A stretch of DNA of 64,000 nucleotides, taken from NCBI RefSeq assembly GCF_000372725.1, contig NW_005202428.1, positions 1,287,331-1,351,330 of the forward strand, in the 5' to 3' direction. A program made the position numbers and the translations under genes. Shown here piece by piece: positions 1 through 64,000 of the stretch. The notes beneath the pieces were generated by a model. The model made no database searches and was not told where the DNA came from. It saw only the letters and a list, made by a program, of their open reading frames with translations. The stretch comes from Emiliania huxleyi CCMP1516 (lineage: Eukaryota). The number at the start of each line of letters is the position of its first letter. Position 1 is the first letter of the stretch.

Positions 1-629
1 GGCTCGGAGGAGGGCGGAGCGGCGGCGCGGCGCGGCGCTGCATCACCTGCTCGAGTGGCTGCGGTGGCTCGCGCGCACGGTGCTCGCGGCGCTGTCGCCG
101 CTGGCGGCGACGATCGCGATGCGTCTCTGCACCGGCCTGCTGCACCGCACCGAGATGCCTAGCTTTGGGCTGCAGTCGCAGGCCGAGTACGAGGAGGAGA
201 GGCAGTCTAGATGAGTACAGATCCCGCACGGCACTCAAGAGGACGCGTATTCGACTGCATTCATCATAGCCCTTCTCCACGCGATGCCTCCAGTACCACT
301 TCCAGTACCACGCACGATGCCGCCTTCAGATCTGACTCTGGCGCGCCGCAGGAGCGGGAGCGAGTGACGCAGTCGGCACTCTCCGAGCTGGGCGCCTCGA
401 TACGGCGGCGCGGCGTGCCGTACGGGCTGTCGGCGCGGGCGAGGGCGCGGCTCGCCGACGTGGCGGACGGCGAGGGGACGGGAGTCACCCGCGCGGAGGC
501 TTTGCGCTGGGTGAGGCACGCTGCCGTGGACGACGAGCGCACCTTTGAGGGGTGCGGCTTCCGGATCGGAGACGACGGCCGCCGAATCGACGACGACGAC
601 AACGACGGCGCGGACTCGGACGAGGACCT
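1..629 (+). CDS. Partial hypothetical protein (probable GC-AG intron ~202-351), runs into gap
   Basis: Coding-like frames LHHLLEWLRWLARTVLAAL...EYEEE and ERERVTQSALSELG...DDDDNDGADSDED separated by a lower-GC segment ending in CAG; no family recognised. Confidence 0.4.
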
Positions 630-2159
630 NNNNNNNNNNNNNNNNNNNNNNNNNNNNNNNNNNNNNNNNNNNNNNNNNNNNNNNNNNNNNNNNNNNNNNN
701 NNNNNNNNNNNNNNNNNNNNNNNNNNNNNNNNNNNNNNNNNNNNNNNNNNNNNNNNNNNNNNNNNNNNNNNNNNNNNNNNNNNNNNNNNNNNNNNNNNNN
801 NNNNNNNNNNNNNNNNNNNNNNNNNNNNNNNNNNNNNNNNNNNNNNNNNNNNNNNNNNNNNNNNNNNNNNNNNNNNNNNNNNNNNNNNNNNNNNNNNNNN
901 NNNNNNNNNNNNNNNNNNNNNNNNNNNNNNNNNNNNNNNNNNNNNNNNNNNNNNNNNNNNNNNNNNNNNNNNNNNNNNNNNNNNNNNNNNNNNNNNNNNN
1001 NNNNNNNNNNNNNNNNNNNNNNNNNNNNNNNNNNNNNNNNNNNNNNNNNNNNNNNNNNNNNNNNNNNNNNNNNNNNNNNNNNNNNNNNNNNNNNNNNNNN
1101 NNNNNNNNNNNNNNNNNNNNNNNNNNNNNNNNNNNNNNNNNNNNNNNNNNNNNNNNNNNNNNNNNNNNNNNNNNNNNNNNNNNNNNNNNNNNNCGCCGTT
1201 CCGGGGGGCAGATTAGGGGGGAAGCCGGGGGCCCAGGGGGGAGGGAAATTTGGGGGCCCCTTCCCCCCCCCCCCCCCCCCCGCCCCGCCCCGCCGCCGCC
1301 CTTTCCCCGCCGCGGTCTCCGCCCCCCCACCTATCGGACATCCCCCCAGGCAGCGAGCCCGGAGACGACGCCGCGACGTGGGCAAACCTGCTGCTGGTTC
1401 GACGAGTGGCGACTCGCGTGCGGGACGTGACCGCGAGGCGGCGAGCGCTGCTGCCGGCGCTGCAGGTCCGCCGGGGCCGCCCAACAGCTGCCCAACAGCG
1501 AGACGCGCGAGGATGCCCTCGCCTCGTGCTCCTGCCCGGGGAGACCGGCCCACCCTTCAAACCGCGAGCGACCTCCGCGCTGCTCCTTGCCTTGCCCCGC
1601 AGGCGGTGTCGGAGGCGCTCGAGGCCATGTGGGCGCTGGTGCTGCCCGGCATATAGCTTGTGCTGCGTAGCTCTGGCCGGCTCGCTACGAGTGACTACGC
1701 GTCGGGTGACCGGGGCCCCGCGTTCTCTCGGCGAACGCGGAACGGGCGGCGTATCGGTCCGGCTGCGACTTGCGTCGATCGCCCTCGCGCGCAGGGCGAA
1801 AACCGAAAAGCCCGAACATCCAAGAGCAGGACGAGGAAGAGAAGTCACAGAAGAGAAGTGATCTATTATCGGGTTAATAGAAGGCGGTATCCGGTGTGTA
1901 TGACTCTATACTGAAAATACCGCCACGCCACAGCACACACACACACACCCGCCACGCGGTCACGATGGTACTGCGACGGTGTATCATTCACTTTATGCCA
2001 CCGTTGCATATCCGGATATGCAACGGTGGCATAAAGTGAATGATACACCGTCGCAGGTACGAACTGCTACGACGTACGAGAGGGAGAGCGCGCGCGCGAG
2101 AGAGGTCAGAGGAAGAGGTGTGTACGGTAACGAACGAGCCCCCGTGTAAGCCCCTGCTC

Positions 2160-3002
2160 TTACTTAGAGCGAAGCTGAGAAGCGCGCGCCTCCTCCGCGT
2201 CCCGGTCCCTGAGCGCTTCCCGGTGGTGCAGCTCTCCCGCCAGCGCGCCGTGCTGCCCGACGAGAGAGACGTACAGCGAAGCGAGCGAGGCGTGCGCCGG
2301 GTCCCCCGCGGTGAGCATCGCCGCATACTTGTCGACGAGGACGTCGCAGAGGGTTGCGTAGTCGCGGAGAGACAAGAGGACCTCCTGCGCCGCCGCGCCG
2401 ACGGCGATGTGCGAGGCGGCGCGGGCGTACGCCGCCTGCCTCGCCGCCTCATCCGCCGCAACCGCAGCACGCAGCCGCGCCGAGGCCGCCGCCCGCGTGC
2501 TGCGCCGTGACTTGGCCGGCGAGGCGGCTATCTTGTCAAGGATCGCCGCCGCGGCCTTCTGAAGCGAGGTGTCGGCTGTGTTGAAGCTATCGAGCACCAC
2601 GTCTGTGCACTTCGTCCCCGCGGCGCTAGCCTGTACAAGTGCCTGCACCACGGCTGGCTGCCGTAGCAGCACGCGCTCGCGCGCCGCCGCAATCTCCTTG
2701 TGGGAGCCTTGCCGCGGTGGCAGCGCTCGCGGCGGCGGCGGCACTGGCGTCGGCGGGGCGGACATGGGAAGGCTGTCCATCGACAGAGATGATGGTGCCT
2801 TCCACATTTCCGCAGGTGGCGCCGTATCCAGAGGGATCTCCACAAAGGCCGCGGCCCGCACTGCCCGAGGCGGCGCCCGCTGCGTCCTCAGAAACACGTC
2901 CTGGGGCGTCACTGAGGAGGACGGCGCAACCGCTGACGTTCGCTTCGCGGAGCGCGACGGGCAACAGCCCAGGCAGCCCAGGCAGCCCATACGTGCATTC
3001 AC
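2160..3002 (-). CDS. Hypothetical protein (~280 aa)
   Basis: Long ORF with helical-looking C-terminal half and Cys-rich N-terminus (MGCLGCLGCC); no family recognised. Confidence 0.45.
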   Translation of the reverse strand: MNARMGCLGCLGCCPSRSAKRTSAVAPSSSVTPQDVFLRTQRAPPRAVRAAAFVEIPLDTAPPAEMWKAPSSLSMDSLPMSAPPTPVPPPPRALPPRQGSHKEIAAARERVLLRQPAVVQALVQASAAGTKCTDVVLDSFNTADTSLQKAAAAILDKIAASPAKSRRSTRAAASARLRAAVAADEAARQAAYARAASHIAVGAAAQEVLLSLRDYATLCDVLVDKYAAMLTAGDPAHASLASLYVSLVGQHGALAGELHHREALRDRDAEEARASQLRSK

Positions 3003-3293
3003 TGTACTCCGCGGCCTTTCGGCGACCTACCGGGTTTTCGTACAAGTCGACGCTGTTCACAAAAGCACAAGATGTCCAGTCCGAGCCTGGCTGTTCGTCA
3101 CCTTACTACATACATACATACATCGACACTGTCTGTATCTGTGTGTGTGCGAGAATAGCTCCGCCGTTCATGGAGGCAACCGATGCGAGTCGACTGGGAG
3201 AGTTCAGACGTCGCTCAGGCGCCTGTCGTCTTTCGTCTTTTGTCGCATTTCGCACACGCGCACGCCGCGCGACCCGCGTCGCTCCGCGAGGGC

Positions 3294-3788
3294 ATGAGCC
3301 TTCCGCGATTCGAGCCCGCAGCCAAAAGCTGCTCGCTCGAACCGCGGCCGACTCTGCCACCGCGGCCGCAGCTGCTGAGCACTCCAGAAAACTGGTGCCT
3401 CATATGCTGCCTCCCTGCGGATGCTGCCGGCGAGCCTGGCGGTCCGCTGTACTACAAGGATGTGCTGACTCGATTCTACCTCGAATTCTTCTACCCCCAC
3501 GACTCGGAACACGAATGTGACAGGACCATCGGGTCCTTCGGCCACCAAAGCGGGATCACCCGAGAGCAGCTGAGCCTGCCTCTGGCCTCGCCTCCCTCTC
3601 CTTCAGGCATTCGTGGCATCCTATGGGTCGTCCAGAGTATCGACCTCTGGCTTGTCAGCCGCCCCACCGAGGGCACCATGAAGTACAGCGATCGCCACCT
3701 CGCTGGCCTCTCCGCAGGCCCCCCCGACCGCGTCGAACTCATCGGCGCGGGCTCTCTCAGCGACGGGACCGGCCCCAGCTTCGGCTGA
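3294..3788 (+). CDS. Hypothetical protein or gene fragment
   Basis: Coding-like stretch GGPLYYKDVLTRFYLEFFYPHD...; start uncertain, no family recognised. Confidence 0.25.
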   Translation: MSLPRFEPAAKSCSLEPRPTLPPRPQLLSTPENWCLICCLPADAAGEPGGPLYYKDVLTRFYLEFFYPHDSEHECDRTIGSFGHQSGITREQLSLPLASPPSPSGIRGILWVVQSIDLWLVSRPTEGTMKYSDRHLAGLSAGPPDRVELIGAGSLSDGTGPSFG

Positions 3789-4766
3789 GGGCTGACAAGC
3801 TGCCGAGCCCAAATCACTGTGAGAGTCGTGATTTCTTGTCGACTGGTGTGTTGTCGTCGTGGTTTCGTATCAAGAATACTCACTCACTCACACTGTCTGT
3901 ATCTGTACGCTAAAGCGCACCATCGCGGCTCGAGCGTCTCTGAGAGGGCCACCTTGCTCTAATAAGAATTGGCCCCTTAGGCTTAGCTGGGAATAGGACC
4001 GCCGCAAGACAGTGACAGTCACAAAATGGGGTCCTGTTCACAGACCTTGAGACTTGAGCACCGATAGGGCTGGTACGGTCAACCCTCGCGATCGTCTCGC
4101 CCTTCCCTCACTGGTGTGTTCATTGGGGGGTCCTCACAAACACGGCTCACGGGACAGGGTCGAGGTGCACGCCGCCGAGGCGGTGTCGTCCCCCCCCTCC
4201 ATCATCTCACTGTGAGACGTCGGCGGTTGTGGCGGTGTGACCGATCGAGCCAAAAGAGGAGCTTGTTCAGCGGGATCCGGGAAGTCGGATCACCCGGGAT
4301 GCACTGTCTCACTCTCTGTGATTCTGTGGGCCTGAGTTCACCACACGACACCATCCCGTCACCACTGGGTTTGTGTGTGGGGTCGAAAACCACTCCGGGA
4401 TGGGCAAGCCGAAGCCCCATAGTTTTGAGTCACGCATACCTTCTTATTCAGAAGGAAATACCTCCGATGGCGCGCTCTGCGCGCTGGTCTATCGCAGGTC
4501 GCTATCGCCACACACAAAAGCACAACCCCGGGCGCCCGCGAAATCGGCAAATCTCGCACGACGAGACAGCACAGTGCGTCGCAGTCGAGACTCGAGTACG
4601 GCTTTATACAAACGAATGCGCCTGCGGGCGGACCATTGGGGCAGGTGGGGCGGACCCTCCGCACCGACAGCTCACACTTCACAGTCGAGTCGCGGGAGGG
4701 GTGCTGGAAAGGAAACGAAAGAAAGGCTTTGCTCCTCACTGATCTAGAGCCGTGTTCCAATCCCCG

Positions 4767-5505
4767 CTAAACACTGGATCCGGGCGGCTGCGCGCTCAGG
4801 AGGTCTGCACTCGGGTCCACGCGCGGGACGATGGCGCCGCTGGAGAGCACCGCGATGGTCCCAGGCGGCGTGAGGAGCGAGCCACCAGGCAGCGGTAACT
4901 CCTTGGAAATTCGTTCGCAGTAGCCCTGGTGCGACCAGCGGAGAAGCGAGCCTCGCCAGACCAGCCACGCGGATGACTCCTCCTCGCCCTCCCGCACTAG
5001 CTCCAGCATTGCACCGTCGGGAAGATGCTTCACGTCGCCGCTGATTGCATGCCGCCGCTTATGCCCGCCGCCATCGATGCGCTGCGTGTGCAGAGCGGTG
5101 TCCACTCGGGCGGCGGACCACCTCTCCTCGGACGGGTGGCTCCGCGCCCATTCAACCATGAATGCATCAAAGGCGGCGCGGCGGCAGCAGCTGCAGGGGC
5201 GGTGGCCGGCCGCTAGGGCGGTCGCTTCGTCGAGGAAGAAGAGTTCGGTGTAGCGACTCGGGGAGAAGAGGACGCGCCGCCGGCCGTTGAAAGCTCTGTT
5301 GTCATTACGCTGCACCTTCCGAGTCCGGTCCACCTCTAGCTTGCACGCGAGCCACGCCTTGCTGGCAAAGGCCCTCACCACCTCCTTGTTGTCGTCGTGC
5401 AGGCACCCCCGATTTCCAAAGCATGCAGTCTGGCGAGGGTAGCGTCGCCACTGCTGTGCCCCACGGCGAGACGCGATTCTGATATGGTCGGCAGCCGCCC
5501 GTCAT
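4767..5505 (-). CDS. Bacterial-type conserved hypothetical protein with Ada-like metal-binding motif; frameshift near 5420
   Basis: YQNRVSPWG...(frameshift)...FGNRGCLHD...YTELFFLDEATALAAGHRPCSCCRR...LPDGAM...WSHQGY resembles a conserved family I recall from bacteria and fungi; no introns; ATG at 5505. Confidence 0.7.
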
Positions 5506-6412
5506 CGGAGGCCCCCACCAGAAGTCCCGTGTACTTCCCTGTTTCACGGCATGTGTGTGTCTCTCTCTCATGCTGTAGGTATTTGTTGGCAAATCAAGAC
5601 ACAGATCTAAATCACAGTGGGTGGAAAGCGAACGAGTTACTTAACAGGGGTCAGTTAGTGCGGGCCACCCTGTCCAGAGGCGGACGGAGGTGCCTTTCTC
5701 TCTCTGTTTGTTTGTGTTTTGCTCATCAGTGTACGTACGTACGTACTTTTAGCTTACTGGGAGAAAAGAGAGAGGGGGTTGTGTTCTCTAGGCCCCTAGG
5801 GGCCCTACGCGCGGCGTGAGAGCTCGGAAGCGAGCTTAGCACGCGGCGATCGAGGATGGCACGGTTCACCCCCTTCACCGAAGCGATCTCTCCCTCAGTG
5901 TATGTAGCTCTTACGTACATTCCCGGACGGAGGAGGACTGCTGACGGGGTTTGCGATGAGAAGCGATCCGAACGTGGCATTCGGGTGATCAGATCACTAC
6001 TTTCTTGTAGGTATGTTGTTGGCAAATCTGGGATCTTGCGATCGAGTCTATGCAGCCCTCGGCCACGCTCTCCTCTCGTGGCTGATAAGCAATGCGATGA
6101 TCGCAGACCAGGCGATGGAGATGGCGGGGAGCACGGGTGTGACTGCTCACCAAGGCCGAGGGGGGCACGACACGCACCGACCCTTCACGAAACGGCATGT
6201 GGTCCTCCGTACGCGTACGAGGGTCTCCCCTTCTTCGTGACCACCTCTAACTTTCGATTTGCCTTCAACAAACCTCTAACTTTCCATGAAGACGTCCGTC
6301 CTTCGCGCCGCTTCAGTTGCGAGCATTTAGCGTCACGACGCGGCGAGCACAACGCAAACCCCGTCAGCAGTCCGCCTCCGGGTGTGTTCGTAAGAACTAC
6401 GTACGGACAAAT

Positions 6413-7776
6413 ATGGACCTGGACGATTGCTTTGCGTACACGACAAGCGTGAGGGTGAGAGTGCGCCACAGGATTCTCGGCTGCCTGTTTTATGGCGTGA
6501 GCCTGTCCATTCTTGTCGGCTACGTGGGGGTGTATGAGCTCTACATCCGAGAACGGTGGGGTGAGCTCGAGGCTCTCGGAGGGACACTCAAGGTGACTGC
6601 AAGGCCGGACGAATCGCTCGTTCCGGTTGACACGCTTCCCTACTGCTCACAGGCTGTCGTGCATGGCCCTTCGCCTGCCGTCCGCAAGCCTTGCATGTCT
6701 TTTGATCGTGTGACGACAATCGCAGAAGCCACACCGCAGACCCTCCTCGTGGGGACACGGCTCGTATCCATTGTCGAGCTGCGTAACAAATCCTGCCGCG
6801 CGCATACTTACGGCTGCGAGCGGTGGGCGCCGCACACGCGCGATGACGCCTTTGTTCCAGACGTCGAGCGCCACGCGGTCATTGTGCAGCACGAGCTGGC
6901 CGATTCGGCGAGCGGCCGCGAGGGGTTCGACACTGCTCTGCCTCGCTCGGCGCCCCTCGTGTCGGGGGATGGCGGCGCTCTGCGAGTGGTTGCGTGCACC
7001 GGAGTGCGAGATCCCGATCCTGCCTGCCCCTTCAGCGGTGACCTCCTCCATGTGCGAGATCTGCTCTTTGTGACTGGGCTCGACCTTGACGCGCCTTTGC
7101 AGGCTACATCGTCGCTGCGCGTGCGTGGGGTGAGCTTGCGGCTCGAGCTAGTGTACAATGGCTCCGGCTACAGCTATCGCGCGAGATCCACCAAGCTGGA
7201 CGCGAACGTGCTGCGCGTGGACACCCTCAACGAATCGGCCCGCGTAATATCCGGCCTGCACGGAATTGGCCTAAGCCTTGTCGAGACCGGCGGAATGCGG
7301 CGGCTTGAGTGGCGTACGGTGCTGCTGACGATCATATCCGGATTTGCGCTGCTCTCAGCTGCCAAAACCGTCGCCGACCTCTTCCTGCTGCACTTTGCAC
7401 CGCGGCGGGACGACTACCGCCTCTTTGTTGAGCAGGTCGCCTACCTGCTTCCCACATCAGAGGCTTACTCAGCCCTATGCCCTGTGCCTTGAGCCCACTA
7501 CCCGCCTTGTTGCCCGATAGCTGACTCCAGATTTTGGGCCCGACACCGAGCACGAGGCGCAAGTCCTCGATCGAGTGAGCCCCGCCGCTTGCCCACCCCG
7601 GCCTCCGCGCGCAATCAAACGCATCTTCCGGCCTGTTTTATGTTTAGGTTCTCGCCCGCAAGCGACGAGAGCGCAACGAGGTGGCACTCAGAGAGGTGGC
7701 TGTTGCGGAGACAGCTAGCATGAGTGCGCCTGCAGACGCGGCGCTGCTGTCCGGCGGCGAACAGCAACAACACTGA
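6413..7776 (+). CDS. P2X purinoceptor-like ligand-gated cation channel (Dictyostelium/algal type)
   Basis: MDLDDCFAYTTSVRVRVRHRILG + TM1, Cys-containing ectodomain, HGIGLSLVETGG...TVLLTIISGFALLSAAKTVAD TM2; two small 3' exons after GT-AG introns; stop 7774-7776. Confidence 0.8.
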
Positions 7777-8300
7777 ACTGACTCAGGTCGAAGTGAGAGC
7801 CTCCTAGTACCTCCCTTTGACCCTTTCCCCCTCGTTTCCCTTTTTTCAAACAGGCAACCCAATCAAAGAATTTTACAAGAAAACTCGCTCCGTCGGAAAG
7901 AAAGCAGGCGCCTCCGTGTCGTTCACGTGTGTCGTGTGTCCGAGAGCGCCTCTTTCACAAGAGGCGCAGCAAAAGCAACAGTGCGCTCTGTGCCCCAACG
8001 CGATCTGGCGCCTCCGGCCTGCTCCTGCGCGGTCCCTTTCCATTCCCACTGGCCCAAAACGCTCTGCAGGCACCGATGGTCCCCTTGTGGGGGGCTCAGT
8101 TGAAGATCGGTGGAAAGAAAGAATTCTTAAGATACAAGCCTCTCTCACAGCACACTGGCACGACAAGGGCGCGGACTGGCGCGGACTGGCACACGCACCG
8201 GCTCACCACCGGAGCCGCCTAAGCGACTCCGTTAAGAACGGCAATGCATTCCGCACCGTGCACAATGCCGCTCTCCCCGAAAGAAAGAAAATTCTCGACG

Positions 8301-9151
8301 ATGGCGGCGGCCGCGACGAGCTCTGAGCCCGAGGTGGCCTCGCTCCTCGGGTGCGCCGCAGATTACGTCCACGCCTCCATCTGCGCTCAGATTCGGCGCT
8401 TCGCTGCTGGCGACAGCCCGTGGGCGCTGCAGGTCGGCCCGAGCAGCGCCGGGCCTGCCTCGGGTGACGGAGTGCAGCTAATCGGCACGTGTCCTGCCGG
8501 AAGCGTGCTGGCCTGCTACCCTGGCGTCACGTACGCGCTCGAGGATCTCCCAGTGATGAGCAAGATCGTGCTTCCGGGCAATGCGTACGTCGTGGCTCGA
8601 CGCGACGGCGTCCTTCTCGATGCGAGGCACAGGCTGCACAGCTCTCACTACTAGTGCGCAATACCGATCCGGCGCGCGCGTCTACCTAGGCCCGACGGCG
8701 CCAGCGCCGCTGTCCTCGAGATGGCCAGGGCACGAGACGCCGCGCGCAGGACGCCGCAGTCTCCCGCCGGCGGCGGCGCGTTTGCAATTGGCCACAAGGT
8801 GAACCACCCGCCGCCGCATTCGAGGCCGAATGTGCTGCTCTACCCGTTCGACCTGCAGCGCGGGCAGCACGAGGAGCTGCAGGCGTTGCTCGGCGTGCTG
8901 CCCTTCCGCCCGCCCACCGAGGGCGAGCCCGCCTGTCGCTCGGCGGTCCTCATCGCGACGCGACAGCTCGCAGACGAGGCGCCCCTCGTGCGGCCCGCTG
9001 GGGAGGGCACCTGCGCCGCCGGGAGACTCCTTGTGCTACCTGCCGCCGTCTGACAGACCCGACTCTTCCGCAGGAGCTCTTTCTGGACTACAAGTTGCGA
9101 GTCGACGGGCCAGTCGAGCCGTGGTATCATCCCGTGGATCGCGAGGCATGA
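8301..9151 (+). CDS. SET-domain protein, SETD9-like
   Basis: G.V...YPGVTY, AIGHKVNHPP...PNV, VLIATRQLADE|ELFLDYKL...PWYHPVD; two GC-AG introns (~8627-8689, ~8979-9073). Confidence 0.75.
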
Positions 9152-9419
9152 GCTTTGTGACTCACTGAAACTCTCTGTGTGAGATCTGCGCGCGGGTGCG
9201 CGAAACCTGTTGGCCTAGCGATTATAACTACCCCCATGTATCGCCTTCCCACCCTTCACGCTCCGCGAAAAGTGTCTCAAGAGCGCTCAGGGTGAGTTCG
9301 CACTCTATTAATATGCCCTCGCTCGCCACACGCGACTCTCGTGTCTGCACTGTCTCGGAGCAGTGCACAGCTCATGATAGACTCATACCTCGCCGTCCGG
9401 GTGCGCCTGGTTCATCGAC

Positions 9420-12030
9420 GTGAACTGTCGCCTCAGGTTTGTTTTTACCCGATTGAGCTGAGTCGTCGCCCGTTCCAACTGCAGACAGACGCGAGTCGGT
9501 GGGTGTGAGTGGGTGGGTTCGGGGACGTGGTCTGTGTGGGCCGGGGTGGCGAGTGCCAGAGTGCCGCTGCCCGCCGCTTCCCGCCGCTTCCGCTCTTCGG
9601 CGCGAAAGGAGCGGGTGCGTTGGAAGGCGGTGGTCAACATCTTGACGCTCGAGCGGTAGGTGCTCGCCTAAGCGACCATCACTGACCCCGGTCGCTAGGA
9701 GAATCATTCTGACGACCCGCGAGCCATGCCTCGCCATGTGGTAGTGGGCGCGGAAGAAGCTGCTTCCTACAAGCAAGAGGCGGCGGTGTGCTCCGGGGGG
9801 GAGAGGCCTCTCGCACTCGCGTGGCGGCGAAGTGACTGCCGAAGAAGAGGTTGCGCTTTGTGCGTGCCCGCTCCGAGATGGGGCCGACCGCGCCTACCAG
9901 ATGCGACGATCGTGACCTGCGCTGGGCGCGGAGCGCGTGCGGCGATCATGCACGCACCGGTCTTCTCCACCAGAACAATCGGGACGACGGCGTTCTCGAA
10001 CCCTCTCCGTTTGAAGCAGAACCACGCTCGCCAGTCGATCCGCGGGATCGGGTCGACAACGTTGGCGGACTTTGTGTTCTGATTCGTCAGAGCAATCGCC
10101 TCGCTGCAGCAGGTGGGCGCTGGCGCAACGCCGACGACGTCGCTGCAGCCGGGGCCGGGGCTGCTGTGCGTCGTTCGCTTAAAGTAGGCGGCACCCTCCG
10201 CATCAGTCCAACGGTAGGCTCCGTAGGTGACCGAATGAATCTCGAGCTGCAGCCCCTTGTCGAGCCTTTGCTGCTGCTTGACCTGAAGCGGCCGTAGGGG
10301 AAGGGGGTGAAGGGCGAGATCGAGGGAAGTTTCTGACGTCACATGCCACACACACCTGGTCGTAGAAGAGGTGGAAGGCCTGAGCCAGCGTGGCGCCGTG
10401 AGAGACGCCCGTGGACATGATGCGGTTGATACCAGCGTCCTCGAGCTCGCGCGCGGTGAGCGGCTCGAGCGCTCGCTCCGTAATCTCTGCGGTCAGGTGC
10501 ACCCGGCTGGGAGCTTGCTCGATCAGTTGCCTCTTCCACTCGGCGGGGAGCGCAAAGCGCGAGTCGGAGCCAAAGAACAGGTTGCGCAGCAGCAACCAGA
10601 GCTGACCTAAGTGAGCGAATGTGTAGAACAGCTGTGGCACTCGCCAAGGGAGGGTTCGCAAGAGATGCAGCTCACCAAAGGTCTCGATGAAGTGCGCCTA
10701 GTCGCGGCGCAAGGCGCGAGTCAAAGTGCACTGGGGTGCACGTGCTTTTGCGAGCGGGGGCTGAGGGGGCACCTTGAGTCGCAGCGCCACGGCGTCGTCG
10801 CCGTCGCCCCACTCGCTCTCGTCAAGGGCGTCCACGGGCGAGAGCCGGAACAAAGAGGCCACCTGCTTTCCCAGCTCTGCCCGAGACATGAGCCGCGTCC
10901 TCGACCAGATGCCCCAGACGCCGGTGCACAAGTTGTTCATCGTGTGCATGAAGTCAAAGGCAACGTACCTGCAGCGGTGGCACAGCCTGGGTCCGCTTGG
11001 TGTCTCGTACGGCAGATTTGGCAGTTGCGCACAGCATGTCGTTATCGCTCGCGTTGTCGGTGCTCGAGCCAATATACGCAGCAGAAGACCGGCGGAACGG
11101 GTCTTCAGGAGCCTAGAACAGCGCCAAGCGTTCGATCAAGCTGAAGTGTCCCCAGAAGATGCTTGGGGTAATGCGGCGCACCTCACTACCGCTGCTTGCC
11201 CCCTTGTCCATGGCAGGCGGAGCCTCGCCGTTGTACGGCCGCCCATCCACTGTGCTCCGCCGCCACACACGAGCTCTTGCTTGCGTCTGCTCAAATCCAA
11301 GCACGTCGGCGCTATCCCAGATTAGGGTGTAGTACCGGTCCTTGGCCGGAGCGGGCGAGGACTGCGGCTTTGGCATGCGGATCTTGACCGAATACGACGG
11401 CGCCCCGCCCTCAAACTGCGGCCCTCCGGCGGCGCGGCGGAGCAGCAGCCGCCTCTGAAGCTCGCGCCGCTCGTCGTCCTCCGGTGGAGCGACAGGGTTT
11501 GCCTTAGCCCATTTACTCAGCGGCTGGCGTGCGACAATGCGCCCGTGAGCCCAGCACCAGTCTGCTATCCTTCCAGGGCACGGCACCGGTCGGCTCTCGC
11601 CAGCCCTAGCATGGTGAGGGGCAGCGGTCGGGGCCTAGTTGGTTCGAGAGGCATGGGTCGTGGGTCTTCGGCGGTCATGCCTAGCAGCACATGCGCGCAG
11701 TACGGGTGTGTTCGTGCGGGTACTTTGAGGCGAACCCTGCCATGTTGGCTGCAAGAATGCTGGTGATGAACAGCGAGCCTTCGTCGGCGGCACGCAACGC
11801 CCATGGCGGCAAGGTATCGAGCGCTTGATTTGCCACTTTTTCGGCTCGAAGGACCGAGGGGCGCCGATTGATGGGAGGCTCCGCAATTTTGACCTGCTCC
11901 TTTCCCTCTCGGATGTCACCGTCGCCGCTCACCTCGCGCCCTTGCAACACCGCCGCGCCATCGTCACCGTCATCGTCTGCTTCCTGAGCCTCACCTGCCG
12001 GAGATGAGCGAGGTGTGAGCGGATACATTG
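9420..12030 (-). pseudogene. Degraded multi-exon gene with a lipase class-3-like alpha/beta-hydrolase C-terminal region
   Basis: IMSTGVSHGATLA (GxSxG elbow), HSVTYGAYRW, VVDPIPRID; upstream coding-like frames contain an in-frame stop (~11113) and frame breaks. Confidence 0.4.
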
Positions 12031-12823
12031 CTAGCGTCCAAGGTACCCCCACAGTGAACGCGGGACTCTCTTTCCATCTAAGATGCCCTGCCCTTTGCCT
12101 CGGGCTCGGCCTCAAACTCAATGACTGACGGGCGCTCTTGCCCTTTAGTCTCTGGTGCGTCCACCATCGTTGAGTCGGAGAGGAGTCTGCTGTATGGGTT
12201 GGGTTCCGTGCCGAAGGGAATGGTTAAGCGTGGAGATGCAGAGTCGTCTCGCAGGCGGAGGCCGAACCACGGGGTCGGACGTACGTGCGACCGCCGCGCA
12301 CTTATTCCATAGTCACGACTGATGACCTCGCTGTGGGCCGGTGTTACTCGTAGGTTTGTTGACGTCACGGTGTGTTTCGCGCGGAGGCGGTGCCAGAGGG
12401 AGCGAAGGTGCTCCGCCCGCTGTCTGTTCGTTGGGGGTCGTCACCCGCCCCATCATGCAGGCAAACAAAAACAAATATAAAATGTTGCATGCATGCCGCG
12501 TATACTCGCTGTCGGTGCAGCGCACTACTCCGCGTGAGCCTGCTCGTTGCGGTGACGAGGATAGGAGAGCCCGGAGGAGCTCCGCTAGGGCGGTTTGATC
12601 GCCGTGTTGTTGGTATGCTTTCGCGCGCACGGATCGCCTGCGTTGTGCAGATATGGTTGTACCCTTGAGAGTGTCTCTCCGCGCACTCTCTATCCCCCCC
12701 CCTCCCCCCGGGTAGGGAAACGAGTGATTTCTTGGGCGGCGGGGGCGCACCATGGGGCGCACATACACATTAAAATACAGTATACACTCTCAGGCGCGAG
12801 GCGGCGCAGGCCCCACATGGCTT

Positions 12824-15800
12824 TTATACACTGCCGCTCGACAAAGCCCCCGGGCCCTCCCAGAGCCCGGGGATGTAGTACGTGGCGCGGTGCAGCTTCG
12901 TCCAGTCCACGCACGCCAGCAGTGAGGCGCCCGTCGCCTCCTCCACCCTCCTCAGCCGGCCGAGCAGCAGCCGCAGGCCGGCGGCGAAGAGCTGCGCGTC
13001 CACCGCCGTGTGCTCGTCGAGGGCGGCTTGCAAGTGGGCGGGCAGCGCCTCGTGGTCGCGCCTCTCAACTCCGTGGTTGAAACGCGGCATGGCAAGCGGG
13101 GCGGCAGCGCGGCAGTCGCACGAGGCTGGCAGCGAGCCGTTGGCCTGGTAGTGCAGCAGACAGACGGACGGCTCGAGCAAGTCGGTGAGGCCGACCCACT
13201 CGAACGCGTGCAGCCTGGAGAGCGCGGGCTCGAGCGGCGGCTCGAGCGCGTCAGCGCCGCCGCCCGCGCCGCCCAGTACGCGGAAGTGCTGCCCGAGGCT
13301 GCCTCCCGCGCTGCTGCAGCTGAGAGCGTGCGCCTGCGTGTTGTGCAGCGGGAGCACGGACAGCGCCTCCGTGCGCGGCCGGGCAGCGAGAGCCTCGGCG
13401 AGGGCGGCCGACCAGTTCCCGTCGAAGCTCGTCCCGCAGTAGCTGCCGCACGCGTGCTCGGTCGCGCGGAGGACGACTTCAGCGGCGTACTGCGGCAGGT
13501 CGGCCGCCACGCGCGACCAGGTGTTTCGCGTGTGCGCCGTGTGGCAGTGCGAGAAGAGGGAGAGGAGATGCGCCCGCGGCGAGCGAATAAGCAGGCCGTT
13601 GAACCCGCCACCGACCCGCACATCCGAGGCGCAGCACTCGCAGTTGGCAGCGCAGAGCACGCCGCTCACGCTCGCCGCCGCCGCCGCGCACGCCGCGCCC
13701 GCCGAGGTGGAGAGGTTGCGTCGCCAGCCGGAGCCGGTGGCGGCGCGGCGGCAGTGCGAGTAGTCGAGAGGCGGATGCGGGTGGGCGGCGAGGTGCAGCT
13801 CGAGCGACTCGCCGCCCGTCTTGATGATGTGGAAGAAGCGAAGCGAAGAACCTGCGCGGGTGCCGAGCAGCCGTGCGGATGCCATACACCTCGCGTCCCA
13901 GTCTTCTCTCGACGGTAGCTGTCGCAGCCGTATCGGGGAGGCGAAGTGGCACCACGCGGTGTGTGCTTGTGGGAGTGTCCTGGGCGTGACACGCGAGCGC
14001 GTCCCTGTGCGCGCCTGGCGGCGGCATAGCCAGCGGCAGAGGCGGAGGAATGCCGCGGGGCAGCCCTCCTCCGCCGACCGCAGGGCGAGAGCGGCGAGAG
14101 AGGCGGAGCCAGCGCGGCAGCCGCGGCAGCCGCGGCGGTGGCGGCGGCGGCGGCGCGAGTTGCCACTCGTCGAGTCGGAGCGTGTAGAGGCGGGCGGGTA
14201 GGACGGCGTCCCAGGCAGGGCCGGTGGCGGAGAGCGGGTTGAGGTAGAGCCGCTCGCAGTAGGTGAAATGCTCCTCGCGCGCGACTGCCGCGTCGGGCAG
14301 CACGGTGCACCTGCGGGGGTAGACAGGGGAGGAGAGGCGGCGGCGTGGAGACGGTGCAACGCGTGGCTGCGACTACCGCATCGAGGGCGGCGCACCCGTC
14401 CACCAAGCGGGCCGCCCCCTCCCCCGCCCCCTCCCCCGGCGCAGCGGCCTCGAGGCGGGCGCAGTGCTGCGGGTTCCTCGTGAACGCCCACGTGACAAAG
14501 GCGCCTGCGGCCGGCCAGTCGAAGCTCGTGAAGCCGAGTGGTGTGGCGCGGACCTGCTCACAGCGAGGCGTGTGAAGAGACGCCGCCCACAGCCCTGCCG
14601 CCAGAGGAGCCAAGTTGTGGTCGGACCGCCATGCGGCCCTTGCTGAGGGTCTTCGCGGCTCGGTCGGCGGGCCGGAGCACGGCGATGGAGGCGTACACGC
14701 TCGCGTTTGCCGCCCGGTGGTTGACCATCGTCACCAGGTGCAGCGCGGCGTCACTCGAGAGGCTACGGTGCACCCGAGATGACGCGAGATGACGCGAGAT
14801 GACCCCGAGATGCGGTGCAGTGTGACGCCGCAGAGCTGTGAACTGAGCACCGCGCACTGCACTGCGCCTGTCGCGCGTGGCTCCCGAGGGTGCCAGAGAC
14901 AGCTAGCTGAGACAGACAGGCGGGTGCTAGCTGAGACAGACAGGCGGGTGCTAGCTGAGACAGACAGGCGGGTGCTAGCTGAGACAGACAGGCGGGTGCT
15001 AGCTGAGACAGACAGGCGGGTGCTAGCTGAGACAGACAGGCGGGTGCTAGCTGAGACAGACAGGCGGGTGCTAGCTGAGACAGACAGGCGGGTGCTAGCT
15101 GAGACAGACAGGCGGGTGCTAGCTGAGACAGACAGGCGGGTGCTAGCTGAGACAGACAGGCGGGTGACAGACAGGCGGGTGCTAGCTGAGACAGACAGGC
15201 GGGTGCTAGCTGAGACAGACAGGCGGGTGCTAGCTGAGACAGACAGGCGGGTGCTAGCTGAGACAGACAGGCGGGTGCTAGCTGAGACAGACAGGCGGGT
15301 GCTAGCTGAGACAGACAGGCGGGTGCTAGCTGAGACAGACAGGCCGTGTGGCGCCGCATCTACGACTCGAGCGCCGGAGCAGCGGGATGGCGTCCGAGTC
15401 GGCAGAGATGTGAGGCCCAAAGTAGGCCGCATCAGGGCAGTCGCCGAGGCACTCGGTTCGGTTGGCGAGGCAGTCGAGCCTGGCAGTGTGTGTGCGCAAG
15501 AGTCAGTTGAGTCAGCGAGTGCGGTGAGGTGTGGTGTGTATCACTGTCAGCTACGAGTACAGCGGTGAGATGTGGCGTGCATCACTGTCACGAGTACAGC
15601 GAATGCGCTCGAACCCAGCCGAGTACGCCTCCCCTCGACGGACCCTGTGTCCCGCATCTACCAGGCTGTCGGCCCGCGGATCATCAGCGGGGCGAACGCC
15701 GTCGCCTCCGCCGCCTCCCCGCGCTGCAGCCGCCCAAAGGCTGCGCCGACCGCGGCGAGGGCGGCGAGGCCGTGCGCCTTGAAGGCGCTGGCGAGGCCGC

Positions 15801-16723
15801 GCTCGTCGGCGCTGCCTGGGCGGCGCCGCTCCGAGTAGCCGCGCGGCGGGAGGGCGGCCTGCGGGCGGGGAGAGGACGCTCTTGTGCAGCGCCGGCAATC
15901 TCGGGCATTCTGCCTGTGTGCGTGCTGTGGCCGTGCGGCTTGGACGTGGCGTATTCGAGCACACAGAGTCAGTGAGAAACATCCGGGGGGGGGGGGGGGA
16001 GCGGCCTCGTCGGCGTGGCTCGCGGACAGGTAGAGCAGAGGGTGGTGCGAGCGCAGGTAGAGGCTGCCCTCTGTCTGGTTTGCGAATCGGAACAGCCGCA
16101 GCACCGTCTCGAACTGCGTCCACTCGGCGTGCAGGTGGGCCGGGATCACCACCAGGTTGATGGCGGCGGCAGGCAGCCCGCTCGCGACCAGCGCCCGCTC
16201 GACCAGCGAGTACGTGCGCCGGTTCGACGTGACGATGTGGGCAAAGAGGCCAGAGGCCGATGCGTTCAGGCTGAGGTGATTCACGCTGTCGGCGAGGCTG
16301 CCGAAGACGACGCCTCGCCGCGGCGTCCACGCGGCGAAGGTGGTGAAGGAAAAGTATTCGGCGCTGGGAGGCCGGCGCGCCAGCAGCACGACTGCATCTC
16401 GCTGCCGCACGTGCATGATCGGGCTCGGCAGTGCAAAGCCCAGGAACGGGAGGACCGTGAACATGTACGGCGTGTTTGGGTTCGAGCCAAAGTGGTCCGC
16501 GAGCAGCGACCAGCCCGCGGTGTCTCTGTCGCGCTTCAGCTCGCCCACACCGGAGATGGTGAGGCCGGCGGTCGCAGCTATCTGCGCTGCGAAGGCGTCC
16601 TTCAGCGCGGCGACGTCCGGGTCGGTCGAGCGGGGAGGGAGAGGCGGGAAGAGCAGACCGGCCCACACCGAGGCTCCGATCAGCACGGCGAGGGCGGCGG
16701 TGGTCAGGTGGCAGCAGAGCATC
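12824..16723 (-). CDS. Membrane-anchored or secreted multi-exon protein: N-terminal domain of unknown function plus C-terminal sulfotransferase-like domain
   Basis: Hydrophobic N-terminus; DAVVLLARRPPSAEYFSF...FGSLADSVN domain; C-terminal FFHIIKTGGES (5'-PSB-like), IRSPRAHLLS (3'-PB-like), FEWVGLTDLLEPSVCLL. The exon chain across the repeat-filled intron is inferred and this could be two genes. Confidence 0.55.
14902..15344. repeat. 24-bp minisatellite (GCTAGCTGAGACAGACAGGCGGGT), ~18 copies, probably intronic
   Basis: Visible tandem array with one truncated unit near 15166. Confidence 0.95.
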
Positions 16724-17384
16724 TTCCTGCTGTCACGGGCTGTCACTCGCTCGCGAAGGGAGCTCTCCGCGATGGCGGCGCTTGGAAAAAATGTTCCGGT
16801 CTTCTGTCGAGGCGGCCGAGGTGGAACCGTCAGTGCACGGAGTTGCACCTTCTCCGACTGCCCCGGCTAGTTCCCGAGGTCGCGCGGGGCTGACGCGCTG
16901 ACCCCTGCGTCCCCCGAGACCTAGCGCGGGTGGGTGGGTGGGTGTTGGAGGGGGGCTCGCTGCAAGGAAGGGCTGTGTAAGAAGCCGATCCCCGTAGTCC
17001 GCCCCGCTCCTCCCCATCGGGCCGCATGAGCGGCCACGCCTCGCAGATTCGTTTTCGCGCCTGGGTCAGGCGCGCGGGGCATCCCCCGGGTAACATCTCT
17101 TGCTCCACACCGAGCGCCATCGGTCCGGACCGGCGTGGTCATTGAGGGTCTTCCTGTCGCCTGCGCCTTGTCTGTCGTGTGAATTGCGGCGCGTGGGCGG
17201 GCGGCCCGCCCGGCCGTCGGTGAGCTGAGCACCCGGGGGCACCCCATTTCGGTAGCCGTTTTTTAGGGGTTTCAGGTAGGTAAGGTAAGCCGAGGCGCGT
17301 CCCCCGCATGTTTGTTTCTTCTTTTTTGCGAAGAGGCACAAGGACACGTCCACCTCAGGTCTCGACCTGTCCGAGCGACGTCGG

Positions 17385-17749
17385 AGCCTTGCTCGCGGCT
17401 CCGCGTCGCGCTCTGTGGCTTGAAAAGCGAGAAGTCGGCGATCGGATCTCGGCCTGCCTGTGAGTACACGGGGCCAGACCGGCACGGCGAGGGCCAAGGA
17501 CTGCGGCGCTCCATCAAGCGTGACGATCTTTCCTCGGCTGTCAAGAGGGGCGAAAGCTTGGAGAAGGACCTCGTAATGGCGCGGCGCGTTTGCGTCGCTC
17601 GGAGCAAAAGACTTCCCCGTGGGCAGGACGCCTGAGTGAGTACGCAACCTCACACAAAACGGCGGCTGACGCGCCGACCGTCTCGGGCCACCGCGGCTCG
17701 AGTTTCAAATCGCGTTGCCACCCACAATGCAAACAACCATTTCCAAGTT
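17385..17749 (+). repeat. ~365-bp segment duplicated in inverted orientation at 23620-23984
   Basis: Near-identical reverse complement; the same peptides appear on opposite strands in the ORF track. Confidence 0.95.
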
Positions 17750-17769
17750 CACGAGACCGGCAAGAAAGA

Positions 17770-18630
17770 CCAAGATGACGGCGGATGGCTGCCGGCAGCC
17801 GCCTCGCGGCGCAAGCGATCCGCAAAGAGGGCGGCATCACCCGCGCCCTCTCACGCAAGCAGCATCGTGAGCAGCACCTCGACCCGAACGGCGCGCTCTC
17901 TCGGCGGCGGCTCGACCGCCTCGGCCGCCTCGACGAGCCTTCGCGGCCGGCGCCCCGACATCTGCACCCTCGCCGACGGCGCGGCAGTTCGCGGCGTCGT
18001 CCGCGGCCTCACCACCTTTGGCGCCTTTGTCGATGTTGGATGCTCCAGGGACGGCCTGCTTCACGTGTCAGAGGCGGCTGAGCTTCAGCTGGCGCGCCTG
18101 TGCGTCGGCCAGCGGCTCGACCTCTTTGTCAAGAGGGTGGACCCGCTCAAGGGAAAGCTCAGCCTGTCGGCGCGGCCCCTGGACAAGGAGCGCGCCGCAC
18201 GCGAGGCGAGGTGGGCGGCGGAGAGGGAGGCGGCGGCGCGCGAGCGGGCGAGGCGCGAGGCGCAGCAGCAGGCGCGGCGCGAGGAGGAGGCGCGACAGGA
18301 GGAGGCTGCGAGGCGGCTGGCCGAGGCCGAGGCGGCCAAGACTGAGGAGGCGCGCGCGCGGGAGGCGGCGGCGGCGGCGGCGCGGGAGGCCGCGGGGCTC
18401 TCGCTGCCGATGGCCTCCCTGGTCGGAGGCGCGAGTCTCCCGCCCCCGCCCGCGCCGCCTCCGCGCGAGATTCTCGCCCGCAAGTTCGTCCGCGGCCGCG
18501 GCACCCTCACCCTGTTCAAGATGCCGTGGGCGACTCGCTGCTGCTAGGAGGGCGAAGGCGCGCGGATCGAGCTGCTGCAGGGCCCGAACAACAACAAGCA
18601 GGTGATCGAGCTGTGCACGGAGGACGGAGG
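17770..18630 (+). CDS. S1 RNA-binding domain protein with charged helix; frame disruptions near 18530-18547
   Basis: VRGVVRGLTTFGAFVDVGCSRDGLLHVSE...VGQRLDLFVKRVDPLKGKLSLS is a canonical S1 domain; start codon unclear, 3' part frameshifted. Confidence 0.65.
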
Positions 18631-19974
18631 CTGCAGATACGAACACCCGCGCCTTACTTGCACGCGCGGCTCCAGTGGTGTGCCCGTGTCCGTGCCAGCG
18701 CCTGGCCAGCGCGCGCCAGTCCCGCGTCCAGTGTCGTGCGAGGGTGTTCTGTTGTTAAAATACTGTCCCGTTTTGCTGTTCACAGCTAGGGACGGCCTCT
18801 GCGGCAAAGTCAAGCAACCCCACCACCCCACCTACCGCAGCAAACCTTCGGCTCCCGCTCAGAGGCCCGCCGCGCCCGTGCGGCGCGCCGAGGCGGCCCC
18901 GAGGCCGGCGCCTTGCACCCGGCCCGCGGCCGGCACCGCCTCGCCCCACAACTTGACCGCCCTGCGGCCCCTGCGCAGGCGTACCACAGGCGTCGCTCAA
19001 AAAGCGACGCCGGGTGTGGGCTGCTCCCTTGACCCGTCACCCGCCGCGCCCTCGCCCGGCCGTCTCACCGCTCACGGAGCGCTCGGCTGCTCGCCGCCGC
19101 CGCCGCGCGTCCCGCGCCGCCACGCATGCCCCTTGGCCCTTGCCCTGACGCGCGCTCTGTGCAGCGGCAGAGCGCGCGTCTGTCACAGACGGAGCAGCGA
19201 CCGCTGCAGCGGTCGCTGCTCCGCCCCTCCGTCGCGCGCGCCGCGCGCGCGCTGCCGCCGCCGCCGCCGCCGCCGCCCCCTCGCCCTCCTCGCCGTCTTC
19301 CCCACCCCTACCCGCTGATGCGCGCGCGCGGCCGCCGCGCGCTGCGCGCCCCCGCCCCCGCCCCCGCCCCCGCCCCCGCCCCCGCTGCCAAGCGCCCCTT
19401 CCCCGGTGGGTGTGCGTAGAAAGTGGAACCAATCGAGAGGTGGCAGAAGCCGCCGTGTGTGACACATATTGCGGCACGTGAGTGAGACAGACGGCCCCGC
19501 CGGCGCGCGCGCGCAGCGCAACAGGCGTTTTTTATGCAAACAGCAAACGGGACGGCCTGCGCAGCCTCTAACTATTCAATTATAATCACCCGTCTAAAGA
19601 AAGAAAGAAAACGGACATCGCAAGGGAGGGATGGGAGGACGGCACGCCGCCACCACACAGGGATTTTAAGGAGAGGGGGGTGTGGTGCGCTAGCCGTCGC
19701 CCACCCTTGGGCGTCCGCCTCTTCCTATCTCTCTTCGCAGTCTCTCGCCGATTCTCGCTGCAACCTTCAAGCTTCATGCCACCTCGCGGTCGTCCCACTC
19801 TCGTCGTTCTCTCCCTTGTCGCTTCTTCCTCTGTCGCGTCGCTCTCCTCTGCCTCGTTCTGCGATCACCCGTCTGACAGCAACGGTCAGCTATGTTTCTT
19901 CTTAGATCGCTTTTTTCTCACCTACTCGCCACCGCTTGCGTACGCCGCGCTCGCTCGCCTCCTCGCGCCCACAG

Positions 19975-20736
19975 ATGGGGATCGTCGAAGAGGTCGAAGC
20001 GCAGCTGGCTGCGCTCAACGCGCGGCTGCCCGAGCTCGAGGGCAAGGCCAACAAGAAGGAGCGCACGGCGGTCAACAAGCAGATCTATACGCTCGAGAAC
20101 GACGATACATACGTGGCGGCCAAGAAGTCGCAAATCGAGGGAGGCAGGGCGGCGGCGGCATCGGAGGAGGACGCGGCGCACGCGAAGCGGCTCGAGGAGG
20201 AGGAGTCGGCGCGCGCAGCGGCAGAAGAGGCGGCAGAGGCGCGAGCGGCCGCCAAGGTGAAGGGTGCTGCGGGTGCGGGCGCTGCGGAGGAGGAGGATGG
20301 CGAGAGCCACCTGGAGTTCAAGCAGCTCAAAAAGGGCGATGGCGAGACCGCGCCCTCCAAGGGCGACTACGTCTACTGCTGCTACACGGGCACGTTTGCT
20401 CCGGGGACTGAGCACGGCGGCAAGGACCTCTCGGGGAAGCAGTTCGACTCGACGTGGGACAGCAAGCTGAAGAAGCATAGACCGCTCCACTTCCAGCACG
20501 GCGGCGGCAAGGCGATCCGCGGGTGGGACGAGGCGCTCAAGCGCATGACGCTCGGCGAGAAGGCGGAGCTGACGATCGGGCCGCGGTGGGCGTACCGCAA
20601 GGGCGGCATCCAGGATGACGCGGGCGGGTACGTCGTGCCCCCGAACGCGACGCTGTGCTTCCAGATGCAGCTCGTGGGCGTGCGGGACGCAAAGCACGAC
20701 GATGCCAGCATCCAATGGGGCAAGGGGAGGGGGTGA
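19975..20736 (+). CDS. FKBP-type peptidyl-prolyl isomerase (FKBP25/FKBP3-like domain) with N-terminal coiled coil
   Basis: KGDYVYCCYTG...FDST...IRGWDEALKRMTLGEKAELTIGPRWAY...VPPNATLCFQMQLV. Confidence 0.9.
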   Translation: MGIVEEVEAQLAALNARLPELEGKANKKERTAVNKQIYTLENDDTYVAAKKSQIEGGRAAAASEEDAAHAKRLEEEESARAAAEEAAEARAAAKVKGAAGAGAAEEEDGESHLEFKQLKKGDGETAPSKGDYVYCCYTGTFAPGTEHGGKDLSGKQFDSTWDSKLKKHRPLHFQHGGGKAIRGWDEALKRMTLGEKAELTIGPRWAYRKGGIQDDAGGYVVPPNATLCFQMQLVGVRDAKHDDASIQWGKGRG

Positions 20737-22732
20737 GCCGAAATGTGTGTGTCGGTGAAACGCGCCGTTTTTATGTATGTAAAAGAGGGGACGGCTCGAT
20801 TCGTGGACGGAGGGTGGACGCGTCCAAGAGGGGGGTTAAGGGGGGACGGCTCGCATTGGTCATAAAAAACGGCGGTTGAGGATTTTGCATCTCGGCTGCA
20901 TCCAATGGCGTGGGTGGGCGCCTCCGGATCACGGTCACGTCGGCGAGGACAGCGACGGCGTCGTTGGTGGACCGCCGAGACGCAGGAGGCGCGGCGGAGC
21001 GGCTGCGCTTGGACGCGCCGGCGAGGCTGGCCGGGCACGCTGTCGTCGAGACAGGCACGCACGTCGAGATCCTCGGCGAGCAGGGTGGTGGTCGGCCACC
21101 ATCACGTGGCGGGAGGAGGGTTCGGGCGGCCGGCTCGTGTGGATGCGGTCGAGTACGACGGCTATCCGGACGCCGAGCCTCTCCTCTCCTTAGAGGAAGA
21201 GACGTGGATGCAGGTGACGCTCGGCACCGGCAGCGCGGCCCCTAATACCAGCGGTGAGGCGAGCGACGGCGAGAAGAGCGACGGCGGGGCTGGGGACGCG
21301 CTGCCGTCCAGCGCGACCGACGTCGGCGGCGCGGTCGCTACCGGCGGCGAGGGGAGCGGCGTCGAGAGGGGCGGCGGCAGCAGCCGGGATGGCCTATGTG
21401 TTATTTATTTACACTAAACTCATCCCAACACCATGGTGCCTCTGGTAGTAGTGAGGTGGGATCTGCGTGTGTCCCCAAACTCTGTGCTAAGGCGCTCTGT
21501 CGAGAGCAACTTGCGGACGAGGCGGTCGAAAGGCGTATCGTATCCGTACGCCGACTCGATCACTGCGAGGATGCGGCCTCGGTCCGTGGAGTGAGCGTAA
21601 CAACTCGCAACCGCCTCGCGCCCCGCCGTCTGTGGCGACGGGCGGGTCGGTGCTAGTCGCTCGCTCAGATGGACCTGCGTGGCAAGACAGTACGCGAGGT
21701 GGAGGCCGGCGCGCGGATCCGCGTTTGGTACGAGGAGGAGCAGGACGGCGGCGGTAAGGCCCGCGTCGCCTACCTCGGCACCTATTCTGTGGGCCCATCC
21801 CTCGGCAGCCGTCTACCGTCTTGCAGAAATATGTCGTGAGCTTGGAGTTGGACCTTAGTAATGCAGAAGCGTGTACACCCGTGAGACTTCGCTTAGGATT
21901 GCACACTTGCACAGAAGTTGGGAGGCTCCAAAAATGCTACTAACCCCCTACGAGTCGGCAAGCCTTGTCGGCAATGCTTGATCGGTGTCGTGTCCTGTTG
22001 GGTGCGCACTTGGAGCACTTGGAGTGCGCTCGTCGAGCAGTAATGATCAAATCTGGGTTGATAACATAAATACGCGGAAAGTAATTTTGAAACGGCGGGC
22101 GTTCCTCCATGTAGAATTATATCAGACTTAAATAAATAAATAAACAACGAATCATAGAAAATCCAAAACCCCAAAATAAAAACGGTCAAACTCTGAGACG
22201 AGATGGATATCTTGGCCCCTCGAGTCTTCTATCGAGCTCTCCTCGCGCAAAAATAAAATATTCTTAGCTTCAAGCCCCCCTCCGAGACTAGAGACAGTCA
22301 CCACCCGTACACAGGAGAGATGGGAGTGCCCCCCGCCCCCACTTGCCCTGACTACACAGGATAGCGTGCCCCGATAACGGCGACACATAGTGGGGGACAC
22401 TGCGCAAGGAGGGGGTGCGAAGGCTCATTGGGGTACTAGGTGGGACCATGAGGGGGGGTGGGCGGGGTCCTGTGGGGGTGAAATGTTGCGCGGCGAATTC
22501 GAACCTACCCCCTCGCCGCGCCGATCCTCACGCGGAGGGTAAAACCCTGTGGGACAAAACCCCCCCGCGGTCGGCAGTCTTCAGAGTGGACCCCCCCCTC
22601 CCCAGCCTCCCCTGTGCATCTCGCACCCCCCCCCGCTCCCCATCGGTGACTCGCGAAGGACACGGACACTCGGGGTGAGGGGGGGTCCCCCCGGAGGGGG
22701 CTCTGGGGCATTGTTGGGTTGATCGCTCGTGC

Positions 22733-23300
22733 CGATCTCGGGTCGATCTCGGGTCGATCTCGGGTCGATCTCGAGTCGATCTCGGGTCGATCTCGGGTCG
22801 ATCTCGGGTCGATCTCGGGTCGATCTCGGGTCTCGGGTCGGTCTTGGGTCGGTCTCGGAGTGGTCTAGAAAAGAAAAAAATGTGGGGCGAGATGAGGCGA
22901 GATGAGGCGAGGTGAGGCGAGGTGAGGGGCGATGAGGCGAGATGAGGCGAGATGAGGCGAGGTGAGGCGAGATGAGGCGAGATCAGGCGAGATGAGGCGA
23001 GGTGAGGCGAGATGAGGCGAGATGAGGCGAGTGGCGAGATGAGGCGAGATGAGGCGAGATGAGGCGAGATGAGGCGAGATGAGGCGAGGTGAGGCGAGAT
23101 GAGGCGAGATGAGGCGAGGTGTACCTCGGCGAGATGAGGCGAGGTGAGGCGAGATGAGGCGAGCGGGTGAGGCGAGATGAGGCGAGGTGTGAGGCGAGAT
23201 GAGGCGAGGTGAGGCGAGATGAAGCGAGGTGAGGCGAGATGAAGCGAGGTGAGGCGAGATGAGGCGAGATGAGGCGAGACTAGGAGGCGAGATGAAGCGG
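22733..23300. repeat. Adjacent simple tandem repeats: (GATCTCGGGTC)n ~22733-22830 and (GAGGCGAGAT/GAGGCGAGGT)n ~22886-23300
   Basis: Visible 11-bp and 10-bp unit arrays. Confidence 0.9.
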
Positions 23301-23619
23301 GATGTTGTGTGGCTGCTTGTGCTGCCAAGCAGGCAGCACAAGCAGCCATACAAGTGAGCTTTGGGGTTGTGTGGCTGCTTGTGCTGCCCGCCTGGTAGCA
23401 CAGGCGATCACCCGACATCGCGTTGCATTTGCGCACCAAGCCGCGCCTCATCTCAGCATCGACGCGCAGCTGCATAGATATCATCGCGCACTACCGCAGC
23501 TTCATAAACGCCACTCCTANNNNNNNNNNNNNNNNNNNNNNNNNNNNNNNNNNNNNNNNNNNNNNNNNNNNNNNNNNNNNNNNNNNNNNNNNNNNNNNNN
23601 NNNNNNNNNNNNNNNNNNN

Positions 23620-23984
23620 AACTTGGAAATGGTTGTTTGCATTGTGGGTGGCAACGCGATTTGAAACTCGAGCCGCGGTGGCCCGAGACGGTCGGCGCGT
23701 CAGCCGCCGTTTTGTGTGAGGTTGCGTACTCACTCAGGCGTCCTGCCCACGGGGAAGTCTTTTGCTCCGAGCGACGCAAACGCGCCGCGCCATTACGAGG
23801 TCCTTCTCCAAGCTTTCGCCCCTCTTGACAGCCGAGGAAAGATCGTCACGCTTGATGGAGCGCCGCAGTCCTTGGCCCTCGCCGTGCCGGTCTGGCCCCG
23901 TGTACTCACAGGCAGGCCGAGATCCGATCGCCGACTTCTCGCTTTTCAAGCCACAGAGCGCGACGCGGCGCCGCGAGCAAGGCT
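23620..23984 (-). repeat. Second, inverted copy of 17385-17749, truncated by assembly gap
   Basis: Reverse-complement identity; begins exactly at the end of the N-gap. Confidence 0.95.
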
Positions 23985-24930
23985 GCGACCTCTCTCGTGC
24001 AGGTTGGGGCCTGAGGGGGGCTTGTGCTGCCTGCTCATGCGCAGGCAGCACAAGCAGCCACACAAGTCAGCTTTGGGAGCTCTCGGCGACGCCCAATGCG
24101 TGCGCCGGTAGGGGGGAGTGTGTGCGCGCGTGTGTGAGATGAGGATTGTGGCAGGCTGGCTGCTGCTGATGTGGGCAAGTGTGCTCTGTGTGCGGCGCTG
24201 CGCTGGCGTGCGACGCGCGCGTGCTGTGTACGTGTGCGTGCTGCGGTCGCGCGCGCGTCTGTGTGTGCTGCGCGCGCGCCGCCGGTGTGTGCTGTGCGCT
24301 GTGCTCTGTTTTGCGCCCTGTTTGTGCAGCTGGGAGGCGCAGGCTTGGCTGGCAGGGCTGCGCGGTGGGCTGCGGCGTGCTGCGGGTGGTCGCGCGCCTG
24401 CCTGATGGTGTACGGCGGCCGCGCAGCCCGCCCGACCGGGTCGTCGGCGGCCCAGGGCGCGAGCATGCGGTCGGCGCTGCATGTGAGGCTGCTGCGCGGC
24501 TGGCGCGTATGTTTCCGTGCGGCGAGGGACGCGCGTATGTGTTCACGCTGCGGGCGCGGGCGGGCGCGGGGGGCGGCGCGGTCTCACCGCGGTCCGACGT
24601 CGGTTGGTCTTCGGCGTGGCGAGGGCGGGCGCGCAGAAGAGGCCTTGCCGCCATCGCGTTGCCGCGAAGGAAAAAGAATCTGGGCTCCCCTCGCGCAAAG
24701 GACGACTCTTCTGACGCCCACTGCGATCACATTTGCCGCCCCCAGTCACATATCGTTGCTCAGCCTCAGGTCCACTCTCTCTTCGAACACTTGTGCCTCC
24801 ACGGACCAGCGCATAGCGCTTTCCCCGTATTTTCTTCTCATAACAAGGCTGTGAACGGTAGCTTGTGCGTCTTGGGGCCGTTGTGTTTTTGTGTGTTCAA
24901 CTTCGCCAAAGAGGTGATCTGTGATTTGTA

Positions 24931-25546
24931 AGGGTCCGCCCGCAGGCGCATTTTGTATACCGAGGCGGTGCCCTGTGCCGAACCTGTCGGACCTTAAGAC
25001 AGCATTGTAGATCCCTGGGCGAGGGTGGTGGCGTCCCCGTCGGGAGGGGCTGTCTGGGGGGGTGCCCTCCCACCGTCACCTCACCAGCGTCCCGGTGAGT
25101 ACGGCGATCAGAGCTCCCCCGCTCGTCAGACTTCCCCGTTGGAGGTAGGCCGCTCGTCTAGCCAATCAGCCTTAAGCGAGCAGCCTGGCCGTTGGAATGG
25201 CCGGGTGGAGAGAGGGGCGGAGTCGGCTCGGAAGCGCGACTGCAGCCACGGGGACTGCCCGCCCACTCTCGTCGGCTCGGGTTGAGGGGAGGACGACTGT
25301 CTCTGACGGCGGACCTCAGTTACGAGCCGCCCTCCCCTCGAGACGCGAGGCCAGCGCACTTGGGGCCGAGCCCCAGCGTGCACCGCCCCACACGCCTCAT
25401 TGGTGGGAGGGCACCCCCCCAGACAGCCCCTCCCGACGGGGACGCCACCACCCTCGCCCAGGGATCTACAATGCTGTCTTAAAGGTCCGACAGGTTCGGC
25501 ACCGGGCACCGCCTCGGTATACAAAATGCGCCTGCGGGCGGACCCT
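24931..25546. mobile_element. MITE-like non-autonomous DNA element with ~145-bp terminal inverted repeats, TA-flanked
   Basis: AGGGTCCGCCCGCAGGCGCATTTTGTATACC...CCCTCCCACC (24931-25074) is the near-perfect reverse complement of 25402-25546; TA on both sides; no convincing ORF. Confidence 0.75.
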
Positions 25547-25569
25547 TACTGCTTACAGATCACAGATGT

Positions 25570-25990
25570 CGGCAGCCCGAGCGCCGTCGACCGCACCGAC
25601 TACGGCACAGCCTCCGGCAGCGCCCGGGGCTTCGCCCAGCACCACTCGCAACAGCTCTCGCGCGCCGCCGTCTGTGGCGACGCGCAAAACATCAACAACG
25701 CTGCTCGCAACATGCGTGTCGCGCACTCATTCATGACCGGTCTCAATGTCCCACCCCCCTGCGCGCGGGCCTTCTAGGCCCGCGGGTAGTCTCACCCCAT
25801 CCCCAGGGCCTCCAGGGCTCGCACCTCAACCTCTCACAGACCAGCGCATAGCGCCATACTACGTATTTTCTTGTCAATAACAAGGCTGTGAATTCCCAGG
25901 GCCTCCAGGGCTCGCACCTCAACCTCTCACAGACCAGCGCACAGCGCCATAGGAGGTATTTTCTTCTCAATAACAAGGCTGTGAACGGTC
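25570..25990 (+). mobile_element. 3' fragment of a CRE-like non-LTR retroelement with ~92-bp tandemly repeated tail
   Basis: Peptide VDRTDYG...FAQHHSQQLSRAAVCGDAQNI resembles VDRTAYS...FMSHHAERISLSVVRG of the 49.3-kb element; tail GACCAGCGCA...TATTTTCTT...ATAACAAGGCTGTGAA occurs twice here and once near 24800-24856. Confidence 0.45.
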
Positions 25991-27103
25991 ATCGCATTCG
26001 CCTTCCTGGGACCCAGCGCTGACTTCTGACTGTCGTTGCTGTCTCTCCCCCTTCTCGACTGTCTGTGCTTGTGCGTCTTGGGTCCGGAGTTGTGCGTTTA
26101 TGTGAACGGTAGCGGTACCCCATGTATCGTAGTCTTCGTTACTACCATTTTTTTTGAGTTTTGGCACTGATAAATTCGCGGCGTTCGCAGCGAGCCGAGC
26201 CAGGCCACGGCGCTCGGCCTGCTGAGAGAATACCTTCCCCGACGGCAGTGACAATTTACCCGACATCAATCGTCGACGGCAAGCTCGAGAACTGCGCCTC
26301 CAAAGTCGCCCAGATTCGCCTCTCGCGGCGCGCTGAGTTAGTATCGCCGGTGCGCCAGCTGGCTCTGCTCCACAGCAGGGCATGCCTGACTGGCTCCTGC
26401 TAGCCGTGCGTCCTGGTGGCATCCATTGCCAGCTCAGGTAGCCTCAGGAGGTCGCCTCGCGCACGACTCGGCGCCGCACAGCACCGCTCCGCGTTACTAC
26501 CGAGTTAGTATCGTCGACCCACAGAGACTGCTCTTCTGTAGGTGGAGCCGACAAACGCCGGCCGGGTCGGCCCCGCCGCCCCCATCGCCGCCGCCGGGGC
26601 GGCGGCGGCCTCGGCGGACCATCCGGCGCGCCGCGCGCCCGACGGGGAGGTGTTCACCACTCCTGGCTCCTCACCCCGCCACGCCTTCGTGCAGACGCCG
26701 TGGCACCCGCCTCAGGCGCCGCTCGGACTCGGTTGACGGCCGCCCAAGTGCTTGGCTCGTGCCCAGCCGACCGGCAGGCGATGCCCACTCGCTGCTAGGC
26801 TAATCCCGGGCTGTCAAGCGGCGGTGTGGTGCCGTGAAGGGCAGCGGTGCCAAAACTACGACTATTAGTACCGTGCGGGGGCAGTGCATTTAATTCTGTC
26901 AAAAATCGAAATGTGCTCCGTGGGACGTATTGGGCTAGGATCATACGTCCGGGAGGCCCCCCATGCGTGCCGCAACGACCCACAGTTCTGGTACCACTCT
27001 CTTCACGTTCACAGCTGTAAGTGTCCCATAACTCCGATACATGGCGTAGCTTGAATCGCTCTACCGGGCCGACCGCTGCTCAGCCTCTGCTCAGCCTGTC
27101 GAC

Positions 27104-28516
27104 ATGTCACAGCAGCGTGACACGGCGTTCGCCGCGTCGCTTGTTGTTGCCTCGCTCGCGCTCGCCGTGCTCCTCGCGCGGCGGCGGCGGCGGCTGCCCG
27201 CTCGCTTCGATCTCCAGCGGCTGGTGCGTCCGTGCGTCCTCCGGCTCGCGCCCTACACCTTCCCGCCTCGCTTTGGCCTCGCCGAGGCGCCTGTGCTGCT
27301 CGACGCCAACGAGAACCCGCACGGGTCAACCGTCGAGGCGCTGGACGCGGCGCTGCACCGCTACCCCGACCCGCGACAGGCGAGGCTCAAGGCGGCCATC
27401 GCAGGCCTTCGAGGATGTGCGCCGTCGCAGGTTGTGGTGGGCTGCGGCTCAGACGAGATCATTGACCTCCTGATCCGGGTGACGTGCGAGCCCGGCCGCG
27501 ACTCGATCCTGGTCTGCTCGCCGACATACGCAATGTACCAGATCTTTGCGAGCGTCAACGACGTCTCCACGGTCGACGTCCCGCTCTCCGCCGACGACTA
27601 CCAGCTGCGAGTTGGCGCGATTCTGCAGTCGCTCACGCCGCGGGTGAAGCTCGTCTTCCTGTGCTCGCCGGGCAACCCGACAGGGCGGCTTCTCCGGCGC
27701 GCCGACATCGAGGCCATCGCGGCGGCCGCCACAGGCTCGCTCCGCTGCCGCCAGCCTTTGCTGCCGCCGCCCTCCGCCACCGCCTCATCCTCTCTCCGCC
27801 GCCGCGCTCTGTCCATCGCAGCCGTGCCAGAGCCCGCCCTCCTCCTCCCCGCGGCGGCAGGGTCGCTCGTCGTCGTCGACGAGGCCTACGTCGACTTTGC
27901 GCCCGACGAGGCCGCCGCGTCGTGCGTCCCGCTCGTCGGCCGCACGCCGAACCTCGTCGTCTCGCAAACCTTCTCCAAGGCGTGGGGGCTGGCGGGCGCG
28001 CGGGTGGGCGTCGCCGTTGCGCCCGAGCCGCTCGTCTCCGCCCTCGACCGCGTCAAGGCGACTACGCTCCTCGCCCGGCCGCACGGCCGCCGAGCGGACA
28101 CGTCCATAACGCACGTGACATGACCATGACCTGTCCCGCGACGCCCACAGGCGCCGTTCAACCTGTCCACGCTGGCAGAGCAGGCGGCTCTGCGCGCCAT
28201 CCGGGCGGCCCCCGCCGTGCGGGCGCAGCGGGACCGCGTCCTCGCCGAGAGAGATCGCGTCGCCGCAGCGCTCTCCGCCCCAGAGTTCGCCAGCGCCGTG
28301 CGGCGGGTCTCGCCCTCGGACGCCAACTTTCTGCTCGTGCGCGTCGCCAACTGCCGCGCGGTGTGCGACGCGCTCGCCGAGCGGCACGGCGTGGTGGTGC
28401 GGTACCGCGGCGGCATGCTGCATTGCGACGGCTGCATGCGCGTGACCATCGGCACCGAGGAGGAGAACGAGAGGATGCTGGCGGCGCTGCGGCGTGCGGT
28501 CGCCGAGCCAGCGTGA
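27104..28516 (+). CDS. hisC: Histidinol-phosphate aminotransferase (PLP-dependent class II)
   Basis: LDANENP, RYPDP, GCGSDEIID, PTYAMY, CSPGNPTG, VDEAYVDF, QTFSKAWGLAGARVG, SDANFLL, RVTIGTEEEN; two GC-AG introns (~27735-27860, ~28058-28150). Confidence 0.92.
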
Positions 28517-28824
28517 TCGAGAGGAGTACGCGATGCTGCTGTTAAAGCCGTACGGGACAGCGCAATACGGTCGCACGCCGAGTTCTTATGTAACTTTCAT
28601 AAATACCGTTGCACTTTGGAGCACACTTGGAGTGCAGTCATTAACCTCACATCCAGGGCCAGGGAGCTGAGAAGCGCACCCAGCGAGCCGGATGATCGGT
28701 ATCGGGCTACGGGCTAGAGTTGCTACTTACGTCTTGCCGCGAAAAAAATATCCGCGCGATCTTTGGACTTCTTGCATCTTGGTCGTAACGTCGGCCGCGT
28801 TCATGTACCGTATGCAGGCAGGGA

Positions 28825-30318
28825 ATGGCGTCGGACCCGGAGCTAAATGAGACACGGCGCTCGTTCTTCAGCCGTCAAGGCCTCGCCTCGCTCATGTGGC
28901 AGCCGCCCGGAGCTGACGAGACGACGACTCGGCTGCCACACGCAGACGACTCACAGGCAGACACTCTCGTGCGCGACGCATACATTAAGAGGCTGGGGCT
29001 GAAAATGGCGGATGGTGGGCATGCCTCCTGGGGAACGGTGCGTGTCTTGGGGAAGAACGTGGACGCTGAGATCGTCAGCAGCGAGGCCAGCTTCGCCTGC
29101 CTCGCGGCTGACACGGAGCTCAACCTTGTCGCGGAGCTCCTCAAAGCCAACTGGAGGCTGCGGCCTCCGTCGGTGCTGCTGTCAGTCACAGGGTCTGCCC
29201 AGGACATGGCTCTCGAGCCGCACCTCGAGCTTCTCTTCAAGCGAGGGCTCGCCGAGTCTGCGCGCTCGACCAACGCATGGGTCATAACGGGCGGTACCGA
29301 CAGCGGGGTGATGGCTCTGGCGGGCGCAGCGATCGCCGAAAACTCCTCTGCCCGAGGAGAGTTGACGCCTTGCATCGGGATCGCGCCATTTCGGTGCGTA
29401 ACGGGCAAGGACAAGCTCCACGGACCGGGCGCCGGAGAGCGCACCGTCAGCTATCGAAAGGTGAGAGCAAACTCGACAGTGTCGGCCGCCCTCGTCAAGG
29501 CGAAGTCGACGGAGCACTTCTTGATGAACCGCGTGCTCAAGCTGAAGGGTTACCTCGTGCAGTACGTCGTGCCCATTCCCTTCAACATGCCGTACATGCT
29601 CTGGGACCTCATGTGGCAAGGCGTCGCCTCGCTCGGCGCGTACTGTCGCAGGGCGGGGCGGCGGCCAAACGCGGGAGTCCTCGGCATCAAGCAGACCCGC
29701 GTCGGCATCGAGCCTGTGCAGGATCTCGAGAAGCCGCTCGCCAGCCCGCCCAAGAAGGTCTGTTTCGACCTGGCCGATGACAACGAGGCGGCCAATGGGA
29801 ACGGCGCGCCGAGGCCACTTCAGAGGCAGGGGACACTCGGGCGTTTGGAGGCGAGCCGAAAGCTGCTGCGGCAAAACACGCGGCGGCAGCTGGCGACCGT
29901 GCGAGCCGTCAAGAATGTGCGGAAGGAGGCGTCCACCTCTGTCGCTCGCTCGGTCGACTTGACGGAGGCGCATGCGCGCGATCGGTACCTCAAGCAAATA
30001 GAGGAGGAGGGGGCAACGGCCGCAGACTTCAGCCAGCTGGAGGTGCGGCTCAGGCGACTCGAAGGCGCCCTCACCGCCCAGCTTCGCGAGCTGGCCTCGC
30101 AGCTAGAGGCGCGGCCCGCCTTGCCGCCGCGCGCATCTGGCGCTTGCGCGGCGCAGACGCCCTCGCCGCGCGAGATGCAGTCTGCCGTGTCAGGGGACGA
30201 GACGGCGCCGTCGAGGAGTGCCGTGGTCGCTGGCTCGCCCCTGATGCGCTTCCGCCGCGGCAGGGAGCCTTCACATCGCTCGCCGCCGCCGCCGCCACCG
30301 CCGAGGCCCTTCCTCTAG
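28825..30318 (+). CDS. TRPM-like protein with partial SLOG (MHR1/2) domain, lacking the transmembrane channel
   Basis: WRLRPPSVLLSVTGSA...FKRGLAESARSTNAWVITGGTDSGVMALAG...CIGIAPF is the TRPM N-terminal SLOG signature; no six-TM block follows. Confidence 0.7.
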   Translation: MASDPELNETRRSFFSRQGLASLMWQPPGADETTTRLPHADDSQADTLVRDAYIKRLGLKMADGGHASWGTVRVLGKNVDAEIVSSEASFACLAADTELNLVAELLKANWRLRPPSVLLSVTGSAQDMALEPHLELLFKRGLAESARSTNAWVITGGTDSGVMALAGAAIAENSSARGELTPCIGIAPFRCVTGKDKLHGPGAGERTVSYRKVRANSTVSAALVKAKSTEHFLMNRVLKLKGYLVQYVVPIPFNMPYMLWDLMWQGVASLGAYCRRAGRRPNAGVLGIKQTRVGIEPVQDLEKPLASPPKKVCFDLADDNEAANGNGAPRPLQRQGTLGRLEASRKLLRQNTRRQLATVRAVKNVRKEASTSVARSVDLTEAHARDRYLKQIEEEGATAADFSQLEVRLRRLEGALTAQLRELASQLEARPALPPRASGACAAQTPSPREMQSAVSGDETAPSRSAVVAGSPLMRFRRGREPSHRSPPPPPPPRPFL

Positions 30319-30437
30319 AGCTCGGAGGTGTGAGAGCGGAAAGTACGGCAAGAGCCAAGAGAGTGAGGTATCACATGTACTGCGTATACGTTTGGGTCAT
30401 ATGTGTCAAACACACAAAGAATGCACGACTTGTGGTT

Positions 30438-31222
30438 TCAAAAAATGGCGGCGGTGGCGTCCGAGCCGCCCCGGCTGACGAAGAGTAGCACCGCCTCGTC
30501 CTCGTCGACCTCCCCCAGGGGGCCCCGCAGTGGCCGCTGCTCCGAGTGCAGCCCGCGCGCGGCGCACTCGCAGTGGAAGGCGTCCGTCGTCTCCCAGTCC
30601 TCGCGCCACTCATACGCCAACAGCACCGCGCCGCCCGCGGCCAGCAGCCCGTCCATCGTCGCCACGAGCTTCACCACGTCCTCTTTGCTCTGAAAGTAGA
30701 GAATGTCGGCGCCGAGCACCACCTCGTACGCGCCGCGGCTGAGCGCCTGCTCGATGTGCGCCTGCTCTCCCCAGAGCAGCTCCTGTGCGATCAGGCGACA
30801 CCCCTCGTGCGAGGCACTGGCGGCAGCGGCGTTGGCGCGCAGAAGCGACATCGCGGCCGGCACGTCAGTCAGCACGACCTCGGACGCGCCGAGCGCCGCT
30901 GCAGCGATGCCAGTGAGGCCGATTCCTGCGCCTAGCTCAATGCAGCGCTTGCCCTGGATGAGCTCGGGCGCCTCGCAGAGGTGGCTGGCCAGGTGTCTGC
31001 CACAAGCCCACAGGACCTGCACACGCAAGCAAGCGGCCGGATAGGAGGGGTGGTTGTCGAGAGATCACTAGCACGCGCGGTGGTGGTGCACACCGAAGAG
31101 GTGTCGGGCCGGAAGCCCGCCGAGCCAGCAGCGTGCTGCGCCACCTCGAGCGAGCCCCCATTGCGCAGGTTCGGGTGCGTCAGCCGCACCACCGGCGTCT
31201 TCTGGTCGACGTTGTGGATCAT
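30438..31222 (-). CDS. METTL21-family (Methyltransf_16) protein-lysine methyltransferase
   Basis: VLWACGRHLA, KRCIELGAGIGLTG, VVLTDVP, LLWGE, VLGADILY; one intron near 31018-31078; start tentative. Confidence 0.85.
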
Positions 31223-31440
31223 GGCGTCGGCGAGGAGCAGCACGAGAGATGCGTTGGTTGTGCGGCAGCACTCGGGGACGGGACGCAGCACCAGTTATGG
31301 AGAAACTAGTGTGGGCCCTGCGGCGGTACCCGTCTCTGTTGTTCGGGCAGTGAGAGACGCAGGATCTGCACGCCAAAGTGGGCCACTCATTTGCATTTTG
31401 GTTTTGGGTTGTCGGAGATCATCCATCAGCACTCATGTCT

Positions 31441-31592
31441 CATCAGTCAGTCACGTCAGTCAAAGCAGTTCGTGGCACTCATCAGTCAGTCACGTCAGTC
31501 AAAGCAGTTCGTGGCACTCATCAGTCAGTCACGTCAGTCAAAGCAGTTCGTGGCACTCATCAGTCAGTCACGTCAGTCAAAGCAGTCGTGGC
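31441..31592. repeat. 39-bp tandem repeat x~4 (CATCAGTCAGTCACGTCAGTCAAAGCAGTTCGTGGCACT)
   Basis: Visible tandem array. Confidence 0.9.
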
Positions 31593-31951
31593 ACGTGGAG
31601 CAGTCGCTGCATGCAACGGCGCCGCCACACGCTCCGGACGACCCCGACAACCGACACACCACGCACAATGGAGGCTATCGCGCACGATCGGGCATCGCGC
31701 CGCAAACAACTCGCCGCACAGATGGGGGGGGGGGCAGAATCCCACACACACCGGAGCAGCACAGACACCTTACTTACACGTCAGCGCTCGCTCGATGTGG
31801 CCGGCGCTCTCCCCTCGGTCCTATCTCGCCTTTTCAACGGCGGCGTGCGGCCACGCGCCGCGCCGAGCCGGTCTCGGCGGGAGACCTCGGAGCCGCACGC
31901 GATGCGGGCATGCGCGATGGCTCCGTTGGCTCCGTGCCTAAGGCAGATCGA

Positions 31952-32660
31952 TTAGGGTGTGAGCTGCGGCAGCCACCGTTTCTGTACCCGCTCGATCACG
32001 TGCAGGCCGTCGGAGGCCGCGCTGGATGGCCCAGGGCCGGCGGCGGTGAAGGCGTCCGTCGATGAAGGGATGTCGTCGAGGGAGCCATCGTCCTACGCAT
32101 ACGGTGCACCGGTCCAGTTGTCGGAGTTCGAGATCGCAGTCGACTTGGAGAGTGTGTTCGGCCCGTTGACGAACTCACGGAATGTGAGCGACTTGGTGCA
32201 CGCTGGGTCGAGCATCATGACTCGCACCTCATCCTGGGCGAGGAACTCGCCCAGGGACCAGCTGTTGGCGTCGCCGTTTTGATCGAGCTGCATCCACTGC
32301 ATGGTTTCGTAGTCAAGCGTAAACGCCCAGGAGTTGGTGCCTGGGTGACTTGCTGATGAGAGCGCCTTCCAGGCGGGTAGTCGTGCCCCTCACCTACGGT
32401 CATACGGCGGCGTCAGAGGGGGGGAAGGGGCGCGAAGCGTGAACATGGAGGCAAGCAGGTTGGTTTCTGCACCTGGCCAAAGCCGGCGACCTCGAAGTTG
32501 TCGTAGCTTGTGCGGATATCGCTGAGCGTGAGAGGGACCGGATCGGCAGCAGCATGGGCGGCCGCGTCAGCGGCCGGAGAGGCCGGAGAGCCATCCGACG
32601 GAGGCCGGTCGTGCATCGGCGCGTCAGCCGCAGGGGCCGGGGGGGGCGGCGGCATCCATC
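31952..32660 (-). pseudogene. Degraded hypothetical gene fragment
   Basis: Coding-like frames (DIRTSYDNFEVAGFGQ; WSLGEFLAQDEVRVMMLDP) broken by an in-frame TAG at ~32093. Confidence 0.3.
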
Positions 32661-33094
32661 GCTGCGGGTCGCTGCGGGCCGACGATTGTGGACGGAGGCC
32701 GACTGCAGCTGGGACGTTCTACGGTTAAACCAAGAGCGTCGGCGCCGACACGAGAGACTTATAAGGGTAGAAGAAAACCGACTAGCTTTCTGCAGTCCAG
32801 CTATGATCGAACTGCCCGCCGGACATGTCGGAACCGTCCGACTATAGTGACTAGCACACCTCTGTCAAGAGTCCCCAGAAACCCGAGAGAAGATAAACCC
32901 CACACCGGGGTGTCCGCTTTTCTCTGCGCATGCTCGAGCTCCCGGCGAGGGCTTGTGCTGTGAATAGCAGGCGTGCAGTTCTCGCCAGCTGTACCCAGCT
33001 GCTTCCCTTCCCTAGTCACCGTGGCCCAACGGGGTCCAGCCTGCACCCCGCAGGCTGTCGAGCGCTGGTCCCGGTACCACACTGCGGTTGTCCA

Positions 33095-34843
33095 ATGCCA
33101 GCGCGAATCGTCCTGTGCATCGCCGCAGTCGCCGCCGCCGCCGCCAGCCTCGACGTCGGCGGCGCTGCAGCTCCCGCGCAGGCTCGGCTGAGGGAAGGCC
33201 TCGAGGCGGCCCGCGCCGGAGACGCCACTGGCGCCTCACGCCTGCTCGAGGAGGCCTCCCGGCTCGACCCTGCATCCTCGCTGCCCGTGCTCAAGCTGGC
33301 CAACGTGCAGTATCACCTGGACGGCGACGCCGCCGCCGCGGAGGCGACGTACGAGCGTGCGCTGCGCATCGAGCCGTCCCACGACGCGCACTTCTTCCTC
33401 GGCAGGTTGCGTGCTGCTGCGGGCCGGCACGCAGAGGCGGCCGCCTCCTTTGAGGCGGCGCTGCAGTGCGACGCCTCGTCGGCGGCGTGCCGTGCCGAGC
33501 TGCTCGCCTCGTACCTCGCTGCAGGCGAGCCGCAGGAGGAGGCGGAGCTCGGGCTGCTGGCGGCGTGCTGCCGCGCGGACGCGGCGGACGTGGCGAGCCA
33601 CCGCAAGCTCGCCTCGGCGCTGCAGGAGCGCGGGAGGCTGGCCGAGGCGGCCGAGGCGCTCGAGCGGCTCATCGCAGTCGCGCCCGCCGACGCGGCCGCC
33701 CGCTTCAACCTCGGCTTGGCGATGCAAAAGCTCGGCGACGACGGCGCGGCCGCCGCGCACTTCCTCGGCGCGGCGGGCGCGGCGGCGGCCGGCGGCGGGG
33801 CCCCGGCGCCCACGTTCGAGTCGCATTTCGCCGCCGCCGGCTGCCTTGGCCGGCTGGGTCGCACCGCAGAGGCCGAGGCGGCGTACCGCGCTGCGATCGG
33901 CGCGGCGAGGGACGATAAGCAAGGCCACGATGCGTACTTCAACCTCGGAAACCTGCTGCGCCGCGCCGACGCGTATGGCGGTGGTGCCGGAGCGAGGTCG
34001 CGAGCCGCCGAGGCGGCGGCGGCGTTCGAGGCCGCGGTCCGTCTCGTGCCGACCTCCGCCGACGCCTACTACCAGCTTCGCCGCCTGCGGGGCGTGCCGC
34101 ACACAGTGACGTGCCCCGCCGACCAGCCGCTCGTCGAGGTGCGGCCACGCGGGCTGGCGGACAGCGCCTTCAGCGGGCTCGCCGCCGCCGTGCAGTCGCA
34201 CCCTTGGCTGATGCGGCCGAATCGGCTCTCCGAGTCGTTTGCGGGCACGCGCGGCTTTGTGGTCCGCTTCAACCGGCGTGGCCTCGACGCGCGGGTCCGG
34301 AGCCATCCCCAGCTCCAGGGCCTGCTTCCCTTTGTCGACGCTGCGGCGCTGCCCGCCGCAAACGTGTTTGTGCTCAACGTCCTCGTGGTACGCCCCGCCG
34401 CCGCCGCCTCAACCGATGCGCCGCCGCCCGCGCCGCCCCAAGAAGGGGGCGGTGCGTGGTGGGAGGACGCGCAGTTGGCCGTCAAGCGCCACCTCGATAT
34501 CACGGGCGCCATCTGCTCGGCGTCGCACTCGTACGTCGCGCACCAGGTGGACGTGCTCTACGTTGCGGTGCCGGCCGGCATGCGCGGAGGGCGGCTGCTG
34601 GTGTGGCCACCAGAGCCGCCCGGCCGGCCAGCATCGGTCCCTCCGCCCGCCGAGATCGTAGCGCCCGCCGCAAACATTTGGGTTTCTTTCCGGGGCGACG
34701 CCAAGCACGGCGTGGAGCGGTGTGATTTGCCCTCCACCGGCAGCGACGCCGTGCGCGTCTCGCTCGTGCTCGAGCAGTATGTGTGTCCCGAGGCGGTGCT
34801 GCCGCTCTCGCAGACATTTGAAATCGTCGGCGTTCGGCCTTGA
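33095..34843 (+). CDS. Signal peptide + TPR repeats + C-terminal 2OG-Fe(II) oxygenase domain
   Basis: MPARIVLCIAAVAAAAA; TPR-like units (AHFFLGRL, ARFNLGLA, AYFNLGNL); HLD...VLYVAVPAGMRGGRL...FRGDAKHGV...RVSLVLEQY gives HxD...H...RxS. Confidence 0.8.
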   Translation: MPARIVLCIAAVAAAAASLDVGGAAAPAQARLREGLEAARAGDATGASRLLEEASRLDPASSLPVLKLANVQYHLDGDAAAAEATYERALRIEPSHDAHFFLGRLRAAAGRHAEAAASFEAALQCDASSAACRAELLASYLAAGEPQEEAELGLLAACCRADAADVASHRKLASALQERGRLAEAAEALERLIAVAPADAAARFNLGLAMQKLGDDGAAAAHFLGAAGAAAAGGGAPAPTFESHFAAAGCLGRLGRTAEAEAAYRAAIGAARDDKQGHDAYFNLGNLLRRADAYGGGAGARSRAAEAAAAFEAAVRLVPTSADAYYQLRRLRGVPHTVTCPADQPLVEVRPRGLADSAFSGLAAAVQSHPWLMRPNRLSESFAGTRGFVVRFNRRGLDARVRSHPQLQGLLPFVDAAALPAANVFVLNVLVVRPAAAASTDAPPPAPPQEGGGAWWEDAQLAVKRHLDITGAICSASHSYVAHQVDVLYVAVPAGMRGGRLLVWPPEPPGRPASVPPPAEIVAPAANIWVSFRGDAKHGVERCDLPSTGSDAVRVSLVLEQYVCPEAVLPLSQTFEIVGVRP

Positions 34844-34988
34844 AACACGACGTAGGTTGCAGAGATGTGCAGCGGTTTTGTGATTGTGTTTTGTGTGAGT
34901 TACAATCCGAGCTTGGAATAGACGCGCGGCTGAAAAAATAATAAAATATAAATATACACGTTTATGTCTTATGAATTAAATGTGCAGG

Positions 34989-36545
34989 CTATGGTATGAA
35001 CGCGGGGCCACCGTCTAGATCTCGTCCTAAGTCGCCACAGTCAGGGCATAAATCCCCTAGCGCGCAGCAAGCGCTCTGCCGCTCGACTCTATGCCGTGCA
35101 AGCGCCTCTCTCATCTCCTCCTGCACCTCCGCGTACTGCGGATAGCTGCGATATTCGGAGGAGTTCTCCTCTTTCGGCCGGAACGGGTAGTGTGCGCGGT
35201 TGTAATTCTCGTCCCAGTCGATCGTGTGGTCATAAAACATGTTGTCGTTGTCGGCCCGTCGTATGCTGTCGATGGTCGTTGTGATCTCGTTGATGGTGCC
35301 GTTGGACGTTGAGGAGCAGGCAGGCCCGCAGCGCTCGATCGACCTGAACGTAGTGGCGGACAACCGTTGAGGGGCTGGGTGGGTGGGCGGAGGGTCGGGG
35401 ATGGGAGGTGGGGGCACCAGCAAGCTTCCGCACAGTACTCGCTGTACTGGTAGTCCTCAACCACGCGAGTGCTCGTGTTCATTGGCTGAACTCGAATGGT
35501 GTCGCCGTCGAGATAGCGCGCGAAAATAGCGTCCTGTGTTTGAGGGGGCAGAGGAGCGTCTCAGGCGGTGCTCTCAGAGGGGGGGGGGGGGGGGGCATGG
35601 TCGGGGCTCCCGGGCGCCTTGAAGTGTGAGGTGGGGTCCTTCATGAGCGAGACCAAGCTCTTGCCCTGGAGGTGGCGTGGGAAGGGGATCTCGTTTAGCT
35701 CGAGCACGGTCGGGAAGATGTCGATGTTTTCCACCAGGGCTGGCACCCTCGACGGTGCGTATCCCGGCGCTTTGATGATGAGCGGTACATGCAGCGTCTC
35801 CTCGTAGACCGAGTGTTTGCACCACGTCCCCTTCTCACCCAAATGGTAGCCGTGGTCGCTGGCGAGCGTGATGATTGTGTCCTCGTACATGTTTAGATAC
35901 TTGAGCTCGTCGATGAGGCGGCCGATCAAGGCATCGACGTACGACACGCTGGCGTAGTAGCCGTGCCTCAGCGTGCGCGCCATCGAGTCGTTCAGGGGGT
36001 TGAGGTAGCCGTAAGGCGGGATGTTGTTGTAGTTCTTGAGCTCAAAGTAGTGGAGCGAACGCTTTGGCGCGTCGACCGCGAGGTATGGGTTATCTGCCAA
36101 CTCGATCGATTCAAGGTCGTACATCTCCCAGTACTTCAGTGGCGCGTTGAAGGGGAGGTGAGGCCGATTGTACCTGCAACGATGTCGGGGCAAAGTTGAG
36201 GGAGGGGTCAGTGAGGGGCGATCAGACGTGGCGGCGGAATCTAGCGGGCGGGAGGAGTGGGGGGGGAGGGGGGTGGGCGCACCCTGCGGTGAGGAAACAG
36301 GGTGTCCCAGCGGCCTTGCACTTGTGCATGTCGTTGATCACTTTGGCTGTCATTTTGCCGTCCGGGTAGAGCCCGCCTGATGGATTGACCATGCCGTCGT
36401 CGATCTCCTCAGTCCAAATCCACGCCGGCACCCCGGTCCCCCAGCCCGCGCGCGGATCAGCCGCCCGAACGCCCCAAGGTCGAGGCGGGCGCTCCTCCGG
36501 GTTGAGTTCAAAGTAGTAATCTGTCTCTTGCTGCTCGGCGCCGTG
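34989..36545 (-). pseudogene. Iduronate-2-sulfatase-like (S1) sulfatase, 5'-truncated
   Basis: YPDGKMT, G|YNRPHLPF, GYYASVSYVDALIG, SDHGYHLGEKGTWCKH, HVPLII, LVENIDIFPT, LQGKSL; N-terminal DD and CxPxR region not found; AT-richer non-coding DNA upstream of ~36550. Confidence 0.75.
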
Positions 36546-37668
36546 TAGACACACGCGAGTACAGCGCACCCTTCTTCCTCGCGCGATCGTTATCTCTCCT
36601 GTCGCTTCTGCCAACAATATAAACAATTCCTATCTCTCCCCGTAGAGCTGTCAAACGTTAAGAGCTGAACAGTGTTGCTAGTGTCAATACAGTAACAACA
36701 GAACAACAGTTGGGCTCCAACAACAGTAGCTAACGTTAGGCCAGCTGAACAACAATAAGGAAGGCCTACCAGTGACCCACGACGATCTCCAGCGTCCAGT
36801 GCGGGTAATACCCGAAAATACCTGGAAAACAGATATACTCCTTTACCGCGTGTGTGGCACAGCCACAGGCAGAGACCAGAGACTCCAAGTGATGATGTAG
36901 CCCGACATGCACAGGCCACAGCACCGCAGCGATGAACTGAGACTATGGACGGAGCTGTCAGCTTTGCCGGACGGAGCTGTCAGCGATGCCGCAGCCGCCT
37001 GCCGCTCCTGGGGACGGTGCCTCACAAAAGAATTTTAACAAAACAACTCTCTCTCACAGCAGACAGGCTCGACATAGGTGCGAACTGGCGCAAAAGAATT
37101 TCACAAAAGAATTTTACAACAAAACTCCCTCCCACGACAGTCAGAGTCACCGAGCCTGACTGTTGTTCATCTTTCTACATACATACATACGACACTGGGC
37201 ACGGGACTGGCGTGCACTGGCACTAACACAGGTACACCACGGACGAGTCCTCTTTCTTTCGGGACTGGCGCGCGCCATGAAGAATTCCAGGGTCAAACAA
37301 ACAGGGGGACGGCTAGCAACACACTCCTTCCTGTCTGTGAAATCCCTGTGTTGGATGGGTTTGAGCTGCCGGGGGAGCGAGATTGAGGTCTCGTGAGATT
37401 ATTCAGATGTGAGAGATTGAGAGTTTTCGATCTGACGGAGGCCTCGGGAGGTCTGAGTACTGAGATTTGAGGGGCGGAAAGTGCGGCCGCCTACAAATAT
37501 CAGAACCCACATCGCGACTTCATACAGCCGCGCTCTCTCACAGTCTCACTCACAAACGACAAACGTGACATGTGCGTCTCCTATCGCTATCGGCACGGTA
37601 CCACTGTACGACTCTCGCCCGCAGCGCCGCGCTCTCACCCGCCTCACGCAAAGCTCTCGCCTCGCGGC

Positions 37669-39728
37669 TTAGACCGCCGCCTCGCCGTCGTCGAGTGCGG
37701 CCTGAGTCTCCTTGCCAGCAGCCTCACCAGCGTTCGCCGCCTCCTCGGGCGAGCTGCCGGCGATGAAGGCCTCGCCGGCGGCCTCGCCCGCGGCTTCGGC
37801 TGCCACGGGCGACAAGCCACCGTCGAGCGCCCTCTGGGCCGCCTTGGCCGCCGCCTCGCGCTCCTTGGCCTGAAGAGTGTGCAGCAGCTTGAGCCGGTTC
37901 ACGGGATTCATCTCTCCCTTCGACCTGTGCAGGGTCCAAGCGCCGCGCTTGAAGAGCGTCCCCACCGTGCACTTGCCGAGCGTGTGGCACTCGTACGACG
38001 CGCACGTATTCCACACCACAACCTCGAACCCCAACGCCGGAGGTTTGCTGTTCTCGTACTCCTCGCAGATGAAGCGGAGGTACTCGAGAACGTCGTCCAC
38101 CACCTTGGTCGTCCACTTCTTGCGGGTGCGGGCTTGCTGGCTCCGCTGGCGCAGGCTGACGACGAGCTCGCTCGTCTCGTTGACAACAAGCTTGCCGTTG
38201 TGTTTCATGCTGTGCAGGAAGACGGACTCGAACCTGGGCATGCCCTCGGGCGGGTCGCGGCTGTTATCGCGAACGGCTTCGAACCAGTAGAACGCCTCCA
38301 TCTGCGCCTCCTGTGGCAGACCAAGCTCGTCTAGCATGTATTGCACATTGAGAGCGCCAAGATTCTTGGTTTGGTGGCGCCTTTTGATCTGCTCCACGAA
38401 GCAGCCAGTCGTGTCTTTGAGCTCACTTGTCTTGTCTCTGAGCAGCAGCTCGTCGACGAGCGTGGTCACGTCCTCCACCGGCCGATACCTCTGGAAGGTC
38501 TCCAGCTGTTCCTCATGGTACTCCGTCGACTCCTGCTCCTTCTCCTTCTGGAGCGTGGCCACCTTGTCCTCGTATGCCGCCTCCATCTGCTTCTGTCGCT
38601 CGCGGTCCTCCCGCTGCTGCCTCGCCGCCTCCGCGCGCACCTTCTCGATGGCCTCCTGCTTCTCCTTGGTGTACCCCTCCGCCACGTCCTTCACGATCGC
38701 CCGCATCTGCTCCTTGCGGGCGCGCTCCTTCTGCTCCATCCCCGCGCTCAGCAGGTCGAGCTCCTGCTTCAAGTCCTTTGCCTCCTTCTCTTTGAGCCGC
38801 GCCTTCTCGGCCAGCAGCTGCTGCTGCACGGCCAGACTCTGCTCCACCCCCTCCTTCTCGGCGGCAAACTCGCTCCGCAGCTGCTCCATGCGACGCTCGT
38901 GCGCGCCGTTCTGCTGCCGCAGCTGCTCCCGCACCGCCTCGAGCTCGCGCGCCATCGCCTCCCGCGCCTGCGCTCGATCGCCTCCCTAGCCAGCACGGAG
39001 GGGCGTGAGCGCAGCCCGTGTGGCGTCGAAGTGGGAGCGTGCGCGCGGGCGGCGGTGCGTGGGTCTCACCGCTCGGCGTACTGGTCCTTGAGCAGCTGCG
39101 CGTTGGCCGCCTCCTCCTCGCGCAGCTTCCTCTCCTTCTCCGCCTCCTGCACCGAGCGCAGCAGGAGCCGGGCCTGCTCCTCCCTCTGCATCCTCTTCGC
39201 CTCCGCCACCTCCTGCTCGAGCTCGTTCTTCCGCCGGAAGACCACCACCGTGCGGAACAGCTTCTTCTTCGCCCACTGCTCGTTCTTCCACCGCCCGTTG
39301 TACACGTGCTCCTGCACCCACTCCGACTTGATCAGCGCCTTCTCCTTCGCCGCCGCCTCCTCGGTCTTGCCCTCCCCGCGCAGGCGCACCACCTCGTCCC
39401 GGTCCATGCCGCACGTATCGAGGAAAGCCTTCGCCCTCTCCCAGCCGGAGTGGTCCTTCTCGAAGACGAGGACGGCCCGCCCCGTAAAGGGCCCCAGGTA
39501 GATCGGGTGCGCGTCCTTGACGCCTTGCTTCCCGAAGCTCTGCAGCAGCAGGTTCGACGAGTTGAGCTCCCCCGGCAGGCCGCTGATATGCAGCAGCGGC
39601 GGCCAGGGAACGGTGGCGTCGAACGCATGCGCGTCCACCTTTGCGCCGAACCGCTGCACCGGCGCATCGTGGCGCTCACGCATGATGCGCGCCAGCATAA
39701 TGTGGCCGTCCCGCGCGCGCTTGGAGAA

Positions 39729-39789
<61 letters not shown>

Positions 39790-40304
39790 TCCGAGACGCG
39801 CTGCTGCTTGTTCGTCACGCCGCCCACCTTGTCGGCGTGCTGCTGGAGCGCGCCCCAGTTTTTGCACGGCTGGGATCTGCAAGGCGCGTGCCCTTCCATG
39901 CACCTCTGCGCGTTCGAGGGGTGCTCGGGCCAGCCGAGTGCCTTGGCCATCGGCTGGTACCGCTTGCCCAGATACTCCTCGAGCTTTGGGAGGCCTCGCG
40001 CTGTGAGCGGGCACAGGATCGGCTGCTGTCGCTGCCGGCTCTGCGAACTCGCGGCGACATACTTGCAAAGGGCAGGCTTGAGCGTCTCGAACGGGTTGGG
40101 GTCCTCCCCGTCAGACGCGCCCGGAGAGTAGCAGCCGTCGTCCGACCCATCGGGCTGCTGCGCTGCCGCCGGTGGCTCTTCCCAGCGACTGCCGCTACTC
40201 CCGCCGCCACTGCCGCGGCCGCCGCCTCCGCCACTGCCGCGGTCGCCGCCTCCACCGCCGCCGCCATCGCCCCAGCCGCCGCGGCCACCACCACTACTGC
40301 CCCA

Positions 40305-40336
<32 letters not shown>

Positions 40337-40556
40337 TGCTGCCGCTGCCGCGGTCGCCAACACTACTGCCCCAGCCGCCGCCACCGTTGGAGCGGTAGCC
40401 GTCACGATTGGCGTAGTGCGAACGGCTGACGCCATCAAAGCCAGTGTGTCGGGGCCGACTGCTGCTGCGATACCGCTCATCGCGATACCTGTCGCGATAC
40501 CGATCGCCGTGGCCCCCGTACAGATGGCCCTCTCGCTCGCGCGAACGCTTCGTCAT
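37669..40556 (-). CDS. IDN2/FDM/SGS3-like protein: Gly-rich N-terminus, zf-XS-like, XS domain, coiled coil, XH-like domain
   Basis: ALQQHA...HIMLAR (zf-XS-like); VPWPPLLHISG...FTGRAVLVFEKDHSGWERAKAF (XS); long coiled coil; KNLGALN...W...VVNETSELVVSLR...EEYENS...VVVWN (XH-like); intron ~38987-39069 with a possible 1-bp frame problem just downstream. Confidence 0.65.
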
Positions 40557-41233
40557 GCTGAGGACACTCAACAGAAAAGAATTTACACAGGGGCACACAG
40601 CCCCTTCCCCTCCCCCCTCAAGGGCGAGGACACGCACAGGCCGCACCTCTAGTGAGGCCCGCATAGTATGTGGGAGACTCGTGCCGCCGCCCCTGCCACC
40701 CCTGTGTCAGTGTGCCTGTGGTAGGAGAGACTGCCAGCGACAAGCTGGAGGCAGGTCGCTAGACTGAGATGAGACCGCCAGTGGATGTGGGAGTCCACCG
40801 CGCACCGCGCTGCGAGCCTGTCGTGTCCCTTGTCAGGAGCAGGAGAGCCCCACCTGTCCCCCTGATCGCGTTCTTCCAAAATCCTGCTCGTGCAGGTGTG
40901 GGGACCCTGTCCTCGTCCCATCCCTCGTTTGGCGTGTCTGTTTTCTTTCTTTCTTTCTTTCTTTCTTTACACAGCCACTCTCTCTCACAGAAGACAACCA
41001 AAAGAGTTGTCCAGAGAGTATTTTGTAGTGTGTTGTGCCCACGATCAGAAACAAAGTTGAAGAGCGGAGACCCCCCCCAGACCCCACTCTAGCCGGTGGA
41101 CCCCCGGGATCGCCCCGGTCGGGCCCATATCTTCTTCCCACTCTCCCCCTGCCCCCCAATCTGCAATCCGACCGCCCTCTGGCGGCGTGAAAACTGTGGG
41201 ACATCCGCTCCAACAAGAAATCTGTAGCGGGAC

Positions 41234-44200
41234 TCACCTGGGCCCACGCGGCCGCCCGTCGCGCCCTCGCGCATTCTCGCGGCGCTGCGCGTCGCGAGGT
41301 CTGCCACGCTCGTCGGGGGGGCGATGGCGCTTATGCCGGTCCTCCTGCCCGTGCTCCCGCCGCTCCCGCCCGCGCTCCTCACCCGAGCCCTTGTGGTGAC
41401 CGGGCGCGCCATCTCGCGGCCGCTTGGGCCGGTCGCCGCGCGCCGGCTCCGCCTCGCCGCCCCGCTCGTCGACACTGACGAGCAGCCGCGAGCCTGCGGG
41501 GCGTCGGTGGGGCGCGGGCAGGGCGCAAGTGGCGTCAGTGGAGGCGCGGGCGGCGGGCGCGAGCGGTGCGGGCGCGGGCGCGCGCCGTGCGTCTCGAGCC
41601 TCAGCGACGGCAGGACCGAGAGGAGGTCGTGCAGGTTTGCAAAGGCCGTGCGCACGCCAGTCGAGAGCGGCGCCAAAGTGGCCCNNNNNNNNNNNNNNNN
41701 NNNNNNNNNNNNNNNNNNNNNNNNNNNNNNNNNNNNNNNNNNNNNNNNNNNNNNNNNNNNNNNNNNNNNNNNNNNNNNNNNNNNNNNNNNNNNNNNNNNN
41801 NNNNNNNNNNNNNNNNNNNNNNNNNNNNNNNNNNNNNNNNNNNNNNNNNNNNNNNNNNNNNNNNNNNNNNNNNNNNNNNNNNNNNNNNNNNNNNNNNNNN
41901 NNNNNNNNNNNNNNNNNNNNNNNNNNNNNNNNNNNNNNNNNNNNNNNNNNNNNNNNNNNNNNNNNNNNNNNNNNNNNNNNNNNNNNNNNNNNNNNNNNNN
42001 NNNNNNNNNNNNNNNNNNNNNNNNNNNNNNNNNNNNNNNNNNNNNNNNNNNNNNNNNNNNNNNNNNNNNNNNNNNNNNNNNNNNNNNNNNNNNNNNNNNN
42101 NNNNNGGGGGCGCTGGGAGGCCACAGAAGGGCGGCGCTGCGGGCAAGGCGTCAAGGGCCCCCGGCGCGGGACAGCGCCGCGCGGGACAGTGCCGCGCCAA
42201 GGTGGCCGGCGCTGGGCGGCGGCGCGCCTCGGCGAGCGCGGCGGCGTCGAGGGCGTCGCGCCCGGTCGTGTCGCAGTCGACCCGCAGGAAGAGGTTGCGC
42301 CTAGGAAGGGTCCGGGACGGCTCATGGACGGTTCTGCCTCGCGGTGCCGCAGGAAGAGGTTGCGCCTAGGAAGGGTCCGGGACGGCTCATGGAAGGTTCT
42401 GCCTCGCGGTGCCGCAGGAAGAGGTTGCGCCTAGGAAGGGTCCGGGACGGCTCATGGACGGTTCTGCCTCGCGGTGCCGCAGGAAGAGGTTGCGCCTAGG
42501 AAGGGTCCGGGACGGCTCATGGAAGGTTCTGCCTCGCGGTGCCGCAGGAAGAGGTTGCGCCTAGGAAGGGTCCGGGAAGGCTCATGGACGGTTCTGCCTC
42601 GCGGTGCCGCAGGAAGAGGTTGCGCCTAGGAAGGGTCCGGGACGGCTCATGGAAGGTTCTGCCTCGCGGTGCCGCAGGAAGAGGTTGCGCCTAGGAAGGG
42701 TCCGGGACGGCTCATGGAAGGTTCTGCCTCGCGGTGCCGCAGGAAGAGGTTGCGCCTAGGAAGGGTCCGGGACGGCTCATGGAAGGTTCTGCCTCGCGGT
42801 GCCGCAGGAAGAGGTTGCGCCTAGGAAGGGTCCGGGAAGGCTCATGGAAGGTTCTGCCTCGCGGTGCCGCAGGAAGAGGTTGCGCCTAGGAAGGGTCCGG
42901 GACGGCTCATGGAAGGTTCTGCCTCGCGGTGCCGCAGGAAGAGGTTGCGCCTAGGAAGGGTCCGGGAAGGCTCATGGAAGGTTCTGCCTCGCGGTGCCGC
43001 AGGAAGAGGTTGCGCCTAGGAAGGGTCCGGGAAGGCTCATGGAAGGTTCTGCCTCGCGGTGCCGCAGGAAGAGGTTGCGCCTAGGAAGGGTCCGGGAAGG
43101 CTCATGGAAGGTTCTGCCTCGCGGTGCCGCAGGAAGAGGTTGCGCCTAGGAAGGGTCCGGGAAGGCTCATGGAAGGTTCTGCCTCGCGGTGCCGCAGGGA
43201 GAGGTTGCGCCTAGGAAGGGTCCGGGAAGGCTCATGGACGGTTCTGCCTCGCGGTGCCGCAGGGAGAGGTTGCGCCTAGGAAGGGTCCGGGAAGGCTCAT
43301 GGAAGGTTCTGCCTCGCGGTGCCGCAGGAAGAGGTTGCGCCTAGGAAGGGTCCGGGAAGGCTCATGGACGGTTCTGCCTCGCGGTGCCGCAGGGAGAGGT
43401 TGCGCCTAGGAAGGGTCCGGGAAGGCTCATGGAAGGTTCTGCCTCGCGGTGCCGCAGGAAGAGGTTGCGCCTAGGAAGGGTCCGGGAAGGCTCATGGAAG
43501 GTTCTGCCTCGCGGTGCCGCAGGGAGAGGTTGCGCCTAGGAAGGGTCCGGGACGGCTCATGGAAGGTTCTGCCTCGCGGTGCCGCAGGGAGAGGTTGCGC
43601 CTAGGAAGGGTCCGGGACGGCTCATGGAAGGTTCTGCCTCGCGGTGCCGCAGGGAGAGGTTGCGCCTAGGAAGGGTCCGGGAAGGCTCATGGAAAGTTCT
43701 GCCTCGCGGTGCCGCAGGAAGAGGTTGCGCCTAGGAAGGGTCCGGGACGGCTCATGGACGGTTCTGCCTCGCGGTGCCGCAGGAAGAGGTTGCGCCTAGG
43801 AAGGGTCCGGGAAGGCTCATGGACGGTTCTGCCTCGCGGTGCCGCGAGGAAGAGGTTGCGCCTAGGAAGGGTCCGGGACGGCTCATGGAAGGTTCTGCCT
43901 CGCGGTGCCGCAGGAAGAGGTTGCGCCTAGGAAGGGTCCGGGACGGCTCATGGAAGGTTCTGCCTCGCGGTGCCGCAGGAAGAGGTTGCGCCTAGGAAGG
44001 GTCCGGGACGGCTCATGGAAGGTTCTGCCTCGCGGTGCCGCAGGGAGAGGTTGCGCCTAGGAAGGGTCCGGGAAGGCTCATGGAAGGTTCTGCCTCGCGG
44101 TGCCGCAGGAAGAGGTTGCGCCTAGGAAGGGTCCGGGACGGCTCATGGAAGGTTCTGCCTCGCGGTGCCGCAGGAAGAGGTTGCGCCTAGGAAGGGTCCG

Positions 44201-47200
44201 GGAAGGCTCATGGACGGTTCTGCCTCGCGGTGCCGCAGGAAGAGGTTGCGCCTAGGAAGGGTCCGGGACGGCTCATGGAAGGTTCTGCCTCGCGGTGCCG
44301 CAGGGAGAGGTTGCGCCTAGGAAGGGTCCGGGAAGGCTCATGGAAGGTTCTGCCTCGCGGTGCCGCAGGAAGAGGTTGCGCCTAGGAAGGGTCCGGGAAG
44401 GCTCATGGAAGGTTCTGCCTCGCGGTGCCGCAGGAAGAGGTTGCGCCTAGGAAGGGTCCGGGAAGGCTCATGGAAGGTTCTGCCTCGCGGTGCCGCAGGA
44501 AGAGGTTGCGCCTAGGAAGGGTCCGGGAAGGCTCATGGAAGGTTCTGCCTCGCGGTGCCGCAGGAAGAGGTTGCGCCTAGGAAGGGTCCGGGAAGGCTCA
44601 TGGAAGGTTCTGCCTCGCGGTGCCGCAGGGAGAGGTTGCGCCTAGGAAGGGTCCGGGAAGGCTCATGGAAGGTTCTGCCTCGCGGTGCCGCAGGGAGAGG
44701 TTGCGCCTAGGAAGGGTCCGGGACGGCTCATGGAAGGTTCTGCCTCGCGGTGCCGCAGGGAGAGGTTGCGCCTAGGAAGGGTCCGGGACGGCTCATGGAA
44801 GGTTCTGCCTCGCGGTGCCGCAGGGAGAGGTTGCGCCTAGGAAGGGTCCGGGAAGGCTCATGGAAAGTTCTGCCTCGCGGTGCCGCAGGAAGAGGTTGCG
44901 CCTAGGAAGGGTCCGGGACGGCTCATGGACGGTTCTGCCTCGCGGTGCCGCAGGAAGAGGTTGCGCCTAGGAAGGGTCCGGGAAGGCTCATGGACGGTTC
45001 TGCCTCGCGGTGCCGCAGGAAGAGGTTGCGCCTAGGAAGGGTCCGGGAAGGCTCATGGAAGGTTCTGCCTCGCGGTGCCGCAGGAAGAGGTTGCGCCTAG
45101 GAAGGGTCCGGGAAGGCTCATGGAAGGTTCTGCCTCGCGGTGCCGCAGGAAGAGGTTGCGCCTAGGAAGGGTCCGGGACGGCTCATGGAAGGTTCTGCCT
45201 CGCGGTGCCGCAGGAAGAGGTTGCGCCTAGGAAGGGTCCGGGACGGCTCATGGACGGTTCTGCCTCGCGGTGCCGCAGGAAGAGGTTGCGCCTAGGAAGG
45301 GTCCGGGAAGGCTCATGGACGGTTCTGCCTCGCGGTGCCGCAGAAAGAGGTTGCGCCTAGGAAGGGTCCGGGAAGGCTCATGGACGGTTCTGCCTCGCGG
45401 TGCCGCAGGGAGAGGTTGCGCCTAGGAAGGGTCCGGGAAGGCTCATGGAAGGTTCTGCCTCGCGGTGCCGCAGGGAGAGGTTGCGCCTAGGAAGGGTCCG
45501 GGAAGGCTCATGGAAGGTTCTGCCTCGCGGTGCCGCAGGGAGAGGTTGCGCCTAGGAAGGGTCCGGGAAGGCTCATGGAAGGTTCTGCCTCGCGGTGCCG
45601 CAGGAAGAGGTTGCGCCTAGGAAGGGTCCGGGAAGGCTCATGGAAGGTTCTGCCTCGCGGTGCCGCAGGAAGAGGTTGCGCCCGTCGAGCGACGAGTGGT
45701 GGTGCTTCTCCACCATCGCCTCTGCGGCGGACGGGTCCCGCAGCACCACCATCGCGAACCCCATCGGGCGGCCGCTGCCGTCGACGGGGACCTGCCGCGG
45801 AGGAGGCGGTGGCAGGGGGCGGGGCGGGTGGGGCGGGGTGGGGGTGGGTGGGTGGGGGGGGGGGCACTGCTACAGCTGGCCGAGGGAGCGGGGCCCCGTG
45901 GTGGCCAAGAGAGCGGGGGCCAAGTGCGGCATGGGCCGCAGAGGCCGCGCGCCTGCGCCGCCCCTTCGGTCATCCGCAAGTGCTCCGCGAGGGCCTGCCA
46001 CGTGGTTGTGGGCGCCAGGTTGCTCACGTAGACGGTCGTGCTGCCCGCCGCCTGCACGAGCGCAGTGTCGTCCCGCGCGATCACGCGGGAGCCGCGCAGC
46101 TCCGCGCCGCCCGCAAACGCCCTCAGAGCGGCGGCCGCTGCCTCTGTTGTGGGGAGCTCGACGACGCCAAAGCCGCGCGGACGGCCGCGAGCGTCGAGCG
46201 GCGTCACCACCTGTCGGGACGAGGGCCGCGCCGAGGTAGGCAAGGGCGGGAGGGGCGGGGCGGTGGCGGCGGACGTGCTCCCTGGGTGGCGTGTTAGGGG
46301 GCGCGTGGTGGGAGGGTGGGCGGGCGGGTGGGGGGGCTGCATTGGGGATGGAGCGAGGGGACGGTTGGCAGCGGAGCGGCGGTTGGCGGCGGGCGCCGCC
46401 GCCGACCCTCTCTCTCTCCCCTCCTCCCTACCCCCAGGGGAAGCACGCACGTGCAGGAGCGGGCCGCTCTTGGCCTCGGTGAAGAAGTGGCCGAGCTCGC
46501 GCCACGTCACTTCGGGAGGCAGGTTGCCGACGTAGATGCGCCGGCCGGGCAGGTACCCGTTCCGCACCGGCTCCTCCCCCACCCCCACGGGAGATGTCTC
46601 CGCCTTGACTCGCGCCGGCCCCGCGGCCGCTGCTCCCCGCGCGGAGGCGCCGCCTCCGTGCGAGGGCGCGAGCGGCGTGCCCGAGGGCGGCTCGGGCTTG
46701 GCGCCGCCCGTCTTGCGGCCGGGCGAGAGGGCGGCCAGCGCGGACGGGTTGAGTAGCGTCACCTCGGACGCCCACAGCCGGTCCGCCCGCTCGGGGTTTG
46801 GCGCGAGCACAAACTCAACGCGCTCGCCGAGCGGCGGCAGCTGGTGCGCGCCGAGTATCTCAGAGACCTTGAGGAAGAGGCGCGAGCCGGCGACCGCGCG
46901 AAAGGCCTCGTCGGGCTCGATCTGCCCCGCCACCGCAGACGCGCGGTCGGCGATGCGGCCCGCCATACGCCGAAGCAGCTGCACGCTCTCCACCTCGCCG
47001 CCGCGCTCGTCCCAGATGGCGACGATGCAGCGGTCGCCGACCTCCATGCGCACCGCGTCGCCGGAGAGGCGCTTCGGCTTCATCGACGGCGCCACCGCCC
47101 ACTGCCACAGCAGCGAGTGGCTCAGCTCGAGCTCACGCGGCGGGTCGGAGAGCAGCTCGACGGAGTAGACGCCGCCGTCGGCACTGAGGCACTTGCCCAT

Positions 47201-47257
47201 GTACTCGCTTGGACCCTCGCTCCGCTTGCCGTCCGCGACGACGGCCTTGTGGGACAT
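41234..47257 (-). CDS. Multi-exon RNA-binding protein with two RRMs, interrupted by the 65-bp array and an assembly gap
   Basis: RIYVGNLPPEVTW...RGFGVVEL; TVYVSNLAPTTTW...MGFAMVVL...LDGRNLFLRVD; Arg/Asp/Glu-rich tail at 41234-41490 (linkage across the gap is inferred). Confidence 0.75.
42283..45681. repeat. 65-bp tandem array, 52 units plus one extra 18-mer, inside the RRM gene
   Basis: Unit CGCAGG(A/G)AGAGGTTGCGCCTAGGAAGGGTCCGGGA(C/A)GGCTCATGGA(A/C)GGTTCTGCCTCGCGGTGC; 3399 bp = 52x65 + 18 + one inserted base. Confidence 0.97.
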
Positions 47258-47764
47258 CGGTCGGCAGGGGAGGTGCGCGCCAGTGGAGGCAGGCCCTCGG
47301 CCCTCTTGTTAAAAAGAATTTTCTGCGCGAAAGAATTTCTTTGGCTGTTTTATTTCTTTCTTTCTGAGACGAGCTGAACACACGTTGAAGCACAACCTGA
47401 CGCGCACGAATGGGGGGCTGGACGAATAGGGACTGAGACGCAAGAGACTAGTCGCGACACACGGCAAGCCTGAGAAAGAGGGGTCACTGGACTCTAGAGT
47501 CACGCCACCTCACACCTTGTAGGTCTGGGCCACGATACTCGCCTCGGCGGCCTCGCCCTCGGCGGCCACGAGCGGAGTGCGGTCCGGCGGGCGGAGGAGC
47601 AGCGCCGCGTCGGCGCCTAAGCCTCACAACGGTGGCGGGTGCGAGACGGGGCGGGGTGTGCTCTCGGAGCCAGGACGCGGCGCCTCCGCTGTCCAGGCAG
47701 CAGCAGCAGCAGCAGCAGCGGAGCTCGGATCGGCGCCTGTCAGGAGTGCGAGGCCGGAAGAGGC

Positions 47765-48898
47765 TTACGACACGGGGGGGAGAAGGAGGGGGGGGGAGGG
47801 GGAGGGTCCGTGGTGGAGGAGGGGGGGGGGGGGGAGTCTCGCGGCGGCGCGCCGCAGGACGACGAGGGCTACAACGGTCGTCAGTACGTCGGGCCCCGCC
47901 GTCCCGAGGGCGAGGTAGAGCGGCAGCCGGCGCAGCGGCGTGCGTGGCGGCGTGGCGAGCCAGTCCGGGTCCGGGTGCGAGGAGCCGCCGGCGAAGGGCG
48001 GCCAGAGGGGCGAGCCTGTTCGCGCCGGGTGCTGTGAAGAGACGCTCTCCCTGGCACGCGAGGCGGGGCCGGGGTGTCGCTCTCCGGCGAGCGCCGCCGA
48101 GAAGAGAACGAAAGAGCGGAGGAGGCAGCAGAGGAAGAAGACGGCCGCGGCGGTGGACACCTTGCGCGCCTTGAGGTGCGTGTACGAGCGCAGGCTCGGC
48201 TCGATGGCCACGATCGCGACCATCTTGCAGGAGACCGAGAGGCCCGCCACCAGGGACGCGACTGCCAGCGCGAGGGAGAAGGCGGCGCTCGCGCCAAGCC
48301 CGAGCCGCTCACCGCCGACAAGGGCCGTGTGTGGCCAGCCGGCTGGCTCCGTGTCGCCGTCGCCGCTCTCCGGTCGGTCGGGGTGGTGACGGTGGGTAGG
48401 GGAGGGGAGCAGCAGCGGCGTGAGAGAGACGGCGAGGACGGCGGCGTGGGCGGTGTTGACTGCGGCGTAGGTTGGCCAGAGGCGGTAGAAGAGTGCCGCA
48501 GGCCGGACGGTGACCGGCGCCATCGCGCTGCTGGCGGACATCATGAGGTGCGAGTCCGCCCACCCACTCACGAGCAGGGACAAGACTGCGAACTGCAGCG
48601 CGCTTGCTGTGCCGTCGAGCAGACGGCTCACGGGTGCTGACAGGAGCCGCTCGTCGAGAGAGCGGCCATCAAGCGCGTCGCCGGTGTCCGCGGCAGTGGC
48701 GCCAGCGAGCAGCACGGCACACCACGCCACGCGAACAGCAAGGAGCAGACCAAACAGCACATACGAAGCGCGGCGCAGCCCACCCTTGCGCCAGCCGTGT
48801 TTGCCAACCGACCAGCCGCACCAGCCGAGCACGAGGCCGAGCGACGCGGCATACATGGCGATGGCAGCCTCCAGACAAACGAATACGGAGGGACTCAT
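47765..48898 (-). CDS. Multi-pass membrane protein, THH1/TOM1/GPR137-like
   Basis: Six to seven hydrophobic segments; LLAVRVAW, FAVLSLLVSGWAD, RKVSTAAAVFFLCCLLRS; 3' exon structure uncertain. Confidence 0.55.
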   Translation of the reverse strand: MSPSVFVCLEAAIAMYAASLGLVLGWCGWSVGKHGWRKGGLRRASYVLFGLLLAVRVAWCAVLLAGATAADTGDALDGRSLDERLLSAPVSRLLDGTASALQFAVLSLLVSGWADSHLMMSASSAMAPVTVRPAALFYRLWPTYAAVNTAHAAVLAVSLTPLLLPSPTHRHHPDRPESGDGDTEPAGWPHTALVGGERLGLGASAAFSLALAVASLVAGLSVSCKMVAIVAIEPSLRSYTHLKARKVSTAAAVFFLCCLLRSFVLFSAALAGERHPGPASRARESVSSQHPARTGSPLWPPFAGGSSHPDPDWLATPPRTPLRRLPLYLALGTAGPDVLTTVVALVVLRRAAARLPPPPLLHHGPSPSPPLLLPPVS

Positions 48899-49299
48899 TG
48901 GTTCTCGCGTGGTCAATGAAGCGCGCGGCGCGAAGGTAGCCGCTCGTGCGCCCACTCGCGCCAGCGAGGGCTGGCCGATACTCTATCTTGTTGTGTGAGT
49001 TCTTCCCGGGTACCGGGTAGAGGCCCCGCCCACCGAGGTATCCTCGCCGAGGACCTTTCGAGTAGCCGGATAGAGGCCCGCCCACCCCGGTTAGTATTCA
49101 CACGCAAAGAAAAACGAAAAAGAAAGGTTGTACACTTGTACTCGGTACAGCCTCCTGCTTGGGTTGTCTGTTTTCTTTCTTTCTTTAGCCTCCTGCGGGC
49201 GCAAAGGGTACCCTCTCCGAGCGAGCCCAAATCACTGTGACAGTCGCGATTTCTTGTTGGTCCTCAAAAATCTCTCCCATTGGGCCTACCCTTAAAAAC

Positions 49300-50260
49300 A
49301 ACAAGGCCCACCACCGGCGGCCCCACGACGGCGTCCTCGCCGCCTGGGCGGACGCGATGCGCGCCCCGGCCAACGCGCCGGTCGTGCACGGCGACAAGGA
49401 GAAACCAAAGCTCACCCGGCAGTACAACGAGGGGTACAAGACTGACCTCGCAGAACCCCATGCGGGGCCAGGAGGATGCGATGAAGTAAATGAGATCAAG
49501 CTCTGGACGCCCCTCCTCAAGACCTCCTCGACGGGCGTTGGCAACGCCTCGAGTGGCGGCACGCCCGCCTCCGTCGGCCACTCCTACGCCTTCGGCAACA
49601 CCGAAGAGAAGGCCCGCCGCCTGAACATGGGCTGCAAGGCGCGCGGGCAGCCCGGCCACAACCCTTCTCCCACAAGACCGGCCACGGCTACGTCAAGGCG
49701 CGCATCGCGGTTTCTACCACGACGCGATCTTTGTCAAGCGCAACAACTTCATTCAACCTGCTGCTCCACAAGACGTTCGGCGGCGGCTTCTCGCCCACCG
49801 CCGTTCTCAAGCTGCGCCGCCTCGCGCGCAAAGTCGCGCGCGGCAGCGTTGACCGCACGGCCTACTCGCCCAAGTACTCGCTTTCTTTTATGTCCCACCA
49901 TGCAGAGCGCATCTCTCTCTCTGTTGTGCGAGGCGTGAACCGCGCCATTCGCTCTCACCTGGCAACCCTGTCTGCACGTCTCGCGCGCGCGTGAACAGCA
50001 ACAGGGCTCCAGGCCCCAAATTACGTGTGAGTGTTAGAGTTGTTTGGTATTGCTAAAAATCTCTCTCTCTCTCCTACCCTTTGGCAGACGACACACGCAC
50101 ACACCCCGATTCACACGACAGGCAAGGTGCGGGCGACGGGTTCCTCAGAAGCAGCAACACGGTATTGCTAAAAATATCTCTCTCTCAGAAGCAGGGCGGC
50201 TGATCAGACAAACAAAATTTGGTAACAAAATTTGGTATTGCTAAAAATCTCTCTCTCTCT
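49300..50260 (+). mobile_element. 5'-truncated, frameshifted CRE-like non-LTR retrotransposon (RLE endonuclease end plus 3' tail)
   Basis: RPHDGV...TDL...EIK...LLHKTFGGGFSP...LRRLAR...ISLSVVRG resembles the restriction-like endonuclease C-terminus; followed by three copies of GGTATTGCTAAAAA+(TC)n. Confidence 0.55.
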
Positions 50261-50579
50261 CTGATCAGATCTCGATTTTTTTTGTTTGATCTCGATCAGC
50301 GTCAAAAGAAACAAAACAGGGATTGAAGAAAAACCCGCAAAAGAAAATATGCCTACTCCCGCAGAGGCCCCCGGAGGAATGCTCAACCGCTCCACGCCAC
50401 GCCGCGGTGAACTTCCTCTTCGTTCTTGCCCCGCACGTTTGTCTCGTGGTGTTGAACCGCGTTATTCATTTTGACGGCTGCACTCAGATTGCGCTGCCGT
50501 GCGCCGCCGCCTTCCACACCCTGCAGACTTCGGCAGCGACGTCGCCTTCTCGACATTCGGCAGCCAGCGCGTAGGAGGC

Positions 50580-52499
50580 ATGAGTGCCCCTAATTTCTGC
50601 TTCGCTCATGCCGCCGGCGCGAGTGACCAGGAGCGCGAACAGGAGCGCGGATACCAGCCGAATCAGTGGCCCTGTCACCCAGACGACGAGCAGAGAATTG
50701 CCGCGTTGCACGACTTTCATCTGCTCGACACCGACTTTGAGGAGCCGTTCGATCGGCTCGCCACGCTTGCGGCGCGCCACTTCGACGTGCCGATTGCGCT
50801 CGTCTCGCTCGTGGACACGGACAGGCAGTGGTTCAAGGCGGCCGAAGGGCTCCCAGTGCGGCAGACCTGCCGCGACGCTGCGTTTTGCACCCACGCCATC
50901 ATGCCCGGCGCGCCCACCATCTTCGAGATCAACGACGCCGCCGAGGACAAGAGGCGTGTCGCCCCGCGCCTGCACCCGGCCGCCTCCTCGCCCAGCTGCG
51001 AGCCTGCCCACGCGTCCGCCGGGAGTGCGCAGGTTTTGCGACAACCCGCTGGTCACTGGCGACCCGTGGATCCGCTACTACGCGGGCCGGGCCCTCGTCT
51101 GCGACGGCCAGCCCATCGGGACCCTCTGTCTCATCGACCGCAAGCCGCGGCCGCCTCTCGACGACTCGCAGCGAAAAGAGCTCATCATGTTTGCCGACAT
51201 GGTGGTCGACCTGGTGTACCGGCGGCAGCTGGCGAAGCAGTGCGCCTCCTCCCCTCGTCTCCCCTCTATCCGTCTCTCTCCCCCCTGCCCTGCTCCCAAT
51301 GCCGCGATTTGCGGGACGCGAACAGGCCTCAGGCCCTCTGCCTTGCCTCGGGCACGCTCTGCCGCCGCCGCCTCAAGCCCCTCCTCCTCCGCCGCCGCCG
51401 CCGGCAGGTACGAGATTGTGCAGAGCCAGCTGTACAAGAAGACGGACGAGCTGCAGGCCAAGAACCGCGAGCTGTCCGACCTCGTCGACACGGCCAACGC
51501 GCCCATCTTTGCCGTGGACCGCCACCTCGTCGTCACGGCCTGGAACCAAAAGGTATCTGTGCCGGCAGAGGACTGGTGGCTTCACACGGTGCCAGGGGCG
51601 GCTCTTTACACGGGCCCGACTGTGAGCAGGTCTCGCAGCTGACCTCGATACCGGCGCCGCCTCCACCCTCCGCCGCACGGACGCCAACCTCCGAGGTCGC
51701 ACCGCCGGAGCCCCGCCGCACGGCTCTCTCTCTAGGCCGACTTCATCAAGGGCGCCTCCATCCGCTGCCTCGCTAGCGGCGCGCCCTCCGAACACGTCGA
51801 CACGCTCGAGGTCTCGTTCCGTGCGCTGCAGAGGGTGCGCGCCGCCCTCGCACGCCCTCTGCCCCCCACCCCCCGCCGAGGGCGTGGCTGCGCTCTGCTT
51901 GCCCGCCGCGCAGCCCGCGGCGACACCTCCACGCCCTGGCCCGCCTGGCTCCCGCCGCCCCGCCACCTCGGCCGTGGGTCGGCGAGCGGGCCGAGTGCTT
52001 TGAGAGTCGACTCTGTTGACATCATAGGCTGTCAACGGGGAGCGTGTCGAGTGCTTCGAGATGATGATCCAGTCCAAGGTGCACGGCCGGCAGGTGCTGC
52101 TGCAGGTGTCGAGCCCCCTCCCCCTCCCCCTCCCCCTCCCCCTCCCCCGTGCCTGTCAGCCCGCTCCGCGGGGTCAGATGCGCAGGTCTCACATGCGAGC
52201 GAACTCAGAGGGAGTTGTCGTGCTTGCGTGTGCTGCTGCAGGTGTCCGCTGAGCCGCAGCTCAACGAGGACGGCCGGCCGATCGGCGCCGTCTGCATCGG
52301 CGAGGACGTGATTGCGCGGCGGCGCATCGAGGAGAACTGGTCANNNNNNNNNNNNNNNNNNNNNNNNNNNNNNNNNNNNNNNNNNNNNNNNNNNNNNNNN
52401 NNNNNNNNNNNNNNNNNNNNNNNNNNNNNNNNNNNNNNNNNNNGCCGCCCCCCGCACGACACGCGCCGGCGGATGCACGCAGGACCACTTCCTGGCCTG

Positions 52500-52531
<32 letters not shown>

Positions 52532-54420
52532 GCTTGCTCGGCATGCTGCAGTTGGCGCTGCTCTCCGAGGAATGCGCGAATACCACCGAGCTGAAGCGCC
52601 AGCTGCAGCAGGCAGCGCTGCCGACAGCGCCCTGTCCGACAGCGCCAACCTCTCTCTCCCTCTCCCTCTCCCACCCCGCCCCAGCCCCCCGCCCACCGCT
52701 CTCCGCCCTCTCGTCTCTCCCGCCGCATTGCTCGCGCACGCGCACCGCCGTGGCACCGCTGCGGCACCGTTGCGGCACCGCCGTGGCACCGATGCGGCAC
52801 GGCTGTGCACCGTGTTCCCTTTTTGCCGCGCCTCCGCACACTCTTGTGCTGCCGCGCTTCTGGAGGGGCGGCGGCCGCGCTCCTCGGCTGACTCGTCGTC
52901 TACCTCTGCCTCTCAGGCGCGCAACTCCGGGACCCTGCTGCTGAACTTGATCAACGACTTGCTCGACACGGCGCGGTTGCGGTCTGGTCAGCTCTCGCTG
53001 GAGCCGTGCCACTTCGAGCTGCTGCCGACGGTGCGGGAGTCGGTCGACGTGTTGCGCCATCGCGCCAGCGAGAAGGGCCTGCGCTTCATCTTCGAGATGG
53101 ACCCGGCGTTGGAGGGCGTGAGGGTACACTCGGACCCGACGCGGCTCTCGCAGGTCCTCCTCAACTTGCTGTGGGATGAATGATCGACTGACGAATCAAC
53201 TAACTCAATCATGAACAGGTCCTCCTCAACCTGCTGTGGAACGCCATCAAGTTCACGGCGGCAGGCGAGGTGCGGCTCACCGCGAGCCAAGTCTCGCGGA
53301 GCGACGAGGCGTGCGGGGTGCGAATCGAGGTCTCCGACACCGGCATCGGCATCGCCGGGGACATGCAGGAGGCCGTCTTCGAGTGTGGCCGCTCCATCGG
53401 CCGCAAGAGCTTGACGAGCCGCCTCTCGTCCCTCGACATCTCCGGCCGCTCCTCCATGTCCGAGCGCGCGCCCAGCTCCCCTCGGACGCCGACAGGCGCG
53501 CGGTGCACCGCCCGCCTTGGCCGTCGCCATCGCCGTCGCCATCGCCGTCGTCGCCGCCATCGCCGTGCACCGACCACCCCCCCCCCCCCTCTGCCCAGGC
53601 TCGTCGCCTGGCATCCCGGGCGCGGGCCTCGGCTTGTACATTTCGCGCCAGCTCGTGGTCCTGCTCGGCGGCACGCTCGCCCTCTCCTCGGAGCTCGCCG
53701 TCGGCACCGCCGCCTCGCTCAACCTCACCCTGCGAGCCGGGCCGCCCCTCACTCGCTCTCGCTCGTGCCGCTGCACAGGTACGTCCGTCTCGCTCGAGCT
53801 CACGCTGCCGATTGCGACGAGCGGCGAGGAGGAGCCGGCGCGGCCGCCGTCGGCGCGGAGCCCGCAGTCGCCGCTGCCCAGGTTTAGCGTGCTGCTGGTC
53901 GAGGACAACGACTTCAACGTCGAGGTGTGCAAGCAGCTGCTCGAGCACATGGGCCAGCGCGTCTCGGTCGCGATGGACGGGCGCGATGCCGTGGGTGCTG
54001 TCGTCAGCTCGCTCGCCGACGGTGAGAGAGCCCGCGGCGGGTGGCGCGCCCGATCTGCCCCGGCACTCGCGCCAGAGCCCCTTCCCCCCACCTTGCGAAG
54101 GCGCACACGAGTTCGACGTGATACTGATGGACTGCGACATGCCCGTCATGAACGGCTTTGAGGCGTGTGCGGCGTTCCGATTCGCCGCCCCTCCGGCCCC
54201 ACGGTCTGACTCTCGCTCACCGCGGCGCGCGTAGGCGACGGCCCAGATCCGGAGGATCGAGCGCGAGCAGAACGTCGCCAAGCCAGTCACCATCTGGGCG
54301 CTCACCGCGCACGCGATGAACTCGGTCAAGGCGCAGTGCCTCGAATGCGGAATGGACGCGTTCTTGACCAAGCCACTGATGCTGCCGGTGTTGCGCGAGC
54401 GGCTCGAATCACTCGCCTGA
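50580..54420 (+). CDS. Hybrid sensor histidine kinase (GAF-PAS-HisKA-HATPase-REC), multi-intron
   Basis: EQRIAALHDFHLLDT...FDRLA...LVSLVDTDRQWFK...AFCTHAI (GAF); ANAPIFAVD...WNQK (PAS); FLACMSHEMRTPLNG (H-box); NAIKFT, DTGIGI, GAGLGLYIS; LLVEDN, ILMDCDMPVMNGFE, FLTKP (REC). Confidence 0.92.
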
Positions 54421-55149
54421 TGCTAGGATAGATGAACTTCGGCCCGGGTTGTTGTCTCTCTCGCAGCGCGCGCCTTTACAGTGTCTCGCGCGGCGCGCCG
54501 GATCCTCGAGAGAGCCATACCACCGTACAGCCATGAGACGAGATGTGTACGCGCGGAAGCGGAGACCAAACTTTATATCACATGCGTTCGATGTTGCGAA
54601 ATTTACGTATTACGACCCTGGTCGGGAGAAAGACACGAACGTGTGTATATATCTATACAGTGCGAGGCGTGGCGATAGAAATCGGGGCGTCGGCATCCAG
54701 CAGCCGATTTCTGTTTCGGCGAGGGAAATCGGGCGAGCCAGCAGCCGATTTCTGTAAGCGATTTCTGCCAAAATTTTCTTCGGCGCTGCGCGCCGGTCAC
54801 TATACGGTCTAGATACTAGTACACTAAAAGGTTGCCCTGAGATACGAATTCAATCCTCCCGCTTAACCTTTATTTCGTGTGTGCGTGCTCGCTCGTGCCT
54901 CGTGCGCCGAACCAAGTTCTGCTTCAACAAACCCGTCGAGAGGCCACGTCACGCCGGTGTCCCCTTTTTCTGCATCTTTGTGGGTGTGGCAGCCCACTTT
55001 GCCAGTCCCTAGAGGTGTCTTTGACATTTGACTTCGATGTCTGGTGGGGGACGATTTATGTCTGGTGGGGGACGCAGGTGCTCAAAGGTTGCGGGCGTGT
55101 CACCACTCGCGCCTTCGCTCTCGACACTGGGTTCTGGACATGCAACGAC

Positions 55150-56367
55150 ATGCCGAAAAGGGAGCGATCCGCGGCGCAGGCACGCGCTGAGGCCGTGTAT
55201 AGACGCGCCAATCCGGATGATAGGGGCGATCGGGGCCGTGACCGCAGGGCCGAGAAGGTCGAGTACAGACGCAGACTCAAGAAAACGAGAGCGGAGGCCG
55301 CCGCCCTCGCGGTGCCTGACGCTGCTCCTGCGGCTCTCGTTCCCGTCCCGATTCCGTCTACCGTCCCTCGGCCACGGGCCCTCGGCCAGCACGGCAGGGG
55401 CCACCTGCTCGTCGCGAGGCAGCCGAGCTTGGCACTTCCGCCGCCCCTCGCCGCTCTTCCACCTACAATTGCTCCTCGCCTCGTCGCTCCGATCCCGCCT
55501 TTGGCGCCGACCGCGAGCCGGTACGGCGGCCTCGCCCTGCGCGACATCGCCTTTGGCAGCAGCCAGGGTCGCCTCGGCAAGGGCGGCCAAGGCACCGTTA
55601 GGCTTGGCCGCCACTACGGTGGTCGTCTCGCGGTGAAGCAGCCGCTGCGCGCGAGCAGCGCCTTCGCCTCCGAGTGTCAGATCGCGGCAGCACTACACCA
55701 TGAGAACATCATCTATGTGATGGGCTTTGCATGCGCCCCGCGCGAGACGCCGTTCCTCGCTCTCGACTATGCCGACGCAGGGACTCTGGGAGATTTGTTG
55801 ATCGGGGATCAGAGGGGCGAGAGCCGCTCCCTCGGCGTGCAGATTGCAAGAGCAATGTCGTACCTGCACACGCGATCTCCCCCCATCGTGCACCTTGACC
55901 TCAAGCCATCGAACGTGCTGCTGTCGGCGCGCTCTGAGGGGCTTGTCGCTAAGCTGTGTGACTTTGGGCAGGCGAGGCGACTAGCCGTTGGGGCGCAGCT
56001 CTCGCACTCAGGCACGCCGGGTTGGCGGGCGCCCGAGCAGGTGCGGGTGGCCCGCGACTTTGCAGTCGTGCCGCTTTCGCGTGGCACCGACGCCTGGTCG
56101 CTAGGGTGTGTCCTGGCTGCGCTCGAGGCGCCGTCGGGCGTCTGCGACCCGTACCACTTCGCCACGGGCGACGCGCCAGGCAAGTGCGACTCGCGCCTCC
56201 GACACGAGCTCGACGCAATCGTCGCGAACGGCTTCACCCGCCCGTGTGTGCCCGATGAAAGCCGGCTTGCAGGTGTGGTCAGCGCGTGTACGCACGCCCT
56301 GCCTAGCGAGCGAGCGACGTGCGCGTGGGTGCGCGCCGAGCTCGAGCAGCTTCTGCTGCAGCCGTGA
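55150..56367 (+). CDS. Intronless protein kinase (TKL-like), inside the transposon ends
   Basis: GKGGQG, LAVK, HLDLKPSNVLL, DFG, GTPGWRAPEQ, DAWSLG; basic and Pro-rich N-terminus. Confidence 0.9.
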   Translation: MPKRERSAAQARAEAVYRRANPDDRGDRGRDRRAEKVEYRRRLKKTRAEAAALAVPDAAPAALVPVPIPSTVPRPRALGQHGRGHLLVARQPSLALPPPLAALPPTIAPRLVAPIPPLAPTASRYGGLALRDIAFGSSQGRLGKGGQGTVRLGRHYGGRLAVKQPLRASSAFASECQIAAALHHENIIYVMGFACAPRETPFLALDYADAGTLGDLLIGDQRGESRSLGVQIARAMSYLHTRSPPIVHLDLKPSNVLLSARSEGLVAKLCDFGQARRLAVGAQLSHSGTPGWRAPEQVRVARDFAVVPLSRGTDAWSLGCVLAALEAPSGVCDPYHFATGDAPGKCDSRLRHELDAIVANGFTRPCVPDESRLAGVVSACTHALPSERATCAWVRAELEQLLLQP

Positions 56368-56605
56368 GCGCAGAGAGTGACGCGCGAGTGACGGGCGAGG
56401 CCGATTGTCGATCTCTTTTCTGGTTGGTGCCATGTTTTGAGGGTGTATGAAATCTGTAATTGTCAAATGACACCCGGCTAGGCCGACAGCCCCCCTCCCC
56501 CACTCGCCGCGCTAACAGTCTCGCACAAAATAAACAGCCGGGAGCCGGGTCAGGTCGTGTGGGCACAGCCTCAGCAGACACAGCCTGCGCGACGAGCCGG
56601 CCCGC

Positions 56606-57037
56606 CTAGGCAAAGGGCGAAAAGCAGAGGATCGCCGCATTCACGCCGTTGCGGCGCGACGGCGTCAGTCCCTCCGGCGTGACGGGCGGCGCGGTAACAC
56701 GCGCCCGTTTCTTGCCGCCGGCGTTGACCGGAGCGGTCGAGGACGACGCAGCGGCAACTACGCCGTTGACGGGAGCCGGGCTCGGCTTCGGCATGCGCGA
56801 GAAGAATTTGTGAAGTGTCCCATGCTCGCTTTCTGGCGAGAGGGCCATCAGGCGCTTGAGCGCATCCTCCTTGTACTTGGTCACCATGTGGGCCGGGAGG
56901 TCTCGGGCTTGGCGGCGCGTCAGCGGCGGCACGACCGGCTCGTCGAGGGGGTTCTTCGTGGCGGCGACCTTGCGCTTGTGCGCGCGGACGTACACCTTGC
57001 GGACGCGTGGCTGAGGGCACTCTCCCGAGGGCGGCAT
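56606..57037 (-). CDS. Small basic hypothetical protein (143 aa) within the transposon
   Basis: ATG-initiated ORF divergent from the transposase (~100 bp apart); basic clusters RVRKVYVRAHKRK and KKRAR. Confidence 0.5.
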   Translation of the reverse strand: MPPSGECPQPRVRKVYVRAHKRKVAATKNPLDEPVVPPLTRRQARDLPAHMVTKYKEDALKRLMALSPESEHGTLHKFFSRMPKPSPAPVNGVVAAASSSTAPVNAGGKKRARVTAPPVTPEGLTPSRRNGVNAAILCFSPFA

Positions 57038-57138
57038 GGCGACTTGCTGTGGATGTAGTCGATGTGTGCAGTGTGCAGGATTTGCACCCTTTTTGCATTC
57101 ATCCTGACACGCTGAGTGACACTACGCGAGCAGCACCC

Positions 57139-59871
57139 ATGGAGGCGCTGGTCAACACTGTGCTGCTGGCTGCACACCCGAGCCTTCGCGAGCGCTGCAA
57201 CGCCGCAAAGGTCGTGTCGGTCCTCGAGGAGCTCGGGGCGTACGACTCGTCCGCACTGCGGTCACTCCTCTCGTCGTTCACCGACACCGTCGCACACAAG
57301 CTGAAGGAGGAGGAAGCAGCACCGCCAGCTCTGGTCGCCGCGCTGGCGACGCATGTCGACTCGGGCAGCCTATCAGAGCCTCAGAACATCGGCGGCGCGA
57401 TGGACGCGACAGCTGCAACCTCCTCCTCGAGCAGCGCCGCCGCTGCTGTCACCCCGAGGACGGTGAAGGCCGGCGGCGGCAAGCATAGCACGCTGCAGCA
57501 GAAGTCGATCGGCGCGTTCTTTGCTGGTGGCACCAGGACTACGTACGCGACGCTGCCGGGCATAGGCCGTCAGATCAGATCCGTTACCTCGCTCACGCCC
57601 GAGCAGCTGCAGGCTGTGGGCAAGGCGCCCGAGAAGTTCACGTCGTGCGCCAAGGGCTGTGGGCAGACATTCTTGCACGGGCCTGCGCGCGTTGCGCACG
57701 AAAAGTTCTGCAGCGGTCGCGCGGCCGAGACGGCCGCCGAAGTCGCCGCCGCCGCAGAGGCTGCCGCCTCCGCTGCCACCACCACCCAGCCCGCCACCGC
57801 CGTCACCGAGGCTGCCGCCGAAGCCGCTAACAGCAGCGACGACGAGCAGCCACCCGCGAAAGCACCAAAGCTGCGCGCGGATGGCGGCATCAAGCAGAGT
57901 GGGCTCCGCCAGGGCGAGAAGAAGGGCATGAAACACTCGCTCTACTTTAAGCTCGAGGTGGTGCGCACGCTGCGCAGGTTGCAGAGCCTCGAGAAGCGCT
58001 GGGAGAAGGCGCCGAGTGGCTGGCGTGGCGCCGGCATCGAGACGTCGGAGATTCACAAGGGCGTACACCCCTCCCTCGTGTCCAAGTGGGGCGGCAAGGA
58101 GGACGAGCTGCACATGGCGCTGCAGCACGAGAACCGCGTCAGCCGTAAGCAGAAGCACCGCACCGGCACGATGGCGACGTTCCAGTCGCGCGGCGCACGG
58201 CGGACGACCCTCCATCGCGGCCGCGCGCCGCCTTTCGCTGCGGTCGAGGTGGAGCTGCACAAGCGCTACCGCGACAAGCGGACGCGTGGCGAGCGCGTGA
58301 CCGGCCAATGGCTTCGCGTCTCCATGAAGCGCCTCGTGCGCGAGTTCGCCGGCGCCGACGTGGCCGACGGCTTCAAGGCGTCCAAGTGGTGGCTGCGGTC
58401 GTTCGCGCGGCGCTTCGGCATGTCGCTCCGGCGCAAGTCGAACAGCCGCGCCGAGTCCGTCCTCGTGCGGCTGCCGAAGATCAAGCGCTGGCACGCGCGC
58501 CTCCGTCGCCGCCTCCGTGGCGGCCTGCAGGAGAAGCTCGACCCAAAGTGGGGACGCTGGTTGCCGCGCAACCGGCTGAGCGTCGACCAGGTGCCGTGCA
58601 ACCTCCGAGCGGGCGATGGGCGCACCTACGACGACACGGGCGCCAAGCGCGTCTGGCTGGCGGGGGCGAAGGCTGACGACGGCAAGCGCTTCTGCACGCT
58701 GCAGATCGTCGCGCGCGCGAGCAACGGCGACGCCTCGATGCCGCGGCACGGGCAGCCCAAGCTGTGCGTGATCTTTCGCGGCCAGGGCAAGCAGATCTCG
58801 CAGAATGAGCGAGATGCGCGCCACCCCGACGTGCAGGTGCGCTTCCAGCCGAAGGCGTGGGCTGACGACCAGCTCTGCGAGGACTTCGCGGACGTGGAGA
58901 TGCGCGAGGCGACGGCGGCCGCACGCGCCGCGGGCGAGCGGAGCGTCGCCATCTTCGACAACCTCTCCGGCCAGACGACGCCCGAGCACCTGCGCAACCT
59001 GCAGCGCCGCGCCCACTGCGACCGCCACCTGCTGCCGACTGGCTCGACGGGCGAGCTGATGCTCATCGACGGCGGCATCGGCGTCCGCCTCAAGAACCTG
59101 ATGGGCGACGAGATGGACACGTGGCTCGAGCAGCCGGGCCACCTCGAGCGCTGGACCAAGGGCCCCAAGGAGGGTGGCCTCAAGGCGTGGCAGAAGCGTT
59201 CGCTCATCACGCAGATCGCGGGCCGAGCGTGGGAGACGCTCTGCGCCACGTATGACTTCGAGAAGTCGGCGCGCAGCCTCGGCCTGCTCATGACTGTCGA
59301 CGGCTCCGGCGACGAGCACATCTGCGTGCAGGGGGTGACGGACTACACCTTCAAGGACGAGGACGGCGGATCGGACGGCGGGGAGAGCGAGGCGGACGAG
59401 GACGAGGCGGAGCTCGCCGATGTCGACGAGGCGGCGGGCGAGGAGGAGGGCGAGGAGGAGGGCGAGGAGGAGGCGGAGGACGGCATGGAGGACTCAGAGG
59501 ACGAGGACGAGGACGACACCGCCGTGCGCATGCAGGCATGCGGCGAGGCTCCGGCAATGCCCCCGAAGGGCTACGTCTATGCGGCGACGTGCCCGCCGCT
59601 GGCGAACGACGACGAGCAGCGCGCGCTGTGCCGGCGCAAGATCCTCGCCGCGCACCTCCTCGACGGCGCCACCGGCTGGTACGTTGGCACCGTGCAGCAC
59701 TTCGGCGTGGGCTCCTCGTGGCGTCAGCCTGACGCGACGCACATCGTCATGTACTCCCAGAAAGAGACGGGCACCAAGCACCTCGCGGGCCGTGTCGCGT
59801 GCAAGCTAGCCGCCGACAACTATGGCGCGAGCGAGTGGTGGCTCCTGCTGGAGCCGGCGCCAGAGAGCTGA
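57139..59871 (+). CDS. pogo-like transposase (zinc finger, CENP-B-type HTH, DDE_1 with DD36D, acidic tract, C-terminal beta domain), ~910 aa
   Basis: CAKGC...HEKFC; RTRGERVTGQWL...FKASKWWLRSFARRFGMSLRR (HTH); SVDQVP, QPKAWAD, IFDNLSGQ, LPTGSTGELMLIDGGIG; uninterrupted ORF. Confidence 0.9.
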   Translation: MEALVNTVLLAAHPSLRERCNAAKVVSVLEELGAYDSSALRSLLSSFTDTVAHKLKEEEAAPPALVAALATHVDSGSLSEPQNIGGAMDATAATSSSSSAAAAVTPRTVKAGGGKHSTLQQKSIGAFFAGGTRTTYATLPGIGRQIRSVTSLTPEQLQAVGKAPEKFTSCAKGCGQTFLHGPARVAHEKFCSGRAAETAAEVAAAAEAAASAATTTQPATAVTEAAAEAANSSDDEQPPAKAPKLRADGGIKQSGLRQGEKKGMKHSLYFKLEVVRTLRRLQSLEKRWEKAPSGWRGAGIETSEIHKGVHPSLVSKWGGKEDELHMALQHENRVSRKQKHRTGTMATFQSRGARRTTLHRGRAPPFAAVEVELHKRYRDKRTRGERVTGQWLRVSMKRLVREFAGADVADGFKASKWWLRSFARRFGMSLRRKSNSRAESVLVRLPKIKRWHARLRRRLRGGLQEKLDPKWGRWLPRNRLSVDQVPCNLRAGDGRTYDDTGAKRVWLAGAKADDGKRFCTLQIVARASNGDASMPRHGQPKLCVIFRGQGKQISQNERDARHPDVQVRFQPKAWADDQLCEDFADVEMREATAAARAAGERSVAIFDNLSGQTTPEHLRNLQRRAHCDRHLLPTGSTGELMLIDGGIGVRLKNLMGDEMDTWLEQPGHLERWTKGPKEGGLKAWQKRSLITQIAGRAWETLCATYDFEKSARSLGLLMTVDGSGDEHICVQGVTDYTFKDEDGGSDGGESEADEDEAELADVDEAAGEEEGEEEGEEEAEDGMEDSEDEDEDDTAVRMQACGEAPAMPPKGYVYAATCPPLANDDEQRALCRRKILAAHLLDGATGWYVGTVQHFGVGSSWRQPDATHIVMYSQKETGTKHLAGRVACKLAADNYGASEWWLLLEPAPES

Positions 59872-60398
59872 GCATGAGGGACTTGACGTGTTGCGTCACT
59901 GTTCACGCAAAGACACAACCCCGGGCCCAAGACTCACACTGTTCACACTATAGAGAGGGTGAAAATTGCGTTTCACCATGACTGTAGACTGAGAAGAAAG
60001 TGAAAGAACGACCTCTCTCTAAAAAGTCGTATGATTTCTAAAATTTTCTTCGCGCCTGCGGCGCGGCAGATCAGAGAAATCGGGCCGGCCTCGTGCCAGC
60101 AGCCGATTTCTATTTCGGCCAGGGAAATCAGCCAAATTTCCAGCAGCCAATTTCTAAACACCGATTTCTAAGGCAAGAGCACGCACTGTATGCCAAACTC
60201 CACGCGACAAACCAGAGAGCCGCGATATGTCCGGGTTGGATCGATGGCGCTTCCCGGGAACCGGGGAAGCCGGCTGCCGGGACCGCCGCGGCCGGGGCTC
60301 TGTGACAGGAAAGTGTAGATAGCGATCTCACTTTCTCTCACATAGCCGCGACCACTCGCTCACACCAGATGCACGCCAGCCGACACACGCAGCCCGAA

Positions 60399-61397
60399 CT
60401 ACCAGCTGAATGACATCTGGTCCATCGCGTCGTTGACAGTTAGGCTGCCCACCGGGTACTCAAGGGGCGCGCCGAGCGACGTCAAAGTCCCGTCGTCCGA
60501 CACCAGCGCCGCCGAGAAGGTGTACGAGGGAAGCTGTCCCGCGAGAGCGGCGTCTACGCGCACCTTCACGCGCTGCCCCCTCGCGACGGATGCGGGCCGC
60601 TCGAGCCGTATGCAAATGATCCGCCAGTGGGAGCCGTCCCACGCGGAGGACACGTCGGGCGGGCCGTCCGCCGCGTCGGCCCCGCACCGGAGCTCGACGT
60701 GCAAGTTGAGTGCCGCCAGCACGCCCGCCGCCTCGCAGCAGAAGAGAAGCTCGCGCCGCTGCGACGGCGACGGCGATCCCTCATCAAAGCGCAAGTCCTC
60801 GCACACTTGCGGGGGAGCGAGCGGCCGTCCCGCCTGCGACCGAGCGTCGAGCTTCAGCGCACGCCCTGCGCCAGCAGCTTTGGCCAGCAGATCCGGGTCT
60901 GGCGCCAGGCAGGGCGCGAGAAGGGTTGATGCGCGCGACGGGACAGACAGTGGCGGCCGCGCGGCGTCGGCAACATGGCGGCGCATCGCGTCGAGGATGG
61001 CGGCACACGCGCCCTCCTCGCCAGCAACCTCGCCGATGAGCTCGTGCACCAGCAGCTCCGCCCGCTCCGGCAGCTCAAGCGCAAGATCGGTCGAAAAAGC
61101 CTCGAGGACGGTGATGCGGTGGTCGAGATTGGCGGACGCCACCGCGGCGCGGGCTGCTGCCGCTGCGCTGGGCTGCCCTTCGAGCGCATACACGTGTCGC
61201 GCACCCGCCTCCGCGGCAAAGATCGCTAGCAGTGCAAGCGCGCCAGTGCCTACGTCCAGGACAACCTTGCCGGGAGCAGCGGCGGCGATCGCCTTGCGGT
61301 AAGCCTCCGTGCGCGTCACGTCGTCGCGCATGCCACGATAGCAGTCGGCGGTGTATCGCATCGCATGGCCGTGCGGATGGTGGTCGGCGGCCGGCAT
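60399..61397 (-). CDS. PRMT-like SAM-dependent methyltransferase
   Basis: MRDDVTRTEAYRKAI, VVLDVGTG, AGARHVYALE, HELIGEVAGEEG (double-E loop), SHW (THW-loop-like). Confidence 0.85.
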   Translation of the reverse strand: MPAADHHPHGHAMRYTADCYRGMRDDVTRTEAYRKAIAAAAPGKVVLDVGTGALALLAIFAAEAGARHVYALEGQPSAAAAARAAVASANLDHRITVLEAFSTDLALELPERAELLVHELIGEVAGEEGACAAILDAMRRHVADAARPPLSVPSRASTLLAPCLAPDPDLLAKAAGAGRALKLDARSQAGRPLAPPQVCEDLRFDEGSPSPSQRRELLFCCEAAGVLAALNLHVELRCGADAADGPPDVSSAWDGSHWRIICIRLERPASVARGQRVKVRVDAALAGQLPSYTFSAALVSDDGTLTSLGAPLEYPVGSLTVNDAMDQMSFSW

Positions 61398-61434
61398 CGG
61401 ATGAGGGCGGTGAGAAGAGGGTCCGCTCTGCGTG

Positions 61435-61485
61435 CACTCTTCACAGCGTTCACTCTTCACAGCGTTCACTCTTCACAGCGTTCAC
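61435..61485. repeat. 16-bp tandem repeat x3 (CACTCTTCACAGCGTT)
   Basis: Visible just upstream of the PRMT-like gene. Confidence 0.85.
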
Positions 61486-61734
61486 ACGAGGCATCGCGAC
61501 CGTTTCTTGCGGCCATCTTTGATCGAAATCAAGGCTAACCAGCCTAGAGACGACCCCTAGACACTCACCTACCTTGCCGACAGCCCAGTGCGTCCGTCTG
61601 AAGCACCCCAAGTACGCCGGTGAGACGCCCGAAACGGGGTGACTTCTAAAAGTCACTCCGCATGTGGGCCGCCTTTGCGGTCGTCTGACGCGCCCTCCGG
61701 CCGCCGCACACTCGCCACTCACCCCCTCTCACCT

Positions 61735-62565
61735 CTAGATGATGCGGCGGCGCGCACGGGGCACTGCGGCTGCCGGCGCCGCGGCGGCCGGCGCCGCCGC
61801 CGCCGGCGCAGGCGCAGGCTCAGGTCGCCGGTACGGCGATGGTCGATCGCCGCGTCGCGGCGGGATGCGCTGCTGCGCCCGATGCGACGGCTCCTCTTCG
61901 AGCAGGTGCTTGGCAAAGCAGGGCCGGTCAGGGTCGCCAGCTTTGGTCCCGACCGGGCTGATCGCGTAGCCAACCTGGCTCGGGTCCGGGAAGCACTGTG
62001 CGCAGTGGTAGGACCGCATGTACCCGCACTGGTGCTTCTTGCTTGAACACGAGCACAATAAACACGAGCACGGGCGCCGTGCCGCCTAGGGCTGTCCGCC
62101 TCAATTGTCGCACGGCGCATCGAATTCGCGCAGACCAATGTAGTCGATGCCGGAGCGTGCGCATTGGTATTGAGAGGCTGAGGTCGGCGGCGTCGCGCAG
62201 TAAGCGCAGTAACGCATGCAGACGATTTGGATACCGGCGCTTGCGTGGGAGCGAACACAGCGTCGGCCGCGGTGTGCCGGCGAATGTGGTGGTCCTCTTG
62301 TCCACTGCGTCCGAGCCGAACCAGCTGTCCACACGAGAAGCGGCGGCGCGCGGGCGAGCCACGACGAGGTCAACCGTCTCGACCAGTCAGCCTCCGGCAC
62401 AGCATTGGGTGCCTGCATGTCGCCGGGACTGCGGCGCTTGAGTGTCATCGCGTAGCGGTGCGGAGGCAGCGCCGTGTGCGCCTCTTTCGTACGCTCGAAG
62501 TGCTCCAAGCAAGTGCTCCAAAGCCGTTTGAACCGCGCCCAAGCTGCTCTAGGAGCCTCTCCCAT
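61735..62565 (-). pseudogene. Decayed ORF ending in a piggyBac-like Cys-rich domain
   Basis: One frame with two stops; CLLC...SYHCAQC...PCFAKH resembles the piggyBac C-terminal CRD pattern; no catalytic core or TTAA/TIR identified. Confidence 0.3.
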
Positions 62566-62814
62566 CGCGGCCCGACTGGGGCCGAGTCCGCGGGGCTCGC
62601 ACGGTGCACGGGCCGGCCACTAGAGCACGTACTGAGTACTGTGCGCGCGCCGGGGCGAGTGACTTCGAGAAGTCACTAAGTCACTTCTTCGAGTCACTCC
62701 TAGAGATTTGCCCGCCAAAAGAAAGCCAATTCTTGACTTGGGCCCTCGGGGAGGCCTGCGGGCGGCCTTCTCTCGAGGTCTCGAGATACACAAAGCGGCC
62801 AACCTAGAGATAGA

Positions 62815-62923
<109 letters not shown>

Positions 62924-63123
62924 CACACACTCACACACACTCAAACACAAAGGTATTGCTAAAAAAGCAGCACACACTCCTCCCATCCTTCGTTTGGGTT
63001 CACGGGACTGGTGCGCAGCACGGAAAAGAATTTGTAGCCCCCACGGGACCGCGTAAGCACTCCTGCGGGCGGATTCGACATAGCGGAGATACTCGTACGT
63101 CCGGTCACACATGGCCCCCCAAA

Positions 63124-64000
63124 ATGGTTTCGCCCTTTTGCCTATGGGCCGTGTGGTGGGCGCTCCCGCTCACTTGCGCGAGGAGCGCGCTGATGCAAGC
63201 TCAGATGGCAGCCAAGGAAAGGGCGTGGTCGGCGATGGCTGCAAACGCCTCTGCCTACCCTCACGTGGCGTCTGGCGCTGCGCAGTGCGTCGACGGCGTT
63301 GCCGCTGGGGAGTTTAGCTGCTCTGGCGTGGACATGCTGTCCCTGACGCCGCGCACGGCGCTCCACGTGGGCACAGCAGACTTTTGCTCCGACCTATGGG
63401 GCTGGGTCCACCCAACGACTGGCGTCGAGTACGCCCTTCTCGGCATGCTCGACGGCGTCGCGTTTCTCGACATCTCAGAGCCGACTAGGCCGCAAGCCGT
63501 CGGCTGGCTACCGGGCGCCGGCTCGCCGGCGGGTGGGTCGTGGTGGCGCGATGTCAAGACGTTCCGCCACTACGCGCTGATCGTCTCCGATGACATCGAA
63601 AACTCGGGGCTGCAGGTCCTTGACTTGCTGACTCTGCCAGACAAGTCCAGCCTCGACCCGACTCTGCCGCCGCCGACGCTCGCGCCCAGCGCCGAATACC
63701 ACGGCTTTAGCCGGGCCCACAACATCATCGTCTCGCCGGGTGCGGCGCCCTCCCCACCCGCGTCTCCGAGAGTCGCGCGCGCTTGCCAAGGCAAGGCTCT
63801 CGCGCCAAGGCTCCCCGCCGGCAAAAGGGTCGAGCGCCGCAACGCGCCGCCTCCGATAGCGGCCCGACCCTGCCCTCTCCCCCTCTCCGCTCTCTCCGAC
63901 CGCCTGGGGCGTGTTGAGCAGGCAAACCCTTTGCGTTCATTGCTGGCTCTACGGGCTCAACGAGCGAGCCCTGCGGCCTGCAGGTTATCGATGTGTCTGA
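63124..64000 (+). CDS. Secreted choice-of-anchor B family protein (LVIVD-like), partial, absent from the ORF track
   Basis: MVSPFCLWAVWWALPLTCA signal-like start; CVDGVAAGEFSCSGVDMLS, SDLWGWVHPTTGVEYALLG, VAFLDIS, WRDVK, GLQVLDL, AHNII; probable intron ~63740-63921; runs off the window. Confidence 0.8.
   Translation, partial: MVSPFCLWAVWWALPLTCARSALMQAQMAAKERAWSAMAANASAYPHVASGAAQCVDGVAAGEFSCSGVDMLSLTPRTALHVGTADFCSDLWGWVHPTTGVEYALLGMLDGVAFLDISEPTRPQAVGWLPGAGSPAGGSWWRDVKTFRHYALIVSDDIENSGLQVLDLLTLPDKSSLDPTLPPPTLAPSAEYHGFSRAHNIIVSPGAAPSPPASPRVARACQGKALAPRLPAGKRVERRNAPPPIAARPCPLPLSALSDRLGRVEQANPLRSLLALRAQRASPAACRLSMCL

What the first reader, a model, noticed from the sequence alone, without database searches (positions are those of the whole stretch)
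54658..60188. Intact three-gene pogo transposon carrying a protein kinase and a small basic protein
Seen: TA-flanked ends with matching inverted motifs enclose exactly three intronless ORFs, kinase (+), 143-aa basic protein (-) and transposase (+). All lack stops, whereas many host genes here have introns. The kinase keeps the Gly loop, AVK, DLKPSN, DFG and APE motifs. Known: pogo/Tc1-mariner elements normally encode only a transposase, but ciliate TBE elements encode a transposase, a small ORF and a zinc-finger/kinase protein. Inference: this is a mobile kinase-bearing system with a TBE-like gene set on a pogo backbone; the kinase and small protein could regulate the transposase, counter silencing, or act as an addiction pair. 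I am not aware of a description of this in haptophytes.
Basis: partly seen in the sequence, partly recalled or inferred. Interest (0 to 1): 0.9.

Follow-up and report, generated by a model that had tools for sequence, protein, structure and literature searches.

The report
Active algal transposon carrying a kinase
In the bloom-forming alga Emiliania huxleyi, a 5.5-kb cut-and-paste jumping gene moves as one unit with an intact protein-kinase gene and a small basic-protein gene, and the kinase likely helps the element control or protect its own activity, a role no one has yet shown for any transposon-borne kinase in the papers I searched.

Summary
Window 54658-60188 is a 5,531-bp pogo-type (DD36D) transposon of Emiliania huxleyi with TA duplications, 28-nt imperfect TIRs and three stop-free ORFs: kinase (+), 143-aa basic protein (-), transposase (+). 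Public contigs show this site empty with one TA (two runs) and with a TA-CTG-TA excision footprint (one run). A second whole copy has another flank. Depth over the element, kinase included, is about 5 to 45 times the flanks in four DNA runs, and deletion derivatives join the kinase to the right end. The kinase keeps all catalytic motifs, is Raf/CTR1-like, and has no relative between about 45% and 94% identity. The small ORF has transposase-like codon use. Relatives with a visible left end lack the kinase (3 of 3); one has a small basic ORF in the same slot. It is not a TBE (different ends, target site and triad); the three-gene layout is convergent. Selection on the kinase and its target are not shown, so passive capture remains a real rival. 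Verdict: new variant of a known kind, interest 0.68.

The parts
54656..54657 (.). Left TA target-site duplication
   Evidence: empty allele has a single TA
54658..54685 (+). Left terminal inverted repeat, 28 nt (21 of 28 match the right end)
   Evidence: the CAGT-N14-TAGAAA pattern recurs at ends in 13 other metagenome loci, and a CAGC variant in one more
54677..54766 (+). Left subterminal repeats of (CAGC)CGATTTCT, likely extra transposase-binding sites (inferred)
   Evidence: (79% over 95 nt to the right subterminal block)
55150..56367 (+). Protein kinase, 405 aa: basic N-terminus, Pro/Ala-rich linker, non-RD TKL (Raf/CTR1-like) domain at about aa 136-405
56529..56534 (+). AATAAA, possible end signal of the kinase transcript (inferred)
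   Evidence: RNA contigs of X9 and X11 break at 56510-56522 where listed DNA contigs run on: weak hint only
56606..57037 (-). Small basic protein, 143 aa, pI 10.8, no known family
57038..57138 (.). 101-bp spacer between the divergent small ORF and transposase starts, likely a bidirectional promoter (inferred)
   Evidence: 75-78 bp in sister family L004/L006
57139..59871 (+). pogo-type DD36D transposase, 910 aa: N-terminal helical domain (SAM/HhH-like arrangement), PIP-box-like QKSIGAFF (121-128), C2HC finger (170-191), HTH region, DDD core, acidic tract, C-terminal SH3/Tudor-like barrel
60075..60169 (+). Right subterminal repeats
60161..60188 (-). Right terminal inverted repeat; its last three bases (CTG) are what the footprint allele retains
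60189..60190 (.). Right TA target-site duplication

Best explanation
This is a multi-copy pogo-type DNA transposon of Emiliania huxleyi that inserts at TA, has excised from this site leaving a 3-nt footprint, and carries a kinase gene and a small basic-protein gene inside its ends; the kinase is likely a working accessory enzyme kept because it serves the element. Shown: boundaries, TA duplication, empty site, footprint, several copies, intact motifs. Inferred steps: (1) the transposase binds the TIR and subterminal repeats and cuts with a staggered end, as in other IS630-Tc1-mariner/pogo elements; (2) the small protein is co-expressed with the transposase from the short divergent spacer and is the older accessory; (3) the kinase came from a receptor-like TKL, lost its membrane part, gained a basic N-terminus and is probably soluble, nuclear and active without an upstream signal (non-RD); (4) it most likely phosphorylates nuclear proteins that set the element's activity, host silencing or chromatin factors first, the transposase second. 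Odds: kinase is true cargo of the mobile unit 0.97; catalytically active 0.8; retained by selection for the element 0.5; step 4 as stated about 0.35.
For: Empty site with one TA in X2 and X11. TA-CTG-TA footprint in X1 on flanks identical to the window's over 934 and 114 bases. Depth over the element against flank: X1 237-316 vs 6-9, X8 44-47 vs 5-8, X2 121-149 vs 22, X4 26-36 vs 2-6 (summed contig depth, not a copy number). L003 is the whole three-gene unit at 99.6% identity with another left flank. Eight named E. huxleyi gene models of the kinase on 7 contigs, with consecutive accessions kinase/small ORF (EOD11623/EOD11624) and transposase/small ORF (EOD16438/EOD16439). Two recurrent internal deletions join kinase codon 167 or 239 to the right part of the element. 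All nine canonical kinase residues are present. No parent above about 45% identity among 5.8 billion or 1.84 billion proteins apart from the element's own copies. A distant relative (P0225/P0354, 36-44%) shares GWRAPE and DPY.F, found in 3 of 185 kinase domains examined, and forms a clade with it (FastTree 0.996, UFBoot 100), sister to membrane-anchored P0342 (0.971, 98). Small ORF: GC at third positions 119 of 143 (p 3e-5 against 0.68) and best codon score in its own frame; six distinct in-frame indels among the variants aligned. RNA contigs cover the kinase and small ORF in X9, X10 and X11, with no substitution over 55836-56522 in X11. Precedent for phosphorylation controlling a mariner transposase: Mos1 S170 (PMC3902898 abstract).
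Against: No direct test of selection on the kinase: the 21 substitutions available from RNA contigs and L003 split 6 synonymous to 15 non-synonymous, close to neutral, though most come from deleted or frameshifted copies. Only 1 of 42 related loci carries a kinase, and that one is this same family; of the 4 loci with a visible left TIR, L006, L013 and L029 have none. Kinase codon use is host-like (0.017; host methyltransferase 0.033) and weaker than the small ORF's (0.104), and its N-terminal 125 codons score negative, which fits a later capture. The genomic context of P0225/P0354 is unknown (contigs 1.1-1.6 kb), so they may be ordinary host genes. Homology of the small ORF to the sister-family ORF is borderline (global p 0.02-0.10, local not significant), and 3 of the 7 small-ORF hits are frameshifted forms. 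RNA contigs cannot show strand or level, and X9/X10 also cover the non-coding ends, so DNA carry-over is possible. In E. coli the TBE accessory proteins did not change transposase DNA binding (bioRxiv 2025.03.17.643836 section 19).
Confidence: 0.5

Rival explanations
1. Passive capture: the transposon picked up a processed host kinase fragment, perhaps in another alga, and the gene is intact only because the family amplified recently. It does nothing for the element.
For: Copies are nearly identical (4 substitutions and 4 short indels between the window and L003 over about 5.5 kb), so there has been little time for decay. Relatives move without a kinase. Host-like codon use and a neutral-like 6:15 substitution split.
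Against: No donor above about 45% identity, although E. huxleyi proteins are in the collection. The gene has its own start, a stop-free 405 codons and RNA cover. A long branch with every catalytic residue intact implies long selection somewhere.
Confidence: 0.3
2. Host-benefit cargo: the kinase acts in the alga's stress or anti-viral signalling and copies are kept because carriers do better.
For: Nearest solved structures are the signalling kinases CTR1 and MLKs. Non-RD kinases are linked to innate immunity in plants and animals (recalled, no call). The element is found in several marine studies.
Against: The kinase stays tied to an intact, excising transposase with no sign of a fixed, TIR-less copy. 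The commonest derivatives delete the catalytic half.
Confidence: 0.12
3. Addiction pair: the kinase is a toxin and the small basic protein its antidote, which penalises cells that lose or silence the element.
For: Two convergent genes, one an enzyme and one small and largely low-complexity. Bacterial kinase toxin-antitoxin pairs such as HipA/HipB are a precedent (recalled, no call).
Against: A small ORF in the same slot exists in a family without a kinase, under constraint similar to its transposase (pN/pS 0.43, p 0.07, against 0.37-0.57). The small ORF shares its upstream spacer with the transposase, not with the kinase. With many copies per genome, loss of one copy would not release a toxin (inference).
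Confidence: 0.08

Closest known systems
pogo superfamily (Passer, Tigger, pogoR, Lemi, Mover, Fot/Fot-like; Gao et al. 2020, PMC7386202)
   Same: TA duplication, TIR of 40 bp or less, DDD triad with a 35-36 spacing, DDE_1 and HTH_Tnp_Tc5 domains, transposase length within 300-977 aa. A 3-nt footprint is within the 0-4 bp reported for Passer.
   Different: The survey lists elements of 1.20-5.20 kb with ORFs encoding transposases only; this one is 5.53 kb with two more genes. No haptophyte is named in its text or in 8 supplementary files searched for Emiliania, huxleyi, Chrysochromulina or Cymbomonas. The transposase has extra N- and C-terminal domains.
TBE elements of Oxytricha and relatives (PMC4724952; bioRxiv 2025.03.17.643836; PMC7325037)
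   Same: [quoted passage not shown]
   Different: TBE has telomere-like TIR tips, about 80-bp TIRs, an ANT duplication, a DD34E transposase outside the pogo clade and zinc fingers on the kinase protein. Here: no telomeric repeats in the ends, TA duplication, DD36D, no zinc-finger pattern in the kinase N-terminus. TBE accessory genes are shown under purifying selection; these are not yet.
IS3EU elements of rust fungi with transposase, TET/JBP and alpha-kinase genes (Kojima 2025, PMC12730594)
   Same: Eukaryotic TIR DNA transposon that encodes a kinase beside a proposed anti-silencing gene.
   Different: Different transposase superfamily, 6-bp duplication, and an atypical alpha-kinase rather than a conventional TKL kinase.
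[quoted passage not shown]
   Same: TA-flanked elements of this broad group with three genes, tied to marine algae.
   Different: Their cargo is an endonuclease plus a methyltransferase or Fanzor, and they lie in viral genomes. This transposase family had no confirmed hit in the viral collection.
Raf-like/TKL kinases (CTR1, MLK1/MAP3K9)
   Same: Best solved-structure match CTR1, E 1.6e-20, with the shared 'PPIVH-DLK' and 'GTP-W-APE' context.
   Different: Non-RD (HLD), no regulatory or membrane domain, short activation segment, long branch.

Membership tests
pogo superfamily | TA target-site duplication | tested here: met
   TA on both sides; one TA in the empty allele
pogo superfamily | Short terminal inverted repeats | tested here: met
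   28 nt, 21 matching
pogo superfamily | DDD catalytic triad with a DDE_1 domain | tested here: met
   D483, D607, D644 (DD36D); DDE_1 27.9 bits against cut-off 22; spacing 35 in 37 and 36 in 24 of 61 family sequences scored
pogo superfamily | CENP-B-type HTH_Tnp_Tc5 DNA-binding domain | tested here: inconclusive
   E 0.0022, 18.4 bits, below the 22.2 cut-off; PF03221 is recorded on several relatives
pogo superfamily | Tree placement with reference pogo families (which subfamily, e.g. Mover DD36D or Fot-like) | not tested
   No reference transposase set was fetched; the tree holds only this family and its relatives
TBE (ciliate telomere-bearing elements) | Telomere-like sequence at the TIR tips | tested here: not met
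   No C4A4/T4G4 or CCCTAA/TTAGGG in about 140 bp at either end
TBE (ciliate telomere-bearing elements) | ANT target duplication | tested here: not met
   TA here; ANT
TBE (ciliate telomere-bearing elements) | DD34E transposase | tested here: not met
   DD36D; DD34E
TBE (ciliate telomere-bearing elements) | Three ORFs with the small one reversed and a kinase-domain protein | tested here: met
   no zinc-finger pattern in the kinase's first 140 aa
TBE (ciliate telomere-bearing elements) | Purifying selection on the accessory ORFs | tested here: inconclusive
   Kinase 6 syn: 15 non-syn, mostly from dead copies; sister-family small ORF pN/pS 0.43, p 0.07
Active eukaryotic protein kinase, TKL group | Invariant catalytic residues (Gly loop, VAIK Lys, alphaC Glu, catalytic Asp/Lys/Asn, DFG, APE, alphaF Asp, subdomain XI Arg) | tested here: met
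   Positions; alignment to CTR1
Active eukaryotic protein kinase, TKL group | Phosphotransfer activity and substrate | not testable with these tools
   Needs purified protein
Toxin-antitoxin (addiction) pair | Toxic enzyme bound and neutralised by the small partner | not tested

The most novel reading that the evidence does not exclude
A pogo transposon has turned a host receptor kinase into its own nuclear enzyme that switches off host silencing or tunes its transposase. With TBE and IS3EU this would be a third independent recruitment of a kinase by a eukaryotic cut-and-paste element, and the first with excision footprints and empty sites in hand to test what the kinase does.
Probability: 0.35. 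Interest if true: 0.88.

Novelty: new variant of a known kind. Interest (0 to 1): 0.68.

Why it matters
What the kinase domain of ciliate TBE elements does is still open: the genes are under purifying selection (PMC4724952) and an E. coli test found no effect (bioRxiv 2025.03.17.643836). Here an unrelated transposon has the same kind of gene set, in near-identical intact copies, with filled, empty and excised alleles at one site. Excision can therefore be assayed with and without the kinase. If the kinase acts on silencing, it is a new kind of transposon counter-defence. Even if it is a passenger, an active element with a burst in at least one culture matters for genome variation in a major bloom alga, and at least eight 'hypothetical' kinase gene models in the E. 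huxleyi annotation are transposon genes, which affects kinome counts.

Tried and rejected
No whole genome was held, so copies could not be counted or aligned directly. Viral collection: transposase alignment, 0 of 30 pattern matches confirmed; kinase alignment, 0 of 41; the TIR pattern gave 2 matches with no similarity to the element, taken as chance. Prokaryotic genomes gave only generic kinases at 26-38% identity, so no bacterial donor. The small ORF had no Pfam hit under E 0.3, no PHROG, no usable Atlas hit and only 83-100% identical homologues. Rfam found nothing at gathering score over 54500-60400. Fold searches of the transposase's end domains gave only middling scores: C-terminal barrel best Z 5.6 (rmsd 3.4, 71 aligned), with Tudor histone readers tied at Z 4.7-5.3, and no Foldseek match at E 0.001; Atlas lead PF21743 Tudor at score 0.76, 18% of members; N-terminal domain best Z 6.1 among SAM and HhH folds. 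These show a fold type, not a function. X11's RNA contigs leave most of the transposase uncovered; a part without cover is not evidence. The 193-base skip in X12 (58645-58839) has AG..GT ends, so I read it as a deletion, not an intron. The 175-aa overlapping ORF at 56571-57098 was rejected on codon score, -0.40. No CpG depletion in element or flanks. Literature: searches found no description of a kinase-bearing pogo or mariner in haptophytes; PMC6431247 (giant transposons review) has no occurrence of 'kinase', nor do PMC7386202 or PMC7325037 main texts. Repbase and subscription journals could not be searched and may hold this family. Earlier-findings look-ups by sequence and place were empty.
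Full report
1. Observation. The element runs from 54658 to 60188 (5,531 bp), starts CAGTG, ends CACTG and has TA on both sides. The inverted arms are 31 nt and 77% complementary with the TA included. Blocks of a (CAGC)CGATTTCT repeat lie inside both ends. Three stop-free ORFs lie between them: 405 aa (+), 143 aa (-), 910 aa (+). Pfam gives Pkinase (E 6e-31) for the first, nothing significant for the second, and DDE_1 (E 2.1e-6) with a sub-threshold HTH_Tnp_Tc5 for the third.

2. Host. Near-identical proteins are named as hypothetical proteins of Emiliania huxleyi. Of the members listed for the two main kinase clusters (8 of 8, and 15 of 93), six entries carry E. huxleyi accessions, covering 8 gene models on 7 contigs; the window's exact kinase is on 5 further contigs of mixed sources. 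Consecutive accessions pair kinase with small ORF and small ORF with transposase on other contigs. That assembly may hold alleles separately (recalled), so the true count could be lower.

3. The unit is mobile and includes the kinase. Three alleles of this site appear. The window is filled. X2 (DNA) and X11 (RNA, a 3,867-nt contig) run from the left flank through a single TA into the right flank. X1 joins 54656 to 60185, which leaves TA-CTG-TA: both TAs plus the last three bases of the element. X1's flanks match the window with no differences over 934 and 114 bases, whereas the empty alleles differ in the right flank, so the footprint allele derives from the filled haplotype (inference). Passer, a pogo element, leaves 0-4 bp footprints (PMC9976928 section 19). 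Depth rises at the left end and falls at the right end in 4 of 4 DNA-type runs: X1 237-316 against 6-9, X8 44-47 against 5-8, X2 121-149 against 22, X4 26-36 against 2-6. The tool warns this is not a copy number; I use it only as a sign of many near-identical copies. Kinase depth equals or exceeds transposase depth in all four. L003, a metagenome contig, holds the whole unit at 99.6% identity with a different left flank. Two internal deletions recur: kinase codon 167 to about 59874 (12 of the 25 protein records examined) and codon 239 to about 59597 (P0003, P0165, and an RNA contig of X11). They tie the kinase start to the right end in other copies.

4. Transposase. The triad is D483, D607, D644 (DD36D). 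Relatives at 32-78% identity are common in marine metagenomes (85 hits); the only named ones are from Cymbomonas and Prymnesium. The end pattern CAGT-N14-TAGAAA is shared across the clade. The protein has extra parts: an 80-aa helical N-terminal domain (pLDDT 83; SAM/HhH-like arrangement, best Z 6.1), a PIP-box-like QKSIGAFF matched in 8 of 12 relatives with that region (the Drosophila pogo transposase has a PCNA-binding PIP box, PMC4103810 passages), a C2HC finger, an acidic tract and a C-terminal beta-barrel (pLDDT 92; SH3/Tudor-like, best Z 5.6). These Z values show only a common fold.

5. Kinase. All canonical catalytic residues are present, with HLD in place of HRD. The nearest solved structures are CTR1 (E 1.6e-20) and MLK kinases. 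Searches found the element's own copies at 94-100% and then mostly generic kinases at 26-40% (one search scored only 7,997 candidates of 222-709 aa, one search lists one protein per 50% cluster and the best 150 of 286,376 hits). One small cluster, P0225/P0353/P0354, is a true relative: 36-44% identity, GWRAPE and DPY.F shared only by it and the window among 185 domains, clade support 0.996 (FastTree, 185 domains) and 100 (UFBoot, 42 domains). Their sister is P0342, a kinase behind a membrane helix (0.971, 98; hydropathy peak 2.35). Long branches may inflate these supports. So the gene probably descends from a receptor-like TKL and has no close parent on record. The context of P0225 is unknown.

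6. Small ORF. It is basic (pI 10.8) with no family. Its third-position GC is 119 of 143 and its codon score, trained on the transposase, is positive only in the annotated frame (0.104; others -0.09 to -0.40). Eight aligned variants show six distinct in-frame indels; I chose mostly full-length variants, and 3 of the 7 search hits are frameshifted. A sister family (L004, L006; transposase about 60% identical) has a 151-aa basic ORF in the same place and orientation, 75-78 bp from the transposase start. Between L004 and L006 it has pN/pS 0.43 (p 0.07), like their transposase (0.37-0.57), while 21 of 196 non-coding bases differ. Sequence homology to our ORF is borderline.

7. Distribution of the cargo. 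A kinase profile hit 1 of 42 related loci, L003. Most are too short to show a left end. Of the four that do, L006 has the small ORF only, and L013 and L029 have neither. The kinase is thus specific to this family among those visible, and the closest sisters (P0052, P0053) could not be read.

8. Expression. RNA contigs cover kinase and small ORF in X9, X10 and X11, colinear with the DNA; X12 holds diverged, partly deleted copies. X11 has 55836-56522 with no substitution. X9 and X11 both break at 56510-56522, just before an AATAAA. Contigs cannot give strand or level, and DNA carry-over is possible in the two metatranscriptomes.

9. Selection on the kinase is not shown. The 21 substitutions at hand are 6 synonymous and 15 not, near neutral, but most come from deleted or frameshifted copies, where that is expected. 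Its codon use is host-like. The case for function rests on intact motifs on a long branch with no close donor.

10. Mechanism. Shown: insertion at TA, excision, amplification with both extra genes. Inferred: standard pogo cut-and-paste; small protein co-expressed with the transposase; kinase transcribed from the left end and acting in the nucleus on silencing factors or on the transposase. Host kinases do control transposases: PKA phosphorylation of Mos1 S170 blocks paired-end complex assembly and nuclear import (PMC3902898 abstract); a preprint title reports the like for piggyBac (10.1101/2022.09.26.509586, search listing only). An acidic S-D-D/E motif precedes the DNA-binding region in 8 of 15 relatives, a possible site, untested. 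I give 0.5 to an accessory kept by selection, 0.3 to passive capture, 0.12 to host benefit and 0.08 to addiction.

11. Comparison. It meets the pogo features tested, but exceeds the surveyed size range and gene content (PMC7386202 section 8 and passages, supplements searched). It fails TBE membership on ends, target site and triad while sharing the three-gene layout (PMC4724952 passages). Kinase cargo is known from TBE and from fungal IS3EU (alpha-kinase; PMC12730594 passages), and three-gene Mariners from algal viruses (PMC3627910 passages). Also seen: PMC7325037, PMC10138859 and bioRxiv 2021.09.26.461848 (passages), PMC6431247 (term search, no hits). Six searches found no description of this element; Repbase was out of reach and does hold some E. 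huxleyi families.

12. Verdict. A real, recently active, multi-copy pogo-type transposon with two accessory genes, one a conventional protein kinase. New variant of a known kind; interest 0.68, rising to about 0.88 if the kinase is shown to serve the element.

Noticed in passing
L008:1-17691 (interior shared with L007, L009, L011): A related 704-aa pogo transposase without the family's TIRs sits in an 8.6-kb interior between two 4,537-bp arms that are 100% inverted copies. Beside it is a 1,234-aa ORF (4529-8230) with motifs that by eye recall a tyrosine recombinase and an OTU-like protease (recalled; no Pfam hit). Giant foldback or linear element, or an assembly artefact.
   Followed up: partly
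L014:1844-3250: A JmjC/cupin gene (Cupin_8 E 2.6e-18) and a 155-aa ORF with a J-domain-like HPD motif lie upstream of a related transposase; the 155-aa ORF has a look-alike beside the transposase in L007/L008/L009/L011. No TIR was found, so cargo status is unknown.
   Followed up: partly
L004:735-1966 and L006:1552-2693: The sister-family transposase has a different N-terminal domain and is interrupted by a run of telomere-like hexamer repeats, probably an intron. N-terminal domains appear to be swapped within the clade.
   Followed up: no
window 57111-57119, 57464, 56485: The window's copy differs from the majority in 4 of 4 DNA runs: 5 extra bases in the divergent spacer, a missing 6-base in-frame repeat in the transposase, and a missing AC after the kinase.
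   Followed up: partly
window 60199-60312: The empty alleles in X2 and X11 lack about 14 and about 92 bases of the right flank that the window and X1 have; a separate small insertion or duplication next to the site.
   Followed up: no
window 53200-54420 and 60399-61397: The element sits between the converging 3' ends of a histidine-kinase/response-regulator-like gene (by eye) and a SAM-dependent methyltransferase gene (PrmA E 5.6e-5); one RNA contig spans the empty site, so the insertion may affect these transcripts.
   Followed up: partly
window 61430-61700 and 62659-62700: A second repeated sequence: depth 4-10 times the flank in 4 of 4 DNA runs from about 61466, 16-bp tandem units at 61430-61485, and a palindromic GTGACTT...AAGTCAC motif at 61639, 62659 and 62680. 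Possibly the ends of another element of about 1.2 kb.
   Followed up: no
window 62816-62922: A (GT)n microsatellite of about 105 bases.
   Followed up: no
window 56798-56821 (small ORF aa 73-80): HGTLHKFF in the small protein resembles a PIP box with H in place of Q; invariant in the variants aligned, but these are 88-100% identical.
   Followed up: no
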